Source of the DNA: a virus
Strand: one strand, 5' to 3'
DNA: 64,000 nucleotides
Virus record (IMG/VR): IMGVR_UViG_3300008262_000017
Span: 28,406 to 92,405 of that record
The notes beneath the pieces are model-generated. The model saw nothing but the letters and a program-made list of their open reading frames with translations, had not been told where the DNA came from and ran no database searches. Of the stretch, positions 1 to 64,000 are shown in pieces; position 1 is the stretch's first letter, and every line of letters begins with the position of its first letter. The position numbers and the translations under genes were made by a program.

Positions 1-967
1 AAACGTAACTGGTTACACTTAATATATTAAAGGTACACATAAAAGTTACAGGCCTTGCTGTTTTTCTAATAAACAGATCTAAGTTCTTTTCCCATAATTC
101 TAAATCAAGACCTGTACGTAGATACTCAGCACGTTTACCCCAAGTGTCCATACTTGAAAAAACTTTAAATTCTTTTATCTTATTGTTAGATAATAAATCA
201 TTTACATTGTCAGCTAACTTTTCAACCATTGCTGTTTTTACACCAAGGTTACTATTAATATTAAGTTCTAAATGAGGTTTAGGTTCTTCACGAAGTGTGT
301 CAAATAATCTCCAAGTACTTTTATGCATTAACGGTTCTCCGCCGGTGATGCGAAGAATGTTTAATGTCTTAGACATTTCTGGCCACCATTTCCACCAAGC
401 TTCAATCCACGGATTATCTTCTTCTTGTTGAACTTTGAACCATTCAATACTGTTGCCGTGATTTTTTACTTTAGGGTAAGGACCATGCTGTTTGATTTCG
501 CTGTAGTAACTACTAGAGTGTTTAGGATGACAATAACCGCACTTAAAGTTACATTCGTTACTAAAACTAATTTCAATGTAGTCTGGATTTACATTAAGAT
601 CCCATCTGTTTGATGTTATTTCGTCTACCATTTCAGGTCGATACAATGCTGCATTACGAATGTGCCTATCACTGATATGATCACCACCTAAGTTTTCCAC
701 ATTCCAACAGTACTGACAACCTTTTGGTTTTTCTCCTACTAGCATTTCAGCACGTTCTTTTTTCTTTTGAATAGTGTTGTGCAATGCGCTGGGATTAGTT
801 TTTAATTCAATTAACGGAATATCATGAGGTGCAGGATGATAGCAACTGTGCGTTTGTCCCATGTGCATATACATAGTTACATGATGCCATTTAGCCAAAC
901 AAAATGTAGGACTAATTTCATTTGTTATTTCTATAACTTTTCTAATTTTGTCTGTTTCTCGACTCAT
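1..967 (-). CDS. Radical SAM protein with N-terminal Cys-rich (SPASM/twitch-like) domain, truncated at window start
   Basis: Not in the ORF track. My translation from ATG 967 (ATGA overlap with the upstream stop) gives MSRETDKIRK..FCLAKW..HSCYHP..GCQYCWNVE..SNECNFKCGYCHP (CxxxCxxC)..ILRITGGEPL. Paralogue of 964..2298. Confidence 0.9.
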   Translation of the reverse strand, partial: MSRETDKIRKVIEITNEISPTFCLAKWHHVTMYMHMGQTHSCYHPAPHDIPLIELKTNPSALHNTIQKKKERAEMLVGEKPKGCQYCWNVENLGGDHISDRHIRNAALYRPEMVDEITSNRWDLNVNPDYIEISFSNECNFKCGYCHPKHSSSYYSEIKQHGPYPKVKNHGNSIEWFKVQQEEDNPWIEAWWKWWPEMSKTLNILRITGGEPLMHKSTWRLFDTLREEPKPHLELNINSNLGVKTAMVEKLADNVNDLLSNNKIKEFKVFSSMDTWGKRAEYLRTGLDLELWEKNLDLFIRKTARPVTFMCTFNILSVTSYV

Positions 968-2298
968 AGCTGTTTACATTTTTGCAAAAATTCATTCATT
1001 TCAGGGAATGTATTTTGAAAACTTGTGCCTCTCCTTTTATCATGTTCTATAACAAATGCTGCAAAATCTTTTTGGTCTTGTATTTTAGATTGATTGTTTT
1101 TTACATGATTTTCAAATAATTTATAAATTCTTTCAAATCTATGAATTTCATGATCAAAAAACTCTCCAGACTTTATGTAGCTTAATTGATTATCAAAGTA
1201 TTTAATAAAAGATTGATCCAGGATGAATATATTTTGATGAGGAGGCCATCTAAGATAAGAGATATCTAAACTTAGATTTTTCTTGTTATGCTGGCTTCTT
1301 AAATCTATCCAATCTTTTAAGAAATCTAAGTAACTTGTAACGCTTAATGCATTGTACGTTGACATTACAGTGAGCTTACCATTTGGTACTTCTTTTAAAA
1401 ATTTATTACAATTTTCTTTCCACTCTTGATAATTAAGTCCAAATCTAATATATTCTGCGTTAGCACCGTGTGCCTCTGCACTAGTGTAAAGTTTAAAAGA
1501 TTTTATTAAATTATTTTCTTGAATGAATTTTATCTTATCAATAAACTGATTAAAAATTTTAGAGGGTACACCTAAGTTACTATTAATATTAAGTTCTAAA
1601 TTTGGTCTAGGATTTTGTATAATGTAGTCTAAAACTTTAAATGTGTTTTTAGTTAACAAAGGTTCGCCGCCAGTGATACGTAAAACTTCTAAACTAGGAT
1701 ATAGTGTAGGCCACCATTCCCAAAAAGCTTCAACATAAGGATTGTACTCAGATTCTGATACTGGCAATTTGTCCTGACTCTTTAACCATTCTAAATTGTT
1801 AAAATTTGTACTGGTAGGATAAGCGCCATGTTGTTTAATTTCTTCAGTCCATTTTGAACTTGCTTCAGGACTGCAATAGCTGCATTTAAAATTACAAGTG
1901 TTGCTGAAACTGACTTCTAAATAACTAGGATTATGATTTCCTAAAGGATTTGCAACAATAGAATCAATATGATTGATAGCCCAACTGTCTACACTTTTCA
2001 TTATACGATCGCTGTACACATCTAAGGAGGTATCTTCAACCTTCCAGCAGTAATCGCATTCAGCTGGTCTAATGCCATCAATCATTGCTAATTGCTGTTG
2101 CTTTTTAAAAGATGTATTATGCAATGCACTTACATTTACAGCAATTTCATTTAGAGGAATTTTATGAGCTACAGGATGATGACAACTATGAGTTTGACCA
2201 GTTGCTAAATGTATTGTTACTTGCTTCCATTTAGCAACACAGAAACTAGGACTAATAAAGTTTAGTTTGTTTCTAAACTCATTAATTTTATCTTTCAT
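964..2298 (-). CDS. Radical SAM protein with N-terminal Cys-rich (SPASM/twitch-like) domain
   Basis: CNFKCSYC (CxxxCxxC) and ITGGEPLL (GGE motif); extra cysteines in FCVAKW, HSCHHP and CDYCW. Confidence 0.9.
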   Translation of the reverse strand: MKDKINEFRNKLNFISPSFCVAKWKQVTIHLATGQTHSCHHPVAHKIPLNEIAVNVSALHNTSFKKQQQLAMIDGIRPAECDYCWKVEDTSLDVYSDRIMKSVDSWAINHIDSIVANPLGNHNPSYLEVSFSNTCNFKCSYCSPEASSKWTEEIKQHGAYPTSTNFNNLEWLKSQDKLPVSESEYNPYVEAFWEWWPTLYPSLEVLRITGGEPLLTKNTFKVLDYIIQNPRPNLELNINSNLGVPSKIFNQFIDKIKFIQENNLIKSFKLYTSAEAHGANAEYIRFGLNYQEWKENCNKFLKEVPNGKLTVMSTYNALSVTSYLDFLKDWIDLRSQHNKKNLSLDISYLRWPPHQNIFILDQSFIKYFDNQLSYIKSGEFFDHEIHRFERIYKLFENHVKNNQSKIQDQKDFAAFVIEHDKRRGTSFQNTFPEMNEFLQKCKQL

Positions 2299-3185
2299 CT
2301 TTTTAGAATTCTATCCGTGTTGGTATAAACTCTTTTAAAAAATTTAGAACCTTCCTTGTCAATATTTGATATTTCTAAATCTAATTCAGTTTTAAGCTGA
2401 CTGCTTAACCAGACACTGTAGTCATCAGGATCTGTTTTATCTTCATGTTTTTCTTTCCAATAATTTGTAAGATAGTCAAAATCTCTAACATTAGCATAAT
2501 CCCAATCTGTACAGTTTGTCATATAGCAGCCTTCTCTGGCTCCTAGCATACTCCAGATACCGTTCTCTACATCAGCACCAACGTTACACCATATTAACAA
2601 ACGTTGATAATTTTGCCACCAAACACGTTTGATATCATCAGCTTTAGCGCCTTCGTTTAAACTCATTTTTACGCCTTCACGAAATCCTGCACGCCATGCT
2701 TGAAATGGAGTTGCGTTTGTAAAACTCTCACTGTAGTTTTCGTTAAACTGATAATATCTGTTATCAAAACAAAACTCAACTAGTCCTTTATGATCATTAG
2801 GATCTGAGTTTTCGTGAGTCTTCATTTCATTAACAAATTTTCGAGTCCATAACTTGAGGCCGCCATTTCCATACATTAGATGATTGACGTGTACTTTGCC
2901 GCACCAACTGAATACATGATTTTCAGTCAGTCCTAGTTCTTCTAAGTCTATTTCGACTTGAAAAAACTTAGGGTCAACAATATTGTCTGCGTCAACTGTA
3001 ACAAAATATTCAGTTTCGCTTTTTGCAGCACAGGCTTTATGTGCCGCATCACTGCCTTTAACTCCGTGAACACGTTTAGCCCACGGTACTTTTTTTACCA
3101 AGTCTGCATAATTTTTTTCTGCATTAGGCTCATCATAACTTAAAAATACAATATCTTGATCAACAACTTTAATCTTACTGGACAT
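2295..3185 (-). CDS. GT-A fold glycosyltransferase-like protein
   Basis: FVTVDADN DxD motif after an N-terminal VFLSYDEP strand; AWRAGFREGVK motif; likely start ATG 3185 (MSSKIKV). Confidence 0.65.
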   Translation of the reverse strand: MSSKIKVVDQDIVFLSYDEPNAEKNYADLVKKVPWAKRVHGVKGSDAAHKACAAKSETEYFVTVDADNIVDPKFFQVEIDLEELGLTENHVFSWCGKVHVNHLMYGNGGLKLWTRKFVNEMKTHENSDPNDHKGLVEFCFDNRYYQFNENYSESFTNATPFQAWRAGFREGVKMSLNEGAKADDIKRVWWQNYQRLLIWCNVGADVENGIWSMLGAREGCYMTNCTDWDYANVRDFDYLTNYWKEKHEDKTDPDDYSVWLSSQLKTELDLEISNIDKEGSKFFKRVYTNTDRILKR

Positions 3186-3765
3186 ATTTTTCCTTAACAC
3201 AATAGTCTCTAAACTTTTTAATAGTATACACTGAAATATTTGAAAAATCTAGTTCCATATTAGAAGTAAACTCGAACGATACTGGTCCGTTAATCAAGTC
3301 AGTTGCACTTGCTATATATTCTGCTATCAAAAAACACGGGTTGTCTTTTTTACAAATATAAAAAGGAACGGTAGATACAATAGTTAATCTATCTGTTGCT
3401 TGAGACGTTGTAGTTGCAATCCAAACTTTTTCTTGTATGTTATATTCAAAAATTACATCACAATTTGTTAAATCTTTTTTTGGAATTTCATACAGAATAT
3501 AATCAGTTTTTATAAGATCTTCTTGTTCCTCTGTGTCTGAAATAAGTCCTGCACTAATATTAAAGAAATAGTCAATTTTGTATTTTGTACAATCTTTAAT
3601 GCCTCGAATAAAATTTGGAATTAAATGTATGCTAATTTCAAAATTATTTAAACTTTCATCTTTAACATTACTAGCCAAATAAACTTTACCGTCATTATCA
3701 TAATGTACAAAAAAACTTTTTACTTCATAGGCTTCTATGAAAGGTTTAACTATATCTTCTTGCAT
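3175..3765 (-). CDS. Hypothetical protein
   Basis: ORF overlapping both neighbours in a coupled operon; no recognisable motif; ATG 3765 preferred over GTG 3771. Confidence 0.7.
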   Translation of the reverse strand: MQEDIVKPFIEAYEVKSFFVHYDNDGKVYLASNVKDESLNNFEISIHLIPNFIRGIKDCTKYKIDYFFNISAGLISDTEEQEDLIKTDYILYEIPKKDLTNCDVIFEYNIQEKVWIATTTSQATDRLTIVSTVPFYICKKDNPCFLIAEYIASATDLINGPVSFEFTSNMELDFSNISVYTIKKFRDYCVKEKYVQ

Positions 3766-4579
3766 AAGCACTTTCTAATTTTTTAATAAAATTTTCAGTT
3801 AAGAAACCTTCTTCTACATAATGCAACAATCCAGATTGTTGAAAATTTCCCACTTTTAAATTTAATTCATCATCTAAAAAACTGTTCAATACATTTGTCC
3901 ATTTAGATGGAATATTTTTCCATCCTTGCACACCTGGTTTCATATGAATAAAAGAAGGAATTCCTCCTTTATCTACATGTGTACCCATAAATCTAAGAGC
4001 TAACGCGGCGCTAAGATCAATGCTACAAAAAGATTGGGCATGATTTTTTAAATGAATTCTATAAAATTTTTGCCAATGTACTACAATAATTTCAAGCCAT
4101 TTGAAAAATTCATAAGCAGTATTTACTTTTCTAAAATAAAATGCTCCTGTGTAAATATTATCTAATCCGTTACGTGTGAATGATTTTCTGTAATAATTGC
4201 TGTTAACAACATTACCTCTATAATCACGAACATGAGTAGTAAAACATAAATCTTTGTTTTCGAAATAATCCCACCAATGGTCATTACTTTCTAATAACAA
4301 CATATCAACATCATATACAATATTTTCTTCAAATGGAGTTGCATAGATTATCTTCCATCTGTTTTCAATTTTCCATTGAGTAGATGCAGCTGAATCTTTC
4401 CATGGAATCGGAACTATGTGATCAAATACATATCTGTATTTTTCTGGAACTGAGTCGTTAGTAATAAGACAAGTTTTGTTTTCTTGATTATGTATTTTAA
4501 TAGACAACGCTAGTGCATAGGCTTGCTCAACATAATCTACGTCAGAATTTTGCGCTAAAAATACATGACCTTTACTCAT
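3746..4579 (-). CDS. Nucleotide-diphospho-sugar transferase (GT8/mannosyltransferase-like)
   Basis: YVEQAYALALSIK, TPFEENIVYDVDML (DxD), YTGAFYFRK, FIHMKP. Confidence 0.75.
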   Translation of the reverse strand: MSKGHVFLAQNSDVDYVEQAYALALSIKIHNQENKTCLITNDSVPEKYRYVFDHIVPIPWKDSAASTQWKIENRWKIIYATPFEENIVYDVDMLLLESNDHWWDYFENKDLCFTTHVRDYRGNVVNSNYYRKSFTRNGLDNIYTGAFYFRKVNTAYEFFKWLEIIVVHWQKFYRIHLKNHAQSFCSIDLSAALALRFMGTHVDKGGIPSFIHMKPGVQGWKNIPSKWTNVLNSFLDDELNLKVGNFQQSGLLHYVEEGFLTENFIKKLESAYARRYS

Positions 4580-5402
4580 TATCTAACATCCTTATTAAAC
4601 TATATTTGTTCATTACGTGAATGTCATTGTTAGAAAATTTCAAAGGCAGATAATCACTTTCTTTATTTTCATTTTCAACTAAAAAATAAAAATCTCTATC
4701 TTTTATCTTAACTAAAATATCTCTATCTAAAGTATAAAATAATTTGCCTGGCAAACGTTTTGCAAATTCTCCAGACGAATATCCGTTCATAATATGAATT
4801 GCAATACTAAAAGCAAAATCATTTCTAAAACTTGAACTATTAAGATGAAATAAAAATTTGTAATATTGCCAATGCTGTTTAATATGAGATACTAAAGAAA
4901 AAAACTGAGCTGTTTCTTCAGTCTTTTTAAAAAAGAACACAGTAGCCCAGTAAAATGGAATAGAATAATCACTTAAATGTGTAAATTCACTTACGTCTTT
5001 TCTTTGGCCTATATCATAAAATTTATTATATATTAAAAAGTCATAAGGTTGATTCCAACAATAAGAAAGAACATTAGAGTTTATTACATAATCAACATCT
5101 ATTACAAGAGTCTCATCGTACGGGGACAAATCAAAACTATCATTTCTGTGAGAATTTTTCCAATGAGTTTTAGATATTTTGGCGCCGTCGTGAAATCTTT
5201 TAAGATGATATTTCTCATTTTCAATAATTATGATGTTATCAAATAACAATTTATCATTTATTAACAAAGATGATTCTTCATCTGTAACTACAGACACTGG
5301 CACTTGTAAAAATTTATGTACTCTTTTAGCAGTATCTTCAGCTAGCTTTATATAATTAATTTCAGAATTATTTAAAGCAAATAACAACACACCTTTAGTC
5401 AT
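4572..5402 (-). CDS. Nucleotide-diphospho-sugar transferase, paralogue of 3746..4579
   Basis: MTKGVLLFA start parallels MSKGHVFLA; SPYDETLVIDVDY (DxD), WATVFFFKK, FRNDFAFSIA, HVMNK. Confidence 0.75.
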   Translation of the reverse strand: MTKGVLLFALNNSEINYIKLAEDTAKRVHKFLQVPVSVVTDEESSLLINDKLLFDNIIIIENEKYHLKRFHDGAKISKTHWKNSHRNDSFDLSPYDETLVIDVDYVINSNVLSYCWNQPYDFLIYNKFYDIGQRKDVSEFTHLSDYSIPFYWATVFFFKKTEETAQFFSLVSHIKQHWQYYKFLFHLNSSSFRNDFAFSIAIHIMNGYSSGEFAKRLPGKLFYTLDRDILVKIKDRDFYFLVENENKESDYLPLKFSNNDIHVMNKYSLIRMLDNE

Positions 5403-5751
5403 AAAGATCAATCAAACTTTCTATTTTACGCTGTTTGATTAATGAACTATGCTTGTTGTAATAAGCATTAGCTGATTCAAAATAAACTGAAACTACCTTA
5501 TCAAAAAAAGTTTTGAGATTTTCTATATTGACAGGGGTATTGTTATCATCTACTAAAACTACATTTTCTGTATAACCAATATCTAATAAAGTTTTAGAAA
5601 AATTAATCAATTCTTTCGAAGACGTAAAAGTTCCTCCATTTTCGTAATAGAGAAGACTTTGTAAAAATTCTTCATTTAAAATATTTTTTTGGCTAACCAA
5701 CGTAGCCATATAATTGGCATTATCAAATGCCTTTTGAACTCTTTCGTCCAC
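5395..5751 (-). CDS. Hypothetical protein, first gene of the modification cluster
   Basis: GTG start with TAGGAG Shine-Dalgarno at 5763-5758. Confidence 0.8.
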   Translation of the reverse strand: MDERVQKAFDNANYMATLVSQKNILNEEFLQSLLYYENGGTFTSSKELINFSKTLLDIGYTENVVLVDDNNTPVNIENLKTFFDKVVSVYFESANAYYNKHSSLIKQRKIESLIDLYD

Positions 5752-5797
5752 AAAAAACTCCTAAGTTAATAGTACTATACTATTTTATCTTAGGAGT
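5752..5797 (-). terminator. Intrinsic terminator / SD-sequestering hairpin at the end of the late structural operon
   Basis: ACTCCTAAG (5757-5765) pairs with CTTAGGAGT (5789-5797); inner AATAGTA/TACTATT stem; followed on the minus strand by a T-run. Confidence 0.65.
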
Positions 5798-5802
5798 GTC
5801 AA
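5774..5802 (-). promoter_or_regulatory. Sigma70-type (early) promoter
   Basis: TTGACA (5802-5797), 17-nt spacer, TATAGT (5779-5774). Confidence 0.7.
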
Positions 5803-5820
5803 TGATTTAGGTAAAACTGG

Positions 5821-6882
5821 TTATAGAGCAGTTGCAACGCCTGTAGGTGCTGGAACATCAACGTTTCCGCCAGTACCAGATGGTCTTGTGCATCGAACTA
5901 GACTAGTTAACGTACCTGTTACTTCTTCGTCAACGGCGCTGCCGATACCAGTTTGATCGCCTGCGTCGTCATCTCTGAATGTAATTACAAACTCTAATGT
6001 GCTAGCAGTTGGTCTACGCACTTTAATAATGTAGTCGTTTTCTACATACTTGTTATTAGGTGTTGTAGGACCAGTTGTTCTAAATATTTGTGTGTAGTTA
6101 GTTGATCCAGTAACAAGCTGAAAAAATCCAGTTGTAGTAGCAGTACCAGGAAGTGTACTATCAGCTGTTGGACCAGTTCCGCCTTCAGTAGAAGTAGCAG
6201 TATTAGTATTTCCGCCGCCTAAAGATTGTGTGTTGTTAGCACCAAAATAAATTTGTTGGAACTGATTTAGTAAATCTTTCCACATAGCATTTTTAGTTCC
6301 AGCTGCTGGAGGATCAATAGTAGGTACAAAGGTACCAGAAATTTGAATATAACCACCAGTATTAAAGAAATAAGTTGCATGATCTGCAGGAGTAACAGTA
6401 AACGCACCTCCATTTTGTGTATAACCGTTAAATGTAAGAGTTACTGTATGACTGATAACGTCTGTAGCTCCTCCCCAGTTTGCAGTTCTTTGGGTAGAAG
6501 TGATAGCTACGTTAGGAGTTAACTGAGCAGCATTATGCTGATTTTTATTAGTATTAATAAAGTTTGAAAAATTAGTATACTGAGTTAAAATTGCATCACT
6601 AATAACAGTAGAAGATCCAATTGTTTGTAAGTAAGGAGGATTAACATTAACAATAGCTAATACGTCTTCCACTGCAGGTGTATTATTTGTTTGGTGTATG
6701 TATGCTCTTATCATGTCAGTTCTTACACTATTCCATTGTGTAGATGAAACAACAGTGTTAGGTTGAGCTGGGGCACTATTTAAAAATTGCCCGTATCCTG
6801 TAGGGTTTGCACCTAAAACTAAACTGGTTGTTGCTTGCAAATTATTATATGCAGCTGAGGTAATGCTATCGCCTTTTGACAT
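5821..6882 (-). CDS. Putative virion structural (tail fibre/baseplate-associated) protein
   Basis: T/G/N-rich, beta-strand-type composition; last gene of the structural operon; AAGGAGG SD. Confidence 0.6.
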   Translation of the reverse strand: MSKGDSITSAAYNNLQATTSLVLGANPTGYGQFLNSAPAQPNTVVSSTQWNSVRTDMIRAYIHQTNNTPAVEDVLAIVNVNPPYLQTIGSSTVISDAILTQYTNFSNFINTNKNQHNAAQLTPNVAITSTQRTANWGGATDVISHTVTLTFNGYTQNGGAFTVTPADHATYFFNTGGYIQISGTFVPTIDPPAAGTKNAMWKDLLNQFQQIYFGANNTQSLGGGNTNTATSTEGGTGPTADSTLPGTATTTGFFQLVTGSTNYTQIFRTTGPTTPNNKYVENDYIIKVRRPTASTLEFVITFRDDDAGDQTGIGSAVDEEVTGTLTSLVRCTRPSGTGGNVDVPAPTGVATAL

Positions 6883-6894
6883 ATTACATCCTCC

Positions 6895-8565
6895 TTATAG
6901 TATAATTGATTCTACTAGCTTAACACCAGGGTCGTCATTAGTTTCTAATGCAATAGCAAATGTATCAGGGAAAGTTCCTGCTCTAATAGGCATGTTTCTT
7001 AAAATAGATGCTGCTTCTGCGGCGCAACCGTTATCGGCTGCAATAAGCTTATCACCTTTATTAACCGGTCCTGTTACTTTAACTGGAACTCGGCCTTTAA
7101 GAGCAATATATGTTCCTCCAACTAATCCACTGTTCATCATGTATGCAGGGTTCTGAGACACTGCACCAAATGCTCTATCTCCTGCTGAACAAGCAGTTAC
7201 TTCAGCGTCGCCGCCTACTACAACCACTGTACCAACTTCATACTCTTGGTCTGCTAAATATTTTTCCGCCAAGTCGGCGAATAGTGCTGATGTTGCGATT
7301 CCCACGAAATAATTTCCTTTCACTGATCCTGGAGTAATTGTTATACCCCCTACAACTTCTTCAGAAGTTGTTCTAGCTACAATAGCTCCGGAAGCAACTG
7401 TTTCAGTTGCTACCCTATAACTTGTTCCTACAAGAAGATTATTAGCATTAGTAGCTGTAGTAGCTGTAGTTGCTGTAGTAGCAGTTCCAGATATACTAAC
7501 ATTATATGTTCCACTTAATCTACCAGTAGGTACTGTTCCAGTAGAAAGTTCAGATGCATTTAACGATGTTAAATTAGTGCCTGCGCCGTAAAATTGGGCA
7601 GCATATACATTTTTAAATTGTTCTCCGGACGATCCTAGATCAGTTGTATTATTTACACCCGGAAGAACATGAGCACCTTGTAATTTAATAGGAGTATTAG
7701 CTTGAGTTTGAAATTTTAATGTATTTGATGTTATTGTTCTAATTAAAGGAGTAATACCATCACTGTCTATCTTTACTTCTAAATCAGCACCATCACCTAC
7801 AGTGTAGCCAAAATCTGAAAAACGAACTATTTCTTCAAAAGCTAGACTTCCAGCAGATTTTAAATAAAAGTCTTCCCAAGACAATAGTTGTCCAGATTCA
7901 CCAACTAAGCCTCTTGCTGAACTAACTGTTCCCCAAAAAACATCATTTAACGTTACATCTGTAATGCCTTCGTCATTGTTTGTATTAGCAAGTGTAATAC
8001 CTTTTTTAATTCTTCCAAAGCCTGTAATAGGTGTTTGATTTCCTAATACAAAAGTTTCAGAAGATATAACAAATGCAACTACACCATTAACAAATGCCTT
8101 AATTATTCCCCTAGTTGCGCCAGTTGTATCAATAGCCGAATCTGATACCATTTCAGTAGTACCTAATCCTGGAACACCTTGAGGTCCTATTAGGATAAAT
8201 GTAGATCCATTCCATGCATAAAGTTGTTCGTTGTTGTCGTCCCACCACAAGTCACCTATGGATAAACCAGAAGGAGCTGCACTAGCTACTTGGGCGCCTC
8301 CGGCTGTTTTCCATTGCAATGTTGCAGAGTCGTAATATTTTAGTTTTCTAACACTGGTATCGTACCAAATTTGACCGCTAATTGGTCTCGGAGGAGGATT
8401 AATTCCTGCAAAGTTTTCTAGGATATGTACAAAATTTTCATTTTGTGTTTCACCGTAACCAGCATAATTTTTACCTATTAGACGAATGTCTAATGAGTTG
8501 TCGATCGTGCCATCCTCAACTGTAATTGTTCTCGATCCGCTGTATGTATCGACGCTATAAGCCAT
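6895..8565 (-). CDS. Tail fibre/baseplate protein with C-terminal intramolecular-chaperone-like domain
   Basis: N-terminal GKNYAGYGE..ENFVHILENFA..GQIWYD module; C-terminal ADLAEKY..GTVVVVGG..GAVS..PAYMMN..ALKGRVPVKV; start ATG 8565 with GGAG SD. Confidence 0.7.
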   Translation of the reverse strand: MAYSVDTYSGSRTITVEDGTIDNSLDIRLIGKNYAGYGETQNENFVHILENFAGINPPPRPISGQIWYDTSVRKLKYYDSATLQWKTAGGAQVASAAPSGLSIGDLWWDDNNEQLYAWNGSTFILIGPQGVPGLGTTEMVSDSAIDTTGATRGIIKAFVNGVVAFVISSETFVLGNQTPITGFGRIKKGITLANTNNDEGITDVTLNDVFWGTVSSARGLVGESGQLLSWEDFYLKSAGSLAFEEIVRFSDFGYTVGDGADLEVKIDSDGITPLIRTITSNTLKFQTQANTPIKLQGAHVLPGVNNTTDLGSSGEQFKNVYAAQFYGAGTNLTSLNASELSTGTVPTGRLSGTYNVSISGTATTATTATTATNANNLLVGTSYRVATETVASGAIVARTTSEEVVGGITITPGSVKGNYFVGIATSALFADLAEKYLADQEYEVGTVVVVGGDAEVTACSAGDRAFGAVSQNPAYMMNSGLVGGTYIALKGRVPVKVTGPVNKGDKLIAADNGCAAEAASILRNMPIRAGTFPDTFAIALETNDDPGVKLVESIIL

Positions 8566-8588
8566 AAATCCTGTCTCCAATCTATATA

Positions 8589-8594
8589 TATTTA
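8589..8594 (-). promoter_or_regulatory. gp55-type late promoter (TAAATA)
   Basis: aTAAATA in the short intergenic gap upstream of 8565. Confidence 0.6.
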
Positions 8595-8600
8595 TTCTAA

Positions 8601-11291
8601 TTAGTGTAGATCAACCCATGTGCCAGGAGTTACGTATGCTTGAATTTTTCCTGCATCTGTATTATAAACAAGCTCTCCATAATTTAGAGAAGATAAAATC
8701 CTAGCAGCTAATCCAGCATTCGTATAATTAGGAAGTCTAAAACTAGCACCATTTATGTTAGATCCTGTTTGATTAACTACAGAAATGTCACCATATAGAT
8801 AAGTTGATGTTCTATTTCCAGGAGCTGTACCTGGAACAACTTGAACTGCATATTGATTTTGTACTCCTGAGTCATCAAAAACACTCATTAAAATACCAAA
8901 TTTTCCTGATCTTATTTTTATATCATTTAATGTAGAAGCTAATGTTAGACCAGCAGGTGCTGTAACAGATGCACCACTAACTGGACCAAAATGTGTTCCT
9001 GTTGTATTGCCTGATAAATTTGCATTAATTGCACTACTAACTGTTAATCCGGTTAAAGTGCCTAGACTAGTTATGTTAGTTTGAGCTGGCGATAAAACAA
9101 ATCCTGTTAAGTCTCCTGTAACATTACCAGTTACATCACCATTTAAATCACCAGACACATTACCTACAAACAATGCTGTGGGGGAAGTTGTATCTAAAAT
9201 TACATTATTCGATGATGACGAAATTACATTACCTTTAAGATTAGCAAGTAGTTCATTTGGAATAACTTGCTGTTCAGAATACTTCCAACCCTGTGAAGAG
9301 TTTGTGTAAACTAGTCCAAAAGCTGTATTCTTATCATTTACTAAAAGATCTTCGTCAAGACTTACAATGTTGTCCATCTTAATTGTAAAAACTAAATCGT
9401 TTGCAGGACTTAGACCACCTAATTCTGTTCCAAGAACTTTAATTATATCGTTATTTCTATACCCTAATCCGTGATTAACTATTTCAATATTAATTGACCC
9501 TGAAGTATAAGTTCCTGTAGAAAGCACATTTACATTAAGTAACAGTCCTGAGCCTGTAGACGGTCCTAAGTTTACTGTAGAAATATTTGCATAGCTTCCA
9601 GTAGCATCAGCTGTTCCTGCTAAAGAACTAAGATCAATTCTTCTAAATCTAATAATGTTTAATTCAGATCCAGGTAAATCAAACGTACCATCAAAGTCAA
9701 TAAATCTAATTATATCCCCAGCAATAGGCACTTCAGGAAGTACTATATTAATAGTACCCGAAGCTGTACTTGCAAAAATTCTTTGTCCAGCTTCTGCCAG
9801 ATAATTGTTTTCGGCAACTTCTGCCCAAGGTTCGCCTATTAGTCCATCGACATAGCCTTTTGTTGCTGCATCAGTCGAAAACGCTGGAAAATAAATGTTA
9901 GTAATTCTACTGTTAGAAACATCGATAACACCTATGCCTGCTGGATTAATTATCAAACTTCCAGAAGAAGTACTAATAGTATTTCCATTAATATTAACGT
10001 TGTCAACTTGAAGGTCAACTAGTGTTCCCAGTTGTGTTAAACCTTGAGCTGATGTAATAGTATTTTTTATTGCAGTTTCAGAAATTAAATCTACACCGCC
10101 AACTTTTATTGAAGTTCCGCTAGGAATATTAATACCTTCACTAAAATTCCAATTATCAGTAGATTCATTCCATAAAATAGTATGATCTGTTGTTCCTTTA
10201 AGTACAAGACCGCCCCCGTTTGCAGTGGCATCTGAAGGTGTAGCAGTTGATGCAAGAATAATTTGCTTATCATCAATAGATAATGTTGTGCTATTAATTG
10301 TTGTAGTTGCACCGTTAACTGTTAAGTTACCAGAAATTAAAACGTTACCGTTAACGTCTAATGCTGCTTGAGGATCTCCATTAAAAATTCCCACTCTATT
10401 AGTAGCAGATTTAACAGTTAATGCTTCATAAAAAATATTATTTGCACGAGTTGTAATTTTAAAATCTTGATCGTTTTTATTACTTCTAATTTCAAAATAA
10501 GATTGTTGAGGCGATGGTAATGTTACTACCTTTATTTCATTTTCTTGATTAACACCTAACTTTAAAGGAGTAGGATTTAATATGCTTAATATACCGCTAG
10601 TTGCATTGTTTCCATTTTTAATTAAAAAGTTATCAGCAGTTTGAGATTGTCCTAAACTATTAATTAAAGATTCTGCTCCTCTTGCTATGGCATTAACTCT
10701 GATGGTAGAAAAATCAGCAGAATTAAATCCAGGTTTAATTGTTGCTTGTGAATATTCAGACAATCCTGAAGGAGTAAATTCTGGATGACTACTGTAGTAA
10801 CCTAATAGCTCGCCTCCTGATCGTACTTCATCAACTAGTTTAATATTACCAAAGCTGTCAGACAGTTTTACAGGAAACATTCCTGATCTTCCGTCGCTTC
10901 TTCTCCAAGCAGGTCCTACTAAAACAGTTTCTAATCCATCATTAAAGTAAAATTGATTCTGCTCGTTGTCAATCCAAAAATCACCTTGACCTAGTGTTAA
11001 TGGTTGTGTAGGAGAAACTATAGGGCCGCTGGCAACTCTAAACCCGTTTCCGTCATATACTTTTAATCTACTATCAGTTAAATCAAACCATAATTGTCCG
11101 CTAATTGGATTATTAGGTTCTGTTGTGCTAGCAAAATTTTCTAAAAGCTTAACAAAATTTTCGTTAATGTATTCGCCATAGCCAGTGACGTTTTTTCCAA
11201 TAAGCGTTAGATCAGTTGCTGCTTGATCTATTTCGCTATCAAGAATTTCTTTTAATAAGCTACCATCAGTTTTGTTAATCTTATAGGTCAT
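8601..11291 (-). CDS. Baseplate wedge/tail fibre protein (T4 gp9/gp10-like segments)
   Basis: Same N-terminal GKN..GYGE..ENFVKLLENFA..GQLWFD module; DAATKGYVD fibre motif; gp9/10-like INIVLPEVPIAGDIIRFID. Confidence 0.65.
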   Translation of the reverse strand: MTYKINKTDGSLLKEILDSEIDQAATDLTLIGKNVTGYGEYINENFVKLLENFASTTEPNNPISGQLWFDLTDSRLKVYDGNGFRVASGPIVSPTQPLTLGQGDFWIDNEQNQFYFNDGLETVLVGPAWRRSDGRSGMFPVKLSDSFGNIKLVDEVRSGGELLGYYSSHPEFTPSGLSEYSQATIKPGFNSADFSTIRVNAIARGAESLINSLGQSQTADNFLIKNGNNATSGILSILNPTPLKLGVNQENEIKVVTLPSPQQSYFEIRSNKNDQDFKITTRANNIFYEALTVKSATNRVGIFNGDPQAALDVNGNVLISGNLTVNGATTTINSTTLSIDDKQIILASTATPSDATANGGGLVLKGTTDHTILWNESTDNWNFSEGINIPSGTSIKVGGVDLISETAIKNTITSAQGLTQLGTLVDLQVDNVNINGNTISTSSGSLIINPAGIGVIDVSNSRITNIYFPAFSTDAATKGYVDGLIGEPWAEVAENNYLAEAGQRIFASTASGTINIVLPEVPIAGDIIRFIDFDGTFDLPGSELNIIRFRRIDLSSLAGTADATGSYANISTVNLGPSTGSGLLLNVNVLSTGTYTSGSINIEIVNHGLGYRNNDIIKVLGTELGGLSPANDLVFTIKMDNIVSLDEDLLVNDKNTAFGLVYTNSSQGWKYSEQQVIPNELLANLKGNVISSSSNNVILDTTSPTALFVGNVSGDLNGDVTGNVTGDLTGFVLSPAQTNITSLGTLTGLTVSSAINANLSGNTTGTHFGPVSGASVTAPAGLTLASTLNDIKIRSGKFGILMSVFDDSGVQNQYAVQVVPGTAPGNRTSTYLYGDISVVNQTGSNINGASFRLPNYTNAGLAARILSSLNYGELVYNTDAGKIQAYVTPGTWVDLH

Positions 11292-13672
11292 TCTTGTATC
11301 CTACCGGTATAGATAATATAATTTATTGTTTGATAAGGGTTAACAATATCAAATGGTTGTCCTAGAGGTGAAGCTGTATCTATACCTCCGGAGTTCTTTA
11401 AGAAGTGTCCTGCATTCGAAGTGAAATACAAGTTAGTTTCTATTACATTAGGTTCTGGAACAGGTCCAGTAGCATTTGCAACTGCATAATATTGGTTTCC
11501 AGTACTGTCTTTTAGATCGTGCTGGTGTTCTGGAAGTTGGCTTGTTGTTAGCGTGTGTCTACTTGTTCCTCCAACATTGCCAATAGTTGTTGCATTTGGA
11601 ACTCTAGGAGGAGTAGGCGTGCCGCCTCCAGCGTCTATAACACCAACAGAACTTAATATTAAATTACTTGCTGCAAGTAACGGTGCTTGAGGAGAACAGG
11701 ATACAATTATTTCTGTTTGTCCTGTTGGAACGCCAAAACTGTCTAAAATAGGAATTACCGAGTTAATAACTGCTGCACTAAGACTTACATTTAAGCCTGT
11801 GCCTATTAGCGGTCTACCAATTTGGAAAGGGCCGTTAGTTGTTAAAGAATCAGTAACTACAAATCTTGCAGTAATGGCGCCGTCAGCTACTTCGTTTCTA
11901 GTAACACTTGTTGCTAAAATTTCTTTGTTAATAGAATTACTATTATCCATGTTTTCTCTACCTAGAGGAAAACGTCCTCTCAAATCAGGAAGAGCAAAAG
12001 TTTGAAATCCTTGAAGCAAAGTTTCATTTTTATACTTAAATCCAATAACTGAAAACAATCTAAAATAAACATTTCTACTTTGTTCGCTACCGTCGCATAG
12101 TAAGTATCCTGGAGGAAGTTCTTCTCCTGCAAAAGGCATAATACTACCTACAGGAACTACACCTATACCTTTTAATATTACTGATCTAGTAACTTTGTTA
12201 AAAGAAGTGTTTCCAGGTCTTGATAATAAGAACAAATCATTTTCGTTAATATCTGTAACTGCTGTTTTATTTGTAACAAATGACGGACTAATTTCTGTAG
12301 TTAATACTACTGAACTTGTACCATTAAAACTAACAGCATTGTTTGTTGTAACATCTCCTGTTATACTAAAATTAACTGAAGATGACAATTGACTTGCGGA
12401 CCCTGACAGTGTTCCAAAAAATTGCCCGCTAAAAGAATCAGCAGTGATTGTGTCTACAAAAATATTTTTAGAATATATATTGTTAAATCTCTTAGTAGGA
12501 GATCCAATAGCTGTTAAGTTTGTAAATTTAGGTAATAGGTCTGAGTTAACTGTTACTATTCCGCCAACGTTAAAATTTTCTCCAACGTTAAGAGTTTTTG
12601 CTACACCTACGCCTCCACTAAAAATAGCAGATCCTACAGATGTACTTCCTGTGTTACTTACATCATCAGCAGTATTTGTAATCCTTAATATGCCCGAAGA
12701 AGAAATATTTCCTTCTACGTCTAAAGTTGCACTTGGGTTTTTATTAATACCTACTTTTTTGTCACCAGTAACTGTAACAACATCATTAAAAACGTTAGTA
12801 CCAGATTCAGTAGTTTTTAAAACAATAACTGATCCTGGTGTCTTTTGATGAATAACTGTTCCTACGATACTTGAAGAAATAGAAGTTTCTAAACTAGGGC
12901 CAACGTTTAATCCTGTTGCACTTCTAATGTTTAGTGTATTGTTTGTTGTACTAACTACATCGCTACGCAAGAAATTAGATGCAGAGATTATAGTGTTTCC
13001 AATTACTAAAGATTCAGCCTTTTCACTAGTTCCCCAAAATTTATTTTTATTAACTCCTGATAAATCAAAATCTTCATTAGATAATGTAATACCTCGTTTA
13101 ATAGATTCAAATCCTGCCAGTGTAGATTTAGGAGTAAATTCGTCTTTACTAAAAACTGCAACACGTTTATCTTCAATAAACATTGTCATTACAAGTTTTT
13201 GTAAGTTAGTAGCCCTGTCAGTAATTTCTTCAACTTTTAAACCTGTCGAACTTGCTTGGTTAAACTGAGGACCTACTAGTAGCCATTGAGCACCTGTCCA
13301 TAGATAAAGTTGTTGGTTAGCAGAGTCTGACCATAAATCTCCAATAACTACACCTTCTGAAGGTCTAGTACTACTTTTGTAAATATTTCCTGCAGGAATC
13401 CAATTTTTACTTTTATCTAAGACTTTTAATTGAGGATTAGTTGCATTTGTGTCATACCAAAGTTGCCCTGGAACAGATTTTTCTCTAGACGGAGCACTGT
13501 TGTTTGCAAAATTTTCTAGAAGGTGTAAAAAATTTTCTCCAATTACTTGAGCATATCCAGGATAATTTTTTCCTACAAAAGTAAGACTTGTTTGAGTGTT
13601 AAGATCTTGGTCTGCTATTGTTATACCGTTAGGATTAGCTACTTGATCTGTAAAATTAATCTTATAAGCCAT
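11288..13672 (-). CDS. Tail fibre protein with phage tail-collar domain (short tail fibre-like)
   Basis: PVGSIMPFAG..PPGYLLCDGS..LFSVIG..FALPDLRGRFPLG collar; HTLTTSQLPEHQH; C-terminal NPYQTINYII. Confidence 0.8.
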   Translation of the reverse strand: MAYKINFTDQVANPNGITIADQDLNTQTSLTFVGKNYPGYAQVIGENFLHLLENFANNSAPSREKSVPGQLWYDTNATNPQLKVLDKSKNWIPAGNIYKSSTRPSEGVVIGDLWSDSANQQLYLWTGAQWLLVGPQFNQASSTGLKVEEITDRATNLQKLVMTMFIEDKRVAVFSKDEFTPKSTLAGFESIKRGITLSNEDFDLSGVNKNKFWGTSEKAESLVIGNTIISASNFLRSDVVSTTNNTLNIRSATGLNVGPSLETSISSSIVGTVIHQKTPGSVIVLKTTESGTNVFNDVVTVTGDKKVGINKNPSATLDVEGNISSSGILRITNTADDVSNTGSTSVGSAIFSGGVGVAKTLNVGENFNVGGIVTVNSDLLPKFTNLTAIGSPTKRFNNIYSKNIFVDTITADSFSGQFFGTLSGSASQLSSSVNFSITGDVTTNNAVSFNGTSSVVLTTEISPSFVTNKTAVTDINENDLFLLSRPGNTSFNKVTRSVILKGIGVVPVGSIMPFAGEELPPGYLLCDGSEQSRNVYFRLFSVIGFKYKNETLLQGFQTFALPDLRGRFPLGRENMDNSNSINKEILATSVTRNEVADGAITARFVVTDSLTTNGPFQIGRPLIGTGLNVSLSAAVINSVIPILDSFGVPTGQTEIIVSCSPQAPLLAASNLILSSVGVIDAGGGTPTPPRVPNATTIGNVGGTSRHTLTTSQLPEHQHDLKDSTGNQYYAVANATGPVPEPNVIETNLYFTSNAGHFLKNSGGIDTASPLGQPFDIVNPYQTINYIIYTGRIQE

Positions 13673-13674
13673 TG

Positions 13675-14286
13675 TTATGCAACCTCACTTAGACCTGTTA
13701 AGCTTTGAATTCTAACAGTGTAATCAATCTGGATCAATCTGTTTAAACTTTTTTGTACAGGATGAAAAATAACATGAGTTAGCAGTCTACCTTCGCCGCT
13801 AGGGCTGTAAGACACTAAACCTAGTTCATCAAAAACATAAGCACTGTTATTATCACTAGTGTTATCAAAAGCTTCTTGACCGCTTGGCTCGCCGTAGTCT
13901 AATAGGCAAGTAACAAATACATCAGTATAATTTGTACCTGTCAAATGGCGAATCTCTATACGGTTTCTAGTAGGATCTAAATTTCCAGAACTTCGATCAT
14001 TGACTATTTTTCTATAAGTTTCATTATACAAACTAGCATTAGTTCCTGTACTGTTTGGCGTAAGGTAAGTAATGATACCTGTTGGATCTACGTTAGTTCC
14101 TCCATTACCAAAGGCCATAGCATTTATAAATCCCTGCCCAGAGTCTGCAATACTTTCTGCAAGAGCAATACTCATATTTTCGTAATGGATGGCGTTTCGT
14201 TTATTAATATAAACTTCGGCAGATTCAGGGTCCCATATTTTAATGTGGCCCTCAACATGAATTCCTGATAGATCTTTACCTTGCAT
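13675..14286 (-). CDS. Conserved virion structural protein (baseplate region)
   Basis: GHIKI..NAIH..FGNGG..FDELGL..LLTHVIFHPVQKS pattern; own late promoter. Confidence 0.65.
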   Translation of the reverse strand: MQGKDLSGIHVEGHIKIWDPESAEVYINKRNAIHYENMSIALAESIADSGQGFINAMAFGNGGTNVDPTGIITYLTPNSTGTNASLYNETYRKIVNDRSSGNLDPTRNRIEIRHLTGTNYTDVFVTCLLDYGEPSGQEAFDNTSDNNSAYVFDELGLVSYSPSGEGRLLTHVIFHPVQKSLNRLIQIDYTVRIQSLTGLSEVA

Positions 14287-14309
14287 AATGGTCTCTTTTT
14301 GATTTTATG

Positions 14310-14315
14310 TATTTA
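14310..14315 (-). promoter_or_regulatory. gp55-type late promoter (TAAATA)
   Basis: aTAAATA upstream of 14286. Confidence 0.55.
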
Positions 14316-14347
14316 TTCTTTGAATAAACTGAGTAGTTAACATATAT

Positions 14348-17300
14348 TTAGCTCCTTACAGTTGCAGCTGGCCAAACAGTTTTTACTGCTTTAACAAATT
14401 TAGCAACGGCGTTTTCTGAATTTGCTAAACGCTTTCCTAGGTCATTCCATACCTTTCCTTGTTTCTTAATTACTACAACTAATGTTCCTAGTTGTGGCGT
14501 ATCTCTTAGTTGTACAAAACCTGAAGAATAAGTAAATTCAGGAGCACGAACGACATCTCCTTCTGGACTATAAGGATAATTTGTATTAGCGTATATAGTA
14601 TATTGGTTCTTTTTCAGTCTATAACCTCCTACAAAAACTTCTATACTATCTGTAGGACGAGTGTTAACAAAATCAACTATCATTTTTCCGTTTACATAAA
14701 CTTGATCTTGTACTAAACTTCCATTAAGTCTCTTTTCGTCACTTCTAGCAATCAAATATTCATCCTTATAAGGAATAGTTTCACTAGGTCCAATATTTTG
14801 AATTAAAGTGCCTACAGAATGTTGAGTAGGAATTCCTGTTCCTAATGTTCCTCTACGAAGTTGACTTAGTATGTTTCCGTCCTTACTAAAGTATTCAATT
14901 CTTTCTCCATTAATTTCAATAACTCCTGGTTTATTTTCAGAAGGATTAGGAATGTCTAGTGTATTAGAATCTAAAACAATAATATCCCTATCTCTTTGAG
15001 ATAAAGGTTGAGCTAGTGCGGTTGTCTTATCCATGTTTAATCGCTTGTAATGTGTGCGATTCATTATGTCTTTAAACTGCATAAATCCAAACTGATCTTC
15101 AACAACAGTATTTGTAAAGGCAATAATTTGAACTTTATCTTCTTCTGCAACATAAGTGTTTAGTATAACAGTTTGTTTGTCTTCTGCTAATTCGTAATCT
15201 ACTTTGTGAGATAATAATAATCCGTTCTTTATTACCCAAACAAAGTCACCGCTAGAAACAGTAGAGTTAAGTTTAAATACTCCTCCTAATTTTGCGTTAT
15301 ATTCAAAATATTCAGGACTTGCAAGATCTAATATAGGAATTGGACTAAATGTATCAACTGTTCTCTGAATATCTAAAGTATTATGATTATAAAAACTTAA
15401 AATTTCAAACTTAGTGTTTGACTCATATTCTTTATTAAAAGTAATAGTTTTAGTTAAACTATCTATAGAATAATCTGCAAAAGATGTAACACCTATAATT
15501 AAATTGCCATTTTCAACGTATCTAGAAGGAACTAACGATACTTCGACTCCGTTTAAATCTTGTTGAAGTACAAATGATGCTGAAAGTCCTACACCTGTTC
15601 CAGATCCGCCTTCGAGGATAAATGGAGCAGTAGGAAAATCAACATATAATCCAGGATCAATCAAATCAGCACGTAATATTGATCCTCCCCCTATAACAGA
15701 TGACACTAAGAAAGTTGCAATTCTATCGTAGGATATTCCTCCTACTAGTTCAATAATGTCTCCTTCTACATAACCTGATCCTCCTTCAAGAACAAAGTTA
15801 TTAATGTCAATACCATATAAAGGAACAGAGTAATTTAAGTTAACATTAAAATCTGATCCAACACTTAGTTGTTCTCCATTTAAGTATACTACTAAATTAT
15901 CTACGTTAACTTCAGTTGCTTGATACTTACTGTCTTCGAGAGCGTAAGTTAGTTGCAGGTTCTTTATTGTAAAATAATTGTAACTTGGAGAAGAAAGTAT
16001 TTCATTTTCTGTTTTAACTAAAACATTTGCTTCAAATGGTAAATCAACACCGATAGTATTTGTTAAACTATAAGTTGCTGTTCCTTCTTGATAATCAATA
16101 ATTTGAGATTTAATAATACTTGCAGTTTGAGAAATATCAGCAGAATCTATTATAAAGTTAATAACAGCTCCAGCCGGAGGTGCTTCAGGAAACTGGATAC
16201 CAAGTCTAGACCTCCATGTTTGTCCTTCTAAATCTGTGTAATTTGAATCTGTACTAAAGATAGTAAACGGTACAACTTCTCCGTTTACTAGCACAGTTGC
16301 ATTAACACTAGGTAGCCAAGGAGAACGAGTAATGTATTCAGTTGTTTCTCCATCTGAAATATAATAATCTAAGTCTAAAATATTTTCAGCGTTAAAGCTA
16401 ACGCTTATAATAGAAACTTCTAATCCTGCCGGAGGAGTGACTTCAAGAATAACTTTATTATTTTGATAATCAATAGTGTAATCGTCTTCAAATATTAAAA
16501 TTTGATCAGCTAATTTTACAATAACAGAGTTACTATTTGGAAAGTATTGCCCAATAACAAATTCATTAGTTAGACCATTAGTCAAATGAGTTTTAAACAG
16601 TATGTTAGGACATCCGCCAGTCGGTCTTGAATAAACTTTAATGGCCAATGTATCCATAACTTGCCCTGGCACTACTTCTTCAGGTGCATGACTAGTCATT
16701 GCTGTAACAAATCCGTCACCGTCTAAAGTAATATCATCGGGTGCAAATCCAGTAGCAGTATTATATGCTAGGTTGCCTCCAGACAGTTTAGTGTCATAGT
16801 CGTCATCTCTAGGATTGATAGATCCGTCACTTTCAATTTTTCGAATGATGATTCTATCGCCGTAATCTTCGTTATCTATTACATAAGTTTGTAAATTGAG
16901 AGATTGAGGTAATACTAAAATATCAATTTCGCCGTCGCCGACAAAAGAAATCATAGATGCATCATTATTGTAAACTCTCCATTTTCCAGAAGTTAACCCT
17001 TCAAGGAAAGAGGACTGAGATACGTGTGAAACTAAACAGACATACTTTTTATCAGAACCAATAACTGATCCTTTGACATAGTTAGTGTTAGGAGTCCAAC
17101 TACCTAAAGAAGTTACACCAAATGCTGAGTCATCAATTTTTATAGGATCTTCGTGTTTTAAAGTTACATTATTAAATCTAGCAATATAAACATTTAAGAT
17201 TTGATTTTTTTCAGGAACATAAGGAAGACTAATTTGATAAGATGGAGTTCCTGTTGCATCTATAATGAAATCGTCAAAATCTGGAGCGGTAGTGTCCCAT

Positions 17301-20300
17301 ACCTCTGAGAACCAAGGAAGACTGTCCCATCCAAAAGATGCTTCAAACCCTAGTCCTGTAACAGCTACTCCGCCATAATCAACTCCTGTCATTAGTTGAC
17401 TTAGATCTTTTCCTAACTGACCTGTTGTAGGTTTATAATAAAAATTAATTCTATCTGTTGCAGCTAGATGATTAAAGTTTTTATGATACTCAATTATTAT
17501 CTCGCTGCCTTTAACAGGAGGCTCTGCAAATGTTAAAAGTCCAGAATACTCTGTAACACTTCCATTAAATGTAGAAACCGTGGTTAACTTATATTCATTT
17601 TTTAATACTTCTGCACCGTTAAGATATACAAGATAACTATCAGTGCTGATGTTAGGGCTCCATATTAGAGGAAACTGTGTCTTAGATCCAGACGCTGTAA
17701 AAGTTTCAGATACTTCTAAATTTGTAATTTGATAAGACTTTGAAATTCTATCAAATTTAATTGTTGTACCAGTTGTTCTTGCAAGAGAATCTCCTATTAT
17801 TGCCACAGCTCTTGCCGGAGTACCTCCTAGGCCAAGTCCTCCTTTTATAATAACATTAGGAGCCTTAGTCCATCTAGAACCAGCTTTGATTAAATCAATT
17901 CTGTTTACTTTACCGTTTGCAATATAAGCTTTTGCAAGTGTCGGAGTTCCTCCGGACAATTGATCTCCTACTATTTCTACTGTTGGATTTAAAATGTATC
18001 CGTTTCCTGGATCAACTATTTTTACACTTATTACTTTAAATCCTAGAGTGTCTGCCCAATTTTTCCATGGGTATTGATTTATTTCAGCAAAACTTGTAAC
18101 TACTTCTGTTCCTTGAACATAGACTGTTAAAGGAGATACTGAATAATCTTGATTAATTACTGGCAACAAATCAAAATCAGTTACAACAGTTTTAGTAGGG
18201 TCTAACGCATCATAACTACTTACAAACTCCCTAATTTTAGTTCTGTACGGTTTAACTTCTTTTATGTACTCTTCAAAATTTTCAAGGTTGTCGTTTTTAT
18301 AAGTTATTTTCTGTGTAAGTTCTCCAACATTATGTTGACTCTTAACAAAGCTAGTTTTAAACACCCAGTCAACTAATAGTTGCTCGCTTAGAACATACTT
18401 AACGCTTGCAAAGAAAAGTTTTAGATATTCAACTCTATACTGATCTATTAAGATGTCATCTCTAATAGATTCTAATATAATTTTAAGTTCCGTAACTGGG
18501 TAATTATCGTATAGGTTAGCATCTAACAGTAGATTATCATAGGTAGTTAACGGACTATAAATTGAACTTAAAAATTCAACAGTTCCGTTTTGTCTAGCAA
18601 TGACTTCGTAATTTTCTGTATAATCAATTGTAACCTTATCATTAAATTTTCTTAATAACATCCATCCGCCTGAACCAATGTTATTAATTTTAACAACACT
18701 TCCTACACGAACATCAGTTACTACTAGCTGATGAGTATTTTCAAAAATTTTATCAATTTTTGTAAACTGATTAAATCCTTCTTTATACCAGTCGATATAT
18801 TTCCAATACTTAGTAACATTGTAAGCTTGAGATTTTACTCTTTCCCATACATTGCTTTCTAAATTCCATTCGTAAATAGTCCAACTTTCTAATGCAAAAG
18901 TATCAGACGTGACTAACACTGACAGCGACCTAATGTCTAACACAGTATCGCTATCATAGCCTTCACCGCCGTTGATAATTTCTACTTTAATTACTTGGCC
19001 TAAAGCATTTACTACAGTTTTAATAACTGCACCCATGCCGTTGCCGCTAATTTTTAAATCTGGACCAAACCAAGCAATAGGATCTAACGTTTGGTTGTCG
19101 TATTGATAAGGCCTAAAGTTAGCATATCCGTTTCCTGAAGAAACTATTGTTACATCAATAATTTTACCGTTACTTACAACCGGATTAAAAATAGGTTTTA
19201 CAAAATTCTTTGTAGGAACAAATCGCAATTCTTCTTCTATATCTATATTTCTATCCCACTCTCCAGACACGGTTGTCGGAGCTACTTCAGCTTGTAATAA
19301 GTTTGAAAAATTATACGTATCAGCAATTAAGATATCTTTAAGTACTGTGTTAGTTCTTTCAACTAATTGTTTTAATGCTTCAATTCTGTTAATAAACATG
19401 CCTTGACGCGGTCTAAATTCAATACCGTATCTATTTTTAAAAGGCAACTTTAGATCTGGTACAAGTCTGCCAGCATCATCTTTTCCAATTAGACTATGGA
19501 ACCACTTGTTTTCAATTGCAGATGGAATAACAGTGTTTTTGTTTAAACTTAATAACTTCCATTGACTATGGAAGTTAGTTCTGTTATCAGTAATCCAATA
19601 CTGAACATTTAACGCAACATTGTTATCTTCAAGATACTTGTCAACGTTCACTAAACTTAGACAATTAGCACTGTTAAAAACAACGCAAGGATATCCATAA
19701 GAAATCGGATCTGCTATTAGCCTAGATACATTAGATGCGCTAACAGTTCTACCTTCTACATTAGGTACAGTTTTTTTATTTTTTACCCAATAGTAATATG
19801 TGCTTTTTACTTTTTGACTAATATTATCAAAATAAGTTTTTACACTATAGACGTTATTTCCGTACCTTGGTGCTCCGCTAATGCCTCTAGTAAATCCTTC
19901 TTCTGTGTCTGAAAGTGCAGACCATGCTGTTGGCAACAAATCAGTTTCAACCCATTCATAAATGTCAATGCTAGCAGTATCATACAGTTTATTCCAATTA
20001 GAAGATTTGTATAAAGAATCACCTGAGTGATTATCATAAAACCTTGCTCTTGATAGATCCCACCATAACATTCCGACATGTTCAGCAGTCCAATTTAAAC
20101 CTTCATCAACATTGACTCCTGTTCCAGTTGAATAAATTGCAGGGTCATAATATGTTTTAAATTTTATTTCTTGATCTGCTGCACCTGGAAGTTTTCCTTG
20201 TTGTGTATCAACTACATCAAGATATGTAATTAACTCGTTTGTTTTTTTGTTGTAAAGATATGCCTTCTTAATTTTAGAAACATCAATGTCTAATGATTGT

Positions 20301-23300
20301 TCTGCTGTTTTAATCCAAGACGTTTTATTGTTTGGTTTAGTGTAAGAAATAACTTTTCCGGATTGAGCAATACCAGCATCAGGTCTATTAATTGCTGATA
20401 TTAATATTGTGTTATTACCAACTGCAATATCGTATCCATACCTGTCAAACTTAGTTCCTTTGTTAAGTAAGGATTCTCCATATAAGAATTTTTCGTTGTA
20501 TCTATCGTAAATATCAACTACAGATGCATCGGTATTTAAATCTTCAAAAGTACAACTGTCTTTATCAAACGTAGTTGTTGATTTATCAAATGTTGTTTGT
20601 TGAGAAGAATCTCTATTAAAAGAAAATATAGCTAGAGTTCGATCGTTGTTTATAAACTCTACTCTTGTGCCAAACTTTTCGTTAACTTCGCCTGCTCTAG
20701 TATTAATAATTTGTAAGAGCTGATATGCAGTTCCTATTCTCTTATAAACAATGACCGCTCCTACATCTACTTTATTTCTAACGTTGATTAAATCAGCGCC
20801 TACTGCAATGTATTGACCGTTATCAGATATAGAAATGCTCTTTCCAAAGTTTTCGTAATCTGATGCAGAAGGATTGTATACTATCTGTTGATCTAACACA
20901 AAAGGCAAGATTGATAGAGGATCATCTTTATAAACAAATACTTTGTTAAGCTTAGGGGCAGTTATTGCTAAGATAGCAGCAGTGCCATTAACTTGTGAAA
21001 GTGCAAGGTCAGTTCCAAACTCGTCAGCTAACTCTCCAGATCTCTCTGCATATAAAAACCAATCATTGTCGAGAGTAATCTCTTCACCTGTGCCATCAAC
21101 AACATATTGATGTTTGTAAATGTAGACTGTTGCATTAGAAGAATCGTATACTGACAAGAAGTAAGTAGCTGCTGATCCTCCGTATAGATCTGCAACTTTG
21201 ACAAAATCAAAGTTAGATCCAAATCCACTGTTGCCTTGATTAATTTCTAAAACTTTAGAATATTTTCTATTGGTTTCTCTCTTATATAGATAAAAGAATC
21301 CTGCTTCAGGTGCCGAAATAACAAGCCACTGACCGTCTTTTGAAAACTTAGTAACGTCTCCGAACGAATTAAAAGATGCAGAATTTTTTCTATAGAAGGA
21401 ACCTGTTACTCTCCAAACAGGATTGGTATTGCTTTTTTCAAATATAGTAACAACTGCTTTTGAATTATCGCCAGGTGCAATTTCAGAAGTTACTGCACAA
21501 GTATTGCCGTCTGCTGTCATTGACAAAGCTTTGCCAAAAGTTAAGCCAGGTGCCGGTGTTGGATTTTGAATATCTGTTTTAGAATAAACTCTATTATTTT
21601 TAAATATTCCCCACAGACCATTTCCTGAACTGTCTACCCACACTGTTTCATTTGGTTTAATCTTATAATCTAAATTATCATTGACACTGTCTATATTATC
21701 AAATACAACTGATTTTAAATAGAATGATATTATAGGTTTAGTAGTCTTTGGTGCACCTTCAAAAAGTTGCACATCAATCAATGCATTTCTAATCTTAATA
21801 ATTTTACAAAATGCAGAAATATTTGGAGCACTTTCTATTCTAAGATAAGTGCCAACTATTACATCAGGAATTTTATCGCAAACTAGTGTAGTAACTTTAT
21901 CGTGTTGAATTTCAAGAATTTTAAAATTAGTCTTTGTAATTCTATAGACGTTCCAATCTGCTCCTTCAAACGCTGTTTGAATATATTTTCCTTCAATATA
22001 TTTTAAAGCGTCTACGCTTGTCAACGAATCTAAATTGTCTACACTTATAAGGATATCTTCTTTTCTAACATTTCCTGGAGTTCTTAAAAATCTTTTAGGA
22101 GCAACAGTTGGCCATAGATCTGCTTTATAATCTATAGGTTTTATATAGATATCAGCTTCAGTTTGTCTATAAACAAAATCGTTAACTTTAGGATCAATCC
22201 TATCTACAAATTCGATAGGCTGAGGATTAATTTTAAATTGTTTTTCTTCTAAAACTATTTCAATTTCATTAAAACTGTCAACTGCTCCGTATTCTCCTAC
22301 ACGGAACGCCCATTCTTCGTCAAATACTAAACTTTCTTTATCAGCAGCACTTAGCACATCGAATAGTTTATTAAAAACATTTTGAGTTCCTTTTTCTGCA
22401 ATCATGCCTTGATAAAACTTATACTGACTTACATCATTATTAATAATGTTTTCAAGGTACTGACGTTTTTGGTAACCAATTAAATGCTGTGCAACTTTTT
22501 GTTGTTCAACATCAAAATTATCAGTGTCTAAGTCATAAAAATCTGTAAACTGTTCTGCTTTATAGTCCCAGTTAGGTAGTAGTTTTGATTCTAGTTTATT
22601 TTCTAGTAAAAACCAATCAGCATAATCAAAAGTTTCTACTCCTGGTAGGAAAGATCTTGCACTGAAATAGAATTCTTTATATTTTACAATATCTCCTAGA
22701 TTGTAATCAGTCCAAGGTTCCCAACTGTTAATTTTTAGTTGATCATAGATAAATCCAGGTGTTTCAAAACTTCCGCTCCATTGACTTGTTACGTAACCTA
22801 AAATTTTTAATTTATCTTGCCTATAGCCTGTTTCTTTATCGTAAATTGTATCATTAAACATTGTTGTGTTATCAAATACTACAACATGTTCTTTTTGTAC
22901 AAGATGAAGAACTGCACAATAGATACCTGCAGATGTGCCGGCAGTAGGAGCAAGACTAAATTCTCCTTCAGATCTAAATACATCTATTAGTTCAGGTTCT
23001 AATTTTTTACCATCTAATTTAAAAATGTTATAATCGTAAAAAGAATCTATAACACTGTCAACAACTGCTATATTAGATTTAAACGTTAATTTATTTGCTG
23101 CCGGGCTTAAACTAATAGTAGATCCAATAGCCCAATTTTGACTTGTCCAAGTTAAAAATTCTTTAGTACTGGTAATCCAATTAGCAACAACTGAAAGATT
23201 ATTATTGTATTCTTCAAATACAAATCCTTCAGATTTTAAAAATTCTCCGTATCCTTGTAAGAAGTCTGCTACTTCTTGTATAGATCCCAATACTGTGTTG

Positions 23301-26300
23301 TAAGCAATCTTAATTGGATTATTGTAATCCCAACCTTTTCTAACAATTACAGTTTTACCTCCTACCAGCGGTAAGTTTGGTAGCTTAACATACAAGTTGT
23401 TATCAAACGAGTTTCCGCTAGTATGCGATACTCTTACTCTATAATATGTGTCTGCATATTTTATTACTTTGCCTGCAACATAATACTGATCAGATGCCCA
23501 GTTAGCATAAATTTCGCTTATGCCACCCACTGTGATTTCTTTTCCGCTTAGGGTGTATGGATAAACTGTAAAGTATTGATCGTTATAATTGTAACCTTTT
23601 ATTTCAAATCCAGTTTCTACTCTTGTTACAATTACACCGCTATAGACTAGCTTCTTAACAGCACTAGAAACATTTAAATTGATATTGTAATTTTCTTCAG
23701 GAACAAATACTCCACTTGTTGCGCTAGGACTTTTACTGTCTAATAGGACTCTATATTTTTGTTTACTAGTAAATGCTCCTAAGCGAGAAGACAGCTTATT
23801 GGTTATGTTTAGCAAATCTTGTTTGAAGTTATTAACTTTAGACAAATTGTTACCAGCAATATAATCAAATATGTAATTAATTAAACCTGAAGTATACACC
23901 CTAGTAGAAGTATTATCTGTAGAAATTGTAGGTGTTTTTAAATCGCTGAGTCTAAGTCTTAGGCCTGTATCAGCATATACAAGTTGTCCATTAATATCTC
24001 TTACAATTCTACTTCTATCTAAACACTTGGCTAGTACATCTGCTGGAGACATTAATAACAGTGTCTTAATTACTGCAAAAGGATAGTAGCTAGATTTTCT
24101 CCAAGCAGATTCTATAGGTGCAATATCTCCAAATTTAAAAGCATCGCTTGCTGGATCAGTTACAATGCCAATGACAAATCTTTCTTCTAAAGGAGTACTT
24201 AACTTTCCTTGTTCATCAACTGGAAATCTATTTTCTAATATTGAACGTTCAAATTTTTTATTTCTTCTAACAGGAACACCAGGTTCTCTTATAGTACCTG
24301 TTTTTAAATCTCCCCACAATACTAAATTATCTTTTGTATAAGGAGCCGGACCATATGTTTGTGTCCACCATGAAGGTTCTACACTAAAACCTAAACACTC
24401 CCAAGGGTGTGTATGAGGTCTAGCAGTGTCTAGCATCCATGTATAGATACCTCTCCATGAGTGAGGCGTATCTGTATTGTTAGGAGCATATGAGCCAGAT
24501 AAGTTATATGTAAATGCATTTAAACTATCAAAGTTGATATTTTTTGTAAAATCTAAACCAACTAACTGTAACCATTTAAAGAAAGAAGTTGAAAGAATTT
24601 CGTTGTATTCATTTATAGAATAAGCAGTTGATCTTTCATACCCGGGAATATAATCATAAATGTCAAAAATTTCAGAATTATAATTTACTTTAATGTTGTT
24701 AAAAATTCTTTTTTCTAATTCTAATATTAAATCATCTCTGTAATCATTAAACGCAACAGTTATGCTGCCGTCGTGACCTTGTATTACTTTTGTAGGAGTA
24801 ACATACGTGTCGTCTATATAAATCTTAGGTTCGTATTTTGGAAATAGACCCAATTTAGTTGGCGTAGGGGGACAAAAGCATCCATCAGTAGTAACATACT
24901 CTACTGCTTCAATACTATCATTTTCTTGTAAATCTATTAAAATTTCAAAAAATTCTGTATCTCCAAAAATATAATCTCTTCCTTCAATTAGCTGTGTATC
25001 ATTAAGATAGATATGCACCGCCTTGTTTGTCAAAGTGCTAAGATTAAAAATATTGCTTAAAGGATATGTTTTTATTCTACTGTCTAACACTGTGTAATTG
25101 ATTATGTTAGATCCGGAATATGCCACCATGTCAGACAAATAATAAGGATTAGTTTTAGGTTTATCCTTGTTCATTAATTCTAAAATTACATCAACATGAT
25201 CCCTAGTTGTTCCGCCAAAACTACTATCTGTTGCAGCTAAAATAAAAGATCTTTTAAATTTATTATAATCGTCCTTAGCTTTGTCAAGAGCTTTGATAAT
25301 ATTAGCTTCTTTAGAACCAAGGAAATACGAAGGTAAATTTAAAGAGCCGGAATGTTGAACAAATTTAGTTCCAAAGTGAGATACATTTCCTAAATCTTTT
25401 AAGTTACTTGTGCCAGGAAAAGATCCAACAAATTCATCAATGTTATCAATAATTGAATTAACATGGTCAACAACTTGACCTAAAGTAAATGTGTCAAGGT
25501 TATTGTTTAAAGGGTTGTTTTGAAGATTTATAGGAAATTCATAGTGCCCGTTATTGTTCTTTGACTGTTTAGCAAAACACTTTAATACAACGATGTCAGT
25601 TTCAGCAACAGGAGAAATTAATTCAACAAATTTATATGTAACGCCTGTTCCAATAGTGTAATCAAGTTTGTTTAATTTCTTTCCGTTAATATAAACTCTA
25701 ACTGACAAATCTTCTAAGTTAGTTTTGTCATTGAATACATCAACATTAAAAGTGTTAGATACTTTACCTGTATACGTTCTAATAACTGGCTGATAATCAG
25801 TTACTTTAGATTTGACCCAGCCGTTAACAAAAGAATATCTTTCTAAGTCTTCAGAAACTTTTAAAAATCCAGTATCATTGTTTTTATAAAATACTGCATC
25901 TTTTACTTTATACGCAAAGTTATCTTTTAAAAGATAAAAATCAAAAACAATGTCACCTATGTTATTAATGTTTTGATATGATAACGGAAATCCTAATTCA
26001 TTATCAACTACTCCGCTCGAAGATTCTTTATATCCAAAAAGTTTGTTTCCCTTAAAGCTTGATCCGTCATACTTAGAAGGGTCAGAAAATGACACTCCGG
26101 CGTTATCAAATAAATCAAATAATGGAGTTTGATTAACAGATGTTTTGATTTGACCTAGGACCCATTTAGATCCGTTGAACCAATATGTCTGTCCCTTATT
26201 TCCTATTAAGTTATTTTCTAACGGCTCAATTTGACCAAATCGTATAGCTGCGTTTTCTCCTATTTGAGGAATTAAATCAGATTCTTCAGTTAGTTGAATT

Positions 26301-28114
26301 TGTCTTCTTTTTCCAGAATATACTTCTAAAGAATGTGTACCAGAAACAAGTCCTAAGATTTCTGCTTGTCTAGTTAACTTAGGATCTTTAAAAAGTGCAA
26401 TAGTTAATTGGTCTATTACTTGAACCCAATAGATGCTTCTATTAGTAAGTCCGGGAATAAGATCAAATTTATTTTTTAAATAAGTTACTTGACTTCCTGT
26501 AGATAAACCGTGCTCAGAAGTAAAAGCAATTGTACTTCTTGTTAGATCTACACTTGTTTCAGGATTAAAATTTAATAATCTTCCTGGAACAACAACATTT
26601 ATAAAGTTAACTTTGTATGTGTTGTTCTTAACAAGGATATCTGTATCAGCATTAAAAATAATTCTCATGCCGTCTGCTAGATCAACTCCATCAACGTTGT
26701 AACCTAAACTACCTTCAACTGTACTAAAAGCATCAGTTGTAAAATTATCAATTAAGTCAACTGTTTTTTTAGCAACTGTACCAAAATTATAAAGTTTTAA
26801 TCCAGAATTAAATTCAATAATTGGTCGGATAGCTCTTGCCTTTTGATCAAATTCTGGAATAGAACTGTTTACTTCTGCACTGACTTTAATAACATCAGTA
26901 TGGAACCATCTATTATATTTGCTCCATGGGTTACCATCTACGCTAGAACGATTAATAGTTACATAGTCTTTATTATTAGGCCATGAACCTATTTCACTAA
27001 ACGGAACTTGGTCAAAAGGAATGTCATCGAATAATAAGGTAGATTCTTTTGCATACGTAGATCTTATTTCTAATTCTTTTTCAGAAATAAGTTTAATAGA
27101 TGAACCAACACCTTCAACGTACCAAAATCCATTTTCGTATTGTTCAGGAACTACTTTTCCAATAAAGTTTAATTTCATTCCGTTGCTTAGTGCCACACTG
27201 CCTATAGGGGTATTAGGAATAGAATATGTTTTCTTTCCTAATACTTCAGCAGAAATATCGATGAAAGTATTTTCTTCAATATCTAAAATATGAAAAACTC
27301 CGCCTGTATCAATAGCAGCTTCACTAACATAAAACAATACATCAGGAGCATTTAAGGGAACTTCAAATGTTAATTTTCCAACTTCTGTTCCGTTTCCGTC
27401 AACACCTTGATTATATCTATCAAGTGCTCCTTCTGATCTTTCTGTTTTAATGCTAAAAGGATGGCCTTGAGCATCTAAATCAAGTATATAAGTTTGTCCT
27501 CTAAAAAGAGTAATAGTTGGATTTCTAACTAATCCTTCAACAGGGCCTTCTGGATTAAAAAGAAATGCCACGTTGTCAACTTCGTCGACTGTTGTTACAG
27601 AGTATGTACTAACTATTTCTTGTTGTTGCCCAGCAACATTAATCGGTGTTGGTCCGAATGGCAACCAGTAATATTGTTGGAAATTAGATAATTTATCCCA
27701 ATTAATATGAGGGTTCCAGCTATAAAATTCTTGTTTGTTTAATCTACTGTGATTTTTAACATTTCCATCAAACACTTCTACATGATTGATGTGATCTATG
27801 TAATCTTTATAAAAAACAGTATTGCCAAGATAGTCTTTAATAACTGCCGCTGGCTCTAGTTGATAGTCTTGTCTAGATTTATCCGCTGCATCTAAGAATA
27901 CATCAGTAGATTTATTTGTTTTAGAATATTGGCGGCCAACGTATCCATTTATTTTTTTAACAGTACCAGGCTGAATTAATTGATCTAATGTAGCTTGTAA
28001 AAATTTTTTGTTACTACTAGTTCTATAAAATCTTGGCAGTAAACTAGAAGACTCTCTTTTATTATTTGAACCAGTTGGTAGACTTGGTTCATTTTGGTCT
28101 TTATCGTATGCCAT
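14348..28114 (-). CDS. Giant multidomain baseplate wedge protein (gp7-like position), 4588 aa
   Basis: Directly follows the gp6-like gene; contains FG-GAP-like propeller repeats, GxGY repeats, Trp/Tyr carbohydrate-binding-like motifs and C-terminal IEINGERIEY..LSQLRRGTLGT. Confidence 0.75.
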   Translation of the reverse strand: MAYDKDQNEPSLPTGSNNKRESSSLLPRFYRTSSNKKFLQATLDQLIQPGTVKKINGYVGRQYSKTNKSTDVFLDAADKSRQDYQLEPAAVIKDYLGNTVFYKDYIDHINHVEVFDGNVKNHSRLNKQEFYSWNPHINWDKLSNFQQYYWLPFGPTPINVAGQQQEIVSTYSVTTVDEVDNVAFLFNPEGPVEGLVRNPTITLFRGQTYILDLDAQGHPFSIKTERSEGALDRYNQGVDGNGTEVGKLTFEVPLNAPDVLFYVSEAAIDTGGVFHILDIEENTFIDISAEVLGKKTYSIPNTPIGSVALSNGMKLNFIGKVVPEQYENGFWYVEGVGSSIKLISEKELEIRSTYAKESTLLFDDIPFDQVPFSEIGSWPNNKDYVTINRSSVDGNPWSKYNRWFHTDVIKVSAEVNSSIPEFDQKARAIRPIIEFNSGLKLYNFGTVAKKTVDLIDNFTTDAFSTVEGSLGYNVDGVDLADGMRIIFNADTDILVKNNTYKVNFINVVVPGRLLNFNPETSVDLTRSTIAFTSEHGLSTGSQVTYLKNKFDLIPGLTNRSIYWVQVIDQLTIALFKDPKLTRQAEILGLVSGTHSLEVYSGKRRQIQLTEESDLIPQIGENAAIRFGQIEPLENNLIGNKGQTYWFNGSKWVLGQIKTSVNQTPLFDLFDNAGVSFSDPSKYDGSSFKGNKLFGYKESSSGVVDNELGFPLSYQNINNIGDIVFDFYLLKDNFAYKVKDAVFYKNNDTGFLKVSEDLERYSFVNGWVKSKVTDYQPVIRTYTGKVSNTFNVDVFNDKTNLEDLSVRVYINGKKLNKLDYTIGTGVTYKFVELISPVAETDIVVLKCFAKQSKNNNGHYEFPINLQNNPLNNNLDTFTLGQVVDHVNSIIDNIDEFVGSFPGTSNLKDLGNVSHFGTKFVQHSGSLNLPSYFLGSKEANIIKALDKAKDDYNKFKRSFILAATDSSFGGTTRDHVDVILELMNKDKPKTNPYYLSDMVAYSGSNIINYTVLDSRIKTYPLSNIFNLSTLTNKAVHIYLNDTQLIEGRDYIFGDTEFFEILIDLQENDSIEAVEYVTTDGCFCPPTPTKLGLFPKYEPKIYIDDTYVTPTKVIQGHDGSITVAFNDYRDDLILELEKRIFNNIKVNYNSEIFDIYDYIPGYERSTAYSINEYNEILSTSFFKWLQLVGLDFTKNINFDSLNAFTYNLSGSYAPNNTDTPHSWRGIYTWMLDTARPHTHPWECLGFSVEPSWWTQTYGPAPYTKDNLVLWGDLKTGTIREPGVPVRRNKKFERSILENRFPVDEQGKLSTPLEERFVIGIVTDPASDAFKFGDIAPIESAWRKSSYYPFAVIKTLLLMSPADVLAKCLDRSRIVRDINGQLVYADTGLRLRLSDLKTPTISTDNTSTRVYTSGLINYIFDYIAGNNLSKVNNFKQDLLNITNKLSSRLGAFTSKQKYRVLLDSKSPSATSGVFVPEENYNINLNVSSAVKKLVYSGVIVTRVETGFEIKGYNYNDQYFTVYPYTLSGKEITVGGISEIYANWASDQYYVAGKVIKYADTYYRVRVSHTSGNSFDNNLYVKLPNLPLVGGKTVIVRKGWDYNNPIKIAYNTVLGSIQEVADFLQGYGEFLKSEGFVFEEYNNNLSVVANWITSTKEFLTWTSQNWAIGSTISLSPAANKLTFKSNIAVVDSVIDSFYDYNIFKLDGKKLEPELIDVFRSEGEFSLAPTAGTSAGIYCAVLHLVQKEHVVVFDNTTMFNDTIYDKETGYRQDKLKILGYVTSQWSGSFETPGFIYDQLKINSWEPWTDYNLGDIVKYKEFYFSARSFLPGVETFDYADWFLLENKLESKLLPNWDYKAEQFTDFYDLDTDNFDVEQQKVAQHLIGYQKRQYLENIINNDVSQYKFYQGMIAEKGTQNVFNKLFDVLSAADKESLVFDEEWAFRVGEYGAVDSFNEIEIVLEEKQFKINPQPIEFVDRIDPKVNDFVYRQTEADIYIKPIDYKADLWPTVAPKRFLRTPGNVRKEDILISVDNLDSLTSVDALKYIEGKYIQTAFEGADWNVYRITKTNFKILEIQHDKVTTLVCDKIPDVIVGTYLRIESAPNISAFCKIIKIRNALIDVQLFEGAPKTTKPIISFYLKSVVFDNIDSVNDNLDYKIKPNETVWVDSSGNGLWGIFKNNRVYSKTDIQNPTPAPGLTFGKALSMTADGNTCAVTSEIAPGDNSKAVVTIFEKSNTNPVWRVTGSFYRKNSASFNSFGDVTKFSKDGQWLVISAPEAGFFYLYKRETNRKYSKVLEINQGNSGFGSNFDFVKVADLYGGSAATYFLSVYDSSNATVYIYKHQYVVDGTGEEITLDNDWFLYAERSGELADEFGTDLALSQVNGTAAILAITAPKLNKVFVYKDDPLSILPFVLDQQIVYNPSASDYENFGKSISISDNGQYIAVGADLINVRNKVDVGAVIVYKRIGTAYQLLQIINTRAGEVNEKFGTRVEFINNDRTLAIFSFNRDSSQQTTFDKSTTTFDKDSCTFEDLNTDASVVDIYDRYNEKFLYGESLLNKGTKFDRYGYDIAVGNNTILISAINRPDAGIAQSGKVISYTKPNNKTSWIKTAEQSLDIDVSKIKKAYLYNKKTNELITYLDVVDTQQGKLPGAADQEIKFKTYYDPAIYSTGTGVNVDEGLNWTAEHVGMLWWDLSRARFYDNHSGDSLYKSSNWNKLYDTASIDIYEWVETDLLPTAWSALSDTEEGFTRGISGAPRYGNNVYSVKTYFDNISQKVKSTYYYWVKNKKTVPNVEGRTVSASNVSRLIADPISYGYPCVVFNSANCLSLVNVDKYLEDNNVALNVQYWITDNRTNFHSQWKLLSLNKNTVIPSAIENKWFHSLIGKDDAGRLVPDLKLPFKNRYGIEFRPRQGMFINRIEALKQLVERTNTVLKDILIADTYNFSNLLQAEVAPTTVSGEWDRNIDIEEELRFVPTKNFVKPIFNPVVSNGKIIDVTIVSSGNGYANFRPYQYDNQTLDPIAWFGPDLKISGNGMGAVIKTVVNALGQVIKVEIINGGEGYDSDTVLDIRSLSVLVTSDTFALESWTIYEWNLESNVWERVKSQAYNVTKYWKYIDWYKEGFNQFTKIDKIFENTHQLVVTDVRVGSVVKINNIGSGGWMLLRKFNDKVTIDYTENYEVIARQNGTVEFLSSIYSPLTTYDNLLLDANLYDNYPVTELKIILESIRDDILIDQYRVEYLKLFFASVKYVLSEQLLVDWVFKTSFVKSQHNVGELTQKITYKNDNLENFEEYIKEVKPYRTKIREFVSSYDALDPTKTVVTDFDLLPVINQDYSVSPLTVYVQGTEVVTSFAEINQYPWKNWADTLGFKVISVKIVDPGNGYILNPTVEIVGDQLSGGTPTLAKAYIANGKVNRIDLIKAGSRWTKAPNVIIKGGLGLGGTPARAVAIIGDSLARTTGTTIKFDRISKSYQITNLEVSETFTASGSKTQFPLIWSPNISTDSYLVYLNGAEVLKNEYKLTTVSTFNGSVTEYSGLLTFAEPPVKGSEIIIEYHKNFNHLAATDRINFYYKPTTGQLGKDLSQLMTGVDYGGVAVTGLGFEASFGWDSLPWFSEVWDTTAPDFDDFIIDATGTPSYQISLPYVPEKNQILNVYIARFNNVTLKHEDPIKIDDSAFGVTSLGSWTPNTNYVKGSVIGSDKKYVCLVSHVSQSSFLEGLTSGKWRVYNNDASMISFVGDGEIDILVLPQSLNLQTYVIDNEDYGDRIIIRKIESDGSINPRDDDYDTKLSGGNLAYNTATGFAPDDITLDGDGFVTAMTSHAPEEVVPGQVMDTLAIKVYSRPTGGCPNILFKTHLTNGLTNEFVIGQYFPNSNSVIVKLADQILIFEDDYTIDYQNNKVILEVTPPAGLEVSIISVSFNAENILDLDYYISDGETTEYITRSPWLPSVNATVLVNGEVVPFTIFSTDSNYTDLEGQTWRSRLGIQFPEAPPAGAVINFIIDSADISQTASIIKSQIIDYQEGTATYSLTNTIGVDLPFEANVLVKTENEILSSPSYNYFTIKNLQLTYALEDSKYQATEVNVDNLVVYLNGEQLSVGSDFNVNLNYSVPLYGIDINNFVLEGGSGYVEGDIIELVGGISYDRIATFLVSSVIGGGSILRADLIDPGLYVDFPTAPFILEGGSGTGVGLSASFVLQQDLNGVEVSLVPSRYVENGNLIIGVTSFADYSIDSLTKTITFNKEYESNTKFEILSFYNHNTLDIQRTVDTFSPIPILDLASPEYFEYNAKLGGVFKLNSTVSSGDFVWVIKNGLLLSHKVDYELAEDKQTVILNTYVAEEDKVQIIAFTNTVVEDQFGFMQFKDIMNRTHYKRLNMDKTTALAQPLSQRDRDIIVLDSNTLDIPNPSENKPGVIEINGERIEYFSKDGNILSQLRRGTLGTGIPTQHSVGTLIQNIGPSETIPYKDEYLIARSDEKRLNGSLVQDQVYVNGKMIVDFVNTRPTDSIEVFVGGYRLKKNQYTIYANTNYPYSPEGDVVRAPEFTYSSGFVQLRDTPQLGTLVVVIKKQGKVWNDLGKRLANSENAVAKFVKAVKTVWPAATVRS

Positions 28115-31100
28115 TAACTTCTCCTGATACTATTAACATTTTGTGAATTTAAGATTTGTGCAGTGTTATCAATAGCGCCTGCACTATTAATCTTTGTAGC
28201 TGTAATTGCAGAAATAATTTCTATATCATCAATGCCTGCACCGTTAATAAAGATTTGATCTTTTTCTAAACGAATTTCAAATAAACTTCCAAACTTTAAA
28301 TTATTTTGTTTTGGTACTATAACAAAATTAACAATGTTCGGCGACAGTTGTTTCATTACATAAGCTGACAGTTCGCTAAAATAAAAATTATCTCCAAACT
28401 CCCAATTTTCTAAATTAAAAAATTCTGTTATAGCAGATAACACTTTAGATTTAACATCATTGTCACTTATAACTACTTCTGAATTTTTTATAACTTTAAA
28501 TGTTGCTTGAACATCGGTATTGGCTTTACTTCCAAACAAAACTTTATATTTTACAGGATGATAAATTATTTCATCACTTACTGTTTTAATTTTGTTTAGA
28601 TCAATAGATAGTAAGTTTGATAAATCATCTGTGCTTTGAGGCAATGGTTCTATGTTTAAAGAACCGTTAAGCCATTGCCTAAAATTAATATCATATTGTT
28701 TAGTTAATACAAATAAATCAATCAGATTAGTTAATCCAGGATCTATCCTTGATTCATAATCAGCATTATGGATATATTGGAATCTTAAATTATCTCTTCC
28801 TTGAGATACTTTGTAATCTAAAGAAGTATGTAATAATCCTGTAGTTGCATTAAACAATTTAACAGTTTTTGTATCTAAGAAATAAAAATATTGTCCGTTA
28901 GGATAATTATTTAAATTTATATCAAGCTCACTATTAAAAAATAATACTTTTCCATTATTTGACACATAGCGATAGTCTTCTTGGCCTTGACTTATTTCGT
29001 ATTTTTCTTGTATTACAAATCTAGATTCAACAGGTATGCTTTCATTGTCAGGATCAACAATTTGATTAAACAATGTTGGATCGTCTACTACTCCGTCGTC
29101 ATCTGTATCATTAAAAGTAACTTGTATTTTTTTAGTATCAACGTATCCGTCAAGTCCAACAAACTGATCAGTAATTTCCCAATCTTTATCAAAGTTAAAA
29201 GAATAGTTAGATCCAGGAATAGAATTAATGTTTAAAATTTTAATTTTATCTTTTACTGTTTGATTATTTCTCACATCATAAACTTTATCGCTTGAATCAA
29301 AGAAGAATCGAACTTGTTTATCACTTTCAAAAATAAATCTTTCTAAGCGACTTGCTACTGTATAAAACTCAGTATCTGAAGTAAACAACACAAGCCAACT
29401 AGAGTCAACATTTTGATTTGTAGCATCACCTTGTCGACCTAAGTTGAAATTATCTATAACATTCAAATTAGTTTCAGTAATAATTTTCCATGTACGAGAG
29501 TCTATATCATATCTTAGACCAAATGCTTTATTACCAAAAATTAAATCTATCATCGAAGCAATTGTAGTGCTTTCTAAGACATCTCTCCAAGCAGGAATAA
29601 TTTCAGTTAGTTTTGGAGCAAGAGTCAAAACATTGTTATATGGATCAGGAATTATGTCATTTAAAACAATAGGACCTGCACCAGTAATTAAAATACCTGT
29701 GCCTCCGTTAGTGCCGTCGCCGGCAACAGAAATAACTTTAGTCCATAAAGTAGTAGCTGCATTAGGAATAGCTTCTATTAATTTTCCATTAAGTGGAGTA
29801 ATTTTATTAGACTTATTCTTATCAAAATAATAACCTGTTGGCGCATCAAACTTAACCAATGCTCCTAGAGTAAAATATTTTAACAGTGTACTAGAAAACG
29901 TACCTACTTTTAAAATAAGGTTGTTTACATCTTGTAGATACCCAGTAACTTGATTAGTGTCAATTGTTCTGTTGTACCAATATGCGCCAATTAGCTCTGC
30001 TGGAATTTTTGCAAAGTTATTATAATAAAAGTTTCTTAAATTTTTAGAACTTAGCAAAGGAAATATTTGATTATAGATAACTGCTTCAATTTCTGTTCTA
30101 GACCTAAACTTAAATCTAAAACTGTCTTGGTAAGTTTCTTTATACAATGCTCCGTCGTCAGCAAACAAATTTGTCTTGCTGTATTTTCCTGTTGGATCTA
30201 CAAGATCAAAATAACGGCTAATGCCGCTGCTTGTTCTATTGATTGCTTTAATTTTAACAATTTCTTGATTAACGCTTAACGGACTAATGTTGTAATCTTC
30301 AGCAGTAATCATTCTATTTTGTGTATAGTATGTAGCAGGTGCTCTAGATTTTATACTAGCATTTTCTTCTGCAGGACTACTATTTGTAACAGAACTTTGT
30401 AAACTTAGACTTACTGTCAATCTTTCTTGCTGACCTAAATTGCTAGTGTAAGGAATATCAATAGTAACATTTCTAACATCTCTAGGATTAACTGTATAAC
30501 GAAGTCCGTTACTTACTCTATAATAAACACGGAATGTTCCTTGAGGTAAATTACCAAATACTCCATCACTAAAGATTAAACTAGCTTGGTCGTCAGTACG
30601 TGTTACAACTCCATAGAAATTTTTAATAGACTTGTTTAAACTATTATAGATAACGTTGTTGCCTTCAAAGTTAGGAACTTGTGTCCAATACTCTGATTCT
30701 GCTCCATTTTTATCTAGTCTATATAACCAAATATCACTGTTGTTGATGTTAACTGCATCAATGTCTACAGTTTCATCTGTACTAGGTTGTGTGATGTTAA
30801 ATCTTCCTTGAGCAACAGTACCTTGCTTAAAGTGTAGGAAGAAACCTGTGTTTCCGCTGCCGTTACCTTTGCCGTCATCTCTATATAAGAAAGCCAGCTG
30901 GTTTCCAATTTTAGGAGGTTCTTCAACTATAGCATTGCCGTTTTCAAACGCTGTAGAGACTATTTCAAAATCCATTGATCTTCCGTCAATAGTTTTATTA
31001 AACTTAAAAATAGGAAGTGCAGTAGACAACGTTTGAAATCTATATTGCTCTGTTGGAATACCTAATACAAAATCTTTATCGTCAGGATTTCCAAATTTTC

Positions 31101-31602
31101 TTAATTCAGGAAGTGCAGAGTTAATAACACGAATAAACTGATCGTACCAGTCGCTGTTGGAGGGGTCGTTCCAACCAATAACTTGGCCTGTTAGATTACG
31201 TCCGTTACTATCTAAAATATTTTCAGTAGTAGTAACTGTGTTAAATTTTAGTAGGCCGCTTGCAGGAATATTTCTTTTAACTTTGTAGCTTAATAATCGA
31301 GCTAAACGTAGTACACTTTCACGACGTTCTGCTAAATCTAAGAAGTTTTCACGAGAATTTAAATCAACTCGAAATGCAAAACTTTGTCCTAAAAAGGCAA
31401 TAAGATCAATAAGAGCCAAGTATTCGCTTGACTCAATATAATCGTTAAAATCTTCTGGATAGTTTTCTCTAATGTAGTTAATCATCACGCGGCGAAGGTT
31501 TTCAAAGTCGTAACTTTGAAAATCGGCGTTTTGAAAGCTCTGGTAAATTCTTTTCCAGTCTTCTGCTACTAGTAATCTATTTTGTCTATCGGTTGCTGAC
31601 AT
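28114..31602 (-). CDS. gp6: Baseplate wedge subunit (T4 gp6-like)
   Basis: YDFENLR..DYIESSE..LIDLIAF..RENFLDLAERRESVLRLARLLSY; APATYYTQNRMITAEDY. Confidence 0.85.
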   Translation of the reverse strand: MSATDRQNRLLVAEDWKRIYQSFQNADFQSYDFENLRRVMINYIRENYPEDFNDYIESSEYLALIDLIAFLGQSFAFRVDLNSRENFLDLAERRESVLRLARLLSYKVKRNIPASGLLKFNTVTTTENILDSNGRNLTGQVIGWNDPSNSDWYDQFIRVINSALPELRKFGNPDDKDFVLGIPTEQYRFQTLSTALPIFKFNKTIDGRSMDFEIVSTAFENGNAIVEEPPKIGNQLAFLYRDDGKGNGSGNTGFFLHFKQGTVAQGRFNITQPSTDETVDIDAVNINNSDIWLYRLDKNGAESEYWTQVPNFEGNNVIYNSLNKSIKNFYGVVTRTDDQASLIFSDGVFGNLPQGTFRVYYRVSNGLRYTVNPRDVRNVTIDIPYTSNLGQQERLTVSLSLQSSVTNSSPAEENASIKSRAPATYYTQNRMITAEDYNISPLSVNQEIVKIKAINRTSSGISRYFDLVDPTGKYSKTNLFADDGALYKETYQDSFRFKFRSRTEIEAVIYNQIFPLLSSKNLRNFYYNNFAKIPAELIGAYWYNRTIDTNQVTGYLQDVNNLILKVGTFSSTLLKYFTLGALVKFDAPTGYYFDKNKSNKITPLNGKLIEAIPNAATTLWTKVISVAGDGTNGGTGILITGAGPIVLNDIIPDPYNNVLTLAPKLTEIIPAWRDVLESTTIASMIDLIFGNKAFGLRYDIDSRTWKIITETNLNVIDNFNLGRQGDATNQNVDSSWLVLFTSDTEFYTVASRLERFIFESDKQVRFFFDSSDKVYDVRNNQTVKDKIKILNINSIPGSNYSFNFDKDWEITDQFVGLDGYVDTKKIQVTFNDTDDDGVVDDPTLFNQIVDPDNESIPVESRFVIQEKYEISQGQEDYRYVSNNGKVLFFNSELDINLNNYPNGQYFYFLDTKTVKLFNATTGLLHTSLDYKVSQGRDNLRFQYIHNADYESRIDPGLTNLIDLFVLTKQYDINFRQWLNGSLNIEPLPQSTDDLSNLLSIDLNKIKTVSDEIIYHPVKYKVLFGSKANTDVQATFKVIKNSEVVISDNDVKSKVLSAITEFFNLENWEFGDNFYFSELSAYVMKQLSPNIVNFVIVPKQNNLKFGSLFEIRLEKDQIFINGAGIDDIEIISAITATKINSAGAIDNTAQILNSQNVNSIRRS

Positions 31603-31623
31603 ATCTGCGTCCCATTATACAGA

Positions 31624-31629
31624 TATTTA
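31624..31629 (-). promoter_or_regulatory. gp55-type late promoter (TAAATA)
   Basis: aTAAATA upstream of gp6. Confidence 0.6.
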
Positions 31630-31651
31630 TTGAAATTTATAATGTGAGTGT

Positions 31652-32098
31652 TTAATTGCTAACTAGGCCGTTAGCTTGGTCAAACTTAAATCTAATAGAT
31701 TCTTGTATGTTGTAGGGCAAATATGTTAACTTGCACTCTATTTGTAAACCGCTTTCATACTGTGTGATAACAACTGTATCAGAAGTAATTCTAGGATCGT
31801 AATTAATAATGGCCTCAACGTCTTCAACAATAGCTTGTTTAGATTCTTCTGTTAAAGGTTCAAAAATATAGTCCCATATAATAGTGCCAAATAAGGGATT
31901 TTCAAGTCTTTCTCCTTGACGAACATGAAAATGATTTATAAGATCTTGTTTGATTAAAGCAAAATCATACAGACTAAAACTTTTACTATCGTTGCTAACT
32001 GTGCTAAAACCTTTATATGTTTTAGACATAGGAGCATTAGGTCTTCCGCTAGGACCTTTTAATACAATCTTATCGTATAATTTTTGGCTTGCTGTCAT
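31652..32098 (-). CDS. gp25: Baseplate wedge subunit gp25 (GPW/gp25 family)
   Basis: LIKQDLINHFHVRQGERLENPLFGTIIWDYIFEP..DPRI. Confidence 0.9.
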   Translation of the reverse strand: MTASQKLYDKIVLKGPSGRPNAPMSKTYKGFSTVSNDSKSFSLYDFALIKQDLINHFHVRQGERLENPLFGTIIWDYIFEPLTEESKQAIVEDVEAIINYDPRITSDTVVITQYESGLQIECKLTYLPYNIQESIRFKFDQANGLVSN

Positions 32099-32103
32099 AA
32101 TAA

Positions 32104-32109
32104 TATTTA
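32104..32109 (-). promoter_or_regulatory. gp55-type late promoter, 5 nt before the ATG
   Basis: TAAATA-N5-ATG with no SD. Confidence 0.6.
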
Positions 32110-32112
32110 ACC

Positions 32113-33912
32113 TTATTCGTCGGCGCCGCTTACCTTGGCAAACGTATCTGTAGCAGTAGAATATTTAGACCAAGCTGGCGCAGGTTCACTTAGTGTTTTT
32201 GTTTCTAAGTCTGAATATGCTCCGTCAGTTTGATTCACAGTATTAGTTCTACCGTCTAAATCTCTATCAAGTTTTTCTCGTTTAAACATTTTTGGATCAA
32301 GATTCTCATGGTGAGGCCATGGCTCATGTGTAGGAACTCTACGCAATATAGAATCAATCTCAGGATTTCCTATTTCATTAGGAAGAATATTTACTTTGAG
32401 CTTTGGCGGTAAAACTGCCAACGCTGCTTCTGCAGGTGCTGCTGCACCGGCGGCACTTGCGGCGCCTGGCCCGTTCATATGAATAACTCCGGCGGATTCA
32501 ATATGACTTCCTCCAGATTTAATATTAGTAGACCCGCTTGCTGTAAAATTATTACTGCCCGTTGTTAATAAGTTAAAAGAGCCGCCTACTTTAATTTTTG
32601 TTGTTCCATTTATAGACGAATCTAAACTGCCTTTTACTAAAGATTTTGAGCTACCGTTAGTTACAGAATCCGTACTGCCTTTTGTAAGAGTTTTATAGTC
32701 GGCATCGTTTTGAATGTCAATGTTACCTACAACATGTTTTGTTAACTTTGCTCCTAGAGTTATGTTAACGTCTTGTTTAATGTGTAGATTTTGTCTGCCG
32801 TCTACTATTAAAACTTGATCTTTAGTCACTTCAGTTTGCATACTTCCGCCAACTTTAAGATTGAAGTTGCGTTTTGCTTCTAGATTAATATCTCTATCAG
32901 CTAAAACATTAAAATCTGTTTTTGTATGCATAGTGATAGAGTCTTCAGTGTAGATGTCCATTTTTCCATCACTGGTTAATTCGATCCAAGCTGTTCCTCT
33001 AGCGTTTCCAATATAGATTAAATCTTCACTGTTATGCAATAATATTTGATGTCCTGTTCTAGTACGAATACGAATTAATTCGTTATGCGGTATTTCTTTT
33101 TGACCGTCAGTTTCGCCTTGTTCAACCGCAGCATATTCTGGAGGGCCGTCAGTTGCAGTTGTTTTGCGAATAAACTTATCGTCACCGTCGTCCATTACAA
33201 AACTAGATCCGCCTAATCTGCTTACATACGCTTGATCAATAGGGCTTTCTTTTTTACCTATTTTTCCCCTTTTACCTTTTTTATCAATAGGACCAGGAGT
33301 GCTTATACCAAAAACTGCACTAGGAATTTCTCTACGAGCACTAGAAGTAGTAATGCCTCTGATATCATCTTGTAATAATCCTTGGGTATCTAGCGTGCCT
33401 TCAAACGGAGTTGCTGGTTTTTTAAATTTTGTTGGGTCTACGCTGCTGTCATTTTTAATTTTATTGTACTCAGCAACCGGCACTCTAGCTTTATCAGTTT
33501 CTTTACTTGTAGCAAAACTTGTTGCAGCATAGCCTGGCATCATAAAGTTCATATATTGATCTTGAGCACAACCTATCCAATATCCTTTTCTAGGATCTCC
33601 GTCAATAAAAATAACAACAACAATGCCGCCAATATCGGGCGGTATCATCCACATTCCATAACTTTTTTGTGTATTGTTATAATCTTCATCACCTTCATCA
33701 ATATGCCTAATACTAGTTTGTCCTGCAAACGGACTTAGATATTTTACTTGATGCAATTGACCTGTTGAGTCTGTGTCGTTGCCAGACTCGTGCATTAGTT
33801 GCACTTCTAGAGTGCCCATGTATGTAGGATCTAAATGACTTACAATTTTTGCAAGGTACGGTCCTGGACTCGGAAGCGAGTAATTCGTGCCTTTTCTTTC
33901 TTCGATAGCCAT
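32113..33912 (-). CDS. gp5: Baseplate central spike (gp5/VgrG-like: OB-fold plus beta-helix)
   Basis: YGMWMIPPDIG..VVVIFIDGDPRKGYWIGC OB-fold; RTRTGHQILLHNSE; repetitive beta-helix; no lysozyme domain recognised. Confidence 0.8.
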   Translation of the reverse strand: MAIEERKGTNYSLPSPGPYLAKIVSHLDPTYMGTLEVQLMHESGNDTDSTGQLHQVKYLSPFAGQTSIRHIDEGDEDYNNTQKSYGMWMIPPDIGGIVVVIFIDGDPRKGYWIGCAQDQYMNFMMPGYAATSFATSKETDKARVPVAEYNKIKNDSSVDPTKFKKPATPFEGTLDTQGLLQDDIRGITTSSARREIPSAVFGISTPGPIDKKGKRGKIGKKESPIDQAYVSRLGGSSFVMDDGDDKFIRKTTATDGPPEYAAVEQGETDGQKEIPHNELIRIRTRTGHQILLHNSEDLIYIGNARGTAWIELTSDGKMDIYTEDSITMHTKTDFNVLADRDINLEAKRNFNLKVGGSMQTEVTKDQVLIVDGRQNLHIKQDVNITLGAKLTKHVVGNIDIQNDADYKTLTKGSTDSVTNGSSKSLVKGSLDSSINGTTKIKVGGSFNLLTTGSNNFTASGSTNIKSGGSHIESAGVIHMNGPGAASAAGAAAPAEAALAVLPPKLKVNILPNEIGNPEIDSILRRVPTHEPWPHHENLDPKMFKREKLDRDLDGRTNTVNQTDGAYSDLETKTLSEPAPAWSKYSTATDTFAKVSGADE

Positions 33913-33915
33913 TTA

Positions 33916-35922
33916 TTAGGCTCCTTTGCTGAATTCTTGGTTTAATGGCGATTCCGTTGCAATTGGACCGCCTTCTCTATTTGTAGATTCTTGGTTTCTT
34001 CTTCTTACAAGATTTAAAGTTTGAGAAAATTTTCCTTTAGAAAAATTATTCTCTAATGTAAGAACTTGATACAATCCGCTAAATGCTTTTAATAATTCAG
34101 TACCTGATGGGAATTCGTATAGTCCATTAGGTTTTCCATTGTCAACTGGCACTCTAAAGTTTATAATGACATCAACTTCTCCGCTTTGGTAATCCATAGA
34201 GCCATCTGAATTCATATTCATGTATTCTGTTTGTTTTGCAGAATAGTTTCCAAAACCGCTGTCTGCCAAATAATAAGGATCTCCGATAATTGTTAAATCA
34301 AGTTCTAATATATCTGACTGTGATGTTACTGCTTCCATAAACTGTCTAGCTGCACGAGATTTAAAATCTTCTAAAGCGCCGCCGCCTCGATTTGCTAAAG
34401 GAGTTTTTATTCCTGTAGCAAGAAGTTTATTAGGTAATTCTACTTTAGACAAATCTTCATTCTTTAAAACAAACTCTTTAGTTGCAGGAGCAGTACCTAC
34501 TGCTGTACTAGATTGAGCACCAATAGCAGCGTCGCCGCCAGTTAAATTTCTATCAGCACTCATAGCAGTATAAAAACCTGCTTTAAATTGTAAATCAAAA
34601 TCTAGTACATCAACGTTTTTGCCAGTATAGATATAGTTGTATTCTTTTAGTGCTTGACGTTTTAGATTAGTCTTACCTTTAAGACTAGTACCAGGCGCAC
34701 TTAATTTAGATACGTGAACTTTGTAAGGTATAACCCTATATCGAATATTCTTAGGATATGTACCGGATGAGTTAACTTGATTATCTACTTGTATAACCCT
34801 TGCTTCAATTCTCCACCAATCTACCATACCGTTTTCATCAACTGTTTCAAGTGCAGCACGACCATATTCACTCATTAAAATAACTTGGTTAATAACGTTG
34901 ATGATATCACTGCCTTGTGCAAACTTAAATTCTGTTTTCTGAGGATCAATAACTGATTTACTTCTTTTAAAAGTTCCACTAGCTGCATCGTACACACTGA
35001 TTTCTTGACCAAAAGGTTGCATACCCATACGCTTAGTATCAAATCCCATACTGGCTAACGCAATTTTATTGAACCCGCCGTCTTGATCAGGAGACTCGGG
35101 AAAATCTATTGAATATGTATCTGCGGCGTTGTCATCTCCTGACTTTTGAATAATTTCTGCTGCTCTAGCATTTAAAACATTTTCAAGCGTTTTGTTTGCA
35201 TCAGGTCCTGCTGCTCCGCCTTTTAACATTTCTAAAACTGTTTTACCTACAATAGCTACATCAGTTTTAAGCTCTGCATGAACAGTTGTAAATGCTTTAT
35301 CAGTCCAAGGATATGCTTCTATTTGATAAACTGAACCAGCTGCTGTAACTTTCATATCAAGCGTTTGAATACGCATTGGAATGTATTTTGTTGTGTTAGG
35401 AATTTTTATGTTTTGTTCATTAGGAGTCTTGTGTCCATAAAATTCAATTGTTAGTAACAAAGGAACTTCTGTGTAATTGGTGTTCCCATTTTCTAAAGCT
35501 GCAATCTGCAATACTTGGAAAAGCATTCCCATACTGTAAGGTTCAGTAACTTTAAAACTTATAGAAGTTGCATTTGTATTTCCGCCTGCGGCTTTGAATC
35601 CAACAGCAGAAGCAAGACGTAAATCATCCATATAGAAATCATACTTGCCTGAAGGATTAACAGCAGTAGTATAAACTGTAGATACTCGATTATCAGGTTG
35701 TCCGCTAGCACTTCTTAAAATAATTTTTTTATCACTTAGACTTTGTTTTCTATAATCAGAACCGTTGATGTCATTGTTTGACATAACTGATAAAGTAAAG
35801 ACATAGTTATACAAAGCATAATCATGAAGAACATTAATAAATGGAGGTGATCCTGAAACAGGAGCTGCTGATTTTGGTGCTGATGATCCGGCGCCTTCGC
35901 TTGTTACTTTTGTCGTAGCCAT
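33916..35922 (-). CDS. Baseplate hub protein (gp27-like)
   Basis: LELDLTIIGDPYYL and FSGLYQVLTLENNFSKGKFSQTLNL hub-type C-terminus; lies between gp53-like and gp5. Confidence 0.6.
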   Translation of the reverse strand: MATTKVTSEGAGSSAPKSAAPVSGSPPFINVLHDYALYNYVFTLSVMSNNDINGSDYRKQSLSDKKIILRSASGQPDNRVSTVYTTAVNPSGKYDFYMDDLRLASAVGFKAAGGNTNATSISFKVTEPYSMGMLFQVLQIAALENGNTNYTEVPLLLTIEFYGHKTPNEQNIKIPNTTKYIPMRIQTLDMKVTAAGSVYQIEAYPWTDKAFTTVHAELKTDVAIVGKTVLEMLKGGAAGPDANKTLENVLNARAAEIIQKSGDDNAADTYSIDFPESPDQDGGFNKIALASMGFDTKRMGMQPFGQEISVYDAASGTFKRSKSVIDPQKTEFKFAQGSDIINVINQVILMSEYGRAALETVDENGMVDWWRIEARVIQVDNQVNSSGTYPKNIRYRVIPYKVHVSKLSAPGTSLKGKTNLKRQALKEYNYIYTGKNVDVLDFDLQFKAGFYTAMSADRNLTGGDAAIGAQSSTAVGTAPATKEFVLKNEDLSKVELPNKLLATGIKTPLANRGGGALEDFKSRAARQFMEAVTSQSDILELDLTIIGDPYYLADSGFGNYSAKQTEYMNMNSDGSMDYQSGEVDVIINFRVPVDNGKPNGLYEFPSGTELLKAFSGLYQVLTLENNFSKGKFSQTLNLVRRRNQESTNREGGPIATESPLNQEFSKGA

Positions 35923-35925
35923 ATT

Positions 35926-36225
35926 TTATAAACCTAAAGAAGCAAATAAATTTTCTTTTCTTGGAAGGTATAATTCAACTCCTGGAACAAAGTCAAAGAT
36001 AGGATCTTTAATTCTGTCCATATTACGTTGAGCAAAAACCCACCACAACTTAGGAGTACCGTAAAGTGCCTGTGATGCAAGATCCGGCCTGTGTATAAAA
36101 GGAGTAGTAATAGTCCACCTGTCGTCATCAGGATCGGCTGCTATAGGACGAATTGCTAATAAATCAAGATAGTCTTCAGTTATTGGAGTAGTAAACCAAG
36201 GACTGGTTGAACTGTACAATGCCAT
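35926..36225 (-). CDS. gp53: Baseplate wedge protein gp53-like (LysM-like)
   Basis: HRPDLASQALYGTPKLWWVFAQRN..DPIFDF..GVELYLP. Confidence 0.75.
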   Translation of the reverse strand: MALYSSTSPWFTTPITEDYLDLLAIRPIAADPDDDRWTITTPFIHRPDLASQALYGTPKLWWVFAQRNMDRIKDPIFDFVPGVELYLPRKENLFASLGL

Positions 36226-36971
36226 TATACATAACCTCCAGTTTTAACATAGCCGCCACTAACAAATTTTGTTAAGCTAAATTGTCTAGCTGCTTCTCTA
36301 CTATAAACAGGTTGTAGTTGCAAAGTTAATGTGCTTTTTGTAGGAACTCTAGAAGTTTTAGCACTACCTAACAGTCCTCCTATAGCACTGCCTACTGCAC
36401 CTCCAAGTGCTCCTGCAACTGATCCTAACACACTATCATCAGCAGGAATATAATCTGCATCTGAAGGTAGATCCATGCTAAAACTTTTTACTACCACAGG
36501 AAGATTATTAAATACATGCTCTCCATATGCATTGAATTTTAATATGGGAGGAGGATTGCCGGCATCTGCATCTGTTCCTGCAAACATTTTTGTAGCAGAT
36601 CTTAAAAAATGCAGAGTCGCAACCCAATAAAGTGCTTGCTGTCCGTCTTCAACGTTGAAAGGACCTGACACTGTAATAGTATCTGCTCTAGAGTTTTCAT
36701 AAGCAATAAATTGATAGTTTTGGTGAGTTACTGCAACATCACTATAGTTTGCTGTATGACTTAATTGAATAGTAGGAGTATAGGGAAATATCAATCCGCC
36801 AACGTCTCTCAAAGGTTTTAGAACTGTGCTATCATTAAATCCTTTAATATCAGGAATGCTAAGTCTAACACGCCAGTCTTTTGATGAGTCCGATGGGCCA
36901 AAAATTGCAGCGATTCCTCCAGAAATCAAACTAGCTGGGTTAAGGGATGGCAATTCAATTTTGGGTAGCAT
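36225..36971 (-). CDS. Tail tube initiator / baseplate protein (gp48/gp54-like)
   Basis: GLIFPYTPTI..GNPPPILKFNAYG..NLPVVVKSFSMDLP; start ATG 36971 with GGAG SD. Confidence 0.6.
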   Translation of the reverse strand: MLPKIELPSLNPASLISGGIAAIFGPSDSSKDWRVRLSIPDIKGFNDSTVLKPLRDVGGLIFPYTPTIQLSHTANYSDVAVTHQNYQFIAYENSRADTITVSGPFNVEDGQQALYWVATLHFLRSATKMFAGTDADAGNPPPILKFNAYGEHVFNNLPVVVKSFSMDLPSDADYIPADDSVLGSVAGALGGAVGSAIGGLLGSAKTSRVPTKSTLTLQLQPVYSREAARQFSLTKFVSGGYVKTGGYV

Positions 36972-36992
36972 TATATATCTCCATTTATCCAT

Positions 36993-36998
36993 TATTTA
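36993..36998 (-). promoter_or_regulatory. gp55-type late promoter heading the baseplate operon
   Basis: TAAATA on the minus strand, adjacent to the divergent sigma70 promoter. Confidence 0.6.
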
Positions 36999-36999
36999 G

Positions 37000-37028
37000 T
37001 TGACAAAATAAACTGCATATATTATAAT
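37000..37028 (+). promoter_or_regulatory. Consensus sigma70 promoter for the late sigma factor gene
   Basis: TTGACA (37000-37005), 17-nt spacer, TATAAT (37023-37028). Confidence 0.85.
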
Positions 37029-37049
37029 GCGCTAACCCCTTGGAGTAAT

Positions 37050-37871
37050 ATGAAAGTTAACTATTTAAATAACAAAGATCTACTAGAAGAAATTCACAAA
37101 AGCAAAAACACATTCTGTTCGTTTAACGATCCGTCTTATCACCAATATGATATTATCTTGCCCAATGTTGATAAAATCAACATTAGAACTATTGCAGAAG
37201 CTAAAAGAAATAAAGCCAAGCGATTAGGGGATCAAGAATATGCAAGACGTAAAGCTGCCGGCGAAAAAGTTAAGCAAGCAGAGTGCGAAGTAGATTATAA
37301 AAAAATCACAAAACAAGAACTAGTGTTTAGAATCATGACATTCGATCATATTCCGCTAAATGGCACTAGAAAAAAGAATCCCAAAAGTGTAGCTGATCAT
37401 AGAGATAAAGTAAATTTTCCTCCATTCCAACATTTTAAGTTTAACGATCAAGATATTTTAGAATGTGTTGGAAAAAGTCACTGGAAGGGTCCGTTAGATA
37501 CTGGTAAATTTAATAAAGATCACGGACAGATTACAAATACACTAGCACGGATGTATATCAAACTGTGCGAGCGTTATGCTACTAGGGGTAACGTTAGAGG
37601 TTACACTTACAACGACGAAATGAAGGGGCAGGCTATTTTACAACTTGCCCAAATTGGTCTACAGTTTGACGAGTCAAAGTCTAATAATCCGTTTGCTTAC
37701 TTTACAGCCGCTGTAACTAATAGCTTTGTTCGTATTATTAACTTGGAAAAACGCAATCAAAACATTCGAGATGATCTGCTTGAAATTAATGGTATGAATC
37801 CTAGCTACACTAGAACTAGCGACGGCGATCATGCTAACGCTATGAAAAGATTTGATGCCGAAACCGAGTGA
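37050..37871 (+). CDS. gp55: Sigma factor for late transcription (T4 gp55-like)
   Basis: NYLNNKDLLEEI; GYTYNDEM..FDESKSNNPFAYFTAAVTNSFVRIINLEK; directly upstream of gp47/gp46 as in T4. Confidence 0.85.
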   Translation: MKVNYLNNKDLLEEIHKSKNTFCSFNDPSYHQYDIILPNVDKINIRTIAEAKRNKAKRLGDQEYARRKAAGEKVKQAECEVDYKKITKQELVFRIMTFDHIPLNGTRKKNPKSVADHRDKVNFPPFQHFKFNDQDILECVGKSHWKGPLDTGKFNKDHGQITNTLARMYIKLCERYATRGNVRGYTYNDEMKGQAILQLAQIGLQFDESKSNNPFAYFTAAVTNSFVRIINLEKRNQNIRDDLLEINGMNPSYTRTSDGDHANAMKRFDAETE

Positions 37872-37896
37872 CTTTCAGTTTACAATACGTTATACT
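37868..37896 (+). promoter_or_regulatory. Sigma70-like promoter for gp47/gp46
   Basis: GTGACT, 17-nt spacer, TATACT. Confidence 0.5.
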
Positions 37897-37916
37897 GTGT
37901 CAGTAAGGATATTATC

Positions 37917-38930
37917 TTGAGTAATTTATTTAAAAAAACAGCCTGTTTTACTGACATTCATTTCGGATTGAAGTCAAACAGTCAAGTACACAACCAAGAC
38001 TGCAACGATTTTGTAGATTGGTACATTGCAGAAGCCAAGAAAGAAGGGTGCGATACAGGCATCTTTCTTGGCGACTGGCATCACAACCGCAACAGTTTGA
38101 ACATTACTACAATGGATCACAGCTTGAGGGCTTTGGAAAAATTAGGTGCTGCCTTTGATCAGTTCTTTTTCTTTCCTGGCAATCATGATTTGTACTACAA
38201 AGACAAACGTGATATTCACTCAGTAGAGTTTGGCAAGTATATTCCCGGCGTTACTATTGTACACAAGCCTATGACAATAGGTGATGTTACTATGTGCCCA
38301 TGGTTAGTAGGCGATGAGTGGAAAACTATCGGCAAGAAAGGTGGCAAATATATATTTGGTCACTTTGAACTGCCCAGCTTCTTTATGAATGCCATGGTGC
38401 AAATGCCGGATCATGGTGAAATTCAATTAGACAGCTTTAAAGGTTACGAACTAGGCTTTAGCGGACACTTTCACAAACGTCAAGTTAAACAGAACATGCA
38501 CTACATTGGCAATGCATTTCCCCATAACTATGCAGATGCATGGGATGATGACCGCGGCATGATGATATTAGAATGGGGCAAACAACCTGTTTACAAAACT
38601 TGGCTAGATGCTCCTAAGTTTAGAACTGTAAAGCTCAGCAAGTTGATCGACGAAGCTGATGATTTATTGTTGAGTAAGATGCATCTTCGTGTAGGACTTG
38701 ACATTGATATCAGTTACGAAGAAGCTAGCTTTATCAAAGAAAAGTTTATTGCCGACTACGACATTAGAGAACTTACACTGATTCCTGAAAAGAAAGAAGT
38801 TGAGATCAATACTACTATTGATATTCAAACTTTTGAATCAGTAGATCAAATTGTATCCAATCAATTGGTCAATATTGAAAGCGACACTTACGATAACAAA
38901 GTGTTGTTGAGCATTTATAACAGCCTATGA
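37917..38930 (+). CDS. gp47: Recombination endonuclease subunit (Mre11/SbcD-like)
   Basis: Metallophosphoesterase motifs TDIHFG, LGDWHH, GNHD, FGHFE, SGHFH. Confidence 0.92.
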   Translation: MSNLFKKTACFTDIHFGLKSNSQVHNQDCNDFVDWYIAEAKKEGCDTGIFLGDWHHNRNSLNITTMDHSLRALEKLGAAFDQFFFFPGNHDLYYKDKRDIHSVEFGKYIPGVTIVHKPMTIGDVTMCPWLVGDEWKTIGKKGGKYIFGHFELPSFFMNAMVQMPDHGEIQLDSFKGYELGFSGHFHKRQVKQNMHYIGNAFPHNYADAWDDDRGMMILEWGKQPVYKTWLDAPKFRTVKLSKLIDEADDLLLSKMHLRVGLDIDISYEEASFIKEKFIADYDIRELTLIPEKKEVEINTTIDIQTFESVDQIVSNQLVNIESDTYDNKVLLSIYNSL

Positions 38931-40708
38931 CTATAAAAATTAAAGAATTAACCGTTAAGAACTTTATGAGCGTGGGTAATCAAACCCAGGCTGTGGACTT
39001 TTGTAAAGAAAACTTAACATTAGTGTTAGGTGAAAACTTAGATCAAGGCGGAGATGACAGCGGCAGTCGCAACGGTACAGGTAAAACAACTATTGTCAAT
39101 GCCTTAAGCTTTGCATTGTTTGGCACTGCACTGACTAACATTAAAAAAGACAACCTTATTAATAAAATTAACAATAAGGGCATGTTGGTTACACTGAGTT
39201 TTGACAAAGACGGCAACAAATATAAGATCGAACGTGGTCGTAAGCCCACTGTTATGAAGTTTTATGTCAATGATCAAGAACAAGCTGCCAACGACAACGA
39301 TGACAGTCAAGGTGACATGCGTGAAACGCAAAAGGATATTCACGAATTGTTGGGCATGACACATGATATGTTCAAACATATTGTAGCCTTGAACACTTAT
39401 ACTGAACCGTTCTTGAGCATGAAAGCCAATGAACAGAGAGAAATCATTGAGCAGTTGTTGGGCATTACCTTGCTAAGTGAGAAAGCCGAAGCTCTCAAAG
39501 AACGAGTTAGAGAAACTAAAGAAGCAATCATACAAGAAACTTCAAACATCGAAGCAACTAAACGTAGCAATGACAAAATTCAAATCAGTATCGACAGTTT
39601 GATTACAAGGCAACGTGCTTGGAACAAACAACGAGATCTAGATTTAGAAAAGATTGCCGGCAGTATTGCAGAATTACAACAAGTTGACATTGAAAAAGAA
39701 TTAGAGCAACATGCTAAACTAAAAACATACGACGAGTTGGCTGCAAGAATTAAAAGTCTAAGCAAAGAAAAAGCAACTCTTGAAAATGCACTAGGGCAAG
39801 CTGATAGGTCTGTTGCAAAATATCAAAAAGAAGTTGAACAGCTTAAAGATAACAAGTGTCCTGCTTGTGAACAAGACTTGCACGATCACAAACACGACGA
39901 ATTAAAAGCTCGTGCTGACAAAAATTTAGAAGAATCAGGCGTATATCTTTCTAAAGTCACTCATGACTTGAGTAAAGTTGTAGGCGAGTTAGATAAAATA
40001 GGCGACATTAACGGACGCCCAAAGGTATATTATGAAACTCTCGAGGAAGCTCTACGGCATCAAAACAATTTGGCTACGCTTGAAAGTGCGTTGGTGGCTA
40101 AGGCGGGCGAACAGGATCCTTACCAAGAACAAATTGAAGAACTCCAACAAACTGCACTCCAAGATGTAAACTGGGATGCTGTTAATAATTTGAACACACT
40201 CAAAGACCATCAAGAGTTTTTGTTAAAATTGTTGACAAACAAAGACAGTTTTATTCGTAAAAAGATTATTGATCAGAACTTAGCTTACTTAAACAACAGG
40301 CTAACTTATTATCTTGACAAGATGGGCTTGCCTCATACTGTTACATTCTTAAACGACTTAACTGTTGAGATTATGCAGTTAGGTCAAGACTTAGACTTTG
40401 ACAACTTGTCACGTGGTGAACGCAACAGATTGATTTTAGGATTGAGCTGGGCATTCCGTGATGTATGGGAAAGTTTATATCAAAGTATCAACTTGTTGTT
40501 CATTGACGAATTAATCGACAACGGTTTAGATGCTAACGGTGTTGAAAATGCACTGAGTGTACTTAAGAAGATGGGCAGAGAACGCAAGAAAAACATTTAT
40601 CTAATCAGTCACAAGGATGAATTGATTGGGCGTGTTAACAATGTTCTCAAAGTTATTAAAGAAAATGGTTTTACCAGCTACGCTAATGATCTTGAAATTG
40701 AAGAATGA
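38927..40708 (+). CDS. gp46: Recombination ATPase subunit (Rad50/SbcC-like)
   Basis: Walker A NGTGKT, coiled coil with CPAC zinc hook, signature LSRGE, Walker B LFIDE, ISH. Confidence 0.93.
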   Translation: MTIKIKELTVKNFMSVGNQTQAVDFCKENLTLVLGENLDQGGDDSGSRNGTGKTTIVNALSFALFGTALTNIKKDNLINKINNKGMLVTLSFDKDGNKYKIERGRKPTVMKFYVNDQEQAANDNDDSQGDMRETQKDIHELLGMTHDMFKHIVALNTYTEPFLSMKANEQREIIEQLLGITLLSEKAEALKERVRETKEAIIQETSNIEATKRSNDKIQISIDSLITRQRAWNKQRDLDLEKIAGSIAELQQVDIEKELEQHAKLKTYDELAARIKSLSKEKATLENALGQADRSVAKYQKEVEQLKDNKCPACEQDLHDHKHDELKARADKNLEESGVYLSKVTHDLSKVVGELDKIGDINGRPKVYYETLEEALRHQNNLATLESALVAKAGEQDPYQEQIEELQQTALQDVNWDAVNNLNTLKDHQEFLLKLLTNKDSFIRKKIIDQNLAYLNNRLTYYLDKMGLPHTVTFLNDLTVEIMQLGQDLDFDNLSRGERNRLILGLSWAFRDVWESLYQSINLLFIDELIDNGLDANGVENALSVLKKMGRERKKNIYLISHKDELIGRVNNVLKVIKENGFTSYANDLEIEE

Positions 40709-40953
40709 GTACAAACGATAACCATCGTCAACTATTACAACTAGTTCACGAATACGTCAAGTTGAATCTTAGTTTAGAACTTAAACCTACACTAGACAAA
40801 ACTATTGAAGTTCGAAAAGTTCTTTCGGACATTAGACGTTGTGCTTCTACACGCCGTGAAGAAGTAATGGAAGTACAACGAGAAAGACGAGCATACTTAG
40901 ACACATTAAAAGGCAACTCAGATTTAACAGAGGCACAAGACCAAGACGACTAA
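40705..40953 (+). CDS. Small helical hypothetical protein
   Basis: ATGA overlap with the gp46 stop; 82 aa. Confidence 0.7.
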   Translation: MSTNDNHRQLLQLVHEYVKLNLSLELKPTLDKTIEVRKVLSDIRRCASTRREEVMEVQRERRAYLDTLKGNSDLTEAQDQDD

Positions 40954-40961
40954 CTAAGTGC

Positions 40962-41399
40962 ATGTCATGGTATTATCAAAACGCAATAGTTGAAACTCTT
41001 CCAGAAGAATGTATAGGTTTCGTCTATTGTATCACTAATAACATCACTGGTCGCAAATATATAGGCAAAAAATTAGCTAAATTCTCTAAAACCACTTATA
41101 AAACAGTAAAACTCAAAAACGGCAACAAGAAGAAAAAGAAGATTCGTTCTAAAATTGATTCTGATTGGCGTGAATACTATGGCTCAAGCGATCATTTAAC
41201 AAAAGATATAGAAACTCTAGGCGCAGACAATTTCACAAGAGAAATACTTTACTACTGCAACTCAAAGGCTGAATGCTCTTACATAGAGGCAAGAGAACAA
41301 TTTACAAGACGTGTTCTCGAAAGTGACGACTACTACAACGGACACATAGCTGTTCGTGTACACGGAAGTCATATCAAAGGCAAACAATTAAACGGTTAA
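40962..41399 (+). CDS. Small GIY-YIG family endonuclease (Seg-like catalytic domain only)
   Basis: IGFVYCITN..GRKYIGKK, WREYYGSS, FTREIL, YIEAREQ, YYNGHI. Confidence 0.85.
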   Translation: MSWYYQNAIVETLPEECIGFVYCITNNITGRKYIGKKLAKFSKTTYKTVKLKNGNKKKKKIRSKIDSDWREYYGSSDHLTKDIETLGADNFTREILYYCNSKAECSYIEAREQFTRRVLESDDYYNGHIAVRVHGSHIKGKQLNG

Positions 41400-41780
41400 A
41401 GCTCGCACAGGCTAATTTCGTGTGCCCAGCATTCAGACAACGGGTTTAACTACACCGGGACGGAAATCTCTTGCCGTTAAGAGTACTCAGCAACTATCCT
41501 TAACAGGACGACGACTAGATATGCCTTCATAGAACTAGTTTTGCTGTTTGAAGATCTTTAATTTAATAAGGCTAATGATGGGGAACTAACCATAACCCCA
41601 CGCTTTGCAAATGTGATAGTGTACATTTGCAAGCCGCCGTTGTAACAAGACAGAATGAGCAGGTACCGGACAACCGCCTGCGATACAATAATTCTAACAC
41701 TATGTGACTGTGCTACTCAGATAATGCAGTTTTTTCTTAGCCCGCTAGGGCTAAGTGTGACCGCTTAATCTAGATAATAC
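41400..41780 (+). ncRNA. Candidate large structured non-coding RNA
   Basis: ORF-free, GC-enriched stretch with about nine hairpins/stems and three loop-to-distal complementary segments (see findings); family not identified. Confidence 0.6.
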
Positions 41781-41890
41781 TTAATTCACTGCTTCGCTAT
41801 CGCTACGCAGCTTCTTTTAAAACATCGTTTAAAAAAAAAATTAGTTCGAGCTGACAAGCGAAGAACTGGATGTACGAAGTACATCTCTAA

Positions 41891-41896
41891 TAAATA
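41891..41896 (+). promoter_or_regulatory. gp55-type late promoter (TAAATA)
   Basis: aaTAAATA upstream of 41915. Confidence 0.6.
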
Positions 41897-41914
41897 ACAT
41901 ACATTGGAAGACCT

Positions 41915-42934
41915 ATGAAAGTAAGTGAAATTATCTTAGAAGCACCTCAAACTGGAACAAATGCCTTTTCACAGATGGCTGGTCAGTTAGGTGGCGGAAC
42001 ATCTAGTACAGGTGGTACAACTAAATCTACCTCTACTGGACAAACACATAAATCAAACCCTAATAATCCTAACAATGCTTCTCCTAAGAAGCCTGGATCT
42101 ACTAAGAAAACTGGCACTAAACTTAGTGCTGGACCTAAAGGTTTAGTTTCTAATGCAGGAGGAAAATCAACTTCTGTTAGTCCTAAAGATGCACTTAAAA
42201 CGGCTGCTCCTGATAAGGTTGCTGTAGCAGAAAAAGTATCTGGAGGAAAGTGGGAAAAGTTTAAAGCTACTAAACCTTTTAAGATGTTTGGATTAAAAAC
42301 TTTAGGGCCATTTCTTATTTGGTTAGACGACATGTCTAGTATTAACGAATTGTGGGATGCTGGAGCGTTTAATGATCACGGTGATAAAGCCGGAGAAGTT
42401 GTCCAACAGTTAAGAACTTACTATACTCAACTATTAATCACTAGAATGGGAACAATGTGGGTTGTATGGGGATCAGCTAGTTTTGTTACAGGTATGGCTG
42501 TTAGAGCTCTCGTAGCACTGATTCCTGGTCTAGGATGGCTGGCTAACTTAGCTGCGGTAGTAGCGCAAGGTGCGGTATACTTATTATTAAACAGTGAAGT
42601 TGTTCAAAAATATTTAACTTTTACTATATTAGAAAATCTAGCACCTGACTGGATGAGCAATTCAGCGTATGGTATTGCTAGAGTGTTTGGCGGAGTTGGC
42701 GGCTTAATAGGACCTTATATAACTAAACTAAAAGATAAATTTGCAAAAGAAGCCCCTGAAGTTGCAAAAGCTGTTCCTGGAGCAGCTGCCAATGTAGCAA
42801 AAGACGCAGCAAATGCTGTAAAAAATACAGGATCTACTGTTGCTAAAGACGGTGCAACCGCTGTAAAAAATATAGGATCTGCCCCAGCAGCCGAACCGTT
42901 AGGCGCTATGTCTGACCTAGCTAAAGATCTTTAA
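41915..42934 (+). CDS. Putative internal virion protein with hydrophobic helices
   Basis: N-terminal MKVSEIILE-A resembles a capsid-targeting/gp21 cleavage peptide; disordered basic N-half; hydrophobic segments at about aa 180-225. Confidence 0.55.
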   Translation: MKVSEIILEAPQTGTNAFSQMAGQLGGGTSSTGGTTKSTSTGQTHKSNPNNPNNASPKKPGSTKKTGTKLSAGPKGLVSNAGGKSTSVSPKDALKTAAPDKVAVAEKVSGGKWEKFKATKPFKMFGLKTLGPFLIWLDDMSSINELWDAGAFNDHGDKAGEVVQQLRTYYTQLLITRMGTMWVVWGSASFVTGMAVRALVALIPGLGWLANLAAVVAQGAVYLLLNSEVVQKYLTFTILENLAPDWMSNSAYGIARVFGGVGGLIGPYITKLKDKFAKEAPEVAKAVPGAAANVAKDAANAVKNTGSTVAKDGATAVKNIGSAPAAEPLGAMSDLAKDL

Positions 42935-43146
42935 ATCAATGCTAGTCTAGAAGCTTTAGTAGCTTCTATATTATCTTTAATAATATTATTGATAATAGTT
43001 CTATCTTCATACGAGTACACATGAAACAACTCATAGCTGGTTACGCCGCCTCGCATGTACCAGCTAATCCTAAAGATTTCATCTTTTAGTTGCTTTGCTT
43101 CTCCGTCGATTTGTTTGATATATTGTTCGATATCAGAGTTCGACAT
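42931..43146 (-). CDS. Tail/baseplate assembly chaperone, gp51/'T'-like; probably also made as a -1 frameshift extension of the upstream gene
   Basis: ISWYMRGGVTSYELFHVYSYEDR; frame is open back to the slippery site of 43158..43982. Confidence 0.65.
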   Translation of the reverse strand: MSNSDIEQYIKQIDGEAKQLKDEIFRISWYMRGGVTSYELFHVYSYEDRTIINNIIKDNIEATKASRLALI

Positions 43147-43173
43147 ACTCTGAATCTTTAGACGAAAAAATTT
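43129..43173 (-). other. Programmed -1 ribosomal frameshift signal
   Basis: A AAU UUU UUC slippery site, 7-nt spacer, then GAU-UCAGAGU/ACUCUGA-U-AUC hairpin. Confidence 0.7.
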
Positions 43174-43982
43174 GATTGATCCAATGTAACTGAAACTTTT
43201 TCGCTATGCTCACAACTGCCGCATTTGATATCTTGTTCAGGAATAGACCATGTTTCTTTATTCTTTTCAAGTTGGTCTTTGATTATTTTGTAAACTGAAC
43301 TGTCGGCATTTTTCAACCATTCTTTAATTTGTTCTTTATCAGTAACAGTAGACTCCGGAGTCTGAACATGTTCAATACTGGTCATAAACAAGTTAACCTG
43401 TATATCAGCTAGACGTCGATATACTTCATTTAAGTTTTCATTCTTTTGATCTTCTGGCAAATCATTAGTTTGGTAAAGCATACGTTGTAGTTTAAAATTT
43501 TCTAATGACACTTCACTAGATTCTTTATAGCTCAACGGGCGTAGTTTTACAGTAATTTCGTCGCTAATTTTTACTTTAGATACAAACTCAATATTACTAA
43601 AATATTCTATTAAAGTTTGTAGTGGAATATCAAAATTGTTTTCTTCTCCGCAGGCTGTACAGTTATGTACGATGCTCATATGATCGCCAAATGTTGCTAT
43701 TCTTATAGCAATTAACACAGCATCAACATCAATGTTAGGCATTTCTTTAGCATCAGCAATAAACGGACAGCAACTTTCGATTACTTTTGTAGATGCTTCT
43801 CCGGTAAAAAGTGCATCAGGAGTTTTAAAAATAATCTCATCCATGCCAGTCATGCCAAAAATTGGCACATTATTATAGTCTCCCTTTAATGCACCTGGTG
43901 GGTAGTGTAGACCTTTACTAGGCAATTGAATAAAGATTTTAGGTTGTCTAAAATACTTTGTTAGTGGGTTAGATTGACTCAT
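43158..43982 (-). CDS. gp26: Baseplate hub assembly chaperone (T4 gp26-like)
   Basis: NPLTKYFRQPKIFIQLPSKG, MTGMDEI, DVDAVLIAIRIATFG, two CxxC pairs (CTAC, CGSC); start ATG 43982. Confidence 0.75.
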   Translation of the reverse strand: MSQSNPLTKYFRQPKIFIQLPSKGLHYPPGALKGDYNNVPIFGMTGMDEIIFKTPDALFTGEASTKVIESCCPFIADAKEMPNIDVDAVLIAIRIATFGDHMSIVHNCTACGEENNFDIPLQTLIEYFSNIEFVSKVKISDEITVKLRPLSYKESSEVSLENFKLQRMLYQTNDLPEDQKNENLNEVYRRLADIQVNLFMTSIEHVQTPESTVTDKEQIKEWLKNADSSVYKIIKDQLEKNKETWSIPEQDIKCGSCEHSEKVSVTLDQSNFFV

Positions 43983-43995
43983 GGTTTTTGTCCGA

Positions 43996-44015
43996 TAAAT
44001 ATATGAGTATTTATA
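43996..44015. promoter_or_regulatory. Overlapping oppositely oriented late promoters for tape measure (+) and gp26 (-)
   Basis: TAAATA on + at 43996-44001; perfect TATAAATA on - at 44015-44008. Confidence 0.7.
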
Positions 44016-44040
44016 TACGCATTTTTCCAGGTAAAAAAAT

Positions 44041-47000
44041 ATGGCACTAGACACAAAAGACCAAATAATAATGCGAGATGCATTTTATGATGCACTTGAC
44101 AAATGGAGCGGCAAAAAAGGCGGCAGCCTCGGCGGTGGTGGCGGTGGTGGTGGAGGTGGCGGTGTTGATGCAAAAGCATCATTAGCTGGAAAAGCATTTG
44201 AAAATGTATCAAATGCAATTAAAGGTACTGCCGGTGCAGCTCTTGATTTTAGCGGAAGATTAGCTAAAGGTGGTGTTAGCGTAACAGATGCTACAAAAAT
44301 ATTAGGAAACAATCTTGAAAGAGCAGGCGGCGCAGGCGGAAACTTAGTTAGTTCAATAGGAAAAACAGTAAACGCTTTTGGAGACATTATCAACTATGTT
44401 GAAGAAGGCGTAGATGTTTTTAGAGAATTAAGTAAAACTGGAGCAACTTTTAACAACAGCGTAGTTGATATGCGAGCAGCCGCAGCAGGTAGCAGGCTAA
44501 CTATGCAAGAGTTTGGGAATATTATTAAAGATAATAATACCAGTTTTTTATCTCTAGGACATGAAGGAGAAAAAGGTGCAAAGGCATTTGCAAAACTCAG
44601 CAAAGGGTTCTTTGACAGCGGATTTGGAGACAAACTAACTCAGTTAGGCTATTCAAGTGAAGATTTGAATAAGTTAATGGCCATACAAATGACCAACATG
44701 TCAGCTAGAGAACTTAAAGAAAAAGGTGGAGCAGAAGCACAATATGCATCAACTGCCAAGCTAGCTGAAGAAATGGACTTGATGGCCAAGATAACTGGTA
44801 AAAGCCGTAAAGAACAAGAAGAAACACTAGCTAAAGCTAAAGCTAGTGGACAAGTACAAGCTGCTATTCAGCTTGAACAAATGAACGGTAATGCCAAAGC
44901 AGGTGAAGCATTTGATGCTGTAGCAACTTCTACTAGCGGAAAGTTTGGAGAACTAGTTCAGCAAATGGTATCATCTGGTCGTCCGTTAACAGAAGAAGGC
45001 AGAAAATATATGGGTATGCTTTCTCAAGACACACAGAAAGCTATTCAAGAAGCTAGAGATGCTTACAAGCGAGGTGACGTAGAAGGTGCAAGAGAAGCTG
45101 CCAAACGTGCTCAAGCATTAGAGTCTGCTGAAGCTGCTACAAATAAAAGTAGATTAGCGTTAGCTGCACAAGGTGTCAAAGGATTTGAAGAATCTACACA
45201 AGAAGGTATAAGATACGGGAAATTGTTAGCAGAAAAAGCTAAAGAACTTGGTACAAATATAACTGATCCAAAAGCCATTGAAGCTGCAAGAAAGGCTTTA
45301 GAAACTGAAGCAAAGAAAGAACAGGCAGCTCGCTCAGGAGAAACTGCTAGTGTAATTGAAGCACAAAATCGTATTAAAGATATGGGCAGTGCTATTCAAG
45401 AAAGTATTATTGTTCCTTTAAAAGACGAAGCAAACAAAAAAGCACTTAATGATTTTTATAAAACTCTTGCAGATTTAAATCAAAGCAAAGCTAAAGGCGG
45501 AACAGCAACAAGCGACAAAGGATTTGCTGGAGATGTTAGCAAAGGACTTGATACTGTTAAAGCGGAATTAACAAAAGCTATAAGCAGAGTAACCAGTGAA
45601 ACAGGTCCAGACCAAAAATTTAGTAGTGATGCAGCTAAAGCAACAAACCAAACACAATTAGATGCGCTTAAGAAAGCAGTTTCTGAATCCTCCAGAAAAG
45701 ATGTTAGTAAAGCTGAAGGAGAAGAAATAAAATCATTGGCAAAATCTTTAAAAGGAGTTGATGGCGAAGTTATATCTAAGCGTATCGCAGACATTGCAGA
45801 AAAATCTGGAAAAACACAAGAACAAGTTATTAAAGAAGCAGTAAACAAACCTGGAGGTATTGGAAATTTAAACAAACAAATAGGTGAAGATCCTGCTGCT
45901 AAAAAAATTACAGAGCTATCTGCAGAAGCTACCAAAAGAGAAGCAGATGCTAAAACTGGAACAAAAATTGCACAAGAAAAAGGAAGAGATACTTCTGGAA
46001 CTGGTGCGGAAGCAATAACTAAAGGACTTAAATCAGGATTAGAGACTTTAGGCTCATTGACAACTGGAACTATTGACTTGTTTAAAGTTGAAGGTGATTT
46101 AAAGATAGAAGGCGTTAACATTAATAAACGTGCTACAGGTGGTTTTATTGGCAAACCTGAAGTAAGTTTAATCGGTGAAGAAGGTCCTGAATGGGTTCTC
46201 AATAAAGAACAAATGGCTGCTACATTAGAAGGCGCTGCTAATAGAGGTATGGAACAAATGGGCAAACTATTGCCTCCTCCTGAAGAAGGTTCTAAATCTT
46301 CATTTGCAGAAAGTATGGCAGAGTCTGTTAGAAAAGGAATGGAAACTGTGGGAGTACGAGGAAATCCTACAGGCGGTGCCGACGGCCTTGATCTAAGCAG
46401 TATTTCTAAAGAAATTTCTACAACTATTAGTAGTGTATCTGGAGGCAATGCTACCACTACTAGAAGTGTACAAAATGAAGAAAGTTTAGCAGCTTCTAAA
46501 GAACTTGCGGCAGTAAAAGAACAATATGCTGCCGAACGTGAAGCACTATTACAAAAAACTAAAGAACAGTTAGGACCCAATGCTGGCTCTAGGCAGATCC
46601 GCAACGCAATGCGAGAAGGGGACGAAGGTAAAGCACTAGAAGAAAAGTATTCAGCAATACGAGCTTCGTTAGAGAAGAAGATAGAAGATGGTATCAAATG
46701 GGAAACAACTGAAAAACTAAATGCTACCGAAGAGACTAAAAAAATATTAGATGAAGAATTAAACATTCTAAAACTACATGGAATGGAAAAACTTGCTATA
46801 ACAGAGTTTAACGAAGAAGAAATTGCTAAACTTCTTGAAGAAAGCAGTTCTGATCTAAATGATTTCTATGTAGATATGAACGGAGATTTGCAAAAATGGG
46901 CAGAAGACTCTACTAAAACATTAGAGCAAAAACAACAAGAAGCACAAACCCAATTAAATGATCTAAAAGGTGAACCTACTAAAAATGTAGTAGGAGGATT

Positions 47001-47313
47001 GAATTTTGAAGATATGTTCAAGCCCGTTAGAACCAGCGCCCAGGGCATGATGGAAAAATTTGGCAAAGAGAATGAACAGAAAAAAATTGCTGAACAAAAG
47101 GCTTCTGGAAAACCCGAAACTAAAGATCCTAAAAAAGAAGGCGAAACTAAAGACATAGTTACTAAAAGTAACAAAGCTGCTACTCTAGATGATGTAGTAT
47201 CTAGTTTAGATCGATTAAATAAGCATATGGGACAATTATTGTCACAGAACGAAGATATAGGTAAGAAACAAATTAGAGCTACAAAAGCTACTAGTAACAG
47301 TGTTCAACCTTAA
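44041..47313 (+). CDS. Tape measure-like protein
   Basis: 1090 aa, A/G/K/E-rich and helical; RATGG..IGEEGPEWVL motif common in tape-measure proteins; adjacent to chaperone genes. Confidence 0.7.
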   Translation: MALDTKDQIIMRDAFYDALDKWSGKKGGSLGGGGGGGGGGGVDAKASLAGKAFENVSNAIKGTAGAALDFSGRLAKGGVSVTDATKILGNNLERAGGAGGNLVSSIGKTVNAFGDIINYVEEGVDVFRELSKTGATFNNSVVDMRAAAAGSRLTMQEFGNIIKDNNTSFLSLGHEGEKGAKAFAKLSKGFFDSGFGDKLTQLGYSSEDLNKLMAIQMTNMSARELKEKGGAEAQYASTAKLAEEMDLMAKITGKSRKEQEETLAKAKASGQVQAAIQLEQMNGNAKAGEAFDAVATSTSGKFGELVQQMVSSGRPLTEEGRKYMGMLSQDTQKAIQEARDAYKRGDVEGAREAAKRAQALESAEAATNKSRLALAAQGVKGFEESTQEGIRYGKLLAEKAKELGTNITDPKAIEAARKALETEAKKEQAARSGETASVIEAQNRIKDMGSAIQESIIVPLKDEANKKALNDFYKTLADLNQSKAKGGTATSDKGFAGDVSKGLDTVKAELTKAISRVTSETGPDQKFSSDAAKATNQTQLDALKKAVSESSRKDVSKAEGEEIKSLAKSLKGVDGEVISKRIADIAEKSGKTQEQVIKEAVNKPGGIGNLNKQIGEDPAAKKITELSAEATKREADAKTGTKIAQEKGRDTSGTGAEAITKGLKSGLETLGSLTTGTIDLFKVEGDLKIEGVNINKRATGGFIGKPEVSLIGEEGPEWVLNKEQMAATLEGAANRGMEQMGKLLPPPEEGSKSSFAESMAESVRKGMETVGVRGNPTGGADGLDLSSISKEISTTISSVSGGNATTTRSVQNEESLAASKELAAVKEQYAAEREALLQKTKEQLGPNAGSRQIRNAMREGDEGKALEEKYSAIRASLEKKIEDGIKWETTEKLNATEETKKILDEELNILKLHGMEKLAITEFNEEEIAKLLEESSSDLNDFYVDMNGDLQKWAEDSTKTLEQKQQEAQTQLNDLKGEPTKNVVGGLNFEDMFKPVRTSAQGMMEKFGKENEQKKIAEQKASGKPETKDPKKEGETKDIVTKSNKAATLDDVVSSLDRLNKHMGQLLSQNEDIGKKQIRATKATSNSVQP

Positions 47314-47324
47314 AGGCAAAATCA

Positions 47325-49070
47325 ATGAGTTGGAAAAAATATTTCACACCAGTTAATGTAGACAATAATCCGTCTGCTTCTGGTCCCTTATCCGGTACCA
47401 GTAGGCCTGGACCAGCACGAAAAAACTATAGCAGTTTCTTACCTGATGTCTACACTGGAGCTCCAAACCGTATTGAAAGATATAATCAATACGACACTAT
47501 GGATATGGACAGTGAAGTTAATGCTGCCTTAGATATTTTAGCTGAGTTTTCTAGCCAAAAAAATAAAGAAAACTACACTCCGTTTGCTTTGCATTTTAAA
47601 AGCAAAGCTACAAATAGTGAAGTTAGTATTCTAAGAGAATACTTGCAACAATGGACAAAGCTACAAAAATTTGAAACAAGAATTTTTAGAATAGTTCGCA
47701 ATGTATTCAAATACGGTGATTGTTTCTTTGTTAGAGATCCAGAAACTTACAAATGGTTTTACATCGATCCTAGTAAAATTGTTAAGATTATTGTAAACGA
47801 AAGTGACGGTAAACAACCTGAACAATATGTTATTCGTGATTTAAATCCAAACTTTATGGATCTAGTTACTACTACAATTCAACCTAGCAATTTAAACACA
47901 AACAACAGAGGCACTAACTATGCTGGACCTAATGCCAGCGGAGCAGCGAGAGGCATGACTGGAAGTTATCCTCAAGGCGGAACAGTAGGAACTAGATTTG
48001 ATCTACAACAAAATGAACTAGCAATTGATGCAAAACATGTAATTCATCTAAGTCTAAGCGAAGGTCTTGACAACAACTATCCTTTTGGTAACAGCTTATT
48101 AGAAAACATTTTTAAAGTGTTTAAACAAAAAGAATTGCTTGAAGATGCTATCTTAATCTATCGTATACAACGTGCTCCAGAAAGACGTATTTTCTATATT
48201 GACGTAGGTAACATGCCAAGTCACTTGGCTATGGGATTTGTTGAACGTGTTAAAAATGAAATACATCAACGACGTATTCCTAGTTCAACTGGCGGAGGCC
48301 AAAATGTTATCGACTCAGCTTACAATCCTTTAAGCATTAACGAAGATTATTTCTTCCCAACAACTGCTGAAGGTCGTGGTTCTAAAGTAGAAACTTTACC
48401 GGGCGGTACTAACTTGGGTGAAATTGATGATTTAAAATATTTTACCAACAAGTTGTTCCGCGGTTTAAGAATCCCAAGTAGCTATCTGCCAACTGGTGCA
48501 GATGATGGTCAAGCTTCATATAATGACGGTCGCGTCGGCACAGCATATATTCAAGAACTGCGTTTTAACAATTACTGTATGCGTTTACAAAGTTTAATGC
48601 AAGACGAATTTGATCAAGAATTTAAATTATATCTACACGATAGAGGTGTAAACATTGATTCAAGTCTTTTTGATTTACAGTTTCAACCTCCTCAAAACTT
48701 TGCTTCATATCGTCAAGCAGAGCTTGATAACCAACGTATCAACACATACGGTACTATCAGTCAGCAAACTTATATCTCAAAGCGTTTTGCATTGAAGCGT
48801 TACTTAGGACTAAGCGAAGAAGAAGTTGCAGAAAACGAACGCCTATGGGCAGAAGAGAACGGCAAAGGACATCCTGCTGTTACTGATGCCAGCGGAGAAC
48901 TTCGTGGAGTTGGTGTAAGTCAAAGTGGATTAGAAGCTGATACCGAAGCTATGACAGACACAGAAGCTCCTCCAGGAATGGAAGTACCAGGAGCTGAAGG
49001 AGCCGCAGGATCACCAGTACCTCCTGCAGGAGCCGCAGCTCAACCTGCAGGTACACCGCCAGCAGCATAA
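47325..49070 (+). CDS. gp20: Portal protein (T4 gp20-like)
   Basis: LLEDAILIYRIQRAPERRIFYIDVGNMP, EDYFFP..GRGSKVETLPGGTNLGEIDDLKYF..KLFRGLRIPSSYL. Confidence 0.96.
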   Translation: MSWKKYFTPVNVDNNPSASGPLSGTSRPGPARKNYSSFLPDVYTGAPNRIERYNQYDTMDMDSEVNAALDILAEFSSQKNKENYTPFALHFKSKATNSEVSILREYLQQWTKLQKFETRIFRIVRNVFKYGDCFFVRDPETYKWFYIDPSKIVKIIVNESDGKQPEQYVIRDLNPNFMDLVTTTIQPSNLNTNNRGTNYAGPNASGAARGMTGSYPQGGTVGTRFDLQQNELAIDAKHVIHLSLSEGLDNNYPFGNSLLENIFKVFKQKELLEDAILIYRIQRAPERRIFYIDVGNMPSHLAMGFVERVKNEIHQRRIPSSTGGGQNVIDSAYNPLSINEDYFFPTTAEGRGSKVETLPGGTNLGEIDDLKYFTNKLFRGLRIPSSYLPTGADDGQASYNDGRVGTAYIQELRFNNYCMRLQSLMQDEFDQEFKLYLHDRGVNIDSSLFDLQFQPPQNFASYRQAELDNQRINTYGTISQQTYISKRFALKRYLGLSEEEVAENERLWAEENGKGHPAVTDASGELRGVGVSQSGLEADTEAMTDTEAPPGMEVPGAEGAAGSPVPPAGAAAQPAGTPPAA

Positions 49071-49073
49071 ATA
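49068..49073 (+). promoter_or_regulatory. gp55-type late promoter overlapping the portal stop, 5 nt before the ATG
   Basis: TAAATA-N5-ATG. Confidence 0.6.
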
Positions 49074-49078
49074 AAGTT

Positions 49079-49321
49079 ATGATACTTAGAGAGCTTTTTT
49101 ATATTGATCAAGATACCAAAATGGTATCTAACGACTTGCGTTATGACGGCAGTAATGATCGACTTATGCCTTTAAAAAGAAAAGACACTAGAAAAACTCG
49201 GTTAACTTTAAAACAAATTAACGAACTTAGAAAAGCCTCTGAGCAACACATTCTTGAACAAGAAAAAGAATTGGAATTTATAGAACAGATGTACAAAGCA
49301 CCTGAAGCACCTCCTGCTTAA
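49079..49321 (+). CDS. Small head-module protein
   Basis: DTRKTRLTLKQINELRK; lies between portal and core genes. Confidence 0.7.
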   Translation: MILRELFYIDQDTKMVSNDLRYDGSNDRLMPLKRKDTRKTRLTLKQINELRKASEQHILEQEKELEFIEQMYKAPEAPPA

Positions 49322-49372
49322 ATAAAATCCTTAAAAAAACACCATTTTTAATACCATTTTTACATATATATG

Positions 49373-49378
49373 TAAATA
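49373..49378 (+). promoter_or_regulatory. gp55-type late promoter for the core/protease/scaffold/capsid genes
   Basis: TAAATA upstream of the AAGGAG SD of 49414. Confidence 0.55.
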
Positions 49379-49413
49379 TACTAGACAGCCTTGCACATAT
49401 AAAGGAGAAACAT

Positions 49414-50313
49414 ATGACTGATCGAAGCAAGTTCGAGCAGATGCTCGAATATCTAATTTCCGAAGAACAGGAAAAAGCAAAAGAAATTTTTCACCAACTA
49501 GTGGTTGAAAAATCTCGCGAAATTTATGAAACAATCTTAGCTGAAGATTTTAACGAAGCTGAAGACGAAGAAGTCGAAGAAGGAATGGAAGTTACCTTCC
49601 GTGAAACTGACGACGAAATGGACATGGGCGAAGCCGATGACGAAATGGACATGATGGGCGGAGAAGACGATGGCGACATCGGCGGCGACGCAACAGATGA
49701 CTTCATGGGAGACATTGAAGGCGGCGACGAAGAAGGTATGGACGGCGCAGAAGGTGAAGGCGATATTGAAGATCGCGTTATGGACCTAGAAGACGCACTT
49801 GACGACCTACGTGCAGAATTTGAACAAATGATGGGCGACGAAGGCGGCGAAGAAGCTGACGACGAAATGGGCGCAGACGACGAAATGGGTGCCGATGACG
49901 AAGAAGGTGAAGAAGACGAAGAAGAAATCAAAGACAGCTTTGATGTAAGTGACAACTTCATGCGCGAGTACATTGAAAAAGTAACTGGCGGTCACGGCGC
50001 AGAAAAGAAAAGCAGCGGCGACAACGGCGACAATGTCCGTAGTCCAGTAGCTGGTAAGAACGATATGGGCGGTACAACTGCCAACATCGCAAAAGGTGGT
50101 GAAGCTGGCGGTAAAGGCGTACAAAGCGGTTTACTAAAGCCAAACACTACAGAAGAAAATTTCGGCAACATTAACGTTCCAGGCGGCAATGCTGGTAAGA
50201 CAGCATTCAAGAAGAAAGAGCCAGGACACGGTGCTGAAAGAAAAGGCAGTGGAGATATGGGCGACAAGAGTGCACAGAGTCCACTAAATGGCGCTCCTAA
50301 AAGAGCAAAGTAA
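49414..50313 (+). CDS. Acidic prohead core protein (gp67/gp68-like position)
   Basis: Very D/E-rich with ADDEMG repeats and LxE-type cleavage motifs; lies between portal and protease. Confidence 0.65.
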   Translation: MTDRSKFEQMLEYLISEEQEKAKEIFHQLVVEKSREIYETILAEDFNEAEDEEVEEGMEVTFRETDDEMDMGEADDEMDMMGGEDDGDIGGDATDDFMGDIEGGDEEGMDGAEGEGDIEDRVMDLEDALDDLRAEFEQMMGDEGGEEADDEMGADDEMGADDEEGEEDEEEIKDSFDVSDNFMREYIEKVTGGHGAEKKSSGDNGDNVRSPVAGKNDMGGTTANIAKGGEAGGKGVQSGLLKPNTTEENFGNINVPGGNAGKTAFKKKEPGHGAERKGSGDMGDKSAQSPLNGAPKRAK

Positions 50314-50325
50314 GCAGGTATATAG

Positions 50326-50955
50326 ATGAGCAATTATCTTCGTGAAAACCTGAGTTTTGATCAAGCAAGAATGGTCGTTGAGTCCGACGGCCAAGACGGC
50401 AAAAACCTTTACATGAAAGGTATTTGCATTCAAGGTGGCGTTAGGAATCAAAATCAGCGTGTTTATCCTGTTAATGAAATCGGCAGGGCTGTCAAGACCC
50501 TGAACGACCAAGTGACTGGTGGATACTCAGTTTTAGGCGAAGTTGATCATCCAGATGACCTAAGAATCAACCTTGATCGTGTGAGCCATATGATCACAGA
50601 AATGTGGATGGATGGCCCTAACGGTTATGGAAAATTAAAAATCCTTCCTACTCCAATGGGACAACTTGTTAAAGCAATGTTAGAAAGCGGAGTAAAGTTA
50701 GGAGTTAGTTCACGCGGATCCGGAAACGTCAAAGAAGACGGTTCCGGTGAAGTAAGTGATTTTGAGATTATTACAGTTGATGTAGTAGCTCAACCAAGTG
50801 CTCCAGGGGCATATCCTACACCGATCTATGAACACCTTATGAATAATAAGGGAGGTTATAGTAGCCTTCGTATAGCGAAGGAAGTGCAGGGAGATCCTAA
50901 GGCGCAAAAATACCTAAAAGAAAGCCTATTGAAAATAATAGGCGGACTCCAATAA
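50326..50955 (+). CDS. gp21: Prohead protease (T4 gp21-like)
   Basis: NQNQRVYP, LGEVDHP, VSHMI, LGVSSRGSG, DVVAQPSAPGAY. Confidence 0.95.
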   Translation: MSNYLRENLSFDQARMVVESDGQDGKNLYMKGICIQGGVRNQNQRVYPVNEIGRAVKTLNDQVTGGYSVLGEVDHPDDLRINLDRVSHMITEMWMDGPNGYGKLKILPTPMGQLVKAMLESGVKLGVSSRGSGNVKEDGSGEVSDFEIITVDVVAQPSAPGAYPTPIYEHLMNNKGGYSSLRIAKEVQGDPKAQKYLKESLLKIIGGLQ

Positions 50956-50968
50956 AGAGGAGAAACAC

Positions 50969-52057
50969 ATGTTGGAAGCATTAAAATCTCTGTTTGAAAA
51001 CAATGTAGTTTCTGAAGATGTTAGAGCAGAAATTGAGAACGCTTGGGAAAAACGAATCGTAGAGAATCGTGAACAAGTAACTCAACAACTAAGAGAAGAA
51101 TTCGCACAACGCTACGAACATGACAAGTCGCTCATGGTCGAAGCTGTTGATCGTATGTTGGGTGACCAACTACGCGAAGAAATCGCTCAATTCGTAGAAG
51201 ATCGTAAACAACTAGCCGAAGCTAAAGCTAAGGTTATGGTTAAAGCTAAAAAAGATGCACAGACAATGAAGGAATTCATTGTACGTCAACTAGCTACTGA
51301 AGTTAAAGATCTACACGAAGACCAAAAACAAATGGCAGAAAAGTTCATCACACTTGAACAATTTGTCGTTGAAGCACTAGCACAAGAAATTGCAGAGTTC
51401 CACACAGATAAACAAGAAATTGCAGAAACAAAAGTACGTTTAGTTCGTGAAGGACGTGAAGCCTTTGGTAAAGTCAAAGAACAATTCATTAAACGTGCAG
51501 CAGGTTTAGTAGAATCAGCAGTAGAACAAACTCTTACCAAAGAGATTGGTCAACTAAAAGAAGATATTGAAGCAGCTCGTCGCAACGACTTCGGTCGCAA
51601 GTTATTCGAAGCTTTTGCTAACGAATACCAAACTAGCTATCTAAGTGAAAGATCAGAAACAAGTAAATTGCTCAAAGTCATAGACTTGAAAGAGTTAGAA
51701 GTAGCCCAAGCTAAACATGCTGTAGTAGAGGCAAAACAACTCGCAGAAAGCAAAGAACAACAAATTAAGGCACTCGTGGAGAGTAGAGAACGTCAAGAAG
51801 TTATGAGTGAGTTATTAGCTCCTCTAGCACGTGATCAGAAAGTGATCATGACAGAACTTCTAGAAAGCGTTCAAACTCCAAAGCTACGCAATAGTTTTGA
51901 AAAATACTTGCCAGCTGTAGTAGCAGGCAAATCCACACAAACTCGTAAGGCACTAGTAGAGGCAAAAGAAGTAACAGGAAATAAAATTCCTAACAGCATA
52001 AGTAGTAGCGAAAACGATTCTAACATCATCGATATTAGACGTCTAGCTGGATTATAA
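50969..52057 (+). CDS. gp22: Prohead scaffolding protein (T4 gp22-like)
   Basis: Coiled-coil, E/K-rich; FGRKLFEAF motif; lies between protease and major capsid gene. Confidence 0.85.
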   Translation: MLEALKSLFENNVVSEDVRAEIENAWEKRIVENREQVTQQLREEFAQRYEHDKSLMVEAVDRMLGDQLREEIAQFVEDRKQLAEAKAKVMVKAKKDAQTMKEFIVRQLATEVKDLHEDQKQMAEKFITLEQFVVEALAQEIAEFHTDKQEIAETKVRLVREGREAFGKVKEQFIKRAAGLVESAVEQTLTKEIGQLKEDIEAARRNDFGRKLFEAFANEYQTSYLSERSETSKLLKVIDLKELEVAQAKHAVVEAKQLAESKEQQIKALVESRERQEVMSELLAPLARDQKVIMTELLESVQTPKLRNSFEKYLPAVVAGKSTQTRKALVEAKEVTGNKIPNSISSSENDSNIIDIRRLAGL

Positions 52058-52072
52058 TTCAAGGAGAAATAA

Positions 52073-53245
52073 ATGTCAGAACTACTCACTGGCCGTTGGA
52101 ACGAGACCAAGGAAGCCCTATTAGAAGGCCTACAAGGCACCCGTAAATCCACAATGGCTGTAACATTAGAAAATACACGCAAGTATCTTGCAGAAAGTGC
52201 TACAGCCGGCGCTACTTCTGCTGGTAACGTTGCAACTTTAAACCGCGTTATTCTACCGGTAATTCGTCGTGTAATGCCGACAGTTATCGCTAACGAACTA
52301 GTTGGTGTTCAACCGCTAACTGGTCCAGTAGGCCAAATTCACACTCTACGTGTCCGCTATAGCGATACAAGCTCTGGCGCTGGCGTTGTAGCTGGTGAAG
52401 AAGCATTCAGCCCATTCAAGATCGCTGAAGCTTATTCTGGTAACCAAAACAGTGGCAATCCTAAAGCAGCTAACACAGCCGCTCTAGAAGGCACTGCTGG
52501 TAACAGAATGAGCATTCAAATCTTGAAGCAAACTGTTGAAGCCAAGACCCGCAAGCTATCCGCTCGTTGGACATTCGAAGCTGCACAGGATGCACAAGCT
52601 CAGCAAGGTATTGATATCGAAGCTGAAATCATGGCTGCTCTAGCACAAGAAATTACTGCTGAAATCGACCAAGAGGTTCTAGGATCTCTAAGCGTATTAG
52701 CAGGCGCAGCAACACAGACTTATGACCAGTCTGCTGTTTCAGGTACTGCTACATTTGTTGGTGACGAACACGCTGCTTTAGCTGTTCAGATCAATCGTGT
52801 TGCTAACTTGATCGCTCAACGTACACGTCGTGGCGCAGGTAACTGGGCAGTTGTTTCCCCAACAGCTCTAACTATCCTACAAAGTGCTACAACAAGTGCG
52901 TTTGCTCGTACAACAGAAGGCACATTCGAAGCTCCAACAAACACTAAGTTCGTTGGTACATTGAACAATGCAATGAAGATCTATGTAAACACATATGCAA
53001 CATCTGATGATGTTCTTATTGGTTACAAAGGCGGCAGCGAGTCTGACGCAGCAGCATTCTACTGCCCATACGTTCCATTGATGAGCAGCGGTGTTGTATT
53101 AGATCCATCTACATTTGAACCAGTCGTATCATTCATGACACGTTATGGTTATGTAGAATTGACAAACACAGCGTCCTCTCTAGGTAACGCTGCTGACTAC
53201 TTAGGCAAAGTTGCTATTGCAACTGCTAAAGTTAAGTTTAGCTAA
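52073..53245 (+). CDS. gp23: Major capsid protein (T4 gp23-like)
   Basis: RRVMPTVIANELVGVQPLTGPVGQI, VEAKTRKLSARWTFEAAQD, FYCPYVPL, FMTRYG. Confidence 0.97.
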   Translation: MSELLTGRWNETKEALLEGLQGTRKSTMAVTLENTRKYLAESATAGATSAGNVATLNRVILPVIRRVMPTVIANELVGVQPLTGPVGQIHTLRVRYSDTSSGAGVVAGEEAFSPFKIAEAYSGNQNSGNPKAANTAALEGTAGNRMSIQILKQTVEAKTRKLSARWTFEAAQDAQAQQGIDIEAEIMAALAQEITAEIDQEVLGSLSVLAGAATQTYDQSAVSGTATFVGDEHAALAVQINRVANLIAQRTRRGAGNWAVVSPTALTILQSATTSAFARTTEGTFEAPTNTKFVGTLNNAMKIYVNTYATSDDVLIGYKGGSESDAAAFYCPYVPLMSSGVVLDPSTFEPVVSFMTRYGYVELTNTASSLGNAADYLGKVAIATAKVKFS

Positions 53246-53274
53246 TCAACATACCGAAAGGTTGTTAATTACTC

Positions 53275-53302
53275 AAAGGGCTCTTCGGAGCCCTTTTTCT
53301 TT
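53275..53302 (+). terminator. Rho-independent terminator after the major capsid gene
   Basis: AAAGGGCTC-TTCG-GAGCCCTTT followed by T-rich tail (cUUCGg loop). Confidence 0.92.
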
Positions 53303-53308
53303 ATCTGA

Positions 53309-53314
53309 TAAATA
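53309..53314 (+). promoter_or_regulatory. gp55-type late promoter (TAAATA)
   Basis: aTAAATA immediately after the terminator. Confidence 0.65.
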
Positions 53315-53398
53315 CATTGTCTAAAATGAAATCGCGCAAAGCGATGTTATGCAGTAACCCACTGCGTAGACCTAGAACGTCACTTAAAGGAGAAACAA

Positions 53399-54118
53399 AT
53401 GGGACGTCCATTACATAAAAAATATTTTGGTAACCGTAACACAGGTTCCACAAGCACAGAAGCTGATAATGGTATCGGCGGACAAGGCGTAGCAAGCGTA
53501 ACAATTGGTGGAGTATGGGCAGGATTCACAGCTCTTACGACTACAGTTACATTTACTGCACCAGACTTGCCAGGCGGCGTATTAGCAACAGGTACAGCAG
53601 TTATTGACGGCGGTGGCGCAGTTACTGGTGTTCTTATGACAGAAAACGGTTCTGGTTATACATCAGCACCTACAGTGACTATTGCTGACAGCGACGGCGG
53701 CGCAGAAACAACAGGCACAGCAACAGCAGTATTAACTGTTGATACTGGTGGTGTACCAGGCAGCACAACTAATCAAGAAAATGCTATCACAATGACTGGT
53801 CGTATTGTTGCAGGTGCAACTGTAGCACTTGATGTTATTAAACAAACTGGCTCACGTCGTTATCTAGCAACTGATGGTACAAACATTGGAGTTGTTGAAT
53901 TAGTAGGCGATGCAGTTGACGCAGCCGGCGAAGCAAACATTATTGCTACTGACAGTGCAAGCGGAACATATTATGTTACTAAAATAACTGCACATAGAGC
54001 ATTAGTTGTTCCAGGCACTGGTACACAATTTCCGTTAGTTGGCGGAAATCCTCAATCTATACCATGGGTACTAGATACTGCTGTTCTAAATACATCTGTT
54101 AAGATTTCTAATGCTTAA
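53399..54118 (+). CDS. Virion structural protein (possible head decoration or fibre)
   Basis: MGRPLHKKYFG start; G/T-rich with GSGYTSAPTVTI repeat; strong AAGGAG SD; follows gp23. Confidence 0.6.
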   Translation: MGRPLHKKYFGNRNTGSTSTEADNGIGGQGVASVTIGGVWAGFTALTTTVTFTAPDLPGGVLATGTAVIDGGGAVTGVLMTENGSGYTSAPTVTIADSDGGAETTGTATAVLTVDTGGVPGSTTNQENAITMTGRIVAGATVALDVIKQTGSRRYLATDGTNIGVVELVGDAVDAAGEANIIATDSASGTYYVTKITAHRALVVPGTGTQFPLVGGNPQSIPWVLDTAVLNTSVKISNA

Positions 54119-54136
54119 TAGTTAAGGAAATAGATA

Positions 54137-55309
54137 ATGTCAAAAATAGTTAGAGTTCAGAACGGAGATTATAAGATTGTAGTAGGAGCACAAAATGCTC
54201 CGGGTACTATCTATCTTGATACTAATCCTAATTCTGATAGAAATTTTTCTCAAGGAGAAGTAATTGTTACTGGAGATTTAACAGTCTTAGGTAAAAGCAC
54301 AATTATTCAATCTGAAACTTTAGCTATTACAGATAATATTATCTATCTTAATCAAGGAGAAACCGGAGACGGTGTAAGTACGCTTGGCACTACATCCGGT
54401 TTCCAAGTTGATAGAGGAAATTTAATTGACGTTTCTGTACTATGGGAAGAATCATCTGATTCTTTTAAATTTGTAGATGCTAACGATCAGTTTGTTCCAA
54501 TATCAACAAATAAAATTGTAACTCGCGGCGGAGATTTAAATTTAATTGCTAGCGGAAACGGAATTATTACAGTTACCGGAACAGTTGATTACGAAACAAA
54601 AGTTATTGACTATGCTAAACTAGCAACAGATTTTACAATTTTATTTGTTGAAAGAATTTCAAGTGTTGCACAAGTATATGTTTCTGAAAATCATTTATTA
54701 GTAGCAGGAGATGTTGTTGATATAACTTGCGGTAGTAATACAACATTTAACGGAACATTTATTCAAGTATTAGATGTTCCAACTCCTACGTCATTTACCT
54801 ATGCCAATATAGGATTGGATGTAGCAGTAGAACCTGCAAACGGAACTGTTCGTTTGAATCCTATTATTGATGATGATATTATTCCAAACATTCGAGCAGT
54901 TGCTGATTATACCAACTTCTTATTGCAAGCGGTTGCTATTAACAAAATTCAAGAAAACGATACCAAAGTACAAACTCGAGATTTAAGTACTTCTGGAGTA
55001 AGCGAAATAGTTTTTGATGTAGACGGTTCTCAAAGAGCAGTTATCAACAACAGTGGTTTAAATGTAGATAATATTAATATAAGAAACAACGCAATTACAA
55101 ACTTTTCAAATGACAATTTGTTAATCAACAGCGTTCTAAATATTGCAAATAGAACAGGAACACCAACTACTCCTATTGGTTATGTAAAAGTTTTTTCTAG
55201 AAACACTCCGGGCACTGGCGGTACTGGATTGTATTTTACAAATACTATTGGAACTACAGACGAGTTGATTAGTAAAACAAAAGCGTTACTTTACTCATTA
55301 ATATTATAA
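54137..55309 (+). CDS. Virion structural / fibre protein
   Basis: VTGDLTVLG..LAITDNIIYLN..GFQVDRG..WEESSDSF fibre-type module, similar to a segment of 8601..11291. Confidence 0.6.
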   Translation: MSKIVRVQNGDYKIVVGAQNAPGTIYLDTNPNSDRNFSQGEVIVTGDLTVLGKSTIIQSETLAITDNIIYLNQGETGDGVSTLGTTSGFQVDRGNLIDVSVLWEESSDSFKFVDANDQFVPISTNKIVTRGGDLNLIASGNGIITVTGTVDYETKVIDYAKLATDFTILFVERISSVAQVYVSENHLLVAGDVVDITCGSNTTFNGTFIQVLDVPTPTSFTYANIGLDVAVEPANGTVRLNPIIDDDIIPNIRAVADYTNFLLQAVAINKIQENDTKVQTRDLSTSGVSEIVFDVDGSQRAVINNSGLNVDNINIRNNAITNFSNDNLLINSVLNIANRTGTPTTPIGYVKVFSRNTPGTGGTGLYFTNTIGTTDELISKTKALLYSLIL

Positions 55310-55318
55310 GGATAAAAA

Positions 55319-55654
55319 ATGGCAATTTTAAGTACAACATTAACTAATACACCGATAGCTATTAGTCCTAATTTAAGTACAGACGCGGCTGTAACTGTAA
55401 TGCTTTTTTGTAATTTAAACAGTCCAGATCCGTTGGATCCTACAGCAGGAAAACAATTTATTGACATATATGCTGTTGCAAGTGGTAGCACTCCAACAAA
55501 TTTAAATAAAATTGCAAATCAAATTCCTATAGATGCCGGAGACACTTTTACTTTTAGTACTGAACGATTAGTGTTAGGACCAAATGATATCATTCATGCT
55601 TCAGCATCTGCACTAAATTCAGTTAGTGTTACAATTAGCTATGTAGTGATCTAA
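55319..55654 (+). CDS. Small virion structural protein
   Basis: 111-aa beta-sandwich-like ORF in the structural operon. Confidence 0.6.
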   Translation: MAILSTTLTNTPIAISPNLSTDAAVTVMLFCNLNSPDPLDPTAGKQFIDIYAVASGSTPTNLNKIANQIPIDAGDTFTFSTERLVLGPNDIIHASASALNSVSVTISYVVI

Positions 55655-55658
55655 AAAT

Positions 55659-58600
55659 ATGAAATACCTTCGCAGACAAAATTTAAACGTAAACAATGTT
55701 TTAGACAACACCGTTTTACAAGGTGCCGACGGAAACATTGAATTAAATCCAACCCAAAAAGTTACTATCAACGGTGACTTAAATTTTGGTCCTGGATTTG
55801 CTATACCTGGGACCGAAGTTACAAATGTAATGTATGTAACATTAGACGGTGACGATAATAACGATGGGTTCGGTGAAGGACCTAATCAAGCTAAAAGAAC
55901 ATTAAAATCAGCGTTAGAAGCTGCTGAACAAGACACTACTATTTTTGTTCGTAGCGGAGAATACTACGAAGATAATCCTTTAAGAGTTCCTCCAAAAGTT
56001 AGTATTATTGGAGACAATTTAAGAAATGTTATCATTCGTCCATTAAATGGTCCAAAATCTGCCAACGTAACATTTGTTGAAAAAACTGATGAAATTGTTA
56101 CAATAACAACAGAATCGCCTCACGGACTAGTTGTAGGAGATCGATTAAGAGTTAGAGTGCAATTAGGATCAATTATAAATGCAACTAGTATAATTCCAGG
56201 AAACAGATATAGAGTTTTAACAGTAGGAGATACTGATTTTGTTGCAATAGGATCTAAAGCAAATCAAATTGGAGACATTTTTAAAGCAACTGATGTTGGT
56301 ACTGGAACTGGAACAGTACAGTGGGTTGAAGTAGACGATGACGATGTAAACATATTAGAAGTTCCGTCAACAACAACAATAACATATCGACAAGTAGGAA
56401 GTGATGTTGTAGGTATATCAGCTGTAGGAAAGATAAAATGGGCTCCTGATTTATTTTTAGTAAACAGTAGAGTCTATCTAGCTAACATGGTTTTTAAAGG
56501 ACTAGCAGCACCAGCTTACTGTTTAAACATTGACGATGACGCGATAGTTGACACAAGTCCTTATATTCAAAATTGTAGTAATATCAATGGGCCTTGGTTA
56601 AAGAACGGTGAAGAGTGGTTACCGTTTCAAACTACACAGCCGGATCTTAATGGAAATCCTATTAAAGGACCAAGGCCTTTAGTAGATAATGAAGTAGATC
56701 CTACGCAATTAGCAGTTTACGGTATCGATACTGAAGGTGCAGGCGGCGGCATGTTGATTGACGGCGATCGTTATAGTAGCGAAAGTCCGATCAAATCTAT
56801 GGTTGCAGATGCGTTCACTCAAGTAGCACAAGGAGCTATCGGATTCCATATTACCAACTTTGGTTATATGCAGTTGGTTTCATGTTTTTCAGTATTTTGT
56901 AAAAAAGGATTCTATACAACTAGAGGCGGATATCTATCAATAAGTAACTCTGTTATTGACTTTGGTGACGAAGGATTTGTTGCAGACGGTTACTATCCTG
57001 ACCCTTATGGTTCAGGATTAGTAACACAAGATTATTATGGAAGTGTAATTTCAACTACAGTAAGTTTTGCAGGCTCTGGCTATACTGGAATTCCTACGGT
57101 CTATATTGAGCCTCCTACTTCACCAGGTGGAATTCAAGCTGAAGCAACTGCAAGTATTGATCCTATACTAGGAATTGTTAATGCTATTAATATAGAAAAT
57201 GAAGGAAGCGGATACGATTTTACTCCTGCGTTAACTATATCAGGAGGCGGCGCATCTCAAAATGCTACTGGTTTTGCAAATTTAAGAAAAAATGAATCTA
57301 TTGTAGTTTCGCAATTATCTAATAAGCCACAAGTTGGTAGTGTAATGTTTTTAGAAAATGATCCTATTGCATACTATGTAACACAAGTTACTGAAGATAA
57401 TTTTACTTTTAAATACGATCAACAAAAATGCCGAAGAGATGTTGGAATAATTTTAGATGCAGCGTTAGCTGACGCAGTGCTTAATTCTAATTACAGAAGT
57501 ACAAGTGCCGGTCTATCTTACTTAAGAAGTTATTCTAGTAAAGTTACAAGTGCTCAAAAAGCACAAACTATAGCAGGTATAAACGAAGCTAAGGCACAAG
57601 CATTAGCCTTGATAACCGACCCTGCATCTCTTGTAAGTATAGCAGCCGGATTTAATATTGTAACTTCTATAATTGAATTTGGTTCCTCAGTAGCTCCAAC
57701 AATTGTTAATTTAGATCCTGTAACAAACGAACCTGGATATACCGAAGCATCAAAAATTTTACTTGCAAACAAACAATTTATTGAAGATGAAATTATATCT
57801 TGGATTAACAGCAATACTAATTTTTCTTACAACGAAGCTAAATGTAAAAGAGACGTTGAATTAATTATCAAAGCAGTGTTAAGCGACATTGTATTTGGTT
57901 CAAATTATCAAACAATAACAGCAGGACTAGCTTATTTAAGAAGTTATTCTTCAGTAGTAATAGCAAGCCAGAAGGCACAGACTGTCGCAGGATTATTAAA
58001 AGCAAGAGATATTGCTATTAGTTTAATAACAGATGTATCTGTCATTAGTGATATTACTCAACGTTTTCAAATAATTGTTGATTTAATCAACAACGGCAAT
58101 CCTGGATCTGCCCCTTCTACAATAATGCCTATACCTGCAGGTGCAGACTTAGGCTATGTTAATGCATCTCAACAATTAACTGTTAACAAATCATTTATTG
58201 TTGAAGAACTTATTAGTTATATCAATGATAATTTATCACCTTTGGCTATTCCTGGATATAATGAAACAACATGCAGAAGAGATGCTGGATATTTAATTGA
58301 TGCTATTAAATTTGATTTACTCTACGGTGGAAACAGTGCAACTGTAACAGCCGCAAATTCGTATATAAACGGAGCAGCCAATGTAGTAGGAAGTCAATTA
58401 CCAGAACATGCTGATGTTTACGGACACCTAAAAGATTTTATTGATAACATTATTTTAGCTGATACAGCCGGTTGGACTAAATCTGTCAGTAATACTGCAA
58501 CACAAAATACTAGTTCAGCTGGAGGGGGTTCAGGATTCTCAGCTTCTAAAGCTCAAGACCTTGTACAAATAATTATCGATGTTATTGATTCAAGTGTTGT

Positions 58601-61600
58601 CTTCAATGGATTACTTGTAGAACCAACTTATACATTGGGACAAAATTATACTTTTAAAAATGATGATAGGCTACTTATATTAGAAGATATAGAATTAATC
58701 AAATATAATACTATTCAATTTTTAAACTCTACCTATGGTAATTTTAGTTATGAAGAATCTACATGTAGAAGAGATATCAGATATATTGTAGACGCAATGT
58801 GCTATGATTTACTCTATGGCGGTAACAGTCAAACAGTAAATGCAGCATTATCGTATAAAGATGGTAGTGTAATTAGCGGAGAAATTGAAGAAACAAAAGC
58901 TGCATACGAATATTGGCAATCAATTATAGGAAAGATTTTAAAGAATCAAGTTGTTGATACAACTATAACTGGTCAAGTAACTAACTTACCAATAGGTTCC
59001 CCAATAGATCCAGAATTTCCAAGCAACTCTGCAGAAAATCTTTTACAAATAATTATAGATGTACTTGATAATGGTACAGGTTATATTCCTGTAAACCCAA
59101 TTCAACCAACTTATACAAATGGTGTTGCTAGCTTGTTAGTAGAAAGAAATAACATTCTTGCTGAAACACTAGCTATTCAAGAAAGTGTTATTGATTTTCT
59201 AAATACAACATACGGTGGATCATCGAGGGTGTTTACATTTCCTCGAGTTCTGTCAGTAGAAAGCGGAGTAGAACCTAGATTTCATAATGTAAGTACAATT
59301 AGTACAGCAAGTACAGCTTTAGAATATGTAGGATCTGGTGTAACATATAACGCACTTCCATTCTTTGGCGGTGAACCAATACCTAAAAAAGAACGTGTTG
59401 AAAGAAATTACGGTAGATGCTTTACGGTTTCTAGCGATCAAATAGGTAACTATCGAGTCGGTGAATTCTTTAAGATTAATGCCCTAAGCGGAGAAATAGA
59501 TTTATTTGCAGATCAACTAAACTTGTCTGGTATTTCAAGTCTTGGTCCATTTATTAGAGATGGTGTTCCTGTTGGTGTAGCAATAAGAGAAGTTAGCAAC
59601 AATGCAAACTTAATTTCTTCTACTGGAAGTGCGGATCCTAATACAGTTCCTACACAACCAGCAGTTCAAACTTATGTTGAAAATAGATATCTAAACAAAG
59701 TTGCTACAGGAGCTCAAACAGTAGAAAGTGATGTTGCGTTTATTAGGGATGTTGAAATTCGCGGAGCTGATTTAAACACTGATCAACTAACATTTAATTT
59801 ATTAAACACTACAGCAACAACTGTTAATGCGTTTGGCGATGCTACTACTATTGTAATTGGAGACTCTACTGGTACATTAACTATCAACAACAGCCAAGTT
59901 GTTTTAAACAGTACAACCTCTTTACAAATACCTGTAGGTGATAATAGTCAAAGACCAAGTCCTACCGCAGTAGGACAAATTAGATACAATAGCGAAACTT
60001 CTTCTTTTGAAGGATTTGGTCCAGGTGGATCATGGCGTAGTTTAGGCGGAGTTCGATCAGTTGATGGATTAACAGAAATTACTCCAGAATCTGCACCAGG
60101 TGCTAGCGATGACATTTTAAGATTTTATGTTGCTGATGTTGACAACGTTACAAGTAAATTAGTTGTAACATTAGACAACGAAAGTTTAATTATATTAAAT
60201 GACACTCAATCAACAGACAAAGACACTGGTGCATTGATTGTTGAAGGAGGCGTTGGTATTGAGAAAAACTTAAATGTTGGTGCAAATTTAACAGTTGATG
60301 TAGACGCTACAGTTACTGGGGATCTAGCAGTCAATGGAGGTGATCTTACTACTACTGCTGCAACATTTAATTTAATTGATGCTAATGCAACTACTGTAAA
60401 TTTTGGCGGTGATGCTACTGCTGTTAACATAGGCGCACCAACCGGGACTACCAGTGTTAAAAATAATCTTGAAATTCAAGGTACATCTTTAACTACTACG
60501 CAAACAACGTTTAATTTATTAGACACTACTACTACAACTGTAAATTTTGCAGGCGCAGGAACAGCAATTCATATTGGTTCTCCTGTCGGAACTACTACTA
60601 TAAAAAATAATTTAGAAGTAGACATTAACACTACTTTAGGTTTAGACACTGACAGTTTAAATATTATTAACGGTAAACTTACTGTAAACTTAAAAGATAA
60701 TGTAGCTGATATTTTTACAGTTAGGCAAGGTACTAACAACTATATTAAAATCAACACTGATGATAGTTTAGAAGTTATTACTTTTGGTGTATTGCCTAGA
60801 TACGAATTTTTAAATACTACTGATACAACTAGCATAACAGTAGCAAGCACAACATTTGCTGGCGGTGTTGGTATTGCTAAAAAGTTATTTGTAGGAACTG
60901 ATCTAAACGTTGCAAGTAATGCTACAATTGGCGATGCTGTAACTAATAGTCATTCGATAACAGGATCTGTATCAGTTACAGTTGCAGACGATACCTTAGC
61001 AGCATTTCAAATTAAAGAAAATTCTCTAGCATATTTTACAGTATCAACTACTAATAGCAGTGAAAATATTACATTTGAATCTACTCCTCAAATTAAGATT
61101 AATAATGTTACTGACAGCACTGACAAAGATACTGGAGCATTAGTTGTTGAAGGCGGAGTTGGAATTGAGAAAAACTTAAATGTTGGCGCAAATTTAACAG
61201 TTGATGTAGATGCTACAGTTACTGGAGATTTGGCAGTAAATGGCGGTGATTTAACTACTACTGCTACAACATTTAATTTAATTGATGCTAATGCAACTAC
61301 TGTAAATTTTGCAGGAGCAGCAACTACAATTGACATAGGTGCTAGTACCGGCACATTAACTATTAATAATACACAAGTTATTTTTAATAGCACAGATAGT
61401 ATTCAACTTCCTGTAGGTAATGTTGCACAAAGAGACTTAACACCAGTTCCTGGCCAAATTAGATACAATAGTGAACTTAGCAGTTTTGAAGGTTATGGTC
61501 CAGGAAATAACTGGGGAAGTTTGGGCGGAGTCAAAGATGTTGACGGAAATACATATATTATTCCTGAAACTGCACCTGCTGCTAACGAAAACATTTTATA

Positions 61601-61985
61601 TTTTTATAATAACGCAACGCAAACGTTAACTCTTGCTGAAACTCTATTTGATCTTAAAGTAGGAGTTGATGCTGTTATTAATAGTACTACTGCATCTACT
61701 ACTAAAACTACAGGAGCATTGGTTGTAGTTGGAGGAGTTGGAATAGGCGGAACAGTTAATGCCAATGAACTAACATTAACTACAGACTTAGAAGTTCAAT
61801 ATGGCGGCACCGGCCAAAGCACATTTACAGAAAACGGTGTTATCTATGGCAACAACGCCAGCGGTTTATTAGTAACCGCAGAAAGCAATCCTGGCTCAAA
61901 TGCAACAACAAGCTACGGCATATTAACTACAGATATAAATAATGTACCAGTCTGGACAGATGTCATAGACGGTGGTAGTTATTAA
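55659..61985 (+). CDS. Large virion fibre/spike protein: pectin-lyase-like beta-helix, four helical CxRD repeats, fibre repeats
   Basis: YVTLDGDDNNDG..RTLKSAL..IFVRSGEYYE..SIIGDNLR beta-helix cap; GALxVxGGVGI and GQIRYNSE..FEG fibre motifs. Confidence 0.75.
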   Translation: MKYLRRQNLNVNNVLDNTVLQGADGNIELNPTQKVTINGDLNFGPGFAIPGTEVTNVMYVTLDGDDNNDGFGEGPNQAKRTLKSALEAAEQDTTIFVRSGEYYEDNPLRVPPKVSIIGDNLRNVIIRPLNGPKSANVTFVEKTDEIVTITTESPHGLVVGDRLRVRVQLGSIINATSIIPGNRYRVLTVGDTDFVAIGSKANQIGDIFKATDVGTGTGTVQWVEVDDDDVNILEVPSTTTITYRQVGSDVVGISAVGKIKWAPDLFLVNSRVYLANMVFKGLAAPAYCLNIDDDAIVDTSPYIQNCSNINGPWLKNGEEWLPFQTTQPDLNGNPIKGPRPLVDNEVDPTQLAVYGIDTEGAGGGMLIDGDRYSSESPIKSMVADAFTQVAQGAIGFHITNFGYMQLVSCFSVFCKKGFYTTRGGYLSISNSVIDFGDEGFVADGYYPDPYGSGLVTQDYYGSVISTTVSFAGSGYTGIPTVYIEPPTSPGGIQAEATASIDPILGIVNAINIENEGSGYDFTPALTISGGGASQNATGFANLRKNESIVVSQLSNKPQVGSVMFLENDPIAYYVTQVTEDNFTFKYDQQKCRRDVGIILDAALADAVLNSNYRSTSAGLSYLRSYSSKVTSAQKAQTIAGINEAKAQALALITDPASLVSIAAGFNIVTSIIEFGSSVAPTIVNLDPVTNEPGYTEASKILLANKQFIEDEIISWINSNTNFSYNEAKCKRDVELIIKAVLSDIVFGSNYQTITAGLAYLRSYSSVVIASQKAQTVAGLLKARDIAISLITDVSVISDITQRFQIIVDLINNGNPGSAPSTIMPIPAGADLGYVNASQQLTVNKSFIVEELISYINDNLSPLAIPGYNETTCRRDAGYLIDAIKFDLLYGGNSATVTAANSYINGAANVVGSQLPEHADVYGHLKDFIDNIILADTAGWTKSVSNTATQNTSSAGGGSGFSASKAQDLVQIIIDVIDSSVVFNGLLVEPTYTLGQNYTFKNDDRLLILEDIELIKYNTIQFLNSTYGNFSYEESTCRRDIRYIVDAMCYDLLYGGNSQTVNAALSYKDGSVISGEIEETKAAYEYWQSIIGKILKNQVVDTTITGQVTNLPIGSPIDPEFPSNSAENLLQIIIDVLDNGTGYIPVNPIQPTYTNGVASLLVERNNILAETLAIQESVIDFLNTTYGGSSRVFTFPRVLSVESGVEPRFHNVSTISTASTALEYVGSGVTYNALPFFGGEPIPKKERVERNYGRCFTVSSDQIGNYRVGEFFKINALSGEIDLFADQLNLSGISSLGPFIRDGVPVGVAIREVSNNANLISSTGSADPNTVPTQPAVQTYVENRYLNKVATGAQTVESDVAFIRDVEIRGADLNTDQLTFNLLNTTATTVNAFGDATTIVIGDSTGTLTINNSQVVLNSTTSLQIPVGDNSQRPSPTAVGQIRYNSETSSFEGFGPGGSWRSLGGVRSVDGLTEITPESAPGASDDILRFYVADVDNVTSKLVVTLDNESLIILNDTQSTDKDTGALIVEGGVGIEKNLNVGANLTVDVDATVTGDLAVNGGDLTTTAATFNLIDANATTVNFGGDATAVNIGAPTGTTSVKNNLEIQGTSLTTTQTTFNLLDTTTTTVNFAGAGTAIHIGSPVGTTTIKNNLEVDINTTLGLDTDSLNIINGKLTVNLKDNVADIFTVRQGTNNYIKINTDDSLEVITFGVLPRYEFLNTTDTTSITVASTTFAGGVGIAKKLFVGTDLNVASNATIGDAVTNSHSITGSVSVTVADDTLAAFQIKENSLAYFTVSTTNSSENITFESTPQIKINNVTDSTDKDTGALVVEGGVGIEKNLNVGANLTVDVDATVTGDLAVNGGDLTTTATTFNLIDANATTVNFAGAATTIDIGASTGTLTINNTQVIFNSTDSIQLPVGNVAQRDLTPVPGQIRYNSELSSFEGYGPGNNWGSLGGVKDVDGNTYIIPETAPAANENILYFYNNATQTLTLAETLFDLKVGVDAVINSTTASTTKTTGALVVVGGVGIGGTVNANELTLTTDLEVQYGGTGQSTFTENGVIYGNNASGLLVTAESNPGSNATTSYGILTTDINNVPVWTDVIDGGSY
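60210..61310 (+). repeat. Intragenic 195-nt direct repeat (60210-60404 and 61116-61310)
   Basis: STDKDTGAL(I/V)VEGGVGIEKNLNVGANL..NATTVNF; 63/65 aa identical. Confidence 0.9.
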
Positions 61986-62057
61986 GGGCGGCAAGGAAAC
62001 TTGCCCTGACCCGCAGGGCGCCAAAAGGCTTGACCCAACCCTATATAGGACAGTAGA

Positions 62058-64000
62058 ATGGCAAGTAAAATTAAACACAAACGTTCCAGTGTAGCTGGAA
62101 GAGTCCCAGTAGCCGCAGATCTAGAAGCCGGCGAACTAGCATTAAACACAAACGACGGTAAAGTTTATCTTAAAAAAGATAACGATGATATTTTAGATAT
62201 TACTTCAACTATCTTTAAAAACGATTCTAACGCAACAATATCTGACACCGGCGGTAACGGTCAATTTAATGTAACTATAGACGGAGATTCTAAATTTACA
62301 ATATCTGCTCAGCAGAATTTATTAGATCAAACAACAACAGTTGAAAATGCTAATGAAATAAGATTTAAAGAAGCCACAACTAACGGTCAAAACTATGTAG
62401 GTGTTAAAGCCCCTGAAAATTTACCAAACAGTTACACTTTAAATTTACCACAGATTAACGGAACTTTAGGTCAAACATTAAGCACTGATGGAGCTGGTAA
62501 TTTATTATGGAGTGACCCTGATTTATTTGGAGGAAACAGAATTTATGTTTCTTCAGCAAAAGGAAATGATGCAAACGACGGTATAACTGCACCTGTACAA
62601 ACTGTTAAACGTGCGTGTCAAATCGCATCAGGTTATGTTTATTCTCCAACAAATATTTTTAATGAAGAAATCTGCTCACGTGACGTAGGTTTAATTATTG
62701 ATGCATTAGGTTACGATTTAATCTATGGATCAAATTGGCAAAGTGTCAAAGCAGGATTAATGTACTATAATTCTGTTGCATCTGAAGTGTTGACAAGTCA
62801 AAAAACTCTAACACTAAATGCTTTAAATTATTTAAAAACACAAGTTGTAGATACTCAAGTAGTAAGTTCTGCAGAAGCAACTTTAATTAACGATCGAACT
62901 TTAGAAATTATTGACATTTTTAATAATGGAACCGCAGCAGCTGATGCTATAACTATGCCAAGTCCTGCAGGTGCTGTAGCAGGATACACTAATGCTAAAA
63001 ATCTTTTATTAGCAAACGTTGACTTTATTGCAGATGAAGTAATCAGTTGGGTTAATTTTCAAATTACAAACAATATTGCACCGTTTGTTGGATTTACTTA
63101 TGACTCAGTTGCTTGCCGCAGAGACGCAAGATATATTGTTTTTAGCGTAGCATATGATTTAATATATGGCGGAAACAGCCAATCAGTTGACGCAGGTTTA
63201 AAATATTTTGACGGACTAGGTGACGCAGTTACTTCTTTCATTGTAGGTCAAGAAACACAAACTGTAGCAGCGCAACAAAGAGCAAAGTTTGTAGCACAAC
63301 AAGTTGCACAAAGTTTAACAAGCTGGACAAAATATACAGCTCTAACTCAAATTACTGGTACTGCGGGAAGCACTGATGCTGCAACTCAAATTGGTGTTCT
63401 ATATGATATAATTTCAAATATTGTAACAAACGGACCTGCTGGTGCTCCAGCAATACTATTACCAAGCGAATTAGTAGATCCGCAATTAGATGCTGCAAGA
63501 ACTACGCTGTTAGCCAGCAAAGTAGAAATTCAGACTCGAGTAGTTGCGTTTGCAAGCGATTACAGACCTAACGGAGTCAAGTATGCTATTGTAGTTGCGG
63601 CAGGTGAATACTACGAAGATAATCCGATGATTATTCCTGACAACGTGTCTGTACTAGGTGACGGTTTACGTACTTGTATTATGCGACCATTGAACGCAAA
63701 CAAAGATATGTTGCGTGTAAGAACTGGTTGCTACTTTAACGAATTTACTTTTAGAGACGGTGTAGTAAATGGAGTTCCTACATATACATTTGACTATTCT
63801 GTAGCATTTGACAATGCCGCAGATAAAACAACAAGTCGAATAGGTTATGTAAACTTACCAGTATCTAAGCCAGTTATTAACGTGTCACCGTTTATTCAGA
63901 ACGTGTCTTTGATTTCATTCTTAGGCGGCAACGGTGTATTGGTAGATGGTAACTTAGTTCAAACTCCTAACCAGTCAACTGTGCCAATCGAATCTGAAAA
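62058..64000 (+). CDS. Large virion fibre protein, truncated at window end; shares modules with 55659..61985
   Basis: Not in the ORF track. My translation is open from ATG 62058 to the window end: MASKIKHKRSSVAGRVP..LEAGELALNTNDGKVY, YVSSAKGNDANDG, two CxRD repeats, AAGEYYEDNP..VLGDGLR. Confidence 0.85.
   Translation, partial: MASKIKHKRSSVAGRVPVAADLEAGELALNTNDGKVYLKKDNDDILDITSTIFKNDSNATISDTGGNGQFNVTIDGDSKFTISAQQNLLDQTTTVENANEIRFKEATTNGQNYVGVKAPENLPNSYTLNLPQINGTLGQTLSTDGAGNLLWSDPDLFGGNRIYVSSAKGNDANDGITAPVQTVKRACQIASGYVYSPTNIFNEEICSRDVGLIIDALGYDLIYGSNWQSVKAGLMYYNSVASEVLTSQKTLTLNALNYLKTQVVDTQVVSSAEATLINDRTLEIIDIFNNGTAAADAITMPSPAGAVAGYTNAKNLLLANVDFIADEVISWVNFQITNNIAPFVGFTYDSVACRRDARYIVFSVAYDLIYGGNSQSVDAGLKYFDGLGDAVTSFIVGQETQTVAAQQRAKFVAQQVAQSLTSWTKYTALTQITGTAGSTDAATQIGVLYDIISNIVTNGPAGAPAILLPSELVDPQLDAARTTLLASKVEIQTRVVAFASDYRPNGVKYAIVVAAGEYYEDNPMIIPDNVSVLGDGLRTCIMRPLNANKDMLRVRTGCYFNEFTFRDGVVNGVPTYTFDYSVAFDNAADKTTSRIGYVNLPVSKPVINVSPFIQNVSLISFLGGNGVLVDGNLVQTPNQSTVPIESE

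What the first reader, a model, noticed from the sequence alone, without database searches (positions are those of the whole stretch)
40962..41780. Minimal GIY-YIG nuclease followed immediately by a ~380-nt multi-pseudoknot candidate ncRNA
Seen in sequence: right after the nuclease stop (41399) is an ORF-free, GC-enriched block in an otherwise tightly packed genome. Stems: GCACA/TGTGC (41405-41425); CTCTT/AAGAG (41468-41483); CAGCAA/TTGCTG (41488-41546), enclosing TCCT/AGGA and ACTAG/CTAGT; TGGGG/CCCCA (41579-41600); a perfect 10-bp TTGCAAATGT/ACATTTGCAA (41605-41632); GCAGG/CCTGC with inner CGG-ACAA-CCG (41659-41681); CTTAGCCC/GGGCTAAG (41736-41755). Three hairpin loops have distal complements: CCGTT (41474-78) with GACGG (41459-63), GCCTT (41523-27) with AAGGC (41568-72), and ATAGTGT (41616-22) with ACACTAT (41697-703). 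Established: large ornate RNAs (GOLLD, ROOL) occur in phages, and HEARO/omegaRNAs partner IscB nucleases. Homing GIY-YIG enzymes such as I-TevI carry a separate C-terminal DNA-binding domain; this 145-aa protein lacks one but has a very basic insert (KLKNGNKKKKKIRSK). Inference: an ornate RNA, possibly co-transcribed with the nuclease and forming an RNP, perhaps RNA-directed. The adjacency could also be coincidental.
Basis: partly seen in the sequence, partly recalled or inferred. Interest (0 to 1): 0.85.

Follow-up and report, generated by a model that had tools for sequence, protein, structure and literature searches.

The report
Full-length Polynucleobacter-1 twin-box phage RNA
The gene-free stretch behind a small nuclease gene of this giant freshwater T4-like phage encodes a real, knotted non-coding RNA of about 490 bases. 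Its first third is the orphan motif Polynucleobacter-1 catalogued in 2010, the nuclease is a neighbour rather than a partner, and the RNA carries one 7-letter word twice for a reader still unknown.

Summary
Bases 41400-41885 (+) encode a structured RNA. Bases 41400-41549 match Rfam RF01718 (Polynucleobacter-1) at 87.9 bits against a cut-off of 37. The uncatalogued 3' part is conserved in over 100 related phage contigs and covaries strongly: 83% of cells paired against about 41% for slid controls.

Of its three pseudoknots, one is strongly supported (41616-22 with 41697-703), one is conserved without covariation, and one fails. A further pseudoknot was found (41639-43 with 41670-74).

The nuclease-RNP reading is not supported:
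- The same two-domain RNA lies in Polynucleobacter genomic islands that hold no such nuclease.
- One phage has a PD-(D/E)XK nuclease in the same slot.
- Homologues of the nuclease are widespread without the RNA.
- Weinberg et al. (2010) already noted the gene neighbourhood and part of the tail.

The strangest feature is a pair of "twin boxes". The 7-mer at 41719-25 equals the 7-mer at 41772-78 in 90 of 90 diverse RNAs, through at least 29 joint changes, with no partner inside the RNA. Function is unknown.

This scan has met the same RNA before on other DNA (281 notes).

The parts
40962..41399 (+). GIY-YIG domain-only nuclease gene (145 aa), the fixed upstream neighbour of the RNA
   Evidence: Pfam SegE_GIY-YIG PF19835, E 7e-33, whole profile 1-123. 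phrog_447. 37% identical to P-SSM2 PSSM2_218.
41400..41549 (+). 5' domain = Rfam RF01718 Polynucleobacter-1, holding P1 (41405-09/41421-25), P3 (41468-72/41479-83), P4 (41488-93/41541-46) and P4b (41513-18/41535-40)
   Evidence: cmscan 87.9 bits against cut-off 37, model 1-141. Helices 95-100% paired with changes on both sides.
41579..41600 (+). Variable hairpin Px (UGGGG/CCCCA)
   Evidence: Present in all aligned RNAs with differing stems. Only 63% paired in the blind alignment because its length varies.
41605..41632 (+). 10-bp hairpin Py, whose loop forms pseudoknot PK1
   Evidence: 90% paired; all 10 pairs change on both sides.
41616..41703 (+). Pseudoknot PK1: 41616-41622 pairs with 41697-41703
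   Evidence: 99% paired; 6 of 7 pairs change on both sides. Partner-specific: 7.1 against 5.7 for swapped partners. Also marked as 'tailpknot' in the 2010 alignment.
41639..41674 (+). Pseudoknot PK2: GUUGU 41639-41643 pairs with ACAAC 41670-41674, which lies in the loop of Pg
   Evidence: 97.7% paired; UA to CG in 16 sequences and GC to AU in 11.
41653..41694 (+). Hairpin Pg (41659-63/41677-81) with near-invariant loop GGUACCGG..ACCGCC, enclosed by short helix 41653-56/41691-94
   Evidence: Pg inner pairs 100% paired with covariation. Enclosing helix complete in 45 of 87 against 15 for swapped partners. The loop motif is kept in phage variant B and in bacterial copies.
41719..41725 (+). Twin box 1 (AGAUAAU), preceded by invariant ACUC, in the loop of a variable hairpin
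   Evidence: Identical to box 2 in 90 of 90 RNAs; 8 words; at least 29 word changes on the tree.
41736..41755 (+). 8-bp hairpin P9 between the two boxes
   Evidence: Perfect 8 bp in 83 of 89. Present in all variants.
41772..41778 (+). Twin box 2 (AGAUAAU), preceded by invariant AUCU
   Evidence: As for box 1. No other column of the RNA shares information with the box columns.
41789..41810 (+). Small hairpin (CUGC...GCAG; in most relatives a tight UGC-UUCG-CA type)
   Evidence: Seen in alignments. Not formally tested.
41844..41885 (+). Two terminal hairpins: T1 (41844-66, core GAGC-loop-GCGAA) and T2 (41869-85). Likely 3' end of the RNA.
   Evidence: T1 core 97.7% and T2 99.7% paired, with every pair changing on both sides. 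Conserved in bacterial copies, where T2 plus a T-rich tail scores as terminator-like.
41888..41934 (+). T4-late-promoter-like TAATAAATA and the start of the next gene (ATG 41915). Not part of the RNA.
   Evidence: Conserved TAAATA after T2 wherever a + strand gene follows. Assignment as a late promoter rests on my knowledge of T4 and is an inference.

Best explanation
**What it is.** The block is the full-length form of the Polynucleobacter-1 RNA. It is a free-standing structured RNA module of about 430-490 nt carried once per genome by giant freshwater T4-like phages and by small integrase-bearing islands of Polynucleobacter.

**Relation to the nuclease.** In this phage lineage the RNA sits at the end of the gp47-gp46-GIY-YIG gene string. 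It is most simply made by read-through from that string and ends at hairpins T1/T2. The nuclease is a fixed syntenic neighbour, not a guide-using partner.

**Shown here.**
- Family membership.
- The fold: about 14 helices and at least two pseudoknots.
- Strand: conserved G-U pairs exist only on the + strand.
- Independence from the nuclease.
- The twin boxes.

**Inferred, about 35%.** The folded body acts as a scaffold that displays two identical single-stranded 7-nt words on either side of hairpin P9. The words are offered to one external reader, either a two-fold factor or one nucleic-acid strand read twice, that differs between mobile elements. What the RNA does for the element is not known; host take-over, replication and counter-defence are all open.
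For: **Family.** RF01718 at 87.9 bits.

**Conservation.** The whole block is conserved on the + strand in the phage loci.

**Structure.** 83.2% of cells paired against 39-42% when partners are slid. Covariation score 0.372 against 0.07-0.10. None of 500 shuffles reached the observed values.

**Strand.** G-U pairs are conserved, for example 42 of 43 at one P4b pair.

**Copy number.** One copy in complete genomes G192 and G195.

**RNA-first sample of IMG/VR.** 74 RNA loci were found, of which 70 hold enough upstream DNA to judge. Of those, 64 have the nuclease within 120 nt, 3 have an insert, and 3 have none in the DNA held.

**Independence from the nuclease.**
- 12 of 13 bacterial loci carry the same two-domain RNA between a divergent DUF6641 gene and a 188-aa tyrosine recombinase gene.
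- Four such genomes hold no SegE-type GIY-YIG anywhere.
- RF01718 scored over its cut-off in only 16 of 141 Polynucleobacter genomes.
- L142 has a PDDEXK_15 nuclease in the slot.
- 505 phage records hold the nuclease family. The four best-matching records searched whole show no RF01718, and the P-SSM2 locus shows no twin box or Pg motif.

**Twin boxes.**
- Identical in 90 of 90 RNAs; at least 29 joint changes.
- The only 3 of 35,778 variable column pairs that are identical in every sequence are box positions.
- No third covarying column.
- Also identical in 9 of 12 bacterial copies, with other words, and in variant B, which lacks RF01718.
Against: - No transcript ends or expression level are known. 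The RNA-library contigs that bridge ORF and RNA come from relatives and could be DNA carry-over.
- No reader was found. There is no covarying third copy or complement in four phage genomes, though that search had little power.
- In three contexts the RNA does sit beside a gene for a DNA-cutting or DNA-joining enzyme (GIY-YIG, PD-(D/E)XK, tyrosine recombinase). A loose functional link to DNA transactions is therefore not excluded.
- The scaffold-and-reader mechanism is inference only.
Confidence: 0.7

Rival explanations
1. Nuclease RNP. The RNA binds the GIY-YIG protein, supplies the missing DNA-binding function and perhaps directs cleavage through base pairing.
For: - The RNA is immediately adjacent and on the same strand in 64 of 70 RNA-first loci.
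- The protein is domain-only, 145 aa, with a Lys-rich insert.
- Another small nuclease occupies the same slot in L142.
- The twin boxes look like short programmable words.
Against: - The RNA is present in four bacterial genomes that hold no such nuclease and in L184.
- The nuclease family is common, and the homologue-bearing cultured phages checked lack the RNA: four records searched whole, plus the P-SSM2 locus.
- The basic insert is present in the RNA-less P-SSM2 homologue.
- Proteins 93-94% identical go with different words, and the same word goes with proteins only 65-77% identical.
- 0.8-1.2 kb inserts separate gene and RNA in several phages.
Confidence: 0.05
2. Replication element of mobile DNA. 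The folded transcript would act in cis like ColE1 RNA II. One box in the RNA anneals to the template DNA at the other, identical box to seed a lasting RNA-DNA hybrid that primes DNA synthesis. The terminal hairpins would serve priming on the displaced strand.
For: - One copy per genome.
- Shared by phages and islands that have no protein gene in common.
- Strict identity of two words is what annealing of a strand made at one site to the other site would demand.
- Strictly Watson-Crick terminal hairpins are conserved in both lineages.
- RNA-primed replicons with long folded pre-primers exist: ColE1 and the MRB plasmids (PMC11012335, PMC6380287).
- The detail that an upstream G-run of RNA II pairs with template DNA near the origin comes from my memory of Masukata & Tomizawa 1990 and was not re-read.
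Against: - The locus is 4-10 kb from the nearest strand-bias switch, not at a skew extremum.
- The A-rich linker is no richer in purine runs than the RNA body.
- There is no match in 72,556 plasmids.
- The islands carry an integrase and show no sign of autonomous replication.
- Four fixed mismatching positions flank the boxes.
Confidence: 0.15
3. 3' untranslated end of the gp47-gp46-nuclease message. The fold would only protect the mRNA from 3' exonucleases, or terminate or regulate transcription before the late genes.
For: - It starts at the stop codon and ends in two stable hairpins before a late-promoter-like box.
- No sigma-70-like promoter lies on the + strand between gene and RNA.
- T2 scores as terminator-like in the bacterial copy.
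Against: - About 14 helices, at least two covarying pseudoknots, many invariant unpaired bases and the twin boxes are far more than end protection needs.
- The same RNA stands alone, next to a divergently transcribed gene, in bacteria.
- It follows unrelated genes in L142, L184 and the loci with the 338-aa insert.
Confidence: 0.08
4. The adjacency reflects homing. Small free-standing endonuclease genes (GIY-YIG, PD-(D/E)XK) have settled beside a highly conserved RNA gene that serves as their landing or cleavage site, with no role in the RNA's function.
For: - Two unrelated nuclease families occupy the same slot.
- PADLOC lists the protein under 'homing endonuclease', and PHROGs lists homing endonucleases as secondary hits.
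- Homing enzymes favour conserved targets (general knowledge of the Seg/Mob genes of T4).
Against: - The GIY-YIG gene is present in nearly every relative at the same place and diverges along with gp46. It is a single-copy, near-universal family of Kyanoviridae-like phages. That is not the patchy pattern of homing genes.
- It lacks the DNA-binding domain of I-TevI-type enzymes.
Confidence: 0.1

Closest known systems
Polynucleobacter-1 RNA motif (Rfam RF01718; Weinberg et al. 2010, Genome Biol 11:R31, PMC2864571)
   Same: Bases 41400-41549 match the whole model at 87.9 bits. The RNA lies downstream of a PSSM2_218-like gene, as the paper reports. The paper's raw alignment already carries a 'tail' with a 7-bp pseudoknot that corresponds to PK1. 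The Polynucleobacter copy has the same 3' domain.
   Different: The Rfam model stops at 141 nt. The pieces that are new here, with covariation statistics, are:
- the remaining roughly 290-340 nt (PK2, Pg, twin boxes, P9, T1/T2);
- the identification of the neighbouring gene as a SegE-type GIY-YIG;
- the hosts (roughly 350-kb T4-like phages, and DUF6641-integrase islands).

In 2010 no phage carrier was known.
HEARO / omega RNA with IscB (RNA-guided nuclease)
   Same: A large structured RNA next to a small nuclease gene in mobile DNA.
   Different: There is no Rfam match. There is no long variable guide segment. RNA and nuclease occur without each other. The nuclease fold is GIY-YIG, not RuvC/HNH.
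ColE1 RNA II (and MRB plasmid RNA II), the folded pre-primer of replication
   Same: An RNA of about 500 nt with an obligatory fold, one per replicon, needing no element-encoded protein partner. Identity of two words would suit RNA-to-DNA annealing.
   Different: No sequence or Rfam relation. Not found on plasmids. No antisense partner was looked for. No origin evidence.
GOLLD and ROOL (large ornate RNAs of phages and prophages)
   Same: Size class, many pseudoknots and invariant unpaired bases, carried by phages, function unknown.
   Different: No match to either model. Different architecture. Not next to tRNA genes here; the window has no tRNA genes.
I-TevI / T4 Seg free-standing GIY-YIG homing endonucleases
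   Same: GIY-YIG catalytic domain in a T4-like phage. Pfam names the domain after SegE.
   Different: 145 aa with no C-terminal DNA-binding domain. Fixed, single-copy and syntenic rather than sporadic.
nutL/nutR boxB sites of lambdoid phages (from my own knowledge)
   Same: Two copies of a short RNA word, the same within one phage and different between phages, read by one phage-specific factor.
   Different: The nut sites lie in two separate operons and are hairpins read by the N protein. Here the words lie 49-56 nt apart within one RNA, and no reader is known.

Membership tests
Polynucleobacter-1 RNA (RF01718) | Covariance-model score at or above the curated gathering score (37 bits) over the whole model | tested here: met
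   87.9 bits, model 1-141, E 2e-17 to 2e-19
Polynucleobacter-1 RNA (RF01718) | Model helices kept by compensatory changes in relatives | tested here: met
   P1 100%, P4 95% and P4b 97% paired, with changes on both sides
Polynucleobacter-1 RNA (RF01718) | Lies downstream of a GOS11034 / PSSM2_218-like gene (2010 description) | tested here: met
   The upstream gene is 37% identical to PSSM2_218, E 1e-21
Polynucleobacter-1 RNA (RF01718) | 'Tail' with pseudoknot, as in the 2010 raw alignment | tested here: met
   PK1 is 99% paired; the tail and 'tailpknot' lines are in the supplement
GIY-YIG nuclease, SegE-type domain (PF19835) | Profile match over the curated cut-off, covering the domain | tested here: met
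   113.9 bits against cut-off 25, profile 1-123 of 123. GFVY...KYIG is visible in the sequence.
Homing endonuclease of the I-TevI / Seg kind | Separate DNA-binding domain joined to the catalytic domain | tested here: not met
   145 aa, the domain only; no second Pfam domain
Homing endonuclease of the I-TevI / Seg kind | Sporadic presence among close relatives | tested here: not met
   Present at the same place in nearly all related contigs. One record-wide copy in 505 phage records.
RNA-guided nuclease system (HEARO/IscB-like) | RNA and nuclease always occur together | tested here: not met
   RNA without the nuclease; nuclease without the RNA
RNA-guided nuclease system (HEARO/IscB-like) | Hypervariable single-stranded guide next to a conserved scaffold | tested here: not met
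   The variable parts are paired stems. Only the two 7-mers vary while unpaired.
ColE1-type primer RNA | Persistent RNA-DNA hybrid at an origin, cut by RNase H | not testable with these tools
   Needs wet-lab mapping. The skew profile gives no support.
ColE1-type primer RNA | Carried by autonomously replicating plasmids | tested here: not met
   No blastn match in PLSDB
GOLLD / ROOL / OLE / RNase P / group I intron / tmRNA | Rfam model match | tested here: not met
   No match up to E 10 in 41300-41950 other than RF01718. ARAGORN finds nothing.

The most novel reading that the evidence does not exclude
The twin boxes are a short programmable address read by base pairing. The folded RNA would hold two identical 7-nt words so that they anneal to nucleic acid, either the element's own DNA at the sister box or two copies of a target. 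That would seed an R-loop or bring two DNA sites together for replication priming, or for the DNA-cutting and DNA-joining enzymes encoded beside it (GIY-YIG, PD-(D/E)XK, tyrosine recombinase). This would be a new kind of RNA-addressed DNA transaction in phages and islands.
Probability: 0.08. Interest if true: 0.9.

Novelty: new member of a known kind. Interest (0 to 1): 0.55.

Why it matters
Polynucleobacter-1 has been an orphan motif since 2010. This work shows four things:
- The catalogued 141 nt are only the first third of an RNA of about 450-490 nt, with at least two pseudoknots.
- Its real carriers are roughly 350-kb freshwater phages and small integrase islands.
- The nuclease next to it is not its partner.
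- It holds two 7-nt words kept identical through dozens of changes.

That last pattern is not explained by any intramolecular pairing. It points to an unknown reader that differs from element to element.

A cultured carrier exists: Polynucleobacter QLW-P1DMWA-1. The puzzle is therefore open to experiment. The Rfam model could also be extended.

Tried and rejected
1. **Thermodynamic test.** MFE z-scores were not significant on either strand.
2. **Rfam on the 3' part.** Nothing up to E 10. No tRNA or tmRNA.
3. **blastn against cultured collections.** Neither the phage RNA nor the bacterial RNA matched cultured phages or plasmids.
4. **Third copy or complement of the box word.**
   - Searched in four phage genomes, one of them complete.
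   - Word counts, the extended context A-YYY-word, and aligned-site comparison all gave nothing consistent.
   - Only 8-17 kb of any two genomes align, so the test is weak.
5. **Intramolecular partner of the boxes.** Mutual information shows none.
6. **Origin signal.** The cumulative GC, AT and purine skew extrema do not fall on the RNA. The polypurine idea for the linker failed: its purine runs are no longer than those in the RNA body.
7. **A protein partner shared by phage and island.** DUF6641 is absent from three complete phages. GIY-YIG is absent from the islands.
8. **Defence context.** No PADLOC system around the island copy. The ORFs inserted between nuclease and RNA have no Pfam family.
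9. **Sequencing runs.**
   - Only small shares of words were found.
   - The contigs laid come from relatives, mostly under 90% alike.
   - The flanks 40700-40915 and 41780-42300 had no cover. That says nothing, because those flanks are poorly conserved.
10. **Literature.** One paper names the motif. I did not find the ColE1 detail on the -265/-20 pairing in the library.
11. **Alternative readings of the boxes.** I considered them as a -10-like element, stop/start codons, GNRA-like loops, a palindrome for dimerisation, and recombinase cores. Each fails in some variants or in the bacterial words.

Full report
**What is there**

The window is part of a 92-kb record, estimated 25% complete, of an uncultured T4-like phage. 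It carries:
- gp47-like and gp46-like genes at 37917-40708;
- a small ORF;
- a 145-aa GIY-YIG gene at 40962-41399;
- no ORF above 42 aa until the ATG at 41915;
- converging baseplate genes beyond that.

Complete relatives measure 345-355 kb. GC rises to 0.41-0.45 in the gap.

**Known part**

cmscan places Rfam RF01718 (Polynucleobacter-1) at 41400-41549 on the + strand, with 87.9 bits against a cut-off of 37 and the whole model matched. Nothing else in Rfam matches 41300-41950 up to E 10.

The only paper that names the motif is Weinberg et al. 2010. Its supplement makes three relevant points:
- Most copies lie downstream of genes like PSSM2_218 of cyanophage P-SSM2.
- No copy was then known in a purified phage.
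- The raw alignment holds a 'tail' with a 7-bp pseudoknot.

PSSM2_218 is a 145-aa homologue of the window's nuclease, 37% identical with E 1e-21. The gene neighbourhood was therefore already on record, though the gene was not recognised as a GIY-YIG.

**The whole element**

- Eighty related contigs were found through the protein.
- 74 more were found through an RNA pattern alone.
- Together they show that the entire block from the stop codon to about 41885 is conserved, always on the nuclease's strand.

RF01718 occurs exactly once in 37 of 46 contigs, starting at the first base after the stop codon.

I tested the fold on a structure-blind alignment of 43 RNAs (A1), with these results:

| Measure | Observed | Control |
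|---|---|---|
| Cells forming pairs | 83.2% | 39-42% with partners slid |
| Covariation score | 0.372 | 0.07-0.10 with partners slid |
| Shuffles reaching the observed value | 0 of 500 | |

P1, P4, P4b, the 10-bp hairpin, Pg and T2 are 90-100% paired, with changes on both sides.

- **PK1** (41616-22 with 41697-703) is 99% paired and partner-specific.
- **PK2** is a new pseudoknot, 41639-43 with 41670-74, and is 97.7% paired.

Conserved G-U pairs fix the structure to the + strand RNA.

Two terminal hairpins, T1 (41844-66) and T2 (41869-85), covary at every pair. They recur in bacterial copies, where T2 with its T-rich tail looks like a terminator. The RNA is therefore about 490 nt, not 380.

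One phage subclade, which includes the complete 347-kb genome G040, lacks any RF01718 signal. It keeps Pg, P9, the boxes, T1 and T2. The uncatalogued 3' part is thus the more widely kept core.

**Twin boxes**

The 7-mer at 41719-25 (after an invariant ACUC) equals the 7-mer at 41772-78 (after an invariant AUCU) in 90 of 90 RNAs that are under 95% identical to one another. Eight words occur.

- On a tree built without these columns the word changes at least 29 times, always in both boxes.
- Of 35,778 pairs of variable columns, only three are identical in every sequence. All three are box positions.
- No other column of the RNA shares information with the boxes.
- Likeness extends weakly to two bases on either side.
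- The four fixed differences between the two segments (CUC...G against UCU...A) are all transitions.

Bacterial copies use other words (AGCGAAA, AGAGAAA, ATCAAAA, AACAAAA). The boxes are identical in 9 of 12 of them.

I saw the repeat before consulting earlier notes. Those notes describe the same 'twin box' on other genomes.

**Is the nuclease a partner?**

In the RNA-first sample, 64 of 70 informative loci have the GIY-YIG gene within 120 nt upstream. There are exceptions among the phages:
- L142 has a PDDEXK_15 nuclease in the slot.
- L184 is another phage type, with an amidoligase-like gene upstream.
- Several phages carry a 338-aa SGNH-like ORF between the nuclease gene and the RNA.

The same two-domain RNA also lies in Polynucleobacter and other Burkholderiaceae genomes. 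There it always sits between a divergent DUF6641 gene and a 188-aa tyrosine recombinase gene.
- Only 16 of 141 genomes of the genus hold it, in one or two copies.
- Four such genomes hold no SegE-type GIY-YIG at all.
- The complete phages hold no DUF6641.

The converse also holds:
- The nuclease family occurs in 505 cultured-phage records.
- The closest of these lack the RNA.
- The Lys-rich insert has a basic counterpart in P-SSM2.
- The box word does not track the protein.

**Mechanism**

What is shown is an autonomous, folded, single-copy RNA of mobile elements. In phages it is probably transcribed by read-through. No + strand promoter-like site lies between gene and RNA, and contigs from RNA libraries of relatives bridge the ORF and the 5' domain (weak evidence).

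I infer, at roughly one in three, that the body is a scaffold offering two identical words to one external, element-specific reader.

A ColE1-like priming role would explain the identity of the words and the lack of a shared protein. It has no positive support from skew, plasmids or linker composition. I give it about 15%.

**Verdict**

This is a real RNA and a member of a known orphan family, whose published description is incomplete. The RNP or guide reading is unlikely. The twin boxes remain an unexplained and testable oddity.

Noticed in passing
window 53330-53401 (+): A second Rfam match in the window: freshwater-2 RNA (RF02980), 55.9 bits against a cut-off of 49.9.
   Followed up: no
L142 3963-4484 (+): In one related phage the GIY-YIG gene is replaced, in the same slot between gp46 and the RNA, by a 173-aa PDDEXK_15 (PF24608) endonuclease gene that ends 9 nt before the RNA.
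   Followed up: partly
L084 3306-4322, L033 3440-4453, L028 536-1606, L156 616-1161: A 338-aa protein family with no Pfam match, carrying an SGNH-like GCSISHG motif and a D..HPGP motif, is inserted between the nuclease gene and the RNA in several phages. L033 and L084 are 48% identical.
   Followed up: partly
L184 3911-4304 and 5169-5240: A 32-kb viral contig that carries the RNA behind an amidoligase-like gene also encodes a permuted (alpha-type) tmRNA and a tRNA.
   Followed up: no
L219-L230 (Polynucleobacter genomes): A conserved three-part module: DUF6641 gene (divergent), the RNA, then a 188-aa catalytic-domain-only tyrosine recombinase gene. tRNA-Phe or tRNA-Met lies about 9 kb away in six of the twelve loci. 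One strain (G047) has two full copies 18 kb apart.
   Followed up: partly
window 41888-41896: TAATAAATA directly after hairpin T2 and 19 nt before the ATG at 41915. It looks like a T4-type late promoter and is conserved wherever a + strand gene follows the RNA.
   Followed up: no
phage records: The 145-aa GIY-YIG domain-only family is annotated 'NAD synthetase' in many GenBank/RefSeq cyanophage records and in phrog_447. Pfam shows a SegE-type GIY-YIG domain, so the name looks like a propagated mis-annotation.
   Followed up: partly
L022 and L092: Two contigs carry RNAs with an internal deletion of the middle part (profile positions about 207-324 and 266-333), while both ends are kept.
   Followed up: no
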